Assembly: GCF_006345805.1 (NCBI RefSeq)
Contig: NC_043000.1
Coordinates: 148,056,001 to 148,120,000, forward strand
Direction: 5' to 3'
DNA length: 64,000 bases
From: Octopus sinensis
Taxonomy: Eukaryota
Shown: one piece after another, positions 1 to 64,000 of the stretch
Position numbering within the stretch: the first letter of the stretch is position 1
Layout: every line of letters begins with the position of its first letter
The notes under the pieces: generated by a model
The model's database searches: none
Seen by the model: only the letters and a program-made list of their open reading frames with translations
What the model was told of the DNA's origin: nothing
Position numbers and translations under genes: made by a program

Positions 1-59
1 AGAAATGGGCACTACTGCCAACTTACTGTGGGAAGCGAGTAGCAAGAGTAAGAACTGGC

Positions 60-400
60 AGGGTGCCTCCAGAAATCAACGAGATGTGGCTGCTGGCAGC
101 CATCTTGATGGTCATGAAAGAAGTCCTGCAAGTACTACAAGTGAGTTGCATGAAACAGCTAAATTGGTGGGGATATGGCCTAGAGGTCATTATTCAGGCT
201 ACCATAAATGATCTCCAAGAAATAACAGCTTCCAGTCGAGCTCCCAGAGGATGTGAGGTAGTGGAGAAAAGACACCCCCCACATGCTATCACTGTGGGGA
301 GAAGGATCACATTAAGGCAGACTGCCCCCTTCTCGATAAGCAAACATGAACAGAGAGAAGGAAGATACAGAGGAGGTAGACACAGACGAAGTGCAAGCAC
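60..400 (+). pseudogene. Degenerate LINE ORF1 (L1/Tx1-like) remnant with CCHC zinc knuckle
   Basis: 281-328 translates TCYHCGEKDHIKADCP (CX2CX4HX4C). It is frameshifted relative to the upstream VPPEINEMWLLAAIL...VVEKRHPP segment. Confidence 0.6.
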
Positions 401-734
401 AAAATAGGAAGAGAGAAGAAATCAAGAATTCCCTGCCCCCTAAGAACTCTAAAAAAAAAAGAAGAGAATAGAGTGACACACAAATGCCTACACCGCAACT
501 AACACACATGAATACACCAAACAGTCCAGAATCCCCAACCAAACATACACCCACATGTACATACAGTCCAGTAACCCCAACAACAGAATATCCACAGGCA
601 CCTACAGACATGTCACGTACATGAAAAAATTCTGTCAGTACAGATTCACTAATCGATTACACACAAACAAGCACAGAAGAATCACAAAAGTTAAAAACAG
701 CATATGTAACACATTACTAGAAAAATGCAGCTAT

Positions 735-1101
735 TGACAAGTAAGCGAACCATCCGATCGTGGCTGTTGCCAGCGCCGCCCCGACTGGCCTCCATGCCGG
801 TGGCACGTAAAAAGCACCATCCGTTCGTGGCCATTGCCAGCCTCGCCTGGCCCCCGTGCCGGCGGCACGTAAAAAGCACCATCCGTCCGTGGCCGTTTGC
901 CAGCTCCGTCTGGAACCTGTGCGGGTGGCACGTAAAAAGCACCCACTTCACTCGCGGAGTGGTTGGCGTTAGGAAGGGCATCCAGCCGTAGAAACACTGC
1001 CAGATCAGACTGGGCCTGGTGCAGCCTTCTGGCTTCACAGACCCCAGTTGAACCGTCCAACCCATGCTAGCATGGAAAGCGGACGCTAAATGATGATGAT
1101 G
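735..1101 (+). mobile_element. RTE LINE 3' UTR fragment (5'-truncated)
   Basis: Same sequence as the 3' UTR of the RTE at 36220-38785: GGCACGTAAAAAGCACC units, GGTTGGCGTTAGGAAGGGCATCCAGC and a (GAT)n tail. Confidence 0.85.
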
Positions 1102-1369
1102 AGAAAATAGAGAAGATGAAGACAGTTATTAGAATCAGAGAGGAAGAAAACATTAAAGTCTCAGGTATGGAATGTATTCTAATTGATAGAAAAATCATAA
1201 AAAAATTAAAAGCCAACTTTGGTGATGAAATATACCCATTAGGGATAGAAATAAAATATTGTGAACATTTGCCACTGCAATAGTACAGCTTCAAGAGAAG
1301 TAAGAGGAACAACTACAGGAGTTGCAAAAACAAATACAACAACAACTGAGTTATAGTCAGTGAAGTCTG

Positions 1370-2531
1370 AAAATCCAGCAAGCTCATTTATGCCAAATGG
1401 CGTGGCTAATACAATTTCTGAATTTACGTGTAACCTGGAGGAGGGTATTATGTTTCTCGTGTATTATAGAAGATACGAGGAAATTTTTAACGAGTGCAAG
1501 TCATGGTTGGAGGAGTAGAAAGAAAGGTTTTTACTTTGCATGGTAGCTCCTGTCGAACATGAGCATTACTGTAACTTTATTTAAAGCAAACAGAAAAGTA
1601 CTTTCACGGCAATTGAAATCGCAAATGAAAAGTTCGACTGACTTGAAAAGAGTGGACTCATAAAAAAGGTGAATTATTCAAAGTGGGTGGCACCCATTGT
1701 ATATGTTAAAAAAACAATCTTTTGATTAGGTTGTGTGCTGATTTCTCTACAGGATTGAATGACTGCTTGAAAACATACTACCATCCACTCTCAACTGCAG
1801 AGGACATTTTTTTCAAAGTTAAATGGTGGGAAAAGTTTTTCCAAATTAGATCTGTATGAAGCCTATTTACAGATAAAAGTAAATGAAAGATTCTTAAAGT
1901 ATTTGGCAATAAATACACACAGAGGATTGCACAGATACACACGATTACCTTTTGGATTAAGAGTTACACCAGCAATATCCCAGCAAATCATCGATACTAT
2001 CTTATCTGATTGTGAATTTGCAATCCTGTTCTTTGACGCTATTTCGATCAAGAGTAATTCTTGTGAACAGCATGTGGAACACACAAAAGCTGTGTTCAAG
2101 AAAATTAAAGATTTTGGGTTCACTTTGGGAGAAGAAAAATGTGAATTCTTTCTACCCCAAATTAAGTACTTAAGGCAAATAATTGATAGAGGTGGTAGAT
2201 GTCCTGACCCATCAAGGGCAGATACAATAACGATTATGCCTTCACCGACAAATATTCCAACTTTACAAGCATTTCTTGGGTTGGCAAACTACTACCAAAA
2301 CTACAGTCCTAATATACACAAGTTAAGAACTCCATGACTTATTAAAAAAGAAAGTAAAGTAGAATTGGTCAGTTAAATGTCAGAACACTTGTAGTGTCTG
2401 ATGCTTCCGAGCACAGATTAGGTGCAGTTCTACTTCATAAACAAGAAGATGGAAGTACAAGACCAGTGGTTCATGTTTCATGCTTGCTAATAACAGCAGA
2501 GAAGAGATATTGTCAAATTGAAAAGGAGGCC
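1370..2531 (+). mobile_element. Ty3/gypsy LTR retrotransposon fragment (gag remnant, RT, RNase H), decayed
   Basis: Motifs WVAPIVYVKK, RLCADFSTGLN, FSKLDL, AINTHRGLHRYTRLPFG, EKCEF, LQAFLGLANYY, SDASEHRLGAVL and EKRYCQIEKEA. There are stops and frameshifts, and the YxDD motif is mutated. Confidence 0.9.
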
Positions 2532-4740
2532 TTCACGGATTTCCTCACCGGTCTATTGTGCCTCTTGGGGAGGGTGGTTAGGTGCTGTGAAGAGCCGATC
2601 ACAGTTGTAGAAGTGGAGGAGGCATTGTTGGAGTGTAGTGGGGCAGGTTGCAATGGTCTCCCCTATGAATTGCATTATACTATACCAGACTTGTTTGGGC
2701 ACCTGCTGGCCTGTGTCTTCAATAACTGGCAGGAGAATGAGAGTATTCTTGCATCTGTGAGCCAGGGAGTGGTGGTACTGATCAGAATGGACCCAAACAA
2801 GTGGAACGTAATTGACAACTTTACGCCTATCACTCTACTTAACACAGAGTTGAAGATTCTGGCCAAGGTTTTAGCAAAAAGGTTGGCAAAATTTGTGGAT
2901 GGTATCATTGGGCAGATACAAACCTATGCCATCCCTGATAGGGCCATACACAATATTCTCCACCTTATACGCTATACCTTAGAAGGGGTAAATAGGATTC
3001 CTGGCAAAGGTGGGGAGTTGGTCCATTTAGACCAATCCAAAGCCTTTGATAGAGCAGACCATCTGTATTTCGTGGTGGTCCTTGAAGCAGCTGGTTTTGG
3101 TCTGACATTCCATGGCTGGATCAATGCTTTAGGTAGCAACATCAAGTCAGTAGTTCAGGTGAATAGTTCTTTTTGGAGCCATTCAATATTGAATGCTCAG
3201 TTTGTCAAGATTGTCCACTCTTGCCCCTGTTGTATGAATTGGCTCTTGAGCCACTACTGCAAAGATTGGAGTCGATGAGTGAAGACCCACAAGATCTAGG
3301 GTATGGGAAGTCAGTCACAGCATATGCATACGATGTCACTCTCATATCCAGGGACCAGGACCTACAGAGTGTAGGTGAGGCCCTAAAGAATTATTAAGCA
3401 GTGGCAGGAACAAGAATTAACCGGGATAAGTTGGTTGGCTTGCAGCTCGGCTCCTGGAGAGGCAAGTCGATGCTCTCCAACAGCATCATCAGACACTGGA
3501 CAGACAGTCCGGTGAAAATGCTTGGAGTCTGATTTGGTCCAGACCTCCAGATAGAGAAGAGTTGGAGTGAGGTTAGGGGCAGGGTGGTGTCTATAACTGA
3601 GACCTGGTCTAGGCGGAGGCTATCTCTGAAAGGGAGGGCAGAGGTGGCAAATGCATTTATTGCATCTGTCATTACCTACCACCTAACCATCTTACCATGC
3701 CCCAATTTATGCTCATTCACTTCTTGTGGAAAGGAAGGCGGCCCCTTGTAAGGCACTCTATCTGCTGCCAACAGCCACTAAAGGGTGGGTTAGGGATGCC
3801 ATGGCTAAAGATGCATAGGCATGTGCTGAGGTTGAAGCAAATCTGGCTCTACCTGGATGGTGAGTGGGTGTGGTATCATTTGTTGATGAAATATTTCCCA
3901 GGTTCACCTCTTTTAGTGAACTGGAATGCTGGATAGCCATAGACCAAGACTGGGAGCTTGGCAAGCAGTGTCAACAGACACTCATTCAGGAGAGAAGCGG
4001 GCTAGTAGAGGGCAAGTGTGATGATGGCCTGGGGGAGACTCTGGGTTTCGATGAAAGTCAGCTTGCCAACCTTCATCGAAGGACTTTTGGCCTGGGACCT
4101 ATGGACAACTTCCAGAGGTACTTGGCTTGGCTGTGCTTCCGAAGTGCCTTGCCAGTTTGGAATAAATTCGCGAGGCATGGCCACATGGGTTCGCCTATAT
4201 GCCCACATTGTGGGCAGAGTAATGAAACTGTTCTGCATGCAATCGTACAGTGTCCAAGTCTCGGACCTGTGGGTTTCTACTGAACGGGTACTGTCACAGC
4301 TAGGGAGAGTACAGCTGTCAGCTGAGTCGATTATTAAGATTGTTCTGCCATCTCCTCTAAAAGGAGAAGAGAAATTCTGCTTTCTAGCCATAATAGCTAT
4401 AGCGAAAGAGGTGAACCTCTTTTTATATCACCTAAGAGGGAAAGCACATCTGGAGAAGAAATGCCTGACAATAAAAATGTACGAAAAATGATGGAAGAAA
4501 GTAGCCTGAATATTGGGTATGTAAGTGCCTAATTAAGCAGAGTAAAAAAAAAAAAAAAGTAAACAGTTCAATGCAGGAATGTAATTGGTGGGGGTTAAAC
4601 CCATACCATTTCCATTCATTCTTTCATCTTCATCTGAAGATGTATTTATTCATATGTGTAATCTCATTTGATAAGCTCCCGACCCCTATTTGTCTCGTGT
4701 ATAGTCCCCTCTTTGTTTAACCCTTGTGGTTTGAATAAAA
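2532..4740 (+). mobile_element. L1/Tx1-clade LINE ORF2 (RT plus C-terminal zinc finger) and 3' UTR, decayed
   Basis: Motifs NFTPITLLNTELKILAKVLAKRL, LDQSKAFDR, AYAYDV (YADD), FLWKGRRP, GGLGMP and CPHCGQSNETVLHAIVQCP. Several frameshifts; AATAAA near 4735. Confidence 0.9.
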
Positions 4741-4841
4741 TTGTTGTGCTAGTTCCACAGTTTGTGTGTTGAAAGTTCAAAGTTTACAGTTCGAGTTAGC
4801 GTGTTGGATTATTGGTTCTTAAAAGATCACTGTTATATTCG

Positions 4842-4997
4842 TCACTTAGCGGTTCGGCAAAAGAGACCGATAGAATAAGTACGGGGCTTCCAAAGAATAA
4901 GTCCCAGGGTCAATTTGCTCGACTAAAGGCGGTGCTCCAGCATGGCCGCAGTCAAATGACTGAAACAAGTAAAAGAGTATAAAAGAGTAAAGAGTAT
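4842..4997 (+). mobile_element. SINE family A, 3' part
   Basis: GTCACTTAGCGGTTCGGCAAAAGAGACCGATAG...CAAGTAAAAGAG, matching the full-length copies. Confidence 0.85.
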
Positions 4998-5244
4998 GGT
5001 TATTGCCATTAGTTTTCATTATATTGTTATTATGTTGTTGGAGTGTATTCATTTATCCATAAGGATATAACAGATCTTGTCAAACCGTCCAACCAATTCC
5101 AGCATGAAGCAGGGACATTAAATGATGATGAATTTCAGAAGCAATCTTAATATTGATTTCAAGTTTCGGTGGAGGGGATAAGTTGATTACATGACCTCAA
5201 TGCAACTGGTACTTATTTTATGGACTCCAAAAGAAGGAAAAGCA

Positions 5245-5791
5245 AATTATGTACAGGTGATTGTGGAAAAGTTTGCATATATATATAGTGGTCGCATACT
5301 GTCAACTCAATGTGACAGTCCTGTAAGGGAATTACACCACCACCATTTAGCCTTAGGAAACATCAACGTCTCCTGTCGGCTTTGACACATTTTCTGCCTC
5401 CTTATATTTGCAAAGGGGAGGCAAACACCCCCGCAAGCTGGGAAAAGGCACCTGAAGACATATGTTTCTGAGTGTATTGCTCATCGTCAGTTCAGGGTAG
5501 CTTGCCTCGCTCGCTGAGATGACTGCAACCTCTCTGCAAATATATCATATATTCAGTAAAATTTATTTACTGATCACCGAAATTAGAAATATTGAATTTC
5601 TAAATGTCTCAGAGATGGTGGAGCAAATGTGTCAAAATGTGTCAAAGCTGATAGATGTCGATGTTTCCTAGGGCTAAACAGCGGTGATGTAATTCTCTTA
5701 TGGGACTGTCACATTGAGTTGACAGTATACGACCACTATATATATATATATATATATGTGCAAACTTTTCCACAATCACCTGTACATAATT
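5245..5791. mobile_element. Non-coding element with ~150-bp inverted arms enclosing a hammerhead motif
   Basis: 5245-5392 is the imperfect reverse complement of 5633-5791. The ORF track shows near-identical peptides on opposite strands (5191+ and 5642-). Confidence 0.8.
5451..5496 (-). ncRNA. Type I hammerhead ribozyme motif
   Basis: Minus strand reads CCUGAA CUGACGA UGAG-CAAUACA-CUCA GAAA C-AUAU-G UC UUCAGG: full core, 6-bp stem I, 4-bp stem II, palindromic stem III and a GUC site. Confidence 0.85.
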
Positions 5792-6819
5792 AAACAAACA
5801 CATACAAGCTTCTGATACATTTATAAAAGAAGCCTCCATGTCAATAATAGAGGATTAGCAACAAAAAGTTAATTAAATCAAAATTAATACAACTAGCAAA
5901 GTTCAAATGTGAACTATCTATAGTTAAATAGTGGTAACACATTTCCCAAATAATACATTCGAAATTTAAAGGAAATTCTTCATTAAATGTAGCTTTTGAA
6001 GAGTTCTTCATTTGTTTCTTACATTGTTTTTATGTTCCCCTTTCTAATTACAATAGCAGCAATAACAGTGGCCAACATGGTTGTATTGATGACAATAACA
6101 ATTATGACATAGGCAACAAATATTAATTGACTTTAAATAAAGAAAATTAACCTGATGTTCTTTTGACCAACAAACATTGTTCTTTTTGTGTTAGGTTTTC
6201 ATTTGTTTTTGTTTTTTCTACTAGTAGGAAAAACAAAAAACTGTCTAAAATTTATTTCTTACTTAGGTACAAGACTAATTGTTCAAGGAGATCAAAGTTA
6301 ATTACATCAATCTCAGTATTTTAGTAATATTAATTATAATAACATCAAAGTAATGATAGTTAAGGTCAGGTCTGGTAGGCTTTTAAATCATTTAGTTTGA
6401 TGCTCTGCTATCTCAGTTGTCTAAATTATCCTTAATTATAATATTAAATGTATTGGCTGATTGACAGTAACTAATAATTTAACTTGAGCAGGAAGTAATT
6501 TCTCAAGAAATATGTCCTGTGTGAGATATATTGTTTTGTCCAAATGCTTCAGGTAGATGTTGGGTCAATGTATTTTGTTTTAAGCATTTATAGATTTTTT
6601 TTTACATCTATTAGTTACTGGGGCAAGCATTTTACTGTTCATTACTGCCTGAAGAATGTTTTGTTGGTTTGCTCTTTTGGTCTTAAATCTTCCCTTTGTG
6701 ACCTAGAGGAAGCAACAGAAGTCACATTTGAATAAAATACTGTTAGTCAAAAGATTGACAGTTTGTATGTGTCACTAGTATTACACTGTGAATAAATACC
6801 ATGCAAAACTGCAGTTTAT

Positions 6820-7240
6820 TATTATTTATTACACACATGTGAGTGAGAACACTTTGAGATATTTTTGGTATCTAACATATGTCAGATACTGCGAGCGCTG
6901 CTTCTGATTGGTCAATCCATGGTGATGACCCGAGGTCATGGTGACAGCGCTGCTTCTGATTGGTCAATTCATGGTGATGACCCGAGGTCATGGTGACGGC
7001 ACTACTTTTGTCATTCATAAGTTACAACTAAACGTGAAGAATTTAGTTATTGGGTTAATGAAATATGGTCGTTTATTCGTGTGTAATAAATAAAATACCA
7101 AACTCATTCCCTATGGATACCGTATTTATTACAACTCGTGGCTTGTAAACGTATCTAACTCGCTTTCGCTCGTTAGATACGTTTACAAGCCACTCGTTGT
7201 AATACGGTATCCATAGGGAACTCGTTTGGTATTCTCTCTA
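6820..7240. mobile_element. Non-autonomous palindromic DNA element (Crypton-like, tentative)
   Basis: Inverted pair TATTTATTACACAC/GTGTGTAATAAATA, an internal ~52-bp tandem duplication containing CTGATTGG, then a 140-bp hairpin at 7094-7233. Confidence 0.55.
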
Positions 7241-7299
7241 TATTCCTAGTAATTTTTGAAAAGACATGAACATCATCTCATCTTATTTCTCAGTCACTT

Positions 7300-7640
7300 T
7301 TTATGGGTTTGATCTGCAGGAAAGTGTTGTGTTTATGGCCTCAACAGGCTTTTTGAAACTGGTTAGATTAGTGTGAGTGCTGACAAAATATCAGCTGAGA
7401 GAGAATTCCAAAGGTTTATATTTCTGAGAAAAAAGGACTTGGCTAAGTGGTTAGTGAAGGGTCTGAGTGGATATACATAATATGGAGCTTGAGAAGAGGA
7501 AAAACGAATGAGCTGGGTCAATCTAGGTGAAGGTGGAATGAGACCAGCCAGTTCCAAATAGCAAAGGCTGTTGTAGTAGCTGTAGAAGAGGCAGAATGGG
7601 GATACAGCACATTTGAGGCATTTAGTAATAGACCGTCGTA
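7300..7640 (-). mobile_element. CR1-group LINE 3' ORF2 remnant
   Basis: CLFYSYYNSLCYLELAGLIPP...KSFFLRNINLWNSL resembles the CR1-group C-terminus (SFFxRxxxLWNxLP). Confidence 0.65.
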
Positions 7641-8974
7641 AGTGCCACAACTTAAAAACTGAGAAAAATGCAGTCAAAGTCTCGCGACTTTCAGAATGTG
7701 ATATCTTGGCAAAGAATGAAGTTAGGAAGCTGGTTTTGGTCTTAAAATGACCATGAAGACCCCCTCTAATCATTCTACCTATGTAAAATTATTTATGTAT
7801 GCATTTGAAAGATGAAACAATGACTGCATCTTTCTCATTTTGTAGAATATACCAGTATTATGAAATGGAGTATTGCATTGCATATTTTTACCATAATACC
7901 TAGAAAAAACATACAGAGACCCCACAAAGGTATAGTTTGTGTTTTAATATACCAAGGTAAGTATCTCTAAGAGGTCAGTAAGACAAGATAGTAAGTTAAT
8001 AGCCCATTACTGTTACAATGGTAACATGGAGTATTAGAAAATGAGCCATGACATCTTGAAAAATGATACAGGGACCACATCAAAGTTATTGAGCATGTGT
8101 GCTTATGATGGTATGTTACTAAACTCTCTGGTCTGAGTTTGGGTGAGTGAGCATCGTGTCAGTAGTATCGAGGTACAAATTTTTGACCTTATTGCAAGCC
8201 TCACCAGTTCTTCCAACCAACTTTTTTTGATTCTTGACATTGAGACAAAGAAAATTATATACTAACCTCGAAAATGGCCAGGGTGATGCTTACGACACTC
8301 TGTTACTAAACACCTCATTTGTCGGCTTGAAGTTAGAGAATTTGACTTTGTGCTACTCAATTGGGTGGTCTTTTTGCCTGTGATCAAAGATGTCTATATA
8401 TGTAGTTGTAGTATTGTCTTAAATATGGGAGTAGTATTTTGCTGTGGATCTCATTCCAGCTTTGTATAAGGTTGGAAGCTAAAAAGAAACCCAGTCTTAG
8501 TAATATGGCCTTTGCAGTGTTGAACATTTATGAGAATTAGGAATTTTTGTTATGCATTCAATAAGGTTGGGCTGTTTCTTTATTATTGTAGTTTTGCTTT
8601 GGAATACAGGTGCTTCCTTCAGATCACCTGTATCTTCCAGTCATTAGTGCTATTTAGAAGTCTGGGTTTGGGCTTACTCTTGCCTATACTCACATATTGC
8701 TTGTTCTCACTTTCCCTGTGGAAAACAGCTTCATGCAGTTTGGTTTTGATTCTCATTGTATTAATGCGGCTGCATTGCTCGGAATGGAGTCACCTTTGTA
8801 CACTGAACTTAAGAGAAAGTATAGCTTGACTGGCTTCATTCTCCACAACATACTCCGATAACTTTTTTTGTTGTTTTTCATTTGGACTATGTTTATTTGT
8901 TTCCTAATCCTACTGTTTTTTACTTTTATTCTTCATCTTCAATCTGATGAATTTCTGTGGTCATGATCTCTTAC

Positions 8975-9252
8975 CCTGTTATTCGGCTGCGAAGTCACTC
9001 CGAAAAGCTCTATCTGCGACGATTTCATCTCAATCGAAGGAGAGGGACTTTCTCCGTCCTGGTTGCGGATCCGTGGAATAAGCTGCCGGACGAGATAATG
9101 AAGATGCCAACGACCGCTCAGTTCAAAGTCTCCCTTGACCACAAGTGGCCTGAACTCTTTACATGAACACCACCCTGTACATAACTCCATGTCCCCCTAC
9201 ATGGCCTTGCTTTTTGCTTTTTGAGCCAAAAAATTAACTAACTAACTAACTA
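8975..9252 (+). mobile_element. CR1 LINE 3' end with (TAAC)n tail
   Basis: RLRSHSEKL...RRGTFSVLVADPWNKLPDEI...FKVSLD followed by a stop, a short UTR and AACT repeats. Confidence 0.8.
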
Positions 9253-9896
9253 GTGAGATTTCCAATCCAAGTCTAGCTTGTGTTTTTTGCAGTTCTAGTC
9301 ACTATTTTCATTTTGAGCTCTTCTACCTTAATTGTTTTCCCTTCCCTCAGTTTCCTTCCTTTTAGCATGTTAGTCTGGGTTATCCAACAGTGGGGGTCTA
9401 CAGGATCTTGCAACATTCTTTAATGGTGGACTTTTACTATTTGAAATTAATTCTGCCACTGAAACTTCACAGTAACACTATATGTGAAACATGGCAAGAG
9501 ACCAAGCCAATTTCTTTGGAATTGTCTGACAGACTTTTCTCTCAACCATTGTCAGTAGTATCTCATTCATTTGGTGTGGTTATAAGAATTTTGGCAAAGG
9601 GCCATGCTCATAATAGCATACCCTAAATTTCCATGCCAAACTACAGTTATCATGGTCAGCCCCTGTCTTCTAACCTGACCATCACTTCAATACTTGGCAT
9701 CATTTAAGGGGACTGCATAGAGACAAACAAGACTCCTACATACATGCACATATATGTGTGCATGTTAAGATATGTTTAAAAGCAGTTTACATTGGATGTG
9801 AGAGTTTTTTCAATTTTTATTTATTTATATTTTCTTCAACATAATCCTCTAACAACCAAACTTGGTAAAATTTTTATGTTAAAGCCTTGCTATTAA

Positions 9897-10117
9897 CCAT
9901 TTTGATACCAATCCACCCGAAACCACTTCTGGCTCTGTAGTACAAATGTCAGAAGTGCTGAATTAAAATCTTCCACCAAACCTTAGTCCCAGATTATGTT
10001 CCTAACCCTAGCTTATTGATAACTAAGTTATTTACTAAATTGTTTGTTATATTTAAAATTAATTGAAAAAAAAACAAAAACACAGAGCATCTCAACAGAA
10101 ATATGTTAACAAAAGGG
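9897..10117. mobile_element. piggyBac-type MITE, family 1 (right part duplicated to ~10309)
   Basis: TTAA-CC...GGG-TTAA ends; homologous to 42799-43018. Confidence 0.75.
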
Positions 10118-11356
10118 TTAAATATACCTGGATTCAACTCCACCAAACCTTAGTCCCAGATTATGCTCCTAACCCTAGCTTATTGATAACCAAGTTATTT
10201 ACTGAATTGTTTGTGATATTTAAAATTAATTGAAAAAAAAAAAAAACAGAGCATCTCAACAGAAATATGTTAACAAAAGGGTTAAATATACCTGGATTCA
10301 ACTCCACCACTGTGAGACGGAGAGAGAGAAGGTGGAAGGAGGACAGGTGAGAGATAATGCTTGTCAACCTGAAAATCACATTTTCAAATCTTTTGTCTGT
10401 ATTTTCATCACCCTTGATGAAACCAAGGTCATATATCCTTCCATACAGCTAGAAATTTATTCTTTACAACGAGGCTAAATACTTTTTTGTCTACTAAATT
10501 CATTGTAAAAATCTGTTTCTTCATTTCCACCCCCTTTCCATCCTCCATTTCAGTTCTGCTACTAAGCTTTGCTTTCAGTTTGCTTCAATTTTTAGAACAG
10601 TGCTTTCCATTCATTTGCCACCAACTTTTGTTCGCCCAGATCCTTCCTATTCATTCACTCTTCATTCATTGATTTTTCTTCTATTGTCTATACGATTTCA
10701 TCTTGTTTGTCTTGCTCTGATATTTATTGTCCTCTTCTTATCTTGTTTTCCTTCGTTTACCCTGGTACCAACCTCCCTCGCATACATGCTATTCTATTTC
10801 ATGTTTGCACACCTATCCTATTTTTTTCTTGTACAGTAATTGCTTTGTTCATTTTAACTATTAAAGTCATATAATTTAGTGTATAACATTATACAAACCT
10901 ATTCACCATAACCTGATAGTACTTTTTTACTTTGTGACACAATAATTTTCTTGTTGTTGTAACTAATTCTACCATACATGCACCTATACTGGGTCAGACA
11001 GACACTTGTTTTGTAATTGTCCAAATAGCCTACTTTCTACTAGTTACCTAAATTTTCATTATTTAGAAATTTGAGTCTCTTAGTATAGCTTATTTTGTAC
11101 TTAAAACATTAGATTTAACAGGAACCGATTAAACTAGTAATTAACTTTCTGTTTAATACAACTTAGAACAGTTTTTAGTGATTTTTCATGTGCTGTATAT
11201 CAGATGATGTAACACAGAGACTAGTGTCGAGGCATTCTGCTGGTGTAGATTAATCCAATCAATACCTGCATAGAGAACTGAAACCTTGAAGTCACTGTCC
11301 ATATTTTTCCTAGAAAAGTTAATGAATATAATATATATATATATATATTATATATA

Positions 11357-11615
11357 TGTGAAGTATATTTGTCACTTAAATGTAGCTAACCACATTCTCC
11401 AGCTGGCTATTGACACACTTTCTGTGCCCTATCAATATTTGCAAAGGGAAGCCATCCTTCCCATCGTCGACATGACGTGATACGCACGGACCCGGGTTTC
11501 TGGGTATTTACCCGTCGTCAGCACACGACAATCACCGGTCTTCGATGTGAAGGGGTCCCAATGCAAATACATATATCCTTTTTCCAGTGACGAAAAGCCA
11601 CTGATCTCGAAAAAG
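11357..11615 (-). mobile_element. Short hammerhead-bearing element between TA/TG microsatellites, related to 5287-5585
   Basis: Shared ordered blocks on +: TTGACACAnTTTCTG, ATATTTGCAAAGGG, hammerhead, TGCAAATA, CAGT..ACTGATC..CGAAA. Confidence 0.7.
11477..11535 (-). ncRNA. Type I hammerhead ribozyme motif
   Basis: Minus strand reads CGUGUG CUGACGA C GGGU-AAAU-ACCC A GAAA C-CCGG-G UC CGUGCG. Stem I has three G-U pairs and extends via GUGAU/AUCAC. Confidence 0.8.
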
Positions 11616-11636
11616 TGTATGTGTGTGTGTGTATAT

Positions 11637-11704
<68 letters not shown>

Positions 11705-12843
11705 GTGTATATGTATGTATGTATATATATATGTATGTATGTATATATATATGTATGTATGTGTGTGTATATGTATGTATGTATATATATATATGTATGT
11801 ATGTATATATATATGTATGTATGTGTGTGTATATATATGTGTGTGTGTATATATATGTGTGTGTGTATATATATGTATATATATATGTATATATATGTAT
11901 GTGTGTATATATGTGTGTGTGTATATATATGTGTGTGTGTATATATATGTATATATGTATATATATGTGGTGTGTGTGTATATATATATATATATGTGTA
12001 TATGTATGTATGTATATATATATGTATGTATGTATATATATATGTATGTATGTGTGTGTATATGTATGTATGTATATATATATGTATGTATGTATATATA
12101 TATGTATGTATGTGTATGTGTATATATATGTGTGTGTGTATATATATGTGTGTGTGTATATATATGTATATATATATGTATATATATGTATGTGTGTGTA
12201 TATATGTGTGTGTGTATATATATGTGTGTGTGTATATATATGTATATATGTATATATATGTGTGTGTGTGTGTGTATATATATGTATATATGTATATATA
12301 TGTATATATGTATATATATATATGTGTATGTATATATGTGTATATATATGTGTGTGTGTGTGTATATATAAATATATGTATGTACATGTATATATGTATG
12401 TATATATATGTGTGTGTATATATGTATGTATATATATGTGTGTGTATATATGTATGTATATATATGTGTGTGTATATATGTATGTATATATGTGTGTATA
12501 TATGTATGTATATATATGTGTGTATATATGTATGTATATATATATGTGTATATATATGTGTATATATATGTGTATATATATGTGTATATGTATGTGTATA
12601 TATATGTGTATATATATGTGTATATGTATGTGTATATGTATGTGTATATATATATGTATGTGTATATATATATGTATGTGTATGTGTGTATATATATGTG
12701 TATATATGTGTATATATATATGTATATGTATGTGTGTATATATATATGTGTGTATATATATATGTATGTATATGTGTGTATATATATATGTATGTATATG
12801 TATGTGTGTATATATATATGTATGTATATGTATGTGTGTATGT
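11616..12843. repeat. Compound (TA)/(TG)/(TATG) microsatellite
   Basis: About 1.2 kb of alternating purine-pyrimidine repeat. Confidence 0.98.
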
Positions 12844-12844
12844 A

Positions 12845-13808
12845 CACTACCGTCAGAAATTAATTAGCACCCTTGATTTGCTCTTCACTCAAGGTATGTG
12901 CTGTCACCTAGTGGCCATATCTCGAACTATTGCTTTGTTGCGAGTTCACTGTTGCGCAGAACGATGACGTAACTTTGTTTGCAGAGCGATTTGAAAGTCT
13001 ACAGCCTAATGATGTTGACATAGCAGTGCAACAACAACTTGGAGTGCGGATGCAGACAAATCTTCCTTTGTTTAATAGATATAGGTAGAGCCTCACAAGG
13101 ACCGAAATCACACCGTACTAAGTTTTCTCATCGCGTAAGACGTTTTGAACAGCTCGTAGGTTAATTGATTTGTGTATTTGCAAGATTTTTTTTCCTCACA
13201 AATTCTCCTACACTCTGCTTCGTGATGTCACTTCCGGTTCACAAAACTTTCTGTTATACATCAAATAAGGTGAGAAATTCTGCTTTCTTTCTTTTTTGTT
13301 TAATGAATAATAACTCATAGCAGTTTTGTTATAGCATAACATTATTCAAATGAATAGTTTTAATGAAAATAACTGGTTTTTATCGTTCATTCCTAGATGG
13401 GCCCAAGACCTCGCATGACCTTGGAGAGACGGTACGAGGCTCTCTCGTGGCGTGGGAAGCTGTCGGAGACTGCAATAGCCAGAAAACTTGGTGTAGCCAG
13501 GCGCACAATTCAGTGCTTATTTAAGAAATACGAGGAAACCGGATCAGCAGCTGACCAAAAGGGTAGGGGACGGAAGAGGCTGACGACCCAGCGGGAGGAC
13601 CGGATGCTGATCCGAAAGTCACTGAACAACCGAAGAGCAACGAGCCGGCAACTGGCGGAGGAGATGCAAAAGGTGACAGGGAAGCAGTTGTCTACAACCA
13701 CCGTCAAGACCAGATTACTGGATGCTGGTCTAAAATCCTGTAGGGCCGCCCATAAATGTAAGAAAATGTAGAAATTTGAGAAGTGCTAATTAATTTCTGA
13801 CGCAAGTG
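12845..13808 (+). mobile_element. Tc1/mariner transposon, internally deleted
   Basis: 26-bp TIRs CACTACCGTCAGAAATTAATTAGCAC / GTGCTAATTAATTTCTGACGCAAGTG (24/26 match), with TA on both sides. Confidence 0.92.
13397..13771 (+). CDS. Truncated Tc1 transposase: paired-type HTH DNA-binding region only, no DDE domain
   Basis: [17 protein letters not shown]...KYEETGS...[14 protein letters not shown]...TSRQLA...[14 protein letters not shown]. Open for 124 aa and ending just before the right TIR. Confidence 0.8.
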
Positions 13809-14096
13809 TATGTGTGTATATATATATGTATGTATATGTATGTGTGTATATATATATATGTATGTATATGTATGTGTGTATATATATATGTATATGTATG
13901 TGTGTATATATATATGTATATATATGTATGTGTGTATATATATATGTATATATATGTATGTGTATATATATGTATGTGTGTATGTATGTATATGTATGTG
14001 TATATGTATGTATATGTATGTGTATATATATATATATATATATGTATGTGTATATATATATGTGTATATGTATGTATGTGTATATATATATATGTA
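13809..14096. repeat. TA/TG microsatellite
   Basis: Continuation of the array that the Tc1 element interrupts. Confidence 0.95.
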
Positions 14097-15101
14097 CCTG
14101 GCCCTCATAGCAGAATCACTACTGGAACTAAAAAGAAATATCAGGTGTAGAAGCTAGGTTTAGAATCAAAAAGCCTTAGAGTCAATGTAGCAAAGACCAA
14201 AGTTATAGTAAGTAGGAAGGCGAATTCATCACCCCACCCTCAAGTAGGTGGCCCTGCTCGATCTGTAGAAAAGGTGTAGGCAGAAACTCCATAAGATGTA
14301 CCCAGTGTAAGCTATGGACACGTAAGAGATGCAGCAACATCAAAGGAAAATTAACTGAGAAGATAGCTTTAATGTGCGGCAGATGCACAGGGGCAATAGA
14401 CACTACAGATACTCAGAAAACAGATTCCATCACACTCCAGGGGAGAAACTAGAAGTAGTTGATAGCTTCCACTACCTAGGTGACCAAGTTAGTAGTGGGG
14501 GGTGGATGCTCAGAGAGTGTTCCCACTAGAATAAAAATAGCTTGGGTAAAGTTTAGGAAGCTTCTACCCCTACTGGTGACAAAGGGTCTCTCGTTCAGAG
14601 TGAAAGGTAGATTGTACGATGCACGTGTGCGAACCGCCATGCTTTACGGCAGTGAAACATGATGACGAAAGACCAAGACCTCTCGAGATATGCTGTGAGT
14701 GCTAAGACCCGACAAATGAAGTGAGTTCATGGCTCACAGTATGACCTGCTGTGCTTACCTTGGATTGCAGGGCGACCTGCTGTGCTTGAGGAGACCTATT
14801 GAGTCAAGTACATCAAAATAAAAATCAAATGGAAGTTGTAGTTGTGATACCCTTGCCAGTGGCATGTAAAAAGCACCATCCAAACATAGCCAATGCCGGT
14901 GCCGCCTTTACCGGCGTCTGTGCTGGTGGCACGTAAAAAGCACCCACTACACTCACAGTGTGTTGGCATTTGGAACGGCATCCAGCTGTAGTAACACTGC
15001 CAGATCAGACTGGAGCCTGGTGCAGCCTCCTGCCTTTCCAGACCCCGATCGAACCATCCAACCCATGCTAGCATGGAAAACAGATGTTCAACGATGATGA
15101 T
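14097..15101 (+). mobile_element. RTE LINE 3' fragment (ORF remnant with internal deletion, plus 3' UTR)
   Basis: LALIAESL..., WPCSICRKGVGRNSIRCTQCKLWTRKRC, LYDARVRTAMLYGSET; (GAT)n tail; homologous to 36220-37790. Confidence 0.9.
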
Positions 15102-15151
15102 GTATATATATATATATATGTGTATATATATATATATAGTATATATATATG

Positions 15152-15184
<33 letters not shown>

Positions 15185-15494
15185 GTATATATGTATATAT
15201 GTATATATATATATATGTATATATGTATATATATGTATGTATATATATATATATGTATGTATGTATATATATGTATGTATGTATGTATATATGTATGTAT
15301 ATATATGTGTATGTATGTATGTGTATGTATGTATGTATATGTGTGTATATGTATGTGTATATATATTATATATATGTGTGTGTGTGTGTATGTGTCTGTA
15401 TATTTATGTATAGGTATATTTATGTATAGGTATATTTATGTATATGTATGTATATTATATTTATATTTATGTATATATATATATATATGTATAT
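15102..15494. repeat. TA/TG microsatellite
   Basis: Direct reading. Confidence 0.95.
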
Positions 15495-16088
15495 ATCATC
15501 ATCGTTTAACGTCCGCTTTCCATGCTAGCATGGGTTGGACGTATGACTGAGGGCTGGCGAATCAGAAGGCTGCACCAGACTTCAATCTTGATCTGGCAGA
15601 GTTTCTACAGCTGGATGCCCTTCCTAACGCCAACCACTCCGAGAGTGTAGTGGGTGCCTTTACGTGCCACCAGCATGGGGCCAGTCAGGTGGCGCTGGCA
15701 ACGACCTCGCTCGAATCTTTTACACATGCCACCGGCACGGGTGCCAGTAAGGCGATGCTGGTAACGATCCCGTTCGAATGGTGTTTTTTACGGGCCACCG
15801 GCACAGAGGCCAGATAGCCGCTCTGGCAATGATCACGCTCGGATGGTACTCTTTATAGCCTACTAGCACGGGGCTTGAGTGCCAGTAGTGCGATGCTGTA
15901 TGTATATATATCATCATCATCATCATCGTTTAACGTCCGTTTTCCGCGCTAGCACGGGTTGGACGGTTCGACTGGGGTCTGGGAAGCCAGGAGGCTGCAC
16001 CAGGCTCCAGTCTGATCTGGCAGTGTTTCTACAGGTGGATGACCTTCCTAACGCCAACCACTCTGCGAGTGTAGTGGGTGCTTTTTAT
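15495..16088 (-). mobile_element. Two adjacent RTE 3' UTR fragments (15495-15890 and 15911-16088)
   Basis: Each begins (CAT)n CGTTTAACGTCCG on the + strand. Confidence 0.85.
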
Positions 16089-16160
16089 GTATGTATATAT
16101 ATGTGTATGTATGTATGTGTATGTATGTATGTATATGTGTGTATATGTATGTGTATATAT

Positions 16161-16206
<46 letters not shown>

Positions 16207-16228
16207 TGTATATTTATGTATAGGTATA

Positions 16229-18657
16229 TGGGTGCTCTTTATGTGCAGCAAAGGAATCGTGGGGAGAAATTAGGACTTGAAAAAATGTAAATAGAGTTTG
16301 AGTTACTCAAACTCAGAGCATTAGATAATGAACAAAAATATAAAATGATTAATGAAGAAATGCACACTAAACTCATGAAATATGCTATGAATAACCTTTA
16401 GAAAGCGTTATAAAACTATGGAAAGGCAGCTGTAAATCAGAAGAAATAAATTCCCTGCAACAATGGGAAAACAGTGTTAACTTCGTCCTTAGTTATGAAG
16501 CTCAGTTTAAAAGAGACTACACTTCAGATAGTCCCTTCCTGAAAAAATATACAGAACAAATACATCTATAGAAATAAATACACATCCACCTAGATCAAAC
16601 TATAAACATCCAAAGAACACAAACACACAAAACTGACTTCTCACCTGGAAGTAAACCATTCTCAATCTAGTAATAGGGACAACTCACTAATGAGAAATAC
16701 TAGAAGAAACCAACCTAGGGTTAGGAGTAATTTTTTTCTCTCGAGCAACTAGAAACGTCCAATAGACTCCCTTAACCCCTTAACAAAGAAGCTCAACCTA
16801 TTTACCAAGACAGAGGTAATTGCCTTCCACAAAAAGGTTGGAATAAAACACAATATGACTTCTGTGACCAAATCCAAAATTTCCCATATACTTTCCATAA
16901 ACGAAAAATTAATTTGAACCTCAACAATCTAGAATGGAAAAATCTTATTGAACTACAAAACAACAAAGACCTGACAATTAAAGAAGCAGACAAAGGAAGT
17001 GCTGTAGTCCTGATGGACACAGAATACTATAAAAACCTAGTGCAGGAGTGGCTGTGTGGTAAGTAGCTTGCTAACCAACCACATAGTTCCGGGTTCAGTC
17101 CCACTGCATGGCATCTTGGGCAAGTGTCTTCTGCTATAGCCCCGGGCCGACCAATGCCTTGTGAGTGGATTTGGTAGACGGAAACTGAAAGAAGCCTGTC
17201 GGATATATGTATATATATATATGTATGCGTTTGTGTGTCTGTGTTTGTCCCCATAGCATTGCTTGACAACCGATGTTGGTGTGTTTATGTCCCCGTCACT
17301 TAGCGGTTCGGCAAAAAAGAGACCGATAGAATAAGTACTGGGCTTCCAAAGAATAAGTCCCGGGGTTGATTTGCTCAACTAAAGGTGGTGCTCCAGCATG
17401 GCCGCAGTCAAATGACTGAAACAAGTAAAAGAGAGAGTAAAAGAGAGAAAAGAGAGAGTTATCCATACTAGAAAATGATGCCTTCTACGAAAACGTTGTA
17501 AACTATAAACAACAAAAAACAATGAAAGATCTTGCATCTTTAATTCTTCTACATGGAAAAGACCTGACAGAAAAAGAAACAGACTACATCACGAACTTCA
17601 AATGTAAACCTAGTCTTTTTTATGGCCTACCTAAAATACACAAGGGCAAGATAATTAATGAAGCCTACAAACAATCATCAGGCAAATACATAAATATCCA
17701 AGCGACAGAAGACTTAACTTTAAGGCACATTATAGCTGGCCCAGCCTGTGAAACCCACTGCCTATGCAATTCTTTAGACATCCTACTGAAATCCTTGCTG
17801 AAATGCATCAAAAGTTTCATTAGAGATGATTTAGACATGCTAGAGCACCTACCAAAAACAATTAATGAATAGGCATTATTGGTGTCCTTTGATGTTATCA
17901 ATCTTTATACCAACATCCCACATGACAATGGAATAAAAACAATCAAATTCTGATTGGAAAAGTACCCCAAAGTACTCCTTGAATTCATAAATCAGATCTT
18001 TATTATTGAATCTTTAAAATTTATACTTCAGAACAATTATTTCCTATTTGATGACACATACTATTGTCAAAAATGCAGAGTTGCAATGGGAACAAAAGCA
18101 GCCCCTGTTCTTGCAAACTTGATTATGGGTTATTTTGAATTCACTATATATGAAATGTCACTTCAAAAATATGGTTATCCATTTCACCATTACATAAGAG
18201 AAAGCTGGGAAAGATGCCTGGATGACTGTTTTATCATTTTGAAGAAGACCATAACTTTTGGACTTCAAATCAACACTAAATGATATAAATAGTAACATTC
18301 AATTCACAATGGAATATAACAAAGAACAGCTCCCATTTTTGGATATCATGATAAAAAAAAGTCAACAACCAAATTATAACTGGCATCTATCCTAAACCAA
18401 CGGACTCGAAACAATATCTGTTTAACTCATGCCACCCGAAACACATTAAAACAAATATCCCCTTTAATTTGGCAAAAAGGATTTACACAATAGTGTCTGA
18501 TAGAACTACTCGGGATCTTTGTCTTCAAGATGTCAAAACAACACTAACTGAAAGGCAATATCCACCCTCACTTATAGCCGATGGAATTAAGTATGCCAAG
18601 AATTTAGACATAAAAACACTAAGGGCAACAATGCATAACACCATACCTCATCTTTGA
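16229..18657 (+). mobile_element. Penelope-like element, RT region, decayed and interrupted by a SINE
   Basis: Motifs TIKEADKGSAVV, FYGLPKIHK, SFIRD, LVSFDVINLYTNIPH, AMGTKAAPVLANL, CLDDCF, IQFTME, LPFLD, KPTDSKQY and SCHPKH. No GIY-YIG domain seen. Confidence 0.92.
17040..17458 (+). mobile_element. SINE family A (tRNA-headed, CORE-like)
   Basis: A box TGGCTGTGTGG, B box GGTTCAGTCCC, CORE-like CTTGGGCAAGT, internal TA/TG tract and (GTAAAAGA)n tail. Confidence 0.9.
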
Positions 18658-19404
18658 ATTTGATGTGATGTTACAAACTGAATTATAAATGTTGTGAATG
18701 TCCACAAGTATATGTATGTGTATGCATGTGTGTATATATATATATATATATATACATATATACGAAAGAAGGTTTGAAAATGCAATTTAAAAGATGTTTA
18801 TTTACTTAACCGGTTTCACTCTTTGGTAAAAGATTGTCAAAAGTAACATTGAATAATATGGGTTCAAAAAAGTTTTTTACATAATTGTCACATTGAATAT
18901 TATGAATTCAAAAATGTTTTTTTATACATAATTGTCACATTACATGTATAAATATAGTGTTTGGTAACAGAGAAGTTCAATAGTGTGATGAGAATATTTG
19001 GAAAAATTGTCAGAAAAGAATAAAACAAATATATTATTGGAAATTTGGTTGCGTTAATTATTGGTTGTCGCAAATTGTCATGTATATATATACAGTCTTT
19101 GGTAGAAAGGACATGTTAAAGACATAAGGAAGTGCAATAGTTTGGTGAGAAAATTTGTAATATTGACAGAAAAAATGGATATTTTATACATCTCAGAATA
19201 TTTTGAGTTGAAGGCGAGAATTTGTTTTTACTGACCTGTTGGCTTTAGCAGAAAAGTTGAATTGAGAGAAAAAAATGTTGTACCCAGTTTGGTTTATGGT
19301 TCCCCTTCAAGCATCAATGATTTTGGGGTTATCGGGAGGTGAGTATGCGGGTGTGAATAGATGTGTCCATGTGCCTGCAGTATTTGGTCAGACGGCATCT
19401 GTTT

Positions 19405-20170
19405 GTCACACACATATACACACACACACACAACACACATACACACACACACACACAGCATACAAACACACACACACAGCATACAAACACACACCACATA
19501 CACACAACACACACACACACATACACAACGCACCCACATATATAATATACACACACAGCACACAAATATAACATGTATTTATATATAATATACACACATA
19601 TATAACACACATACACACAACACACACAACACACGCACACATACATACATAATATAAATGTCACACAAATACACCTAGCATATATATACATACAATACAC
19701 ATACACAGCATGTATATAATATACATACACAATATATGCATGCAATACATACATACAATATATATATATATATATAGACAATGCATATACATATATACAT
19801 ATAAATAGTGTTTACATACACATACATAAATATACCACATATACACACAATATACATACAATGTATACATATACACGTACGCATACATACAATATATATA
19901 CACACACACATAACATACACATACACAATGCATACATATATATACATGCAATGTATATACATGTATTCATGCATATATAACACACCTACAATGTACATAT
20001 ATACAATGCACACATACACACACATATACACTTAATTGTACACATACATATACAATACACATACATACAATATACATATACACAATGCGCATGCAAATAA
20101 TGCACATGTTTATACACATGTATATATATATATATATACTTATATCGACACACACTATCATTTTAACACA
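19405..20170. repeat. Degenerate (CA)/(TA) microsatellite
   Basis: Direct reading. Confidence 0.95.
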
Positions 20171-20546
20171 CACTTTTCTTTTTCCATGCTTACAAGCGTT
20201 GATCTATTTATTGAGGCAAATTTTCTATGTGGAGATGCCTTTCTTGCCACCAACTCTTACCTGTTTCCAACAAAGATAGTAATTCCCTATGGTCAGACAT
20301 GTTTTCATGGAATATTGAAAATGAATGGTACTCATTTATACTAATTCTGTTTCTATCTATCAAATCCACTCACAAGGTTTGGTTTGTCTTGGACTATAAT
20401 AGAATATACTTGGCCAAGGTGACCTGCAGTTGTATGAAAACATTGTGGTTGGGAAGCGGATTTCTAAATGACATAGCCATGACTGTGCTTACACACATTC
20501 ACACACATATTAATGTTTGTTTTTATGTCAAGTTATAAAGACAATT

Positions 20547-20948
20547 AGGAGTGGCTGTGTGGTAAGTAGCTTGCTAACCAACCACATGGTTCCGGGTTCA
20601 GTCCCACTGCATGGCATCTTGGGCAAATGTCTTCTGCTATAGCCCCGGGCTGACCAATACCTTGTGAGTGGATTTGGTAGACGGAAACTGAAAGAAGCCT
20701 GTCGTATATATGTGTATATATATATATATAAGTGTGTGTGTATATGTTTGTCCCCCTAGCATTGCTTGACAACCGATGCTGGTGTGTTTACGTCCCCGTC
20801 ACTTAGCGGTTTGGCAAAAGAGACCGATAGAATAAGTACTGGGCTTACAAAGAATAAGTCCCAGGGTCGATTTCCTCGACTAAAGGCGGTGCTCCAGCAT
20901 GGCCGCAGTCAAATGACTGAAACCAGTAAAAAGAGAGAGTAAAAGAGT
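20547..20948 (+). mobile_element. SINE family A
   Basis: Near-identical to the copy at 17040. Confidence 0.9.
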
Positions 20949-21099
20949 ATTGAAGTGAAGCATTATTCAGTACTTTTTAGTAGAGTACATATTAATTTAC
21001 TTTTACAAGGGAAAGCTTAGAGTGTTTTTGAAGTTTTGACTTGCTGATGGGTTTTTATAGTCTTTGGCTGGTTGTACTTTGTTAGGTGGAGTGGTAAAA

Positions 21100-21562
21100 G
21101 GCACCTGTGTCAGTGACACATAAAGAGCAACCATGCCGGTGACACTTAACCCTTTAGTATTTAAACCAGCCATATCCGGCCAAAATAGCTAATCTGTTTT
21201 ATGTTCAAACTGACCAGATCCAGGCTCTCACACCTACCCTACAATGTTATTCCACATTAAGTAATTACACCATCAAGATCTTGAAGATATGAGATAATGC
21301 CTGATTAATTCAAATAAATGGGAATCAATAAGCATTATGTTTGATAGAATAATCTGAACACTAAAGGGTTAAAAGATACCTGTGCCAGTGACACTTGAAA
21401 GACACCCAACACATTCTGTGGAATGGTTGGCATTAGGAAGGGCATCCAACTGTAGAAAACCAAACCAAAGCAGACCGGAGCCTGGTGCAGCTCTCCAGTT
21501 TACTAGTCCCAGTCAAACTGTCTTACTAATACCAGTATAGAAAATCGATGCTCAATAATGAT
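21100..21562 (+). mobile_element. Older RTE 3' UTR copy interrupted by a MITE
   Basis: TGTGTCAGTGACACATAAAGAGCAACC-type units, then GGTTGGCATTAGGAAGGGCATCC. Confidence 0.7.
21150..21368. mobile_element. piggyBac-type MITE, family 2
   Basis: TTAA TSD; TIR CCCTTTAGT...ACTAAAGGG; further copies at 44849 and 53282. Confidence 0.88.
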
Positions 21563-21601
21563 GGTGATCACACACACGTATTTGTGTATATTATGTATAT
21601 A

Positions 21602-21976
21602 CAGGAGTGGCTGTGTGGTAAGTAGCTTGCTAACCAACCACATGGTTGTGGGTTCAGTCCCACTGCGTGGCATTTTGGGCAAGTGTCTTCTGCTATATCC
21701 CCGGGCCGACCAATGCCTTGTGAGTGGATTTGGTAGACGGAAACTGAAAGAAGCCCGTCGTATATGTGTATATATATGTATATATGTGTGTGCGTGTATG
21801 TTTGTGTTTGTCCCCCTAGCATTGCTTGACAACCGATGCTGGTGTGTTTACGTCCCCGTCACTTAGCGGTTCGGCAAAAGAGACCGATAGAATAAGTACT
21901 AGGCTTACAAAGAATAAGTCCCGGTGCTCCAGCATGGCCACAGTCAAATGACTGAAACAAGTAAACGAGTAAAAGT
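21602..21976 (+). mobile_element. SINE family A (small internal deletion)
   Basis: Sequence identity to the other copies. Confidence 0.9.
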
Positions 21977-22091
21977 ATTTATACAGGTGTGTGTGTGCAT
22001 GTCTGGGAAACACCCAATGGAAATACAGTGTTTTTTTGTATGTTCTTTGTTATATATATGTTCTTTGTTTTTTATATCACATTCAAAATGT

Positions 22092-22305
22092 GACCGCGTG
22101 TGCTCCGTTGGCGATTTTTTTTTTTTTTTTCCCTCCGTCTTCCCTTCTCTGGATCTTTCCTTTTCATATGTTTCTGACGAAGAGCTCCGCTCGAAACATT
22201 AAACCCTCCTTCTTCCCTTCCTTCCTGAGCGTCCAATAATACTATATTTGTTCCACGCCTTCGCGTTGTTGTGTTTTCTCTTTGTTTTCACGTTCGGATT
22301 AACTA
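22092..22305 (+). mobile_element. Penelope-type terminal repeat fragment with minimal hammerhead motif (22170-22204)
   Basis: GTTT CTGACGA A GAGC-TCC-GCTC GAAA CA TT AAAC. Second copy at 28668-28865; both end in (TA)n. Confidence 0.7.
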
Positions 22306-22323
22306 TATATATATATATATATA

Positions 22324-22550
22324 GGCGGCGAGCTGGCAGAAACGTTAGCACACCGGGCGAAATGTGTAGCCGTATTTCGTCTGCCGTTACGTTCTGAGTT
22401 CAAATTCCGCCGAGGTCGACTTTGCCTTTCATCCTTTCGGGGTCGATAAATTAAGTACCAGTTACGCACTGGGGTCGATGGAATCGACTTAATCCCTTTG
22501 TCTGTCCTTGTTTGTCCTCTATGTTTAGCCCCTTGTGGGTAGTAAAGAAA
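22324..22550 (+). mobile_element. tRNA-headed SINE with Meta-like central domain
   Basis: GGCGGCGAGCTGGCAGAA head, GAGTTCAAATTCC B box, and GACTTTGCCTTTCATCCTTTCGGGGTCGATAAATTAAGTACCAG. Confidence 0.8.
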
Positions 22551-22924
22551 TATATATTTGTTCCACGCCCTCGCGTTGTTGTGTTTTCTCTTTGTGTTTT
22601 CATGTTTGGATTAACTTTATATATATATATATATCTATATATATCCGTGCCTGTCTGTGTGTGGTTAGAAAATGTGCCACTACAAATTCTGTCCAACCCA
22701 TTAAGGTATGGGAGAGTGAATGATAAAATGATGATGATGTTGATGATTCTCCTGTCTTTTTTTTTCTTTCTTTTTGTAAAAGCATATTTTCTTTTGAACT
22801 TTTTTTTCTATTTAAAAAGTTGTGTGCTTTGTTTTTCAGGGGTCTGAAACATTTCACCCACTGTCACAAGTATTTACATATTTCACTGGACCATTTTTAA
22901 AAATTTTTTTATAATTTCCTTATA

Positions 22925-23332
22925 GGCGCAGGAGTGGCTGTGTGGTAAGTAGCTTGTTTACCAACCACATGGTTCCGGGTTCAGTCCCACTGCGTGGCAC
23001 CTTGGGCAAGTGTCTTCTACTATAGCCTCGGGCCGACCAAAACCTTGTGAGTGGATTTGGTAGACGGAAACTGAAAGAAGCCTGTCGTATATGTGTATAT
23101 ATATGTATATATGTGTGTGCGTGTATGTTTGTGTTTGTCCCCCTAGCATTGCTTGACAACCGATGCGGGTGTGTTTATGTCCCCGTCACTTAGCGGTTCG
23201 GCAAAAAGAGACCGATAGAATAAGTACTGGGCTTACAAAGAATAAGTCCCGGGGTCTATTTGCTCGGCTAAAGGCGGTGCTCCAGCATGGCCGCAGTCAA
23301 ATGACTGAAACAAGTAAAAGAGTAAAAAGAGT
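22925..23332 (+). mobile_element. SINE family A
   Basis: Full-length copy. Confidence 0.9.
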
Positions 23333-23687
23333 ATATAACAATTCAGTGTATTCTGTTAAACTCGGACAGTTCACTGATACTGTTTTTTTGTTAATCCCTT
23401 TCTTTTTCTCCTTCCCATATTTCTCCTCCACCTTAAACATATTCAAATTTTAAAGATACTATTTTGTTTCACTGTTAAGTTGTTGGTGTCATATGGAATG
23501 CCTTGAAGTTGTCATTCCAGCTGTCTGCCTTCTGAATGCTAATTCTGCTGAAATGAACTTTGCCTTTCATTCTTTGGAAGTTGATGAATAAATTACCAGT
23601 CTGATAATGGGGTACATTCTTCTCTCTCTCACTCTATGTATGTATGTATGGATTTGTATGTATGTGTATATACATATATGTATAAAT

Positions 23688-24757
23688 TTGTAGAAGACAT
23701 TGACATAAGGCTACAATACTTTATGGCAAGCATGCATGACATCTGCAGTAAATTTTCTCCAGAGAGAATGCCAAGACAGCAGAAAAATATAATACCCAGG
23801 GATAGGCGGATTCTAATGAGATGAACAAAAGTCTCAAATTGTCTAAATGGGCCACTAAAGGATAACAAACAATCCTACTTCAAACAAACAGTGCTCAAGA
23901 TTAAAAATGTAATGTACACCAATGCTCCCAGGAAAAGGAATGGGCAGAAGTGGAACCCAGGGCTGTCAAAAATATTAAGACAAACCCTAAAGCCTCCTAT
24001 AGATACGCAAAAGAAGCTGCTTCAGTACAGTACAAAATAGAGCCACTACTTGAAGAAAATCGCTCACCGATTGCAGACCCCACCAGAGGATCAGTGAAAT
24101 ACTGAATGTGCAATACAAGAGTGCTTTCACCACTCCACTGATACCCTTGCAAGTAGCTATGCCTGATGAGTTATTTGGCTCCACAGATCTATACAACAAA
24201 ATGGCAATTATTGACAGCATCAGCATAGAGGAAACTGATGTGATATCAGACATTGATGAGACGAACTCAAACTCAGCAACAGGCCCTGATGGATTCCCAG
24301 CAATCCTCCTAAAGAAATACAAAGGGGCTCTGGCTAGGCCACTTTAGATTCTCTTTCAGAGTTTCCTCACAACAGGGAGACTTCCCAAAAAGCTAAAGGA
24401 AGGCATTATATGCCTTATCCATAAGGGAGGTAGCAGAGTAGATGCTAAGAATTATAGACCTGTCCCTCTAACTTCCTATGTCAGCAAAATCGTGGAGTGC
24501 AATATGAGGAAGAAACTAATTGCGTTCCTTGAAGATAATGACTTGCTTCCTGACACCCAGCATGGCTTTCCCTCAAGCAGAAGTAGATGTGATATATCTT
24601 GACTTTGCAAAGGGATGTGTCACAACCTACGGAGAATTGGCATAACTGGGAGAATGGGAGAGTGGTTGCATGACTTCTTAAAAGACAGAAGCCAGGCTGT
24701 AGCAGCCAATGGAGCCCCCTCCACAGAGACATTGATTGAAAGTGGAGTGCCTCAGGC
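23688..24757 (+). mobile_element. CR1-clade LINE ORF2 fragment, decayed
   Basis: SATGPDGFPAILLKK, IHKGGSR..KNYRPVPLTS, QHGF, VDVIYLDFAK, W..DFLKDRSQ and SGVPQ; stops and deletions. Confidence 0.88.
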
Positions 24758-24950
24758 AACAGGAGATAAAAAGGAGAAGGTTTGGGAGAGAGAGAGATAG
24801 AAAACGGTGAATGGGAGAAAAGGAGTGGGGAGAAAACAGTATAGAGTTGAGTTGCATCAAAAAGATTACAATAAACTTACTTGGAAATGGATGCGTAGCA
24901 TTTAATGAAATAATAATACATATATATATGTATGTATGTATATATATATA

Positions 24951-25158
24951 TCTCTTTACTCTTTTACTTGTTTCAGTCATTTGACTGCGGCCATGCTGGA
25001 GCACCACCTTTAATCGAGCAACTCGACCCCGGGACTTATTCTATTGTAAGCCCAGTACTTATTCTATCAGTCTCTTTTGCCGAACCGCTAAGTGACGGGG
25101 ACATAAACACACCAGCATCGGTTGTCAAGCAATGCTAGGGAAACCGACACACAAACAC

Positions 25159-25223
<65 letters not shown>

Positions 25224-25388
25224 TACGACAGGCTTCTTTCAGTTTCCGTCTACCAAATCCACTCACAAGGCATTGGTCAGCCCGAGGCTATAGCAGAAGA
25301 CACTTGCCCAAGGTGCCACGCAGTGGGACTAAACCCGGAACCATGTGGTTGGTTAGCAAGCTACTTACCACACAGCCACTCCTGTGCC
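24951..25388 (-). mobile_element. SINE family A
   Basis: Reverse-complement full-length copy. Confidence 0.9.
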
Positions 25389-25404
25389 TGTATTATAATA
25401 ATAT

Positions 25405-25890
25405 ATGTATTATTATCTACATACCTGGTGAAGAAGGCGCATGAGTGGCAGATGTTGAGTGCTCGACATTCCAGGTGGTTCATATAAGTGATGCTAGTAG
25501 GCCTGAGAGACTGGATCCCATGGGAGACCAGTTGTCTGTTTGTATATGTGGTCCTGGAAAGAGAAGTAGGTGTTGTCCCCTGATGATGGACAAAAGTTGA
25601 CATATATCAGCTGCAGTAAGTCTGAAGCATAGGATGTCGGGCGCTATTATGCAGTCAGTCAATAGGTTGACTGCCGAGTGTGCTGGCACCGTCGTGTACA
25701 TTGAGACAACATCAAGACTAAAGGCATATTTGTTTTGCTTGAGTTGGTCTAGGGGAAATTGGTGCACTCTTTTGACGACTTAGTCGGAGTTCTTGACGTG
25801 TCCAGGAAAGGTGGAGAGTATGGTCTTGAGGATGTGAGAAAGTAACCAGGGTATTTTATACAGAGGTCCTTCCACGCTGGAGATGATGGG
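25405..25890 (-). mobile_element. Second Penelope-like RT fragment
   Basis: FSLDVVSMYTTVP, PMGSSLSGLLA and FFTRYVD on the minus strand, across frameshifts. Confidence 0.8.
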
Positions 25891-25891
25891 T

Positions 25892-26449
25892 CTATATATA
25901 TATATATATAAACATATACATACGATGGGTATATATAAGTATGTATGTATATATGTATATATGTGTGTGTGTATATATATATGTATATGTGTGTGTGTAT
26001 ATGTATATGTATATATGTATATATATGTGTGTGTATGTATATATATATGTATACATATATGTGTGTATATATGTATATATATATGTGTGTGTGTATATAT
26101 ATGTATGTATATGTATATATATATATGTATGTATATGTATATATATATATGTATGTATATGTATATATATATATGTATGTATATGTATATATATATATGT
26201 ATGTATATATATATGTATGTATATATGTGTGTATATATATGTATATATATATGTGTGTATATATATGTATATGTATATATGTGTGTATATATATGTATAT
26301 GTATATATGTGTATATATGTGTGTATATATATATGTATATATATGTATATATGTGTGTATGTATATGTATGTGTATATATATGTGTATATATGTGTGTGT
26401 ATATATATATGTGTGTATATATATATGTGTGTATATATATACGTGTGTA

Positions 26450-26504
<55 letters not shown>
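25892..26504. repeat. TA/TG microsatellite
   Basis: Direct reading. Confidence 0.95.
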
Positions 26505-26910
26505 GGACATACGATCAATTGCTCCTATCAACATGTTTCTTTATGGTATGCAAAAAGGTTTCCAGTGTTGAACTATGATGATGTAGCACTAAGGGCAGCC
26601 AAATAAAGGTCTTCTAGGTTATCTGTATCTGTTTCCTGGTAATAAACCTACTTAGACAGGTAGAACCATTAAAAAAGATATCTCTGTTCCACACTATCTG
26701 CTCTTATGACCGATACTTCTTTATATTTGTTGATGATTTCACGTATATTCACAGTGGCTATATGAGATAAAGTTGGCTAGCTATGGCCATTTATTGTATT
26801 TACAAAATTTTAAAGTGAAGTTGTGTGGGTTAGTGGAAAGGCTATTTGGCTCATGATTATAAGGTCATGAGTTCGATTCCTGGCACTTTATCTTATTATT
26901 GCTCCAGTCC

Positions 26911-27303
26911 TTTTTTTTGAAAGCACTCCATCGGTTACGACGACGAGGGTTCCGGTTGATCCGAATCAACGGAACAGCCTGCTCGTGAAATTAACGTGTA
27001 AGTGGCTGAGCACTCCACAGACACGTGTACCCTTAACGTAGTTCTCGGGGATATTCAGCGTGACACAGAGAGTGACAAGGCCGGCCCTTTGAAATACAGG
27101 TACAACAGAAACAGGAAGTAAGAGTGAGAGAAAGTTGTGGTGAAAGAGTACAGCAGGGATCACCACCATCCCCTGCCAGAGCGTCGTGGAGCTTTAGGTG
27201 TTTTCACTCAATAAACACTCACAACGCCCGGTCTGGGAATCGAAACCGCAATCCTATGACCACGAGTCCGCTGCCCTAACCACTGGGCCATTGCGCCTCC
27301 ACT
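26911..27303 (-). mobile_element. SINE family B, nested in an older related SINE (26815-27520)
   Basis: tRNA-like head GGCGCAATGGCCCAGTGG...GGTTTCGATTCC; TSD CTCCAGTCC on both sides. Confidence 0.9.
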
Positions 27304-28667
27304 ACTCCAGTCCACTCAGCTGGTAAAAATTAGAGGTATTTGTATTTCAAAGGCCCAGCCTTGTCACATCCTGTGTCAAAACTGAATCTCACTGAGAACT
27401 ACATTAACTGTATGCATGTCTCGTGGAGTGCTCAGCTACCTGCATGTTAATTTCACAAGCAGGTTGTTCCATTGTTTGGATTAACTGGAATCCTTGATGT
27501 AACTACTAGAGTGATAGTTAAACTTTTTAATTCTTTGGTTATCCCTGACCCCAGGTGAGGTGTTTTATCTGAACGACTGCAAGGAAAACCTAGACAGGAA
27601 GAGAGAAAATATTTATGAGTGAAAAATGAGTTGAGTGACCCTGACTGTTGGTGACATGAGACAATCCAACTCTGGGTGGGGAGAGATCACTGTAGCCCTC
27701 AATGTTTTTCTTTTTATTTACATTCACTTTTCTTATGTTGTTATGAGTTAGATGGGACTTCTTGAGGCAGTATTCTAGGGCTGAATACCTTTCCCAAGGT
27801 TAACCCATACATATTTTTCACTTAAGGTACTTTATTCTATATCTTTGCATGTTGACCCACCAAGCTACTGGAGTTTTTGTTAATATGGGACTTAAACAAC
27901 ATTATCACTGCTGAAGCTGAGTCAATGGGAAGTCATAGAGTTATACAACTGATAGGTTTTCATAGTATTTCATCTACCAGATTTCATTTACAAAACATTG
28001 GTCAACCAAGGCTAAATTAGAAGACACTTACTGAAGGTGCTACATGGTGGGATTGAATCTGAAACTACATAGTTGCAATGCAAATTTCTTAACCATGCAG
28101 CCATGCTTATGCCTGTAGTAATGGTAGAAAAAGCAGAAAGAGGAAACGTGTCTCTGGACCAGAGATTGGAGTGTATTGGGGAATGACTTCAAGTCAATCA
28201 ATAAGGTAATATTTTTGGTGAGGATGCAGTTTAGAATGTTTTTGTTTTTGTCTTGCATATTACTTGGTGACCTCACTGGTGTTGGTGCCATGCTGGTTCA
28301 CTCTGTAAAGTCATCCATCCGTAGAAACCATGTCAAAGTAGACAGAAGGGCTTGACAGAATCCTCTGGCTAGCCAGCTCCTGTCAAACTGTCCAACTTGT
28401 GCCAGCATGGAAAATGGATGGTAAATGATGTTGATGTGTGTGTGAGTGTATGTTTGTATCCCCTTGTCTTGTCATTGCATGGTAGTTGTAAAATGATTGT
28501 CACTGTCATACAAGCAGTATTGTCCAATTCCAAAGTATTGCGAGAACATGTCTAGCCATGAGAAATCTTACTTGGAAACAGGATTGGTGACAGGAAGGTT
28601 ATCTGGGCACTTCAATAAATTCCATCCAACCCATGCAAGCATAGAAAAGTGGACATTAAGATGATTT

Positions 28668-28865
28668 GTGACCTCGTGTGTACCGTTGGCTATTTTTTTT
28701 TCCTCTGTCTTCCCTTCTCTGGATCTTTCCTTCTCCTATGTTTCCGACGAAGAGCTCCGCTTGAAACGTTAAACCCTCCTTCTTTCCTGAGCGTCCAATA
28801 ATACTATATTTGTTCCACGTCCTCGCGTTGTGTTTTTTTGTGCTTTCTTGTTTGGATTAACTTTA
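28668..28865 (+). mobile_element. Penelope-type terminal repeat fragment with variant hammerhead motif (28740-28774)
   Basis: GTTT CCGACGA A GAGC-TCC-GCTT GAAA CG TT AAAC; homologous to 22092-22305. Confidence 0.65.
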
Positions 28866-29747
28866 TATATATATATACACACATATGTACTCATGAGTCT
28901 CTTGTTTCACTGGGTATATGGTTTGTATGTGTTCAGTTTGTTGTGGTGTGGATTACACTGTTTCAAGGAAGTGGCATATTTCATGAGAAATTTTATGTAT
29001 TTTATATCTTATCTTTGAAAAGGAAAGTGCATATGAGAAGATTCCAGAATAAGGACAGTGTGCTCTCATTACAACCAGAGTGCTGATCAAACTGAGCATA
29101 TATTTCACTGATACTCAATAGTTTGTGTTTGTGGGCTTAAACTTACAGCTAGGAAAAACTGTAGTGTATTTGGGAGTATTAATTATGATTGATATAATCA
29201 ATCTAATTCAACTGATACTTAACAAACCAGGAGGCAGTTGCTATTCAGTATCTATGGTGAACTCTATTTGAACAGATTAAGTTCACTGAGATAGCCAGTA
29301 AAGGAGTATCAACATAATACCTCGATCTGTTCAACATACCAGCCAAATATCCCTCAGCAAACCTTCTAATGCCATTAAAATAAGGTTCTGAATTAAATCC
29401 CAAATTCTCAGACTCAAAATCAGGTGAAGTGATTTATCTTATAGATATGACTGAAATTATGATTAATTTTCTTGAACAAGAATTTGCGTGTGTATTTATG
29501 TTTTACATTGCATTTCGTGACCAATATCATTAGTTGCAGGTTTTCAACAGGTTGGTCACTGGTTTATTGCGTTTACGATAGCGACAGTAACAAGGAAGTG
29601 TCTATGGAATGCAAACAGAGCAAATACCAGGAAATATTTTTACTTGAAAGTACTTTGATATTGGTTTTCTTGCCAATGTTTATATTTCCCTCTGAATACA
29701 TATGATGAGGTTCCTCATGGATTCCATTTAGCAAGTTCCACTCAGAA

Positions 29748-29879
29748 GACACTTGGTCAATCTAAGGTTATGGTAAAAGACATTTGGTCAACCTAAGGTT
29801 ATGGTAAAAGACATTTGGTCAATCTAAGGTTATGGTAAAAGACATTTGGTCAATCTAAGGTTATGGTAAAAGACATTTG
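29748..29879. repeat. 31-bp tandem repeat, about 4 copies
   Basis: Unit GACATTTGGTCAATCTAAGGTTATGGTAAAA. Confidence 0.95.
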
Positions 29880-31599
29880 CTCAAGGTACTGCATGCTGAG
29901 ATTGAACCCTCAAGCATGTGGTTGTAATGATGATTTCTTACCTACACAATCATATATGCACTGTAGTAAACATCTGTTTACTTATTCTTAAAAGCTTCTG
30001 TTTAAAAGAAAGAAACAGAAGCCATTAAGTATGTATGTATGAAATTCTAGTTTGAGTGATTTTTTTTTTCTTTCTATGCACCTTCAGGTTAGCCGAGTAA
30101 GAATGCAAGCTATCTCTTAAAATACCCAGTTTAGTGTATACAGATATTTTTGAAATCAAATCACTTTGAAGCTTACTAATTTAAACTATTATTAATAAGC
30201 ACTTCTCTTAGACTCCTTGCCTTGTCATTAATCTTTTGCTCTTTAATGTCAACTGTCAATTAATATAATTTACATTCCACATGCCACATAACTAACAAAA
30301 TTAGCCGAGAATACTATACTGTATTTCACAGCATTTTCTTTTGACTCCACTGCCCTGCCTCAGACAGATATCTAGATATATTCTGTTCTTATTACTTATT
30401 TATTATGGATTGTTATTTGTATATATGTTTAATTGTTGGTGTAGATTCTGAGTGCAGTTAGATGAGGTCCTGGTTTTTAACAATAAATCAATTATCAAAA
30501 GTGATTTGCTACTGATAGTGTTGATTGCATTGTATTGTATATTTAGCCAAACGCAATTGTTCATAACTTGTCAGCAGTTGCTCTGTTTTTATCCATGGTA
30601 TTAAACTCTTCCTTGCCCTGTTTACCTACTTGGAAAATGATATTAAGAGTAGGCACTGTAAGTAATGGGAGCCTGGTATAATTAAAGAGTATTTTGTTAT
30701 TGCGCAGTGGGCCTTTATAGTTCTGCTTACACAACCACCTGTTCTATCACCTTTATAGCTGTCACTCACAAGCGAGTTGGCGGCAAGGGCCTTGCTTTTG
30801 CTAATTGTTTTACATGCCTGTGTAGAAGCAAACACACATAAATTTTCTCTTGGTGCTTTCACCCTTTGATGCAGTGGAACACTCATTTTCAGCTGATTAA
30901 ACTGGTTCAATGTGTAATGAAACTCAATGACACATCACCCAATTCAGGAATTATATAACCTTGTAAATGTGAGCCCACTTAACACCATTGTTGGTAAATC
31001 AAGGAAGAAATAAAGGATATTTAGATGCGAAGTACATGTAATTGGGCTATTTGCTGATATTTTCATGAAAATTCTACTAACGGAATTACCTACAATGTTG
31101 TCAATAGGTATATGATAGTGTTAATAGCGGCATTTATAGATTTCATTTGACTAAACATCAGACATTTTTTTAGGAAATCATTTCTGAGAAACCATTTCTT
31201 AAATTTGGCTGACTTTAACATTAGTATTACTGGCACTTGTTTTTATTTTGACCGAAAGAAAGCAGAACACACACGCACAGAGAGAGAGAGAGAATGAGAG
31301 AGAGAGACAGATTTTCAAATGTTGTAAGTTATAATTACACAGGGTGTTGGCATATCTCCACCCAAAAGTGAGAAATGTGAAAAATAGAGGAATGCATAAG
31401 GTAAATATATATAAAAAACCCCAGAAAAGATAGCATTATGGTAAGTATACCAAATAATCAAAAGATAGAGTATACAGTGATCCAGTTTTATCAAATGTTT
31501 CTTATACAGACACAAAATAATTTTGGGTCTGTGTAAAGGACCTGGAGATGATTGAAGAAATAATCTACCAGAAATAAGATGGATCCACTGTTGGTTTTA

Positions 31600-31984
31600 G
31601 TGGAGGCGCAATGGCCCAGTGGTTAGGGCAGCGGACTCGTGGTCGTAGGATCGCGGTTTCGATTCCCAGACCGGGCGTTGTGAGTGTTTATTGAGCGAAA
31701 ACACCTAAAGATCCACGAGGCTCCGGCAGGGGATGGTGGTGATCCCTGCTGTACTCTTTCACCACAACTTTCTCTCACTCTTACTTCCTGTTTCTGTTGT
31801 ACCTGTATTTCAAAGGGCTGGCCTTGTCACTCTCTGTGTCACGCTGAATATCCCCGAGAACTATGTTAAGGGTACACGTGTCTGTGGAGTGCTCAGCCAC
31901 TTACACGTTAATTTCACGAGCAGGCTGTTCCGTTGATCGGATCAACTGGAACCCTCGTCGTCGTAACCGACGGAGTGCTTCCAA
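31600..31984 (+). mobile_element. SINE family B
   Basis: Full copy; TSD TGTTGGTTTTA. Confidence 0.92.
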
Positions 31985-32092
31985 TTGTTGGTTTTAATTC
32001 TGAGCATTCAGTGTTCAAACCAAATGAACATTGACATGTAAGTGACTGAATATTCTTCAGAAGTGTGTACTCCAAGTGAAATTCTCAGATAG

Positions 32093-32420
32093 GGGAGGCA
32101 TGTGGCTTAGAGTTTAGGGTAATCAGCTCACAATCATAAAGTCCTGAGTTCAATTCCTGGCAGCATGTTGTGCCCTTGAGCAAGACACTTAATTTCACAT
32201 TGTTCCAGTCCACTCAGCTGATAAAAATGAGTAGTACCTGTTTTTCAAAGGGCCAGCCTTGTCACATTCTGTTGTCATGTTGAATATCAATGAGAACTAC
32301 ATTAGGGGGTATGCATGTCTGTGGAGTGCTCAGCCACTTGCATGTTAATTTTACAAGCAGGATGTTCTGTTGACTGCATCTGCTAGAACCCTCATCGCTG
32401 TGACTGATGGAGTGCCAGGT
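32093..32420 (+). mobile_element. Older tRNA-headed SINE sharing family B's 3' domain
   Basis: GAGTTCAATTCC B box, CCTTGAGCAAGACACTT, and the shared GGAGTGCTCAGCCACTT...GGAGTGC end. Related minus-strand copy at ~59225-59510. Confidence 0.7.
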
Positions 32421-35352
32421 TTTAATTGTCAGGTAAATCAGCTTAACACAACATGACAAGGCTGGACCTTTGGATAACAGTACAATTCATCTGATGGGAG
32501 TGAGTTTGCCAAACAGTCTCCATCTAAGTAATATCACATACAAGGCTTTTTTGATCTGAGGCTGTGATAAGAGAACTGACCAAGATATCAGAAAGTGGGG
32601 TTGAACTTGAGACTCTATGATTGCAAAGTAAACTCCTCAACACCTTGACCAGAAATATAGCAAGAATGTTTTAAACATAAAATGGATTCCTATGTCCAAA
32701 TATTGTGTGTGTGTTTTCTATTTTTCCGAAGTTTTAGAGTTGTAATATATTGTTGTTGTTGTTGTTTAGCTCCCAAGTCTGTGCTGATCAAGCAAGCTTA
32801 TGATCGAAAGCATTCCAGTTATGACCATCTTTAATTTTCATTTAGGCATAATGTATTGAGAACTATATTATCTAAAGTGTTGATCTTAACTTTTGTATGT
32901 ATATTAGGTGCTGTTGTGACTGTGTGGTATTCCACGCATGTGGTTTCGAGTTCAGTCCCATTGCATAGTACCTTGGCTAAGTGTTTTTTACTACAGCCCC
33001 AGGCCAACCAAAGCCTTATGAGTGAATTTAGTAGACGGACACTGAAAGAAGCCCATTGTGTATATCTTTATTTGGTATTAATGATGGAAACAGCATTAGT
33101 TCAAAATAGCATTCTGCTTATCTTACTTAGTGTGGATATACTGTAGAAAGCCAGGCAACTGCAGTATTCACCTCAAGAAAGCATCTTGTACAGATGTATA
33201 ATGTTAAAAAGCACAGAAGTATATCAGCAGTAGACAAAAAGCATCCAGTTGTGGCAGTGGAACTGTTGAATTCATATTTCTGCTTCTTTGAGCATCATTA
33301 GTGGCAAGCATCCTTAGAAAATTGCTTAGAAAATTTTGCATCTACTAATATAGAAAAACAGTGATCAACAAATCACTGGTATGGCAAATAACCAGGAGGC
33401 CAGGTAAAATTTTGCTATTAACAACAGAAGCAGTATTAGTTTAAAATAGCATTTTGTATATCTTACTTAACCTGGCTGTACTGTAGAAAGCCAGACAATT
33501 GCAGTATCCATATTGAGAAAGCATCTCATATAGACAAGTATATATATATGTATGTATGCATGTATGTTACAGTTTCCTTGCCATGACATTGTGTGATGGT
33601 TGTAAACAAGTGTCACTGTGATACAGTTGGTGTCCTTCATTTCCAATCTTCCGTTTAAAACATGTCTGATCGAAGGGAAATGTTACTTTACTTGGAAACA
33701 AGTGAAAGTTAACAAACATAGGAAAAATCTATTTCTTCTTATTAGCATTGAAAAGTGGATGTTAAAAGAAACTGATGATGATTAATAGTCTGTGTTTTTG
33801 GAATTAAAATTCCTTTCTCAGATAAGATATTATTGGTAGATTGAAACTTCATGACTATTCCAGTTCTCATCTGTTATTTAACTTGGCTTTTAGAACTTTT
33901 TGTGAAGTGTATGTTGGCTATTCTGAGATCTGATATGTTAGAAAATTTCACCAGTATTGTGAAGGCCACACAAGCCTATTAAAAGGGAAGATAGTGTTTA
34001 AGCATTGCAATTTATATGATTTTGTAGAACTTGGGTGTATGAACTGACAACACTTTTCACTCCAAAATGTATGCCACATTGCTAATCAAATAAAGCAAGT
34101 AGTGGCTGCTATTTGCACTGTTGCTAGAGCCAGTCTTGCCCTTGGTTCACAGTTTAAGCGGCATTTAGACATAAAAGTTTGTTTGCACTTCAGCTGTGGC
34201 ATAGAAAATGGCTTTAGGTGCGTCTTTTGTGAATCACTCTAACTGAAAGATGTGATTTTATTAGACAACTTCTTATTTGGTTTTTCTATTCTCTCAATGC
34301 AATAAAGGGTGCTAAATACATATATAGACCCAGTTAGTGTTTCTTGTTCCTGTAGTTATGTTGATTTGTTGTTGTTATTGTTTAGCCCAGGTCCATCCTG
34401 AATGAGCAGATTTATGATCAAAGATGTCCAGTATTGAACATCCTGTCTTTTTTTTTTCCAAACTTAGTACATATGGAATGATGTTATTCAATATGTGCCT
34501 GTGTTCCCTATTTAAGTTGTTATGGTGAAATCTGAGGAAGATTTAGCTGCCATATGCAGCACTTTAAGCAGCTACATAGCGGGCCTCTCGTTCACTCTTA
34601 TAACAGCTTGTGGTTTGTATATAGCAAGGGTCATGGATGGATTACTTTGCACTATGAACAGCTGGAATGCTTCACAACCTCTAATTTATAAAATCTTTTT
34701 GACAGCAGTTCTTTAAAAACATTCTGTTGAAATTTCATGCTTTGGAACTTGCAGAATCATAATTAAATGTTTTTAAAAAAAACTGAAAGGCTTCATTGGC
34801 TTGACTCAAATTTTGTAGAAATTGAGCTGGTATTGTAACCAAATATGTACCACAATAAATTGTTTTTCTCTCTAGATGCCTGTTTTTTTTTATTCAGTGA
34901 CATATTTAGGAAAAAAATAAAAGAAACAGGAACATTTATCTAAACTAACAGGTGCAAGGATGGCATACGTGCAGGCATAAATATGAAGTAAGAAGTTTAC
35001 TTCTCGGCTGGCACTTTGGTCAAGTATCTTCTACTATAGTTCTGGGTTGACCAAAGCCATGTGAGTGGATTTGGTTGATGGAAACTGAAAGAAGCCCATT
35101 GTGTGTGTGTGTGTGTACTCTGTCTTCACATCATGTGATGGTTGTAAATGAGCATCACCATCATACAAGTCGTGTTGTTTTTTTCCAATCTCCCATGAAA
35201 ATATGCCCAGCTTCAGGGAAATATTACCTTACTTGGAAACAGGTAAGGGTTGGGGATAGAAAGGGAATCTGACTGTAGAAAATCTGCCTTCACAAATTCT
35301 GGCTGATCCGTGCAAGCATGGAAAGTAGATGCTAAGCGATGATGATACATCT

Positions 35353-35570
35353 ACTCTCTTTACTTTTTTTACTTGTTTCAGTCATTTGACTGCGGCCATG
35401 CTGGAGCACCGACTTTAGTCGAGCAAATCGACCCCGGGACTTATTCTTTGTAAGCCCAGTACTTATTCTATCGGTCTCTTTTGCCGAACCGCTAAGTGAC
35501 GGGGATGTAAACACACCAACATCGGTTGTCAAGCAATGCTAGGGGGACAAACACAGACACACAAACACAT

Positions 35571-35611
<41 letters not shown>

Positions 35612-35776
35612 TACGACAGGCTTCTTTCAGTTTCCATCTACCAAATCCACTCACAAGGCATTGGTCGGCCCGGGGCTATAGCAGAAGACACTTGCCCAAG
35701 ATGCCACGCAGTGGGACTGAACCCGGAACGATGTGGTTGGTTAGCAAGCTACTTACCACACAGCCACTCCTGCGCC
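35353..35776 (-). mobile_element. SINE family A
   Basis: Reverse-complement full-length copy. Confidence 0.9.
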
Positions 35777-36219
35777 TACCTTTGTTAGTAACACCTAGAT
35801 CCTGACTTACTTCCATGCAACATAATTAAAATGGCTAGTTGCATCAAGTATTGTACTATCATCTTATAGACTGATATGTAAATAAAAGCATAGTTAAGTT
35901 TTGAACCTTAAATCCTAAAGTTATGTTCAGTTATGTGCCAAATGATAAATTATAGATGACTAGTACCATTGTTATCAGCAAACAGTGAGAACAGTTTTGG
36001 ATGCATTTTGCCTTTATTTTTTTCTTTTGCATTTTTTAGAAATCTAGTCGGCAAATCATATCCTTTCCATAACTTACTGAAGTATTTAGTGAGTTTAATT
36101 ATTAAGTAAATCTCATAAATTGCTAGAGAATAGTTACTAATTAAATTTGAAAGGGATGCCATCTACAATATAAGTAGTTGTCATTGAAATCATATTCAAT
36201 GATGAAAACTTGAAGAGGC

Positions 36220-38785
36220 CATCATCATCATCATCATCATCGTTTAACGTCCGCTTTCCATGCTAGCATGGGTTGGACGGTTCAACTGGGGTCTGGCAAG
36301 CCCGAAGGCTGCACCAGGCCAGTCAGATCTGGCAGTGTTTCTACAGCTGGATGCCCTTCCTAACGCCAACCACTCCAAGAGTGTAGTGGGTGATTTTATG
36401 TGCCACCGACACAGGTGCCAGACGAGGCTGGCAGACGGCCACGCTCGGATGGTGTTTTTTATGTGCCACCGACACAGGTGCCAGACGAGGCTGGCTGACG
36501 GCCACGCTCGGATGGTGTTTTCTTATGTGTCACCGACACAGGTGCCAGACGAGGCTGGCGGACGGCCACGCTCGGATGGTGTTTGTTACGTGCCCTCAGC
36601 ATGGAGGCCAGTCGTTGCGGTACTGGCTACGGTCACATTCGGGTGGGTTTTCTTATGTGCCACAAGGGTACAAATTCCATTGATGTACATCTATTTTGAT
36701 TTGGTTCGATTTGATTTGATTCGGTTCTCACTTGCCTCAACAGGTCTTCAACAAGTGTCACAAGAAGGAAGGTATGCACAGGTGGACTGACTACGTCCCA
36801 GGTAGGGGCCACGGATTATGGTTTCACTAGTCTTGCCGGGTCTTCTCACGCACAGCATACTTCCATAGGTCTCGGTCTCTAGTCATTTCCATGGTGAGAC
36901 CTAACGTCCGAAGGTCGTGCTTCACCACCTCGTCCCAGGTTTTCCTGGGTCTACCTCTTCCACGGGTTCCCTCAACTGCTAGGGATTGGCACTTTCTCAC
37001 ACACCTATCTTCATCCATTCTCGCCACATGACCATACCAGCGCAATCGTCTCTCTTGCACACCACAACTGATGCTTCTTAGGTACAACATTTCTCTCAAG
37101 GTACTAACGCTCTGTCGAGTAAGTACACTGACATTACACATCCATCGGAGCATACTGGCTTCGTTCCTCGCGAGCTTACGCATGTCCTCAGCAGTCACGG
37201 CCCATGTTTCACTGCCATGTAGCATAGCTGTTCGTACACATGCATCATACAGTCTGCCTTTTACTCTGAGCGAGAGGCCTTTAGTCACCAGCAGAGGTAA
37301 GAGCTCCCTAAACTTTGCCCAGGCTATTCTTATTCTAGCAGTTACACTTTCAGCACACCCACCCCCACTACTGACTTGGTCACCTAGATAGCGGAAGCTA
37401 TCAACTACTTCTAGTTTTTCCCCCCGGAAAGTGACGGAAGTTGTTTTCTGCAGATTTTCGGAGGTCAATGCTCCAGAGCATCTGCCACATACAAAAACTA
37501 TCTTCCCAGTTAGCCTACCTTTGACATTGCTGCACCTCTTATGTGTCCATAGCTTACACTGGGTACATCTTATAGAGTTTCTACCCACACCCTTTCTACA
37601 GATCGAGCAGGGCCATCTTCCTGAGGATATTTGTGGATTGTCTACCTTTCTACTTATTAGTACTTTGGTTTTAGCTAGGTTGACTCTAAGGCCCCTCGAT
37701 TCTAAACCCTCCTTCCACACCTGGAACTTCTCCTCCAGTTCTGATAGTGACTCAGCAATTAGAGCGAGGTCGTCAGCATAGAGGAGCTCCCAGGGGCAAC
37801 CTGTCTTGAATTCCTCCACAATTGCCTGGAGGACTATGATAAATAGGAGGGGGCTGAGTACTGAACCCTGGTGGACCCCAACCTCTACTTTGAATTCTTC
37901 TGTGTACATGTTGCCAACTCTAACCTACTTACGGCATCTCTGTACATGGCTTGCACAGCCCTCACCAGCCATTCATCTATCCCTAGTTTCCTCATTGACC
38001 ACCAGATGAGGGATCGGGGGACCCTATCAAAAGCTTTCTCCATGTCAACGAAAGCCAGGTACAGGGGCTTATCTTTGGCTAGGTATTTCTCCTGCAGCTG
38101 CCTTACCAGGAATATAGCATCAGTGGTGCTTTTCCCTGGGACAAACCCAAACTGCATCTCATCTAAACTAACTCTCTCTCTAATTAGTTGGGCTATGACC
38201 CTTTCCGTAACCTTCATTACCTGATCCAACAGCTTGATACCTCTGTAATTATTTGTATCTAGGGCATCACCTTTACCTTTGTAGCAGTTGACTAGTATGC
38301 TGCTACACCAGTCATTGGGTATGACTCCTTCGTGTATCACCTGGTTGACTATACGGGTGACTAGGTTATAGCCGACACTGCCAGATATTTTGAGCATCTC
38401 TGCAGTAATTCCTGATGGGCCTGGGGCTTTCCCTGTCTTCATGCTTCTAATTGCCTTAGCTACCACGGAACTATCAACTCGGATAGCTGGTCCCTCTGTT
38501 GGGTCAACATTCGGCAGACTCTCTTTATCCCACTCATTTTCTTTATTCAGCAACCTTTCATAGTGGCATCTCCAAACCTCTCTCTTTGCATCCTCATTTA
38601 GCGCAAGTGAACCATCATCCATGCGAACACACTTCTCTCCTACCACGTCACGATTCTCTCTCACACATTGTCTTGCAACACGAAATACCTCAAGTCTTTC
38701 ATCCTCACGGCTCAGAACATTGGCAAATTTTTTCTTATCCGCTTCCCCTCTGGCTAAATATACCTGTCTCCTAGCTTCCCTTTTG
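36220..38785 (-). mobile_element. RTE-clade LINE, 5'-truncated and relatively young
   Basis: RT ORF remains nearly intact, followed by a 3' UTR with ~52-bp repeats and a (GAT)n tail. Confidence 0.95.
36827..38785 (-). pseudogene. RTE reverse transcriptase (frameshift near 37920; endonuclease domain missing)
   Basis: KAPGPSG, NYRGIKLL, QFGFVPGKSTTDAIF, FVDMEKAFDRVP, GVHQGSVLSPLLF, LLYADD, FRYLG, HGSETW, RLRWYGHV and GRPRKTW. Confidence 0.95.
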
Positions 38786-39035
38786 GCCAGTGTATATTAT
38801 TTAGCTATGTGGTAAATTAAAAATATGAGTATATGATTTGATTTATATTATTTTCGTTCGGAAGTATAAAAGCTAATTCTAAAGGTGTTTTACTGTATTT
38901 TTAGAATATTGATTAGTGAGGTGAGCATAACTTTTTAGTAAATATATGATCTGAAGTAATATATTTATAGGGTATAGAGTAAAAGAAAACTTAGAAATTT
39001 GAATAAATTTGGGTCTTTTTGAAGACATTTTATTA

Positions 39036-39435
39036 GGTGCAGGAGTGGCTGTGTGGTAAGTAGCTTGCTAACTAACCACATGGTTCCGGGTTCAGTCCCA
39101 CTGCATGGCATCTTGGGCAAGTGTCTTCTGCTATAGCCCCGGGCCGACCAATGCCTTGTGAGTGGATTTGGTAGACGGAAACTGAAAGAAGCCTGTCGTA
39201 TATATGTATATATATATATATATATGTGTGTGGTTGTGTGTCTGTGTTTGTCCCCCTAGCATTGCTTGACAACCGATGCTGGTATGTTTACGTCCCTGTC
39301 ACTTAGCGGTTCGGTAAAAGAGACCGATAGAATAAGTACTGGGCTTACAAAGAATAAGTCCCGGGGTCGATTTGCTCGACTAAAGGCGGTGCTCCAGCAT
39401 GGCCGCAGTCAAATGACTGAAACAAGTAAAAGAGT
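39036..39435 (+). mobile_element. SINE family A
   Basis: Full-length copy. Confidence 0.9.
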
Positions 39436-40403
39436 AGAATATATTTCCAATGTTTCTCTGCTACTACCATAGTCTCTCCTTTCCTAAATATATCTCCCAC
39501 TTACTAGCCATCTCTTCTATTTATTTACTTTCCACCAGCTGTGCTATGACCCTCGTATTATAATTGAAGCTACAGATGTTAAGTCTAGACTAGTAATTTC
39601 CAAACATTTTCAGTCCACTGCTTCCATGGTTTTTCACCTACTCTTTTGATGGCCTCTACCCATAGTGTCATGCGGAAGAATAGGTCATGCAACTCAGCAA
39701 AATAGAATGACAGAACAAGTTCTAGAGGACTAACAATAAAACCAACAACTCTTTAAAGTAAGCCCATCTTCTATGTAGGAGCAACACACACACACAACAC
39801 ACACACACACACACACACACACACTGGGAACCAGTGATTTGGAATGTGTAAGTAAATGGGTTTATTGTGATAATGATGACAAAACAACATCCATTGCTTT
39901 AATGTTCCTATGACCGTTCATAGCTTATTTTATTTTCTCTCAGCTCTGTGTATCTGTATTTTGATCTTTCATCATGAATAGATTTGTTACCACTGGCTTT
40001 CTGTTATGGGAAGAATCTAGAACAAGTAATTCCCATGTTGCACGAAATTTCATATCTTTCTTGCATTTAACATAAACACTGGATGTAAATGAATACTTTA
40101 TTTTTATATACTGACTACCTCCCAATATATGCACACATACTCATATACATTCATACACAGAGGTTCTTGTACATATACACAGAGATATGGGAGAAAAGAT
40201 TATAAAATGAATGTTGATATAAAATCAAAATTGTTTAAGATCTGTTCTTAATTGCAAATCTGTAACATTTTTGGTAGTTCTTAATACTGAAACTGGTTTA
40301 GTTTCTATCTAGATTTCTTCTTATATGAAAGAAATTATTTGTAAATTCTAGAATAATCTATGAGCTTTTGAACAACCCTTTTCACACATGATCTTATATA
40401 TAT

Positions 40404-40449
<46 letters not shown>

Positions 40450-40846
40450 TTGGTTGAATTAAATTTTTTTTTATTGAAATGGAGAACTGTCTACAACCAT
40501 TTATTGGCCCTATGAGATTAAGATATTGAAATAACTGCAAAATTAGTGCAGCTCATGTTTGGTTTTCAATTATTGCCTGCTTGTATGGGAGTGGAGGAAT
40601 TCTAGTGTGTTTGTATGACTTCAAGAGGAGAATATACACTGTGACTGAGAAGCTAACAGACACCATGAGACACAGTGAGAGTAATGGGTAGAATTTAGGT
40701 GAAAGCATTGAAATGATATTTGATTGATTTTAGTTTCAGTTCATGAGCTGTGGCCATGCTGGGGCACCACCATTTAAGTATGTGTATGTAAAATCATTCA
40801 TTGATTTTGGTATATGAGCATCCAACTGCTAGATGAACTTGATAAC

Positions 40847-41069
40847 TGTTGTGTGGACATCCCCAGACTATGAAGTAGGCTAGCCCAATACATAGATACA
40901 GAGGGAGAAGTCTAGACGTCGGAGTTGAGTAGAGGTCATCCAAACGTGCAATATAACAGTGGCGACGAGGATGAGATGCTCACACAGCCACAGTGTAGTA
41001 TTGCGATATAACAGTGGTGATGAGGATTTCGTAGCTCACACAGCCACTGTGTAGTATTGCGATATAACA
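40847..41069 (+). mobile_element. Tiny LTR-type element or solo LTR with two internal tRNA-Ser PBS copies
   Basis: TGTT...AACA ends, 5-bp TSD ATAAC, TGGCGACGAGGATGAGAT at 40960 and TGGTGATGAGGAT at 41015. Confidence 0.75.
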
Positions 41070-42159
41070 ATAACCTACTCATTGAATTAACGTGCAAAGT
41101 GACTGAGTATTTCACAAACGTGATTCAAGGAGAATCAGTGGGACACGTGTAATAAAGCTGGACTTTTGAATTACTAGTACATTCCATCTGATGGGCTTGT
41201 GTACAGTTTCCCCTATACTCAGCACCATTCACAAGGCTCAGGTTGGTATGAAGTTATGGTAAAAACACTTGCCCAAGATGCCATGCACACACAAACACAC
41301 ACACAGCGCAGGTGTATTGAATGGCTATGAAAGGCATTCTCATAGCTTTTCTAACATGCATTTTATTTTTTCAAAGTGGAGCACTGTCTGAAGCTTCAAG
41401 ACTCACCTCTCTTTAAGGAACAAGGTATAGAAACTAATCTTAATTGATAAATTTTGATAAATTGTTTTCTTTACTTTTGTCAAGGCTAATCATCACTAGC
41501 TTCCTCAGACTTTGCCTTTTCTCTTTAAAAATTAGAATACCTTGGCATATCTAGTTTCATACTCTTGCACACACACACACACACAAACACACTCCCTCTC
41601 TCTCTTTCACACACAATGAATACATGTGCAAATACACACATAAAATATTGTCAGGCTGCCTTAAATATCCATAACAATAGAACTTCTTCACCTGCACTCA
41701 TCAAATAGTGACCTTTAATACCTTCCTACATTTTCAGCTTACTTGCACTTGGCCTTTTATGTAACTTAATGGTGCACATCCAACAGATCATATTCATCTC
41801 ACTTCTTTTCAACCTCTTAGTTCTTTCGTACCCAAAGTCCATATCTCACTACCATCTAGTGTTAAACATCTTATACATCACACAGTCTTTCTAAACACAA
41901 AAATGTCTTTCCTGGAGAAACAGAGCAATGTTGTTATTTTGTTCCTGGTCAGCCTTGATTGAGCAGATTGTAACCATGTAAGTTGTCAGTCAAAAACCTA
42001 GATGCATTCAACAGATGCATTGCTTCAAACATACTTACTATTTTGAAAATCGTGGGGTGCAAATAGTAGTTCAGACGTTTTTTTTCCCCCCCTCCTTTCT
42101 AACATTCAATCTTACATGCCTGTTGTTGTTTAACTCTCAATCCCAAGTAACCTCTAGAC

Positions 42160-42357
42160 CAGTGCTTTTCAAACTTTTTGCTGGAGCGGAACCCCAAGGA
42201 AACATTCCACTGGTTCGGGGAACCCCTGTGCAATAATTTAATAGTCTTATGCACACATATCTGCACAGGAAAATTAAAAATTACTGCCGATTTTAGCAGT
42301 TTAACTTCTTGCGGAACCCCTGGACTGTACTGGCGGAACCCTGGTTGAAAACTACTG
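42160..42357. mobile_element. hAT (Charlie-like) MITE
   Basis: 8-bp TSD CTCTAGAC; TIRs CAGTGCTTTTCAA / TTGAAAACTACTG; internal GGAACCC repeats. Confidence 0.9.
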
Positions 42358-42798
42358 CTCTAGACAGGTTGACTCATGGCCACATGCATCCAAAATTTCA
42401 TCATTCAAAGTATTATTCTTAAGGAAGATTTGATTGCTATTTCCTGGAGGTTTTGCTATTTCTGTCTAGAGGCTGTCTTGGCTCATGGTGATCATAGCAG
42501 AGATAGGCAACAAGGATTTGGTTGTTGCATTACAGTTGTTGCTCTTCTATACATATCATTAGCAGTGTTCAATCTAGCGTGGTATTTAGAACTAATGTGG
42601 TTACGGCTGCTACTGCTGTGGGGTTTTTTTTTGTTTGTTTGAGTGTTTGTTTATGTTAACCTGGATTGAGTGGGAGGCATGTTGTTGTAGCAGTGTTATG
42701 GATATTTAGTGAGCAATTGTACATGTAATAGGGATTGTGTGGGAACTTGGTGTTGTTTAACCTTCCAGACTGCCCTGTCCAAGCTAATCCATGATTAA

Positions 42799-43018
42799 CC
42801 CTTTCGTTACCAACCCGGCTGAAACCGGCTCTGGCTCTGAGTACAAATGTCTTGTTTTTATAAGTTTTGAATTAAAATCTTCCACCAAACCTTAGTCACA
42901 ATATATGCTCCTAACACTAGCTTAATGATAACTAAGTTATTTTACTAAATTCTTTGTTATATTTAAAGTAATTGAAAGAAACACAGAGCATCTCAAAATA
43001 AATATGGTAATGAAAGGG
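42799..43018. mobile_element. piggyBac-type MITE, family 1
   Basis: TTAA TSD; TIR CCCTTTCGTTACCA / TGGTAATGAAAGGG. Confidence 0.88.
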
Positions 43019-43938
43019 TTAAGAGTGTTCCAACTGTCACTATGTAGTCTTTTTGTGTCTAGATATATTGCATTTAGGACTGTTATCCAATATGCCCTGA
43101 AGTGAATACTGGATAGAAGATACTCCATCTACTAAACACGGTATTATATTTGTTTTGATATGATTATGTTACCCTGGATATCACCCTTCTGTCAGTTTTG
43201 TGAAATATTTAAAAACAGATATTTTATTGTTTGCTATAAACCAATTGGGTTAGAATCTTTCAGTGTGTGTGTGTGTGTGTGTGTGTGTGAATAAATAAAA
43301 ATATGTTTATAAATAAACAGATGTTATTTAGATAATTCAAATTATTCATGCCTGTAAGGCCTAAACAGAAAGAAAATTACTAAAAGACTTGTTTGTCTGC
43401 GTGACTTATATCTCCGTGGGCATGGGAAGACACATCAATCTCATAGCATCAGTTTTATGCAGTTATTGTTGGGGTCACTGTTATGTTTACTGGCAGCTCT
43501 CATATGTAAACATAAACAGCATATGAAGAACTCTATATTTCTCTACTGCAAGCTTGTATAAAGCGTCTTCAGTTTTTGAGGGCATATGAAGGCCTCCAGT
43601 TCAAATTATATATATAATATGATATATTTATATTTCACTGTTCAATTTATACAGACCCTGCCAACCTGTCCAACAGTTAGTAAATACAACACCGTTTATG
43701 TTTCGAAAATAAGTTACCCAATCAAATTCAAATGCTAAATCATATATGTACTATCACATTTTTATTCCTGTTTTGATCACAACTCTCCGATGAATGGGAA
43801 ACTCTGAGTCACAGTTTTTTGTGATGTTTTTGCAGTTTTAATAATTGTATACTTTTTATTTATTATTTTGTACTTTACTTAATTATTGGTATATGTTTTA
43901 TCGTATATTTAATTTTCTATATGGTATAATTTAATTAT

Positions 43939-44241
43939 CACCATCACGTGACCGACCAGTCCATCAGATGTAGTTACACATCGCTGGTCACAATGCGTTC
44001 GCATTGTTTTAGCCTTCGAATGACGCCACCCCGCTGGCTAAGCGAGCAGGCCAACAGAAGAAAGAGTGGGAGAAAAAGTGGTGAAAGAGTACAGCAGGGA
44101 TCACCACCCCCTGCCGGAGCCTCGTGGAGCTTTTTTAGGTGTTTTCGCTCAATAAACACTCACAATGCCCGGCCTGGGAAACGAAACCGCGATCCTACGA
44201 CCGCGAGTCCGCTGCCCTAACCACTAGGCCATTGCGCCTCC
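43939..44241 (-). mobile_element. SINE with family-B head and a different 3' tail
   Basis: Head and body match family B up to CTCTTTCACCAC; the tail is unrelated; TSD ATAATTTAATTAT. Confidence 0.85.
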
Positions 44242-44313
44242 ATAATTTAATTATATCATTGTTATTTCATTGTTGAATTGCTAAACGGTGGTTCTTCTCT
44301 AATTTATATATAT

Positions 44314-44428
44314 ATCATCATCGTTTAATGTCCGCTTTCCATGCTGGTATGGGTTGGACGGTTCAACTGGGGTCTGGGGAGCCAGAAGGCTGCACCAGGC
44401 CCAGTCTGGTCTGGCAGTGTTTCTACAG
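44314..44428 (-). mobile_element. RTE 3' end fragment
   Basis: (CAT)n CGTTTAATGTCCGCTTTCCATGC... Confidence 0.8.
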
Positions 44429-44848
44429 TGAAATAGCACACTGAAACACACTGCATATGTATAAATGTGTGTGTGTGTAAGGTAGTTGGCCATATATGTA
44501 AGAGAGTGAAAGCAAGAGTCTATGTATCCAGATGTGTTAATCTGCAAAGAGAATGTTTGTGTGTTGCTGTTTAACCTAAAATCATCTCTGATTTAGCAGA
44601 TCTATGATCAAAGGTGTTCTAGTTCTGACTATCAATGACATTATGTAACGTGTCTTTTACCTTCACTTAAGATAGTAGGATATGGCCATGGTGATTTTGA
44701 TATTTCTGGCAGGTTGAGTGACCATGTAGAAGCTATCTTTGTGTGATATGCAGTTATTTTGCTCAATATGGAAAGTATTTAGGATTCAGCATACATCCAC
44801 ATGGAAAGTGGGGTATAAAGTCAATCAAAAGACAGCAACTACTCTTAA

Positions 44849-45063
44849 CCCTTTAGTGTTCAGATTATTCAATCAAACATAATGCCTATTGATTCCCATT
44901 TATTTGAATTAATCATGCATTATCTCATATCTTCAAGATCTTGATGGTGTAATTAATGTAGAATAACATTGCAGGGTAGGTGTGAGAGCCTGGATCTGGT
45001 CAGTTTGAACATAAAACAGATTCAATATTTTGGCCGGATATGGCCGGTTTAAATACTAAAGGG
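44849..45063. mobile_element. piggyBac-type MITE, family 2 (opposite orientation)
   Basis: TTAA TSD and CCCTTTAGT TIRs. Confidence 0.88.
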
Positions 45064-45681
45064 TTAAAGGTAACAGTTTGAAAGGTAAATGGTGTTTGTT
45101 AAAAAGACAGCCATCCGGTGAAAGTAGTTATCAGTTTCCATGATGTTTGTCTGTTTTCACTTGTGTTGGTGGCATCTTGGCTAGAGTGCTGCGAGATTAA
45201 TTTGTATCTTTGTTATAAACTGTTATCTGTTTTGGGTAAAGTACTGAACTTATTTGGAGGTATTAGGATAGTTTGAATAGGGGTGAAAGAGAAAAGGGTA
45301 TTTGAGTTGTAGCTATTGTTGTTATTTAGCCTATGATCAAGTGTTGATCATAGGCTAAATAGCAACAAAGGCATTCACCAACCATAACTACCCTGTCCCC
45401 ACCACCCTTTTATTGTTTCAAGCTCTGTGTATTTCAGATTATATCAGTTAATGCATTCTTCTTTCCTTTAGTTTGGTATGATTTGAGAGAGACCTATGTG
45501 CTGTTTCTCAGGGACTGATTAGAAGCTCCATTGTTGATTTGCTTTAGTGCTCTATATATAGTACCACATGTAAATTCTCTTCAATAACAGTGACCTATGT
45601 ATACGTTTTTCCTGAAATTGCTTGTTTAATCTCTCTCTCTCTCTCTCTCTCTTTATACATACATATCCATATATGTACATA

Positions 45682-46069
45682 GTGGAGGCGCAATGGCCCA
45701 GTGGTTAGGGCAGCGGACTCGCGGTCATAGGATCGCGGTTTCGATTCCCAGACCGGGTGTTGTGAGTGTTTATTGAGCGAAAACACCTAAAAGCTCCACG
45801 AGGCTCCGGCAGGGGATGGTGGTGATCCCTGCTGTACTCTTTCACCACAACTTTCTCTCACTCTTACTTCCTGTTTCTGTTGTACCTGTATTTCAAGGGG
45901 CCGGCCTTGTCACTCTCTGTGTCACGCTGAATATCCCCGAGAACTACGTTAAGGGTGCACGTGTCTGTGGAGCGCTCAGCCGCTTACACGTTAATTTCAC
46001 GAGCAGGCTGTTACGTTGATTCGGATCAACCGGAACCCTCATCGTCGTAACCGATGGAGTGCTTCCATC
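45682..46069 (+). mobile_element. SINE family B
   Basis: Full copy; TSD ATATGTACATA. Confidence 0.92.
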
Positions 46070-48076
46070 ATATGTACATAATCATATACATAAGAATACA
46101 TATACACCAGTGATATGGGCTTTAGTATGGAAATTTGAGCATGTTTCTTTCAGTTTGTTGCTTGTCCTATTTTCATATTTCTGTAAGTCTGAGTAAAGAT
46201 TACAGCTGAAGTGAGTAACATGAAATGAATTGATGTGTCATGGTCTTAATTTCTTGGCATTTATCACAAACAGAAGCGTAAATCCAGCTTCGAATATGGA
46301 TCAAGGAAGGGAATCAATTCAGTGATATTGTGAACTTTCAGTTGCCTAGAAGAGGAAAAAATCCAAGTAAGAAATAAATTAGTTAGGAATGAGATAAATC
46401 TTGGAGTAACTCAAAAGAAGTGATTGGAAATAAAGCCATCTGTCATCCAAGGGACCACTTTCCTGCCGTAAACTGCAGGAGTAACTCTTTATCTCTAAAG
46501 CAGGGTCATTCTGGAATTTTATTTCTATTTTTGTATTCATGTCAGCTCTTACCTACCAACACTATAGACTACACTACTGTTATCTCATCCAATACACACA
46601 CACACACACACACCTCTATATAGATAAAAAAAAAAGCTTTGTGAGCAATATATATATATAGATATTGTTATTTCTAATTTGTTTAATGATTTAAAAAAAG
46701 AATATTTAATTTTATTTAGCCTTCATCATATTTTTACTTTTAATGTATTTAGCCAGAAAATAGATATCAACATTACTTTATAGTAATAGAATGCTTATTA
46801 TTAGAATTAGCTTTTATACACACAGCTTGTTCCACAAGTTTCTTAAGTTGCAAGCATCATTACATCCAAATAGTAAGTCCTGTGTGTTATTGTGGTGTGT
46901 TTGGAAGTGTTGCTGATATGCTTAGGTATTTGTGTGTGACCAGTCTTATGTATTTGTCAGAATTGGAGAGATTCTTGTAGATTGACGCATCATGATAATT
47001 AGTGCACCAGTTAACACTGCCTCAGTACACTAGCAAATTAATTAGCCTTTTCTGTTCTCTGAAAACTAATCAGCCATTTCAACATAGGTGTGATTTCTAC
47101 TTAAAAGCAAATATTTATTGTTTTCATGCTAGCCATGAATAAGGACTAAATAGAAACAAGTAGGAAAGATTCATTTCCTTTTGGTTTTTTTTTTGTAATT
47201 ATCTGTTCTGCTTCAACAATTATAGTTACCCTCGTTTTCTTCCTATGCAATCACATTTAATTACTTACAACAGTGACTAGTATGGTATAGTGATTTGACT
47301 TAAGTGTTTAGTGGAAAAGATAGTCATAGAGAATTGTGCATAGGAGTTGAGTAAAAAAATTTTGATATCAAACTTTTCGTCCAACTAGAAAGAAAACTGA
47401 AGAGGTAAAAAGGCAGATTTTATAGTTTTTGGTAGCAAAGGGGCTTCTTTATATGTATAAAAGGTAAATTATATGAAGCATATATATATATAATTTACTT
47501 TTATACATAAGAATACATAGGAAGAATGATATTATATGGTAGTGAAATGCAGACAGTAAAATGATCCGTGGCAATTGGAGAAAGAATGGTTTATTGGTTG
47601 AGAATTATTAATTGAAGAGCAGCCAAAAAAGGTTTTATACACACACATACACACACTTTTTTTTTCTTTTGACAAAGTAATCAACTTTCTAAAACTGACT
47701 CAATGATGAATTTAATCAAACTCAAATTGCCAGATACAATAAAATAAACAATCATATTTCATTGTTAAGCTTTGCAATTATGCTGTTTGGCAGATTATCA
47801 TTCTAATTTCAAATCTATGTCTAATGTGAAGTTAGTCCCGTAAAGTCAATAATACTGTTGCCTGAAATACACTAGTATAAAGGTTAAAATAGAAATCCTA
47901 TCTTTTGTGTAGATCATTTTTGTCTGGTTACTGCACATGAAGGCATTGCTTCAACATGGTCTTTGCTATGATGGCTAGAACAAACTAAATAACTTTATTG
48001 TAATTGAATGGTACCATCCAATAACAACACTTTAAAATAGTTCATTGCTTGTAATTATTTTATCAACACCAGAAAT

Positions 48077-48290
48077 ATTGGTTTCAAACTTTGGCACAAA
48101 GCCAGAAATTTCAGAGGAAGGGATAAGTTGACTCCATTGGTTCCAGTGCTCTTCTGGTACTTACTTTATCGACCCTGAAAGGATGAAAAGCAATTCAACT
48201 TCGGTGGAATTATCTCAGAACATAAAAACAAACGAAATGCTGCTAGGTGTTTTGCCCAGCATGCTAATGATGCTGCTAGCTTGCCATCTA
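48077..48290 (-). mobile_element. Older Meta-like SINE
   Basis: CTGGTACTTACTTTATCGACCCTGAAAGGATGAAAAGC; TSD CCAGAAATATT. Confidence 0.7.
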
Positions 48291-49055
48291 TCCAGAAATA
48301 TTAACAACAAAGTTGATTCTAACAAGATTTCAACTTAGTCGGGTAATAACCTCATTACAGTATTATCTAAATTTCATATCTTGCCTCTGTCACCTTTAGC
48401 TTTTGTCCTTCTGAAGTTGCCATTCTAGAGGTTTGATTCAATCAATTATATGCCTGTGGCTTTGGCATAAGAATTTAACATTTCAAAATGATATAAACTT
48501 TATAATTTTGTTATTTTCCATTTAGCAATTGAATACAAGTGGTTAGCATTAGGGCAAGTATAATACTTGAATTCTTTGTGTTAGTTTCACCAATGACTCT
48601 GTAAATTGTTGATTTTCTGAATTAAAAGTTTTAGGAACCTACAGGATTGCTTTTAGCTTTCTTCTGCAACATTTTTTTGTTGTTGTTGCTCTATGTCAGG
48701 TCAAGCCTCTGATCAAAGGTCATTTAAGTTATGACAATTGCCTTTTCTATTATTTTTTTTTTTTTTCAGTGAGTCTCAGAATGCATTATCTTATGTGTTC
48801 ATGCTCTTTCAAGATAATAATGTTTGATTTTTGAAGGAGATTTGAATATCATTTCTAGCAAGTTAAATAGAGACTCCTTCAAACTACTTTGTAATGTTGT
48901 ATCAAATATTATCACAATTTGGTATCCTAAATTTTTAAAATATTCATACCAGCAAATTTGCTTACTCACTGTAAACTAAGAAGCATTTTTTGTATGACTA
49001 CACTGCATCACGGCAATGGAATTAAATGAACTCTAAGAAAGGTTTTTATAAGATA

Positions 49056-49452
49056 CTAGCAGTATCGTCCAGCTTTGCTCGGTTTTGTAAGGGAAATAAC
49101 TATATAAGCATTTTTAGAGAGTTATAACCAAAAAATAGTAAAAAAATGTATTAAAAATGGAAAAAAAATTATGGTAAATTTTTTTTTAAATCGTTGACTC
49201 ATCGTAGACATTTTTAGAGAGTTACTTCCATTATATAATTGCGAAAAAATGCATTAAATGGAAAAAAATGATGGTAAATTTTTTTTTAAATCGTAGACTC
49301 ATCATAGACGCGTGCTAATACCCAGACGGGCTCGATATGAATCATGACTATAAGATACCCGGTTTTGGTTAAACTGCACCGCAAAATGTGGGAGTAGTTA
49401 GGAATCTAAATCATAGGAGACAGACACACAACTTCACTTTCATATATAAAGA
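49056..49452 (-). mobile_element. Non-autonomous Helitron
   Basis: Minus strand starts A|TCTTTATATATG..GTGTGTCTGTC and ends with a subterminal hairpin plus CTAG|T. No TSD; internal ~100-bp duplication. Confidence 0.8.
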
Positions 49453-49753
49453 TGTCACTGCAGTCAGTTTGATTTCTCTCTTTGCTGCCAAGATTCCAGT
49501 CTGTAATCCCAGTCTTTTGTCCTACTGTAACACTGTTCTAAATATGCAAATACACTTCTGTGTAAAAAATGTTTTAATGTCTTATTTTATCAAATTGGTC
49601 TGGAGAAGAGGGCAGTGCTCATGCATGCCTTCACAGGATTAAATCTGTCCTCTCACTGAGATGGTAGATTCAATATAGTTGATGTTCCACTTGAACATCC
49701 ACTTAGAAGCCAACATCTATTTAAAGGGAATTTCAGACGGCTATTACAATATC

Positions 49754-49943
49754 TATTTCTTTACTACCCACAAGGGGCTAAACACAGAGGGGACAAACAT
49801 GGACAGACAAAGGGATTAAGCCGATTACATCGACCCCCAGTGCGTAACTGGTACTTTATTTATCAACCCCGAAAGGATGAAAGGCAAAGTCGACCTTGGC
49901 GGAATTTGAACTCAGAACGTAACGGCGGACGAAATACGGCTAC
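49754..49943 (-). mobile_element. Meta-like SINE (5'-truncated)
   Basis: Reverse complement of 22365-22550. Confidence 0.85.
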
Positions 49944-50110
49944 GTGGGATAGAACAAGTGGGTGGACATGGAAGAGAGAGAGGAAAAATGAGTGATTTTG
50001 CAGAAGGGACATGAAACCAGCTAGTTACAAGGAGTTGTAGTAGTACATTGTTATGTTATATGTGTATGTGTGTAAAATAATTCTTATATTTTCTCTATTC
50101 TTATCTATAG

Positions 50111-50191
50111 GTGTTGCAAAACCTTGGAAAAGCTGCACGAACCACAGATCAAACATTTGATGAATATGTGAGCAATTTCAACAAGCAGCAG
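50111..50191 (+). CDS. Amph: Internal coding exon (exon 2 equivalent) of an amphiphysin/BIN1 N-BAR protein
   Basis: Polypyrimidine tract plus TAG acceptor, then 81 nt in phase 0 encoding VLQNLGKAARTTDQTFDEYVSNFNKQQ, then a GTAAAA donor. Closely resembles Drosophila Amph ILQNLGKVDRTADEIFDDHLNNFNRQQ and human BIN1 [27 protein letters not shown], both recalled from memory. Confidence 0.92.
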
Positions 50192-50249
50192 GTAAAATAT
50201 TTGAATAATGATGATGGAAAAGATGTGTATGTGTATGTATATATATATA

Positions 50250-50284
<35 letters not shown>

Positions 50285-50628
50285 CTTTTACTCTTTACTC
50301 TTTTACTTGTTTCAGTCATTTGATTGCGGCCATGCTGGAGCACCGCCTTTAGTCAAGCAACTCGACCCCGGGACTTATTCTTTTGTAAGCCCAGTACTTA
50401 TTCTATCGGTCTCTTTTGCCGAACCGCTAAGTAACGGGGACATAAGACACACAAACACACACGCATATATATATACATATATACGACGGGCTTCTTTCAG
50501 TTTCCGTCTACCAAATCCACTCCGAGCCTATAGTAGAAGACACTTGCCCAGGGTGCCACGCAGTGGGACTGAACCCGGAACCATGTGGTTGGTAGACAAG
50601 CTACTTACCACACAGCCACTCCTGCGCC
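50285..50628 (-). mobile_element. SINE family A (internal deletions)
   Basis: Reverse-complement copy about 95 bp downstream of the exon donor. Confidence 0.9.
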
Positions 50629-50634
50629 TATAAC

Positions 50635-50671
<37 letters not shown>

Positions 50672-50699
50672 AAGCTGCTGTACTCTTTGATAGATGAGT

Positions 50700-51495
50700 A
50701 AAGTCCTCACACTCATTAAGATGGCTGTATGGTTGAGAAGTTTGCTTCCTAGCCATATAGTCTCAGGTTCAGTCTCTCTGCATGACACCTTGGGCAAGTG
50801 TCTTCTATTGGAGCCATGCATAAACTAAAGCCTTGTGAGTTGATGGAAACTGAAAGAAGCCTGTTGCATATGCGTGTGTGTGTGTGTGTCTCTGTGTCTT
50901 GATATCACATGATATTTGTAAATAAATGTCATTGCTATACAGGTGTGGTGTCATTCATTGCCAGTATTCTGCAAAAATCTGTCTGGCCATGGGGTAACAT
51001 TACTTTGCATGGAAACAGGTGAGGGTTGGTGACAAGAAGGGCATCCAGCTGTAGAAAGACTACATCAATGAATTCTACCTGATATATGGAAAAGTGGATA
51101 TTAAAATGATGATGGGTATGTAAGAGGTGTAGATGTGGTTCTTTGTGATAAGAAGCTTGCCAACCACATGGGTCTGAACTGAGTCCCACTGCATCGTACC
51201 TTGGTCAAGTGTCTTCTACTATAGTTTCAGGCTGACCACAGCCTTTTGAGTGAATATTGCAGACAGAAACTGAATGAAGCCTGTCATATATGGTGTGTGT
51301 GTGTGTGTGTCTTTGTGTTTGTCCCCCATCACTGTTTGACAACCAGTGTTTGTTTATGTCCCTGTAACTTAGCAGTTTAACAAAAGAGATCAATAGAATA
51401 AATTTCACTAGGGTTGATTCATTTGACTAAAATCCTTCAAGGCAGTACCTTAGAATTGCTGTGGTCCAATGACTGAAACAACTAAAAGATAAAAG
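50700..51495 (+). mobile_element. Two older, diverged family-A-related SINEs
   Basis: CCTTGGGCAAGTGTCTTCT and GAAACTGAAAGAAGCC blocks. Confidence 0.65.
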
Positions 51496-51502
51496 CTATA
51501 TA

Positions 51503-51572
<70 letters not shown>

Positions 51573-52067
51573 CCACCACACACACACCACACACACACAC
51601 ACCACACACACAGTGTAAGAGAAAATTCAATATTGGATGTTGGTCTATAAAACTTAACTAAATTCTTTAGACCAGAGCTCTTTCTATCTAAGTTTCTGAT
51701 CTAAAAAGGTTTAAAATATGATTATATTTTAACTTAAGAATACATTCAGAGTTATATCAGATACTACTCTTTCCACAACACTACCTCTGGAATAATGTAT
51801 TCGGATTACAATAAATAAAATAGAAGTATTAATATAATGCTTTTTGCTTATTTTGTTCATGTTGCCGTTGTTTTGCTTTTAATCTGGATATTCTTGTGGT
51901 TGTTTTAGATTGTATTTTTGGTATTATTTTGGTATTGTTGTTACTGCTGTTGTAGATTTGTAGCTTTGAGCTTATCTATTAGATGATGCTGTGATGCTTT
52001 CTTACAATGAGGGGGGAAAGTATCCGCAGCAGCTGAAGTGGAACAAATGATATTTCGAAATCTTTCA

Positions 52068-52620
52068 ACATCAATGGAAATTGTAGCTGAGATACCAGTG
52101 CCGGTGGCACGTAAGAGAACCGTCCGAACGTGGCCGTTGCCAGCGCCGCCCCGACTGGCCTCTGTGCCGGTGGCAAGTAAAAAGCACCATCCGATTGTGG
52201 CCGTTTGCCAGCCTCATCTGGCCCCCATGCCCATGGCATGTAAAAAGCACCATCCGATCGTGGCCGTTTGCCAGCCTCGTCTGGCACCTGTGCAGGTGGC
52301 ACATAAAAAGCACCCACTACACTCTCGGAGTGGTTGGCGTTAGGAAGGGCATCCAGCTGTAGAAACACTACCAGATCAGACTGGGCCTGGCGCAGCCTCC
52401 TGGCTTCCCAGACCCCAATTGAACCGTCCAACCCATGCTAGCATGGAAAATGGACGTTAAACGATGATGATGATGAGTGCTCAAAGTGAATGGTACCTGT
52501 GGATATGGGAGACCAAGTAAGACTTGGGATGAGACAGTGAAACGTGGTCTCAAGATGTTACGTCTGATGAAAGAGATGAGTGAAGACCATGTAGTTTGGT
52601 GATGTCACATAAGACTTGAT
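52068..52620 (+). mobile_element. RTE 3' UTR copy followed by an RTE ORF-end remnant
   Basis: Four GGCAC..AAAAAGCACC-type units, a (GAT)n tail, then GRPSKTWDETVK. Confidence 0.85.
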
Positions 52621-53281
52621 TTTTCTTGCAGACTTAGTGCTCATACCCCCCCCCGCCTATTGTTTTTCTATGTGAATCCATCTCCCCCCCACACCTATTT
52701 TCCATTCTATACCTTCAAATCCCATTACCATCTATTTCCCTAACCACTGTGCCTAGTCTGTATCCTCCAATCTCCTTTACACTTTGTGCCCCAACACTTA
52801 TATTCATATTAATATTTTTCTTTCTCTTTCATAAAGTTGAAGTTTTTAAGTGATTAAATATAACCATAAAACTGTTTTTGAAGGGTTTAGCAAACGACAC
52901 AAAGAAGGTTTAAGAAATTTTGACTTTACCAAGACCTTGTTTAGATCAAATTCCCCTATAATTTTCAATTATAGAATAATTTTGTTTCCTGCAAGCTCAT
53001 CTACTTACCTACAGATGTCAGGATTTCCCTACACTGGGGAATATGCCATATATGATTAATGAAATTACAAATACAGATAAAAATGAAGTACAAAAATTAC
53101 TCAGAAATGCATTTACAAACAATTAACTTATATATCCCTATTTTTAACACCCTTGTGACCTCTTGTAGAAGCATTTGTTTTAAGGAATCCCAGTTTGGAA
53201 ATGCTAATTAAGAACAATAGTTAGTGGCATGAGGAATTAACTGCTTCCTGAATATTGTATCAGACCCTTCTTTTTTTTTAA

Positions 53282-53500
53282 CCCTTTAGTATTTAAACTG
53301 GCCATATCCGGCCAAAATATTGAATCTGTTTTATGTTCAAACTGACCAGATCCAGGCTCTCACACCTACCCTACAATGTTATTCTACATTAAGTAATTAC
53401 ACCATCAAGATCTTGAAGATGTGAGATAATGCATGATTAATTAAAATCAATGGGAATCAATAAGCATTATGTTTGATTGAATAATCTGAACGCTAAAGGG
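53282..53500. mobile_element. piggyBac-type MITE, family 2
   Basis: TTAA TSD and TIRs. Confidence 0.88.
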
Positions 53501-54012
53501 TTAAAGCACTTTTATTTTTCCCTTGCATTCTTTCCATACTTGATCTTTCAGGTGTCAGATTTCTGCATTTCTCACATTCATTTTGAAAGAAATGTAGATC
53601 ATACGTTGTAAATTCATTTACATACAATATAAGAAGGAATTTTAGTTATTTGACTGTTTGATGTTTTACATAATGTTAAACAATTGCATCATATAAAGTC
53701 AGATAGGATAAAAGCATGATTGAAAGTAGTCTTACTGGATGTCTGCCTGAAGTTGAATTTCCACACTAATTGTAAGCATGTAACCAGAATATAATTTACC
53801 TTTGTTTCCAGTGCCCTGATTCATCAATCCTGTCAAAAATAGACAAGCTTACACAGAAAAAAAAAAAGAAGTTGATGTAATATGGATATTTATAAAAAGA
53901 ATGACATAAATAAAAATTAAAGCTTTATTTAACTCAAGATCACAAGTTAGACCTACAACATAGTCTCTGGTAAAAAAAAAAGAAAGACTTAAGATATTTA
54001 AAATGTACAATA

Positions 54013-54418
54013 GGCGCAGGAGTGGCTGTGTGGTAATTAGCTTGCTAACCAACCACATGGTTCCGGGTTCAGTCCCACTGCGTGGCATCTTGGGCAAGTG
54101 TCTTCTGCTATAGCCCCGGGCCGACCAATGCCTTGTGAGTGGATTTGGTAGACGGAAACTGAAAGAAGCCTGTCGTATATATGTATATATATATATATGT
54201 GTTTGTGTGTCTGTGTTTGTCCCCCTAGCATCACTTGACAACCGATGCTGGTGTGTTTACGTCCCCGTCACTTAGTGGTTCGGCAAAAGAGACCGATAGA
54301 ATAAGAACTGGGCTTAGAAAGAATAAGTCCCGGGGTCGATTTGCTCGACTAAATGCGGTGCTCCAGCATGGCCGCAGTAAAATGACTGAAACAAGTAAAA
54401 GAGTAAAAAATAGAGTAA
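54013..54418 (+). mobile_element. SINE family A
   Basis: Full-length copy. Confidence 0.9.
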
Positions 54419-55279
54419 TTCGCATTAACACCTTACCTGACTTTTATCTTTTTTAGAGATTGTAATTTTTATTACGTCCCCTTTCAATTTTATCAAGGCA
54501 CAAATTTGGTAAAGAAAATATTACAAAATAAATTTTGGTATTTATTTAAGGCAGAACTATAAGCCTCAGAATGTTATAATACTTTTAATCTTGTAATGCT
54601 TAATTCATCAATATGCAGAAAAAAAGAACATAAGGTTTTATTAGACTTTTAGATTATTTTAAGAGTATGTTTGATGTAAAAATTAAAATTCTTTTGCATA
54701 TATTATATATGAATTATTCAAATGTCAACAGTTCTGCTGCAACAACCAGATATTATAATTGCTTGCATCAATAATGTTGTTCAAATGCAAATAATCACTA
54801 GAGCTCATCAAAGCTTTCAATTTTGTTGTCTTTTTCCTATAATGGCGAAGTATTTGAGGTATCAAGAAATTTTAACAAAAGACAACTATTGTTCGTCTGT
54901 TTAATGCCCTTTTCTTTATAATATTTTCCATGCTAGCATGGGTTAATAGAAGAGTTATCTGAGGCAGTATTTTACTACTGGATGCTCTTCCTGTCACCAG
55001 CCTTTTCCTGTTCTAGTACAAATTTTTATTTATTCTCTTCAGCTTCAAATGTGCTGAGTGGTCAGTCATAATTAAGGAATGTCAATACCATCACTGTTTT
55101 GCTCAAGTAGTGACAAGCATAGAATATCAACTCTCTCTCACTCACTCACTCACTCACTCACTCACTCACTCACTCACTCACTCACACACACACACACCCA
55201 GACAGACAGACAGAGGTTTCCTGCTGATTTTGTCTTTCAAGTTCACTTAAGGCATTCATCAGTCTGGAGCTGTATGAGT

Positions 55280-55562
55280 ATGAGTACCTTTTTGATCTCC
55301 ATGTGTCCAACACACGTGGACATGCCTACAAAGTCAGAAAACAACACAGCTCCCATGACTTTCGGAAACATTTTTTCACGCTCAGAGTTGCTGAAGCATG
55401 GAACAAACTGCCTGCGTCAGTTGTTGACTGCCATGGCACTGCATCCTTTAAGGCCCTCATGCTTTCCGAAATCCGCCGAAACTACACCTGATTATATATA
55501 CACTTTAGATGAGTTGTAGTGCACCTGAGCACTGTACAGAATTATTATTATTATTATTATTG
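55280..55562 (+). mobile_element. CR1 LINE 3' end with (ATT)n tail
   Basis: NTRGHAYKV...RKHFFTLRVAEAWNKLPASVV....SFK followed by a stop. A diverged copy at ~56740-57680 is split by a SINE. Confidence 0.85.
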
Positions 55563-55937
55563 TTATACCTATACAAGTAGCTGTGTGGTGGAATTGAACC
55601 TGATACCATGTGGTTCAAAGCAAACTTCTTAACCACACTGCTATGCCTGCATATATGGTTAAAAAATGACTCTAAGAGCAGCACAAATTATTTTGCACTA
55701 ATAATATTTAAATGAAGATTTCTAAATGAGTGTAAGTTAATCGTTTAAACACTATGCTAATTTTAATTAGTTTGTTCAGAATAATGAAAAATGAGATTAA
55801 ATGACTTCATCATTTGTATATCATGTGAAGGAATTTGATATATTGGTCCTATGTTCCCTCAAACTACATATCAGTTTCAAGTTAAGTTTAGTAGTAATAG
55901 TTCAAGTGGTGATGGTAGCAGTTTTCCTTAATCTTTT

Positions 55938-55984
<47 letters not shown>

Positions 55985-56960
55985 AGCTAATCACATTTAG
56001 AGAAGCAGTTCCTGACATTGCAGGCTCTCTCTGACTGATGCCCAGCTCGAAAAGTTTATAGATCAATGTGGGTGGGAAGGGAGCTTGCTTAATGCATGTA
56101 ATATTAAAGGTATTCTAGCTATGATCATCCTGTTTTTTTTTTTGTTTTTGTTTTTTTTTGCAGATAGTGAATTTCGAGTTACATTATCCAGTTATTATCT
56201 TTGTCTCTCTTCTGCTCTTTCTCTCTCTCATCAACCAAATAAACTGCTGTTTTAATAATTTATGTGAAAATATTTTGCCATGATGATTTTGTCTTTAAAA
56301 AGAATTTTTTTTTTTTTTTAGTTGATGTGTATCTAGGACTACATTATTGAATTTATTTTTGTTTTTAAAATAGTAGGCTGTGATTTGAAGATTTGCCTGT
56401 TATTTCTATCAGGTCAAGTGACCAGATATATGCCCCTTTGCTCTTGTACTAATTGGTTGCTGTCTCTGTTGGAGAGGATGGAAGTTCAGTGCCTTTCAAC
56501 AAGAATCATTAAAAGAGCTAAGAAGATGTCTTAACATCACTTAGCAAGGCCTATACCCACTGCCCCACCAGCTATCTACTTAAAGCTATATGTGGCTATG
56601 GTATGTTCACACAGTTTGCATTGCTTGTCAGAAACCCTCATCTTGTCCGGAATATTGATCTGCTGGAAGATTAATCTGGTTACACATTTGTGGGCATGCA
56701 AACAGATGATACCCCTCTGTCAGTCACCATAATATATTGAATATATTGCTTCTCTGGGTATCAATCGATACATCAAAGTTTCAACTTCAAGCAGCAGATT
56801 TGATAGAAGCCCACAACATTATCCACCATCTTTCCAACAACTTAAGCCACTTTTTTTTTTATACTTCAGTATCTCTATCACCCATGGACATGCTTATAAA
56901 ATCAAAAAAAACAACATAGCACCCATGACTTTCAGAAACACTCTTTCACCCTCAGAATTA

Positions 56961-57178
56961 CTCTTTTACTTGTTTCAGTCATTTGACTGCGGCCATGCTG
57001 GAGCATCACCTTTAATCGAGCAACTCGACCCCGGGACTTATTCTTTTGTAAGCCCAGTACTTATTCTATCGGTCTCTTTTGCCGAACCGCTAAGTGACGG
57101 GGACGTAAACATACCAGCATCGATTGTCAAGCAATGCTAGGGGGCCAAACACAGACACAAACACACACACATACACAT

Positions 57179-57227
<49 letters not shown>

Positions 57228-57388
57228 TATGACGGGCTTCTTTCAGTTTCCGTCTACCAAATCCACTCAAAAGGCTTTGGTCGGCCCAAGGCTATAGTAG
57301 AAGACACTTGCCCAAGGTGCCACGCAGTGGGACTGAACCCGGAACCATGTGGTTGGTAAACAAGCTACTTACCACACAGCCACTCCTG
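56961..57388 (-). mobile_element. SINE family A inserted in an old CR1 tail
   Basis: Reverse-complement copy; the CR1 sequence resumes on both sides. Confidence 0.9.
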
Positions 57389-57879
57389 TTGAAGTATGGA
57401 ATAAACTATCTTAGCTGTCGGGACATGGCATCTTTCAAATTTCTTACACTTCTCAAAATTTGCTAACACTACTTGTGACGTGCCTGTGCACTGCTTACTC
57501 TTTAGGATTCCCTTGACATTCTCTTTTCTATCTTTTTTGTGACTTATTGTGTACAGTGTGCATGTACTTGTAGTCTTCATTGTTGTTTTTCTTGACTTAT
57601 ATGTCTGCTTTCTGTCCCACTTTTAACCTTCTCTGGCTAGTTGTAGTGCACCTGTGCATTGTATACAATGAGCTCATTATTTTATAAGACAGTGTAATAC
57701 TAGCTTCCTAATAAAATCATTAAACTCCTCAGTTGAGAAGCATACTATTTATGTTATCATATAACTACAGTTTAGCTATATCTTTCTTTACTTCAGTTTC
57801 CTCTTACCCCTACCACTCTCATTAACTAGATAAACTGCAGTTTTAATAAATTATGTGAAAATATTTAACCTTGAAAAGA

Positions 57880-58195
57880 GATCTCTCATTCTCCTCTTTT
57901 TTTCCTTTCATTTTTCTGGCATTTTTCCTTCTTGTCTTTCCTCTTCTTTATCTTTTATTTTTATTTTCTCTCCTCCCCCCCTCTTTTCTCTTCTTTCATT
58001 CTTTCTCTTTTACCCCATCTATCTTTTTTTCCCCTCTTTCCCTTTACACGCTCTCTTTATCTATCTCCCTTTCTGTTTTTCCTTTTTATGTTTTCTTTTT
58101 TATTACTTCCTCACTTTGTCATTTGTATTTCCCTCATTTCTGTTTCACTTTTTTTTTTCCATTTTTACTTTCTTCTTTCTCTTTTCCTCCTCATA
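57880..58195. repeat. Polypyrimidine low-complexity tract
   Basis: About 300 bp almost entirely T/C. Confidence 0.9.
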
Positions 58196-59631
58196 TGTAT
58201 ACTCCCATTCCACCCGCCCTCTAACAGAAACAGAATAGATAGAGACAAGCTCTTTAGTTATTGAAATTCAGGAAAAATTCTATCAATAGGATTAGCTATT
58301 TTGTTGGATGGAACATGTATATTTAAACAAATTTTTCCATCTATAAAGTAAATTTCAAATTCCTCTCACTACTATTGCTGATGTCATAAGAACAGAACAT
58401 TTATAAATGAACGATCAGTTAGTTTATTCCACCCCACCCTTTCATGTGTGTTGCTTGAACACTATTTGCCTCAGTCTACCAGGATAATAACAGCTTTGGT
58501 AACCAACATGCCCGATTTTTAACAGTTTGCAAATAAATGTATGTAGTTGAAATCAGATGGAACATAAAATCAATATTATTGTAAAAATATTTGGAAGAAA
58601 AATTCAAAACAACCAATACCAATTGAATGAGACAGTTTATTATTTCTGAGTTCAAATACTGCTGTAGTCAAATTTTTATCCCTTTTTTTGCATCATTAAA
58701 AAAGTAAAAAATCAACTGTATTCTCCATAAAAATGTGTGATCTTGCATTTATTGTAGACATTATTATTATTATTATTATTATGAGAAGTCTTTCTTTGGT
58801 GTTTCATGCATGTTTCTGCTGCACCGCTTGGTGCACCTCCATGTTCCTGAGATCTGTATGGCATTATTTTTCTGAGGGTCGTGGGGAGTACAGATTCTTC
58901 CTGATGGTATACTGCACCAATTTTTGTTATGGGGTTCAGTTTCTTGTTTCATTAGTGTGTTTTGTTGTGTGTGGTATGTGCAATGTTAGTTGTGTTATCC
59001 TGTATTTTTTTGTATGAGTTGTGTTTTAGGTTATTAGGTGTTTGTTGTATAGGGTGTGTATTGTGTGTGAAAATTGTAGATGAAGGGCTATGTTGTCTAG
59101 TGCATCAGCCTTTTATTTAAGAAATTAGAAAGTCAAGTGACCTTGTGGAGTCTCCATCATTAGCTCATTGGTGAATGTTGAATGCAGTGGTTCGTACTTA
59201 CTGGCTTGTATCTAACTTGTACTCCATCAGTTTTGATGGGGAGCATTCCTGATCATGAAATTAATGTGCAAGTGGCTGAGCACTCCACAAACATGTGTGG
59301 CCTTAATGTAATTCTCAGAGAGATTCAGTGAGACATAGAATATGACAAGATTGGCCCTTTGAATTACAAGTACAACTTGTATTTACCAGCTGAGTGAACC
59401 GGAACAACATGAAATTGTCTTGCTCAAGGACACAATGTACCATCAAGAATTGAACTCACAACCTTGTGGTTATGAGCCAAATACCATAATCACTATGCTA
59501 TGTGCCTTCACTAACTTACATCTATAGATACAATTACTATTAAGTATATTTGAGATTGTTCTATTTCTTATGTTATGCTTCTATTATAATTTTGTAAAAA
59601 AAAAAGATTAAAAAATAAAAAAAAAAGAATA

Positions 59632-60035
59632 GGCGCAGGAGTGGCTGTGTGGTAAGTAGCTTGCTAACCAACCACATGGTTCCGGGTTCAATCCCACTGC
59701 ATGGCATCTTGGGCAAGTGCCTTCTGCTATAGCCTCAGGCCGACCAATGCCTTGTGAGTGGATTTGGTAGACGGAAACTGAAAGAAGCCTGTCGGATATA
59801 TGTATATATGTATGTGTGTGTATGTTTGTGTGTCTGTGTTTGTCCCCCTAGCATTGCTTGACAACCGATGCTGGTGTGTTTATGTCCCCGTCAATTAGTG
59901 GTTCGGCAAAAAGAGACCGATAGAATAAGTACTGGGCTTACAAAGAATAAGTCCTGGGTTCGAGTTGCTCAATTAAAGGTGGTGCTCCAGCATGGCCGCA
60001 GTCAAATGACTGAAACAAGTAAAAGAGTAAAAGAG
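59632..60035 (+). mobile_element. SINE family A
   Basis: Full-length copy. Confidence 0.9.
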
Positions 60036-60440
60036 AAAGATAATTTTTCAAGTTCGTATATTAAGTATAACTAAAAGCTAGGCAGTAGATGACCTTTCTA
60101 TTTTCTCAGAGCAGAGGATGGTTCAGGTGAAACATTTTAAAGTGAAAAAATTTGATGAAGGCAAATAGATTGGGTTGTTGTTAAATTCAAATCTGATTGA
60201 GTAGACCTATGACCGAAGTTATTCCAGTTGTGACTATACAGTGTTTTTCAACAGGAACATCAAAGGCTACATTATTTAATGTCCTTTTCTTATACTAAAA
60301 TTTGTGATTTGAGGGAGATTTGGCTGCTCTTTTTAGTAGATTCAGCATTCATATAGAAGCTTCTGTCATGGCTTATATGTAAAGAGATTATACTTAAGTG
60401 ATAGGACATTTATATTACTAAGGTTGTTAATGTTTATCCT

Positions 60441-60600
60441 ATGTTAATCCTGACTCTGACCAACTGACTATTTTTGGTCACATGTTAATCCTGACTCTGA
60501 CCAACTGACTTTTTTTGGTCACATGTTAATCCTGACTCTGACCAACTGACTTTTTTTGGTCACATGTTAATCCTGACTGTGACCAACCTACTTTTTTTTT
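60441..60600. repeat. 41-bp tandem repeat, about 4 copies
   Basis: Unit ATGTTAATCCTGACTCTGACCAACTGACTTTTTTTGGTCAC. Confidence 0.95.
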
Positions 60601-62377
60601 GTATATTTGTGGTAATATTGTCCAAAATAGTACTTTTAAGACCATTGTATGTGATTTGAGATTTGGCTGTTATTTTTATTTTTTGAAGGCTAAACAACAG
60701 TGTGGAGTCTTTTGTTACCTCACCCAAGCGACTGTAGAAAGCTCCCTCTTTTTGTAATTATATCTTGTTGAGTAAATCAGATTAATAGTTGGATAAATAA
60801 TGTGAATGGGAAAGTTTGGTGTCTTTTAGCCAGAAGCATGCTTTTAACTTGTTTAGAATGGCTGAAGATGTTATGGATTATAATGATTTCTACTACTTCT
60901 TCATCTTCTCTTTAGTTTTCTCCTCCTTTGCCTTTTTTTCTTTTTTTTTGCTCTTGTAATTATTATTACAGCAGCATCCATATTATAACTGATGACTATT
61001 GCAGCATTTTCACTGCTGTAAAAAAATCTATCATGTAGGTCACCCAGCAAGCGATTGAAATAGGTTTTAGGTTAATGGGTTCTCAAAGGTGGTGGTGGTA
61101 GTATTTAGTTATGTTCATTTGTGTTCTAAGTTCAAATCTCACTTCAGTTGATTTTGCTTTCGTCCTTTCAGCATTAATAAAGTAAAGTAGGAGTCAAGTA
61201 TTGAGGTCAGTCTGTCTGTTCCTATGTAAAATATCTGGTCTTTTAAGTTAGAAATCATCATTATAAAATCTAGAAGAAACTGTCCAGAGAACCATCATTC
61301 TGTAAATTGGTTGGAATTAGGAAGGGCATCCAGCCATAGGAACCATTCCAAAGCAGACATTGGAACTTGGCATAATCATCTGGTTTGCTAGCCCTTATTG
61401 AACTGGCCAACCCATGCCAGCATAAGAAACAGATGTTGAATGGTGATGATATGTGTATGTATAACTTCATCTTTTTCCTTTGTGTGTGTGTTTATAAGAC
61501 ATATTGTCCAATCTGTTAAAGAAACATCCAAACATATGAAATGGTGCAATATTTAACGAAAATGAAATAAATATTTGTGAAATAGCTTTAAAATATTTAT
61601 TAGAAACATTAAGTTATAAATTAGAGAAATATTTCTTTCGTTACATTGTAAGCAATATTTTCTTAATTTTTTTTTAGTGTTCTAATTGTCAAAACTGTGA
61701 TAATCAATGTAAATTAGACTGGTAGGCGGAAATAACAAAGAATCTAAGTTTAAAAATGGAGATAAGAATTTGGGGAAGAGTGAATGAAAGTTGTAGAAAG
61801 TGAACTGTGGGTTTTGAGCAATGGTTGTACTCGAAATGAACAATAAAAGCTATGTTTTTAAAAGATTTATTATAATTGGAATTTCTAAGATTTTACTGTA
61901 TTTGACTGATCCAAAAGATAGTTTAGAGTTTTGGTTACATATCTAGAAATACCTGGAAAAGCATCATTTTATACACACATACACACTTATAAGTCAGTTG
62001 AGTGGTATAATTGGATAATTGGCAGAGCATTAGACCAAATGGCTTGCAACAGTTATTTACTTCCCCTTTGTACTGAGTTTAAATTCTTTTGAAGTGAACT
62101 TTTCTTTCATTACCTTGGAATCAGTAAAATAAGTACCACCAATTTGTGGCCTTGTTCCTAATTTAGAAATCATTGTTATAGAGGGCAGTGGTTGGCAGAA
62201 ATAGTAGAGTGCAAGATAAAAACAGTTAGTACAAGCTTATGTTCTTCACCAGGGTAATCTTTTTCTTTTCTTCTAGTATCAATTAAGTAAACACTAGTCA
62301 AGTACTGGGATCAATCATGTTAAGTGCTCCACCTTCATGTATTTTTGTGGATAGATTAGAAATAAAACTGAGGTAGT

Positions 62378-62780
62378 GGTGCAGGAGTGGCTGTGTGGTA
62401 AGTAGCTTGCTAACCAACCACATGGTTCTGGGTTCAGTCCCACTGCGTGGCATCTTGAGCAAGTGTCTTCTGCTATAGCCCCGGGCCGACCAATGCCTTG
62501 CGAGTGGATTTGGTTGACGGAAACTGAAAGAAGCGCCTGTCGTGTATATGTATATATATGTGTGTGTGTTTGTGTGTCTGTGTTTGTCCCCCTAGCATTG
62601 CTTGACAACCGATGCTGGTGTGTTTATGTCCCCGTCACTTAGCGGTTCGGCAAAAAGAGACCGATAGAATAAGTACTGGGCTTACAAAGAATAAGTCCTG
62701 GGGTCAAGTTGCTCGATTAAAGGCGGTGCTCCAGCATGGCCGCAGTCAAATGACTGAAACAAGTAAAAGAGTAAAAGAGA
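62378..62780 (+). mobile_element. SINE family A
   Basis: Full-length copy. Confidence 0.9.
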
Positions 62781-63024
62781 AAGATAATTTTTCAAGTTTG
62801 TATATTAAGTATAACTAAAAGCTAGGCAGTAGGTGACCTTTCTATTTTCTCAGAGCAGAGGATGGTTCAGTTGAAACATTTTAAGGTAAAAAAATTTGAT
62901 GAAGCAAATAGATTGGGTTGTTAAATTCAAATCTGATTGAGTAGACCTATGATCGAAGTTATTCCAGTTGTGACTGTACAGTGTTTTTCAACAGGAACAT
63001 CAAAGGCTACATTATTTAATGTGT

Positions 63025-63322
63025 CCTTGTGAGTGGATTTGGTAGACGGAAACTGAAAGAAGCCTGTCGGATATATGTATATATATATATATATATATGT
63101 GTGTGTATGTTTGTGTGTCTGTGTTTGTCCCCCTAGCATTGCTTGACAACCGATGCTGGTGTGTTTATGTCCCCATCACTTAGCAGTTCGGCAAAAGAGA
63201 CCTATAGAATAAGTACTGGGCTTACAAAGAATAAGTCTCGGGGTCGATTTGCTTGACTAAAGGCGGTGCTCCAGCATGGCCGCAGTCAAATGACTGAAAC
63301 ATGTAAAAGAGTAAAGAGAGTA
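63025..63322 (+). mobile_element. SINE family A, 3' two-thirds
   Basis: Starts at CCTTGTGAGTGGATTTGG. Confidence 0.9.
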
Positions 63323-64000
63323 ATGGAGAAAAGTGTTGTATTTAGTTATATTCCCTAACATTTTCTAAGTTATAATACCACCAAGATTGATTTTGCTTTC
63401 ATCTTTCTGCAGCTGATAAAGCAGCAGTTCAATACCTGTGTTAGAAAATATTATTATAAGGATGGTTGAGTGTTAAAATTGATAGATCTGTATCAGTATT
63501 TAGTTACCTCACTTGACATTCTGAGTTCTTTCAACTTTTCTCCTGTGCTGATAAAACATGTACCAGTCAAGTAAATTGGGATTGATATAAAATGACTGTG
63601 CTTTGCCTCAAAATTTGTGAATTAGAGTCAGTGTAAGAGATCATTCAACTATCTGATGAATTCTTTGTGGAGATTTCTTCTGCGGCCCTCTTTTGGTTAA
63701 GAAGGATTGACAGTTTTCTTCTGTCTGCTCACATTAGTTACATAGAGGACATGACTGAAAAATATAAGGAGAGAGATTTTTCTCTTCATTTAAACCTTTA
63801 TCACTTTTTAACATTCGATTTGCAGAGGAGGGGTATTGTAGTAAATATGTTAAAAGATGAGTGAGAGTAGTAGGCATGGCTTGAGTGAATGAACCCACAA
63901 TCAGCATGTGTGCTTGTTGGCTGGAAACTGATAGCTGGGAAAGGGCAATGTGGTCTTGGATCCATAAAGTTTCTTTGTGGACTCGAGGTGACCTATTTTC

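Follow-up and report, generated by a model that had tools for sequence, protein, structure and literature searches.

The locus at 5245–5791 of the window (the whole 64-kb stretch of Octopus sinensis DNA that was analysed) has the shape of a MITE, with long inverted arms around a hammerhead ribozyme motif, and we asked what kind of element could have left it there. The initial annotation had proposed a non-autonomous element, either a foldback mobilised by a Penelope enzyme or a TA-targeting DNA MITE that had captured a ribozyme, with the RNA of the arm-core-arm unit folding into a long duplex capped by the self-cleaving domain. Here we propose that the locus very probably consists of two incomplete copies of a repeat that meet head to head within a TA tract and were inserted by a Penelope-like reverse transcriptase (RT) with a GIY-YIG endonuclease.

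Structure of the locus

The inverted arms are real, with 5245–5393 pairing with 5634–5791 (82.6% over a gapped alignment of 161 columns). The spacer between them is 240 nt long and holds the hammerhead (minus strand, 5496–5451) and two small hairpins (5553–5573 and 5583–5603). The arms carry TA tracts of unequal length, 10 nt in the left one (5277–5286) and 20 nt in the right one (5737–5756), and none of the window ORFs of at least 110 aa overlaps the locus. In all of these features the initial annotation was confirmed. Folded as RNA, the whole locus reaches −299 kcal/mol against a shuffle mean of −134 (z −24.5), with 0 of 100 shuffles equally stable.

Each arm is composite and is made of 33 nt of host DNA, the target TA tract and about 105 nt of a repeat, so that the locus is a near-full copy of this repeat (5287–5615, minus strand) head to head with a 104-nt copy (5634–5737). 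To its left lies a fragment of another high-copy repeat (5161–5246), which we take to be SINE-like and which stops exactly at the start of the left arm, with a 2-nt overlap (AA). This fragment has 39 other matches (464 candidates), most of which end at the query base corresponding to 5246 (base 67), and all 5 other copies that were examined run on differently past that base. The left arm starts with a derived inverted copy of 33 nt of right-flank host DNA (5245–5277, minus strand), which is outside the repeat and identical to 5759–5791 (33/33); a 25-mer of it, searched with up to 2 mismatches, was found at only two sites in the genome assembly, the two arms.

The left (TA)n tract, read from the sequence as target DNA, is followed by the long piece (5287–5615, minus strand), which represents positions 26–354 of the repeat monomer in the ribozyme sense and differs from the column majority at 13 of 333 aligned sites; its RNA 3′ end, at a position referred to here as site A, faces left. 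Within it, on the same strand, are the type I hammerhead motif (5451–5496) with its predicted cut between 5457 and 5456, a small AT-rich hairpin of the monomer (5553–5573, from fold and sequence), and the hairpin at 5583–5603, with site B as its 3′ foot; this is the other position preferred for RNA 3′ ends in the family and is internal in the window copy. At the head-to-head junction (5616–5633), comparison of the window sequence with the family copies shows that the long piece has lost 11 nt, beyond which 9 nt of it remain; these are followed by a duplicate of 9 nt from the start of the short piece. The short piece (5634–5737, plus strand; monomer positions ~247–354) shows 9 differences in 109 aligned sites and a 3-nt deletion found in 0 of 98 other copies, and its RNA 3′ end, at site A, faces right. 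It runs into the right (TA)n tract, which was also read from the sequence as target DNA, and beyond this, 5759–5791 (plus strand) is single-copy host DNA in its native place, which runs on into the unique right flank and has 2 genome matches, its own site and the left arm. Both RNA 3′ ends of the locus point outward into the TA tracts.

The only monomer blocks matched by contigs of organisms E and F were 5555–5615 (the block with the 5583–5603 hairpin), 5367–5425 and 5665–5727, with the ribozyme region unmatched; these blocks are candidate recognition signals for the enzyme. A second, shorter nested inverted repeat, with arms of 41 and 33 nt and a 12-nt loop, was seen elsewhere in the window (7086–7241).

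A dispersed 354-nt repeat with a hammerhead motif

A genome search with the whole locus gave 2586 candidates, and most of the scored loci (at least 40) match only query bases ~33–371, at 91–96% identity. In other copies, the sequence past window position 5615 runs through a 25-nt linker back into 5287. Thus, the repeated unit is a monomer of about 354 nt, and the mobile unit is this dispersed repeat with its type I hammerhead, not the arm-core-arm structure proposed at first. The monomer (354 nt, GC 42%) is strongly self-paired (fold z −8.2). An exact A-site 21-mer at the 3′ end has 149 copies in the genome and the hammerhead core 78, both being exact-pattern counts and hence lower bounds.

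The hammerhead, read on the minus strand from 5496 to 5451, has a helix I of 6 bp, the CUGACGA box, a helix II of 4 bp, GAAA and a GUC cut site, while helix III has 2 bp with a palindromic loop. The call rests on our own motif scan, at which it was the sole match in the 64-kb window. An Rfam search missed it, with 0 matches at the gathering score and the hammerhead not among 8 weak ones at E ≤ 10, and taken alone it is no more stable than shuffled sequences (z −1.28; 17/200). A plus-strand look-alike near 5570–5610 was rejected by eye and is absent from the motif-scan output.

Helix sizes and a palindromic loop like these are described for the canonical metazoan hammerhead in passages of PMC4209133, and passages of the same paper and of PMC7229834 report that such motifs cleave well mainly as dimers. 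The hammerhead of the window family is predicted to cleave only as a dimer, via its palindromic helix III. Among 92 motifs from this and related subfamilies, the pairs of helices I and II covary (A-U to G-C at several positions), and helix III is palindromic in 83 of the 92, with 6 different palindromes. As the set was chosen by a pattern that requires pairing and the copies are related rather than independent, this covariation supports the ribozyme and does not prove it. Intact hammerhead cores number 58 for the 72 pieces that span the ribozyme. Antisense hammerhead-like motifs with a long helix II were also seen at two loci (L206 and L211), downstream of the GIY-YIG domains of another Penelope-like family.

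Insertion footprints of the family

We classed 112 insertions after the removal of 7 redundant loci; the sample is biased, as 37 of them, including the window locus, come from a similarity ranking and the other 75 required the exact A-site 21-mer. Head-to-head layouts, with an inverted 5′-truncated copy at the 5′ end, make up 53 of the insertions, and the other 59 are one-sided. The initial annotation had considered a one-off foldback duplication: the inverted layout as such is common (53/112), and the exact layout with inverted host DNA is unique to the window (1/112). The 53 head-to-head loci have 52 distinct junction pairs, with the single repeated pair being a probable duplicate (probable duplicate locus pairs are L020/L128 and L070/L071). 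The arms are formed anew at each insertion, which speaks against a ribozyme-capped duplex as the mobile unit.

The outer RNA 3′ ends cluster at monomer positions 354/2–6 (site A) and 57–62 (site B), 59 nt apart. Both ends could be classed in 39 head-to-head loci, with 37 being A+B, one B+B and one, the window locus, A+A. If the ends were independent, the A+B excess would have P = 1.4e-9, and in the pattern-found subset A+B accounts for 21 of 22; in 3 of the 37 A+B loci, and in the only B+B one, the call depends on a piece of at most 22 nt, some of these pieces overlapping a self-complementary hairpin. An end was unclassed in 14 of the 53 loci, and in 4 of these the piece continues into the protein-bearing long form described below. 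One A end with one B end is the rule for head-to-head insertions with both ends classed, counted in 37 of 39, and the window locus breaks it.

At TA-free A+B loci, a direct repeat of 10–14 nt is present at the ends in 12 of 18, while 61 of the 112 insertions touch (TA)4 or more at an end. Partial tandems in the pseudo-LTR style, longer than one monomer, account for 39 of 144 A/B-ended pieces; the window copy is not one of them. Of 151 derived non-CpG variants in 30 pairs of arms, 8 are common to both arms of a locus, a rate of 10.6% against a mean of 2.6% and a maximum of 9.9% in 1000 shuffles of the pairs, and this excess modestly favours a single source template per insertion. A-to-I editing of the arms, which had been suggested as something to look for, left no signature in the sequence variants of the window or the family copies. 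A>G changes are 2 of 13 and 0 of 9 in the two window pieces. Family-wide, 235 A>G against 126 T>C changes were counted, but the excess is gone among rare variants (54 vs 54) and is due to few shared sites, so that editing was rejected.

These footprints support the part of the initial annotation that saw a non-autonomous, Penelope-mobilised element, and the following course of insertion may be proposed. The repeat would be transcribed as an RNA of more than unit length or a circular one. The enzyme, probably a dimer, would cut the two strands of AT-rich DNA at positions staggered by about 12 nt. Each cut strand would then prime a cDNA, with site A as the starting point for one strand and site B, 59 nt further on in the RNA, for the other. 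Joining of the two unfinished cDNAs at their growing ends would give inverted arms of variable length, and repair would leave the direct duplication of 10–14 bp.

The genome carries RT and GIY-YIG open frames of 770–850 aa with a cysteine linker, which by our own reading appear Neptune-like. In blastn comparisons with a small sample of candidate loci, 35 of 4738 for PLE RT and 30 of 5029 for GIY-YIG, the monomer showed no similarity, and strict and relaxed motif scans of the sampled loci detected no matching hammerhead. PLE fragments near two long-form loci (L242 and L243) were rejected as partners, being 22–35% identical neighbours outside the element ends. A young RT and GIY-YIG family (L150–L152, L154 and L161) has 782-aa frames with tandem and inverted ends, its first three members being 98–99% identical; our own motif scans found no hammerhead in this family.

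The window itself holds several other mobile-element remnants. A frameshifted Neptune-like Penelope RT remnant at 16800–18651, whose main stretch is 68–83% identical to other copies, has no sequence kinship to the monomer. Two long frames of 365 and 303 aa at 36827–38796 (minus strand) look like LINE RT (RTE-like, by our own reading). At 1771–3278, an LTR retrotransposon is represented by pieces of its RT (RVT_1) and RNase H, after which a second RT fragment follows in frame, and an N-terminal fragment of a Tc1/Tc3-type transposase (PF01498, E 7e-11) is at 13397–13771.

The exceptional A+A ends of the window locus

The right outer 33 nt continue into unique DNA, and the left copy interrupts another repeat at 5246; the right copy is therefore taken as native and the left one as derived. 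The right flank is covered by contigs of two organisms, E and F; one contig of E spans 5767–6374 with about 6% divergence and comes from a run that leaves the ribozyme region uncovered. The left junction is not an assembly error, as a contig from another study (run X2, organism B) spans 5045–5274 with one difference. The window locus has neither a B end nor a direct target duplication, and a flanking inverted match of at least 11 nt was found elsewhere among the 112 loci only once, as one 11-mer (L027).

We lean towards a later template switch between the arms, which would have placed a copy of the right TA tract, together with 33 nt of host DNA, at the left end and deleted the old left flank, since a single step would then explain why the B end and the direct duplication are absent and the flank is cut. 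Granted the main explanation, it is also quite possible that the A+A ends, with which alone this alternative is concerned, go back to two separate insertions. A short A-ended copy would have occupied the TA tract first, and a second one would later have been primed from that host end, e.g. on the sister chromatid, and resolved with the 33 nt of host DNA inverted. This would fit the greater divergence of the short piece (best match 90.7%, with its unique 3-nt deletion) compared to the overlapping part of the long piece (96.3%), the 0 derived variants shared by the window arms and the fully identical host duplication (33/33). On the other hand, 9/109 vs 13/333 differences are a small sample, ordinary A+B loci mostly share no arm variants either (none in 22 of 30 pairs), and two insertions at one TA tract would be needed.

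A protein-bearing long form

At five loci, the monomer sequence breaks off at position 153 and passes into a common body of about 1.6 kb, and a sixth locus holds this body beside a monomer. The body gave 307 candidates by DNA and at least 147 scored matches by protein, many with open frames of 440–470 aa, and some of its copies are in tandem at a spacing of about 1.7 kb. It encodes a CCHC zinc-knuckle protein: Pfam zf-CCHC was matched in a 460-aa frame at E 0.0026, below the cut-off, and in a relative at E 9.2e-5, above it. A single protein homologue was found, labelled Octopus bimaculoides. A protein atlas placed the body protein near CCHC and ZCCHC3-like clusters (0.91–0.92), with a recognition score under the reliability mark, and a PDB search with the gag-like protein returned weak zinc-knuckle matches only (E 0.14 or worse). 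Among 7 natural frames, picked for being open, dN/dS was 0.08–0.66 in every one of the 21 pairs.

The body ends at AATAAA, after which a hammerhead follows in 22 of 36 DNA-similar loci and in 5 of 20 more distant ones. A subfamily-specific repeat of at least 12 nt flanks the body on both sides in 9 of the 16 copies with both junctions, and in the closest copies (L165 and L166) it consists of 18–20 nt at the start of the hammerhead; thus, deletion of the body between the repeats would yield the monomer. One long form (L243) has A and B ends and a 12-nt duplication, the same footprint as the short form. No Penelope-type RT was found beside the body in 36 loci, and no RT-like frame of at least 250 aa in 20 loci. 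A fused longer homologue of the gag-like protein was not found, which is weak evidence, and no parent LINE of the long form was found in the loci examined.

Judged from these sequences, the long form appears to carry a single ORF1/gag-like gene without RT, with dN/dS below 1 suggesting purifying selection. An origin from a LINE with mobilisation by the ORF2 of that LINE does not seem to apply, as the ends and footprints are Penelope-type. We give about an even chance to the wider reading that the 354-nt repeat is the empty form of long-lived Penelope-dependent retroelements that encode only a gag/ORF1-like RNA-binding protein, a counterpart of HeT-A and HAL1. Their cassette would be gained and lost at the short repeat beside the hammerhead, and an asymmetric dimer would prime at A on one strand and at B on the other.

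Related sequences were seen in other settings. A distantly related form of the gag-like zinc-knuckle protein is present in the window at 3–330 as a broken fragment (43% over 74 aa, E 1.6e-17). Tandem arrays of three to five gag-like genes, spaced at about 1.7 kb and with many frames open, were seen at L233 (C5:62290100-62300000) and L234–L238; no hammerhead was detected in these arrays, and L233 ends in an inverted partial copy.

Alternative explanations

The alternative of a classical non-LTR retrozyme, with a monomer excised by two hammerheads, circularised and copied as a circle by a rolling mechanism, refers to the RNA intermediate and could hold together with a Penelope-type enzyme. We regard it as rather unlikely, though the unit itself has retrozyme size and composition: it is non-coding and within 150–450 nt, has a GC content below 50% and a canonical type I hammerhead, is highly self-paired and falls within the size range given in passages of PMC7229834. 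In addition, 39 of the 144 A/B-ended pieces exceed one monomer and 74 run across the ribozyme cut site, as a circle would allow. Tandem pairs of a 13-nt ribozyme motif at monomer spacing, however, number only 2 against 78 cores (counted with different patterns), and the longest piece, of 556 nt, has at most 1.6 units. As no piece reaches two monomers, rolling-circle copying gains no support, and the tandem dimers to multimers with at least two hammerheads by which non-LTR retrozymes are recognised are not typical of the family. Only 4 of 172 pieces have their RNA 5′ end within −6 to +8 of the predicted cut, and no pile-up of 5′ ends was seen there among the 172. With half of the pieces crossing the cut site and no such pile-up, the template would be a circle or a longer RNA that had not been cleaved, and cleaved linear monomers were not the principal one.

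It is very unlikely that a LINE enzyme (RTE, L2 or L1 type) copied the repeat in place of a Penelope-like one, with the inversion arising by twin priming. LINE-type RT frames are present in the window, by our own reading of the translations, the long form bears a LINE-ORF1-like gene, and no Penelope partner was found among the loci sampled; yet the layout fits the Penelope footprint published in the relevant passages of PMC8557442 and PMC3846280. Moreover, the two pieces cover overlapping parts of the RNA, their starts are fixed at two internal sites, and there is no poly(A) tail. In L1 twin priming, the two pieces are not known to overlap.

A TA-targeting DNA MITE with 150-bp terminal inverted repeats and a captured ribozyme is refuted in spite of the shape of this single locus (short, without an ORF, with inverted arms in a TA context) and of the TA then CAGGTG in its outer arm, presumably resembling Tc1/mariner ends, since the outer termini are found only here, with no second copy in the genome, and run on into unique flank in organism E. 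The TA tracts belong to the target, and the family has variable arms and junctions, no shared termini, RNA-type truncation and target duplications of 10–14 bp rather than a TA dinucleotide at fixed ends.

Comparison with known systems

Returning to the Penelope-type insertion that we prefer, passages of PMC8557442 describe partial tandems, an inverted 5′-truncated copy, a tail at one end only and a TA bias for Penelope-like insertions, and those of PMC3846280 describe target duplications of 8–10 bp and mobilisation in trans. A Penelope-like protein, predicted to be a dimer, cut both strands of AT-rich DNA in vitro with both being extended, and started reverse transcription at two internal RNA sites bounding the tail (passages of PMC11167929). 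The window family is like these elements, as far as those passages go, in the partial tandem, the inverted truncated copy, the one-end tail, the hammerhead, the AT/TA targets, the duplication of about 10 bp and the two RT start sites. It differs in having no RT/endonuclease gene and in the length of the tail, 59 nt vs the published 30–40. Furthermore, the passages on Penelope-like elements have the tail often at one end and the start sites equal between strands in vitro, whereas here the A+B pairing was counted in 37 of 39 loci.

Animal retrozymes have been argued to be non-autonomous Penelope derivatives (passages of bioRxiv 10.64898/2026.07.22.740005). With the metazoan non-LTR retrozymes described in parts of PMC7229834 and of this preprint, the family shares a non-coding unit (354 nt) with GC below 45%, a canonical type I hammerhead with a short palindromic helix III, self-paired RNA, a target duplication of more than 4 bp and a proposed Penelope helper. 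Unlike them, it consists of dispersed pieces of at most 1.6 units, and complete tandem dimers are rare.

For the long form, two precedents may be considered. Penelope-mediated gene cargo between pLTRs is known in Adineta vaga (passages of PMC3846280), where, as in L243, the ends of the element enclose an unrelated gene, one end is inverted and the target is duplicated. The case described there is a single host-gene event, while here a gag/ORF1-like gene has at least 147 matches, open frames and dN/dS below 1. ORF1-only dependent elements are known for LINEs, namely HeT-A, HAL1 and Ag-Sponge (passages of PMC5786205). Like them, the long form encodes only an ORF1/gag-like protein and would rely on the RT of another element; they derive from Jockey, L1 and CR1 LINEs, respectively, whereas the long form has Penelope-type ends and footprints and a hammerhead.

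On the sequence evidence, we class the locus as an apparent insertion of a non-autonomous Penelope-type element, retrozyme-like in its working but without tandem multimers, and not a MITE. In the published literature covered, outside which were Repbase, subscription papers and supplements that may hold such records, we found no report of this repeat family, no count of A/B end pairing and no ORF1-only Penelope-dependent element. The layout of the Penelope footprint is known; the A+B rule and the long form with its gag-like protein appear to be new.

Biological significance

The locus itself is ordinary, with the typical look of a Penelope-type insertion plus one local rearrangement, and it is a warning that MITE-shaped repeats in such genomes can be retroelement scars. 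The rule of one A end and one B end is a sharp and testable constraint on the still undefined integration of Penelope elements, and it comes with a short natural substrate. Expanded CCHC families have been reported in cuttlefish without a link to Penelope (PMC13218726). The long form suggests that some zinc-knuckle gene expansions in cephalopods may be cargo of ribozyme-bearing retroelements and not domesticated genes.

What the first reader, a model, noticed from the sequence alone, without database searches (positions are those of the whole stretch)
11357..11615. Second, divergent member defines a microsatellite-associated hammerhead element family
Seen: same block order and orientation as 5287-5585 and also abutting (TA)n, yet every hammerhead helix differs while pairing is kept. 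Stem I is CGUGUG/CGUGCG versus CCUGAA/UUCAGG, stem II GGGU/ACCC versus UGAG/CUCA, and the stem III palindrome ACCCGGGU versus ACAUAUGU. The core CUGACGA, the A before GAAA, the GUC site, the closing UAUUUGCA/UGCAAAUA helix and a CAGT..ACTG hairpin are shared. Inference: structure has been selected across subfamilies of a ~260-300 nt non-coding, self-cleaving, TA-targeting retroelement (retrozyme- or pLTR-like). This is my best candidate for an undescribed system here.
Basis: partly seen in the sequence, partly recalled or inferred. Interest (0 to 1): 0.8.

Follow-up and report, generated by a model that had tools for sequence, protein, structure and literature searches.

The report
Penelope-driven hammerhead mini-retroelement (retrozyme)
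This is a damaged copy of a 357-base, protein-free repeat with a hammerhead ribozyme motif, found at over a thousand places in this genome, whose insertion ends match those of Penelope retrotransposons, so it is likely copied by a borrowed Penelope enzyme, likely from a circular RNA.

Summary
Observation confirmed. Window 11357-11616 (minus) is a 5'-truncated, internally deleted copy of a 357-nt repeat unit with a type I hammerhead (family B). 5287-5617 is its 354-nt sister family A, about 41% diverged. The shared core occurs 1130 times genome-wide against 3 in the control. Units close head-to-tail; dimers and a trimer exist; no copy runs into an ORF. This fits the known non-LTR retrozymes (mussel units 350-390 bp), so the system is not undescribed.

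New here is a footprint of the mobiliser. 3' ends fall in two zones about 50 nt apart (94 of 97). Head-to-head insertions carry one end of each kind (55 of 58), the Penelope 'one-sided tail'. A young Neptune-like Penelope family in this genome does the same (4 of 4). Insertions favour microsatellites, and some have 10-15-bp target duplications. Copies read through the cleavage site, so the template is a circle or an uncut multimer. Cleavage, circles and the partner family were not shown. The scan earlier noted Penelope-stump palindromes in a shark genome, not this family.

The parts
11357..11616 (-). Family B retrozyme copy: unit positions ~1-303 of a 357-nt unit, 5'-truncated, ~43-nt internal deletion, ends at the first 3' zone; one hammerhead only, so likely a dead-end copy
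11585..11603 (-). CAGU..ACUG hairpin, kept in A and B with double changes
   Evidence: helix 1
11562..11569 (-). 5' arm (UAUUUGCA) of the helix closing the long hammerhead stem
11483..11527 (-). Type I hammerhead motif: stem I, CUGACGA (11521-11515), C.A then GGGU/ACCC stem II, GAAA, palindromic CCCGGG, predicted cleavage after GUC at 11489
11436..11443 (-). 3' arm (UGCAAAUA) of the closing helix
11357..11385 (-). Small hairpin and first 3'-end zone (unit ~291-306), the inferred first reverse-transcription start site
   Evidence: helix 8
11326..11357 (.). (TA)n at the 3' end, the likely target
11617..12841 (.). (TA/TG)n microsatellite on the 5' side
5287..5617 (-). Family A copy (354-nt unit, unit 325 through the junction to 303); hammerhead core starts at 5490, palindrome CAUAUG
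5634..5741 (+). Inverted 5'-truncated arm of the family A copy (unit 193-303), head-to-head with the main arm

Best explanation
The stretch is a truncated copy of a 357-nt, protein-free repeat with a hammerhead motif (a non-LTR retrozyme) that is likely copied into new sites by the RT-GIY-YIG protein of a Neptune-type Penelope element, likely using a circular RNA that would be made by self-cleavage. Shown: unit size, head-to-tail closure, copy number, ragged 5' ends, two fixed 3' zones, one-tailed head-to-head insertions, microsatellite bias and target duplications. Inferred cycle: the rare loci with two or more hammerheads are transcribed. The ribozymes cut, likely as dimers through the palindromic stem III, and the monomer is ligated into a circle. 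The Penelope protein binds a conserved structured domain 120-220 nt past the cleavage site, nicks AT-rich or (TA)n DNA on both strands, and starts cDNA at two internal sites about 50 nt apart, aided by short AT/CA matches to the target. One strand starts at each site, which gives head-to-head arms with the tail on one side. Most cDNAs stop short of one unit; a few roll past one or two units and become new source loci. My odds: Penelope-type mobilisation about 0.9; a circular rather than uncut linear template about 0.65.
For: Unit closure: periods 357 and 354. Of 86 loci reaching the unit start, 73 by pattern and 5 more by eye are preceded by the unit's own 3' part, and none by an ORF. Two hammerheads 344-364 nt apart: 32 matches vs 1 control; a trimer in L132. 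3' ends in two zones: B 61 of 64, A 33 of 33. In a sample anchored only on a 3' 26-mer: 43 at zone 1, 46 at zone 2, 6 running on, of 95. Head-to-head insertions: 55 of 58 with both ends in a zone pair zone 1 with zone 2 (P about 1e-13 against 0.5). Control: a ~100%-identical autonomous RT-GIY-YIG family has two 3' ends ~36 nt apart and the tail on one side in 4 of 4 pairs with both ends in view. The one-sided tail is a Penelope hallmark, and in vitro it equals the stretch between two internal RT start sites (PMC11167929). Microsatellite within 20 nt of the 3' end: 47 of 97 vs 293 of 4462 control windows. Target duplications of 10-15 bp: 8 of 97 vs 68 of 9312 mismatched pairs. 46 of 95 copies read through the cleavage site and only 5 end within 15 nt of it, which excludes a cut linear monomer as the main template. 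Structure: 92% of cells paired, 17 of 41 pairs with double changes, 0 of 500 shuffles as high; the helix enclosing start zone 1 has 5 of 8 pairs doubly changed between A and B. Stem III stays self-complementary in four sequence forms (CCCGGG, CUCGAG, CUGCAG, CAUAUG). 11 natural monomers folded as circles give z from -1.4 to -7.2. Unbroken 775-781-aa RT + GIY-YIG frames are present. One direct Penelope-to-retrozyme junction (L093).
Against: No cleavage assay and no RNA evidence of circles; only contigs from runs guessed to be RNA were available. In the anole Penelope system, ribozyme mutants did not affect insertion and uncut RNA was the main substrate, so circles are not required. The base of stem II is C.A instead of the usual G-C, and stem III is short, so activity may be low; 8 of 9 Xenopus retrozyme dimers did not cleave in vitro. 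No pLTR sequence shared with A or B was found in 80 Penelope loci, so the partner is unnamed. Repeated segments within an insertion are closer than between loci (B direct: 7.8% vs 14.1%), but subfamily structure and later local duplication explain this equally well, and the effect is weak in A (5.5% vs 6.9%). 12 of the 70 head-to-head loci had an end outside both zones. The covariation rests on few independent lineages. The L093 junction is one case and could be a deletion.
Confidence: 0.6

Rival explanations
1. Same non-autonomous Penelope-dependent element, but the template is an uncut linear transcript of a tandem locus. The hammerhead is carried along or acts at another step, and multi-unit loci are renewed by template jumping, insertion into its own copies or DNA-level duplication.
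For: In vitro the anole Penelope protein used unprocessed RNA, and ribozyme mutants did not change insertion. Read-through of the cleavage site (46 of 95) fits this equally. L081 and L082 have near-identical halves that share decayed positions, as local duplication would give. The autonomous family makes partial tandems too.
Against: Copies end at the internal start sites, so a linear template loses sequence each round and needs constant regeneration. Only dimers and a trimer, no long arrays, turned up. The catalytic core and the stem III palindrome are kept across 41% divergence. Published retrozymes of the same size accumulate mostly as circles.
Confidence: 0.28
2. The copies are solo pseudo-LTRs: 5'-truncated ends of an autonomous Penelope family not sampled here.
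For: All insertion signatures are those of Penelope elements. Xenopus retrozymes resemble Penelope pLTRs. Only 80 Penelope loci out of thousands of candidates were checked.
Against: Upstream of the unit start lies the unit's own 3' part, not an ORF end (78 of 86 loci; the other 8 are truncated or inverted there). Dimers and a trimer contain only the unit. Penelope protein fragments in 8 of 222 retrozyme loci are separated, opposite or downstream, except the one junction L093. Sampled autonomous 3' ends carry different hammerhead-like variants.
Confidence: 0.07
3. A SINE mobilised by a LINE, or a DNA-level repeat (MITE, Helitron or satellite), with an incidental hammerhead.
For: Ragged 5' ends, target duplications and 5' inversions also occur with LINE machinery (recalled). 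LINE-type RT fragments are in the window.
Against: No poly(A) or simple-repeat tail belongs to the element. The 3' ends are two internal sites of a closed unit, paired one-and-one in 55 of 58 inverted insertions. There are no fixed terminal inverted repeats, and copies are dispersed over all large contigs.
Confidence: 0.05

Closest known systems
Metazoan non-LTR retrozymes (Cervera and de la Pena 2020, PMC7229834; mussel Mytilus 350-390-bp units, axolotl Rtz_331/353)
   Same: Protein-free unit of 354-357 nt, 41-45% GC, type I hammerhead with weak palindromic helix III, head-to-tail dimers and trimer, over a thousand copies, self-paired predicted circle, co-existence with Penelope elements.
   Different: Mostly dispersed sub-unit to 1.5-unit insertions rather than arrays; C.A at the base of stem II; circles not tested; here the insertion ends point to the mobiliser, which the 2020 review (PMC7761336) said could not be deduced from sequence motifs.
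Penelope-like elements, Neptune clade, and their pLTR/tail structure (Craig et al. 2021; Arkhipova et al. 2013, PMC3846280; Frangieh et al. 2024, PMC11167929)
   Same: 5' truncation, partial tandems, inverted 5' arm, tail on one end only, target duplications of similar length, (TA)n bias, hammerhead upstream of two internal start sites.
   Different: No ORF; tail ~50 nt rather than 30-40; start sites 170-220 nt after the cleavage site (about 55-90 nt in the young autonomous family here); start sites show short matches to the target, unlike the anole Poseidon in vitro; no sequence match to sampled pLTRs.
Vertebrate non-LTR retrozymes as Penelope derivatives (bioRxiv 10.64898/2026.07.22.740005)
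   Same: Proposes the same non-autonomous, Penelope-hijacking model; monomers dispersed, multimers rare.
   Different: That work rests on co-occurrence and pLTR similarity, mainly in vertebrates; in the parts I read it does not analyse insertion ends. Here the link is the integration footprint, without pLTR similarity.

Membership tests
Non-LTR retrozyme | Type I hammerhead core with helices I-III in each unit | tested here: met
   stem II base is C.A and Rfam models do not match
Non-LTR retrozyme | Unit of 150-450 bp, GC below about 45-50%, no protein-coding region, no LTR-flanked unique core | tested here: met
   357 and 354 nt, GC 0.41-0.45; multimers contain only the unit
Non-LTR retrozyme | Head-to-tail tandem copies with at least two hammerheads | tested here: met
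   32 matches vs 1 control (2 of the 30 loci fetched were unrelated); trimer L132. The window copy itself is a sub-unit monomer.
Non-LTR retrozyme | Self-cleavage in vitro | not testable with these tools
   no assay possible
Non-LTR retrozyme | Expression as unit-length linear and circular RNA | tested here: inconclusive
   no run on record as RNA; contigs cannot show ends, strand or circles
Autonomous Penelope-like element | RT + GIY-YIG ORF within the element | tested here: not met
   no copy runs into an ORF
Penelope-type insertion | 5' truncation, partial tandems and inverted 5' arm | tested here: met
Penelope-type insertion | Optional tail present on one end only (two internal start sites) | tested here: met
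   55 of 58; autonomous control 4 of 4; tail ~50 nt, longer than the 30-40 nt in print
Penelope-type insertion | Short variable target-site duplication and (TA)n bias (Neptune/Naiad) | tested here: met
   8 of 97 with 10-15 bp; (TA)4 within 20 nt in 36 of 97 vs 134 of 4462
Solo pLTR of a Penelope family | Sequence identity with the pLTR of an ORF-bearing element | tested here: inconclusive
   none in 80 sampled Penelope loci; the genome was not searched exhaustively

The most novel reading that the evidence does not exclude
A 357-nt self-cleaving RNA circle acts as a 'SINE of Penelope'. A helix-bounded domain conserved between families A and B docks the Neptune-type protein and sets two internal priming sites, while the palindromic stem III pairs two RNAs, so that a dimeric enzyme copies one template from each site onto opposite target strands. 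This would explain the one-tailed head-to-head insertion in one step and give a minimal natural substrate for Penelope transposition.
Probability: 0.25. Interest if true: 0.72.

Novelty: new member of a known kind. Interest (0 to 1): 0.46.

Why it matters
Which enzyme moves animal retrozymes, and whether their circles are the real transposition template, are open questions. The 2020 papers only suggest Penelope elements, and a 2026 preprint argues from co-occurrence and pLTR likeness. This family shows the Penelope integration signature directly and countably, with an autonomous family of the same genome as control and unbroken candidate proteins at hand. The two start sites and a conserved RNA domain are mapped to within a few bases, so the existing in vitro Penelope assay can test circle against linear template and define the cis signal. 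The element class itself is known.

Tried and rejected
Rfam: no hammerhead family matched the window or three multimer loci; the hits were microsatellite artefacts. RNA: no RNA holder listed; 4 contig sets (3 guessed RNA) laid on a dimer cover 29 of 30 bins, but contigs cannot show ends, level or circularity, and uneven depth may only reflect subfamily divergence, so this was not used as evidence. Within-insertion versus between-locus divergence cannot separate circle from tandem template. An older related hammerhead group (CACAUG/CACGUG-type, L121-L131) had no Penelope ORF nearby, and its two cores 1.9 kb apart are a local duplication. B copies next to Penelope ORFs in L279, L269, L092 and L068 are separate insertions, in most cases with microsatellite between. 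The Penelope fragment at window 16782-18630 is 5 kb away on the other strand and not linked. No shared sequence was seen between retrozyme and autonomous tails. An octamer-like ATTTGCAT (motif recalled from snRNA promoters) is present in one B subfamily only and is part of a helix; rejected as a promoter sign. No covariance model was built: no other eukaryote genome could be searched. The organism was not determined. Literature searches found no description of a cephalopod retrozyme or of tail analysis in retrozymes. Repbase and Dfam were not searchable, and the supplement of PMC7229834, the bioRxiv supplements and the repeat library of PMC13282606 were not read; the family may be listed there.

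Full report
Observation. On the minus strand, window 11357-11616 holds a type I hammerhead: CGUGUG CUGACGA C GGGU AAAU ACCC A GAAA CCCGGG UC CGUGCG, with the core at 11521 and predicted cleavage after 11489. The copy at 5287-5585 has the same layout with its core also 95 nt in. BLAST links the two only through a 59-nt, 76%-identical block. Rfam has no hammerhead match here.

Copy number and families. Own-genome searches gave 2855 (B) and 1890 (A) first-look candidates, 40 scored each, mostly 91-96% identical; these are not copy counts. The generic core pattern matched 1130 times against 3, and a 3' 26-mer of B matched 529 times against 0. A and B differ by about 41% around the ribozyme, and B subfamilies by 17-26%. 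An intact core was found by pattern in 27 of 30 B and 25 of 30 A copies. Stem III was a perfect palindrome in 74 of 142 cores, in four main forms, and 23 more are one CpG step away. On 19 natural copies, my 41-pair structure had 92% of cells paired and 17 pairs with double changes, above all 500 shuffles and all slid controls; the sequences are related, so this is not a probability. Five coded organism labels hold parts of a B dimer locus.

The unit is closed. Sequence after a copy's 3' end repeats the sequence before its 5' end, with periods 357 (B) and 354 (A). Of 86 loci reaching the unit start, 73 by pattern and 5 more by eye are preceded by the unit's own 3' part; the other 8 are truncated or inverted there (L001-L060 were selected for covering the start). 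Two hammerheads one unit apart matched 32 times against 1 (2 of the 30 fetched were unrelated), and L132 is a trimer. The window's B copy lacks about 43 internal bases and stops at unit 303. With one ribozyme it could not release a unit-length RNA by itself.

Insertion ends. After dropping 7 duplicate loci and copies under 79% identity, 3' ends fell in two zones, unit ~291-306 and ~343-357: 61 of 64 for B and 33 of 33 for A. The cleavage site is at 128-129. An independent sample anchored on the 3' 26-mer (95 anchors in 90 loci, inverted arms included) split 43 zone 1, 46 zone 2 and 6 running on. 46 of 95 crossed the cleavage site, 5 ended within 15 nt of it, and 4 exceeded one unit; extensions are lower bounds. 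A microsatellite followed the 3' end in 47 of 97 (control 293 of 4462). 11 of 97 had a duplication-like match, 3 of them internal to the element, leaving 8 of 10-15 bp (control 68 of 9312). Among 222 loci, 70 held head-to-head arms. In 58 both outer ends lay in a zone, and 55 of these paired zone 1 with zone 2; 2 were 2+2 and 1 was 1+1, the window's A copy (P about 1e-13).

This is the Penelope signature. Craig et al. describe 5' truncation, partial tandems, an inverted 5' copy, a 30-40-bp tail usually on one end only, and (TA)n bias (passages); Arkhipova et al. 2013 show the same with 8-10-bp duplications (passages). Frangieh et al. 2024 found that the purified protein nicks both strands of AT-rich DNA, starts cDNA at two internal sites downstream of the hammerhead, and that the tail is the stretch between them; they also found ribozyme cleavage dispensable in vitro (first two of four parts read). 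G000 holds such elements: 147 GIY-YIG matches of 150 scored, 5029 candidates, several in unbroken 775-781-aa RT + GIY-YIG frames with the CX4CxxC linker. I call them Neptune-like from that linker; no tree was built. A ~100%-identical family has two 3' ends about 36 nt apart, both followed by (TA)n, with the tail running on into the next copy in tandems and present on one side in 4 of 4 head-to-head pairs with both ends in view. The retrozyme has this topology without the ORF. Zone 1 lies in a predicted single-stranded AU/AC-rich stretch inside an 8-bp helix with 5 double changes between A and B, a candidate protein-binding domain (inference).

Partner. No pLTR in 80 Penelope loci resembles A or B; the matches were separate B insertions. 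Penelope protein fragments occurred in 8 of 222 retrozyme loci. In L093 a Penelope 3' UTR is cut within its own hammerhead-like motif and joined directly to B at unit 37, and the rest of that Penelope end is absent from 9 kb. This is a possible template-switch chimera, one case only.

Circle or not. A cut linear monomer is excluded as the main template. A circle and an uncut multimer both fit. For the circle: copies end at the start sites, so linear templates would shrink each round; no long arrays were seen; the core and palindrome are conserved; 11 natural monomers fold as stable circles (z -1.4 to -7.2); and mussel retrozymes of this size are mostly circular. Against: the in vitro result above, weak stem II and III, 8 of 9 Xenopus dimers inactive, and no usable RNA data. 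The within-insertion test is confounded.

Known kind. PMC7229834 (passages, sections 14 and 17) defines non-LTR retrozymes and names Penelope elements as likely mobilisers. PMC7761336 (passages) notes that no motif reveals the partner. The 2026 preprint (three of five parts) links them to pLTRs. PMC4209133 (part 2 and two supplement files) describes palindromic, dimer-dependent hammerheads and proposes circles. PMC6962438 counts 235 hammerhead-1 matches in giant squid (passage). PMC13282606 does not mention ribozymes in its main text (passages). PMC10886601 and PMC5680766 were seen as passages only. Eight searches found no account of this family; repeat databases and several supplements were not seen.

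Verdict. A real, structured, high-copy element; a new member of the non-LTR retrozymes. Its value lies in the countable Penelope footprint and the mapped start sites. Interest 0.46.

Noticed in passing
window 22095-22305 (+): A third, unrelated ~220-nt repeat with a minimal hammerhead (core at 22174, G-C-closed stem II, AACGTT-type palindrome), a fixed 3' end followed by (TA)n in all 20 loci viewed; 2600 first-look candidates; no shared upstream ORF. A second partial copy lies at 22549-22616.
   Followed up: partly
window 5247-5290 and 5738-5790: About 40 nt of flanking DNA is duplicated in inverted orientation on both sides of the family A insertion, the only zone 1 + zone 1 case; suggests the inverted arm was copied from DNA including target sequence.
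   Followed up: no
window 16782-18630 (+): Broken Neptune-like Penelope RT fragment, about 56% identical to the 781-aa family; not linked to the retrozyme.
   Followed up: partly
L293-L327 (for example G000:C2:59244000-59253999): A very young Penelope family (99-100% identity, 1904 candidates) with a hammerhead-like motif whose core reads UUGAAAA instead of CUGANGA and a CCGG palindrome; other autonomous families show similar changed cores near their 3' ends.
   Followed up: partly
L093 (G000:C1:9221326-9224358): Direct junction of a Penelope 3' UTR to a B copy with no microsatellite between; candidate template-switch chimera.
   Followed up: partly
L101, L120-L131: An older, more decayed hammerhead group with the same C.A/AGAAAC core and CACAUG/CACGUG-type palindrome, 70-80% alike, with inverted arms in L125 and L127; probably a third retrozyme family.
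   Followed up: partly
window 1771-4280, 36830-38796, 13397-13768: Other mobile-element fragments: RT and RNase H-like pieces, an RT with a PHD-like finger, and a Tc3-type transposase; no host gene family was found among 78 of 162 complex ORFs scanned.
   Followed up: no
3'-anchored sample L133-L222: 5' ends cluster 43-82 nt after the cleavage site (about a third of 95), near a conserved hairpin; it may be an RT stall or inversion point, or an alignment artefact.
   Followed up: no
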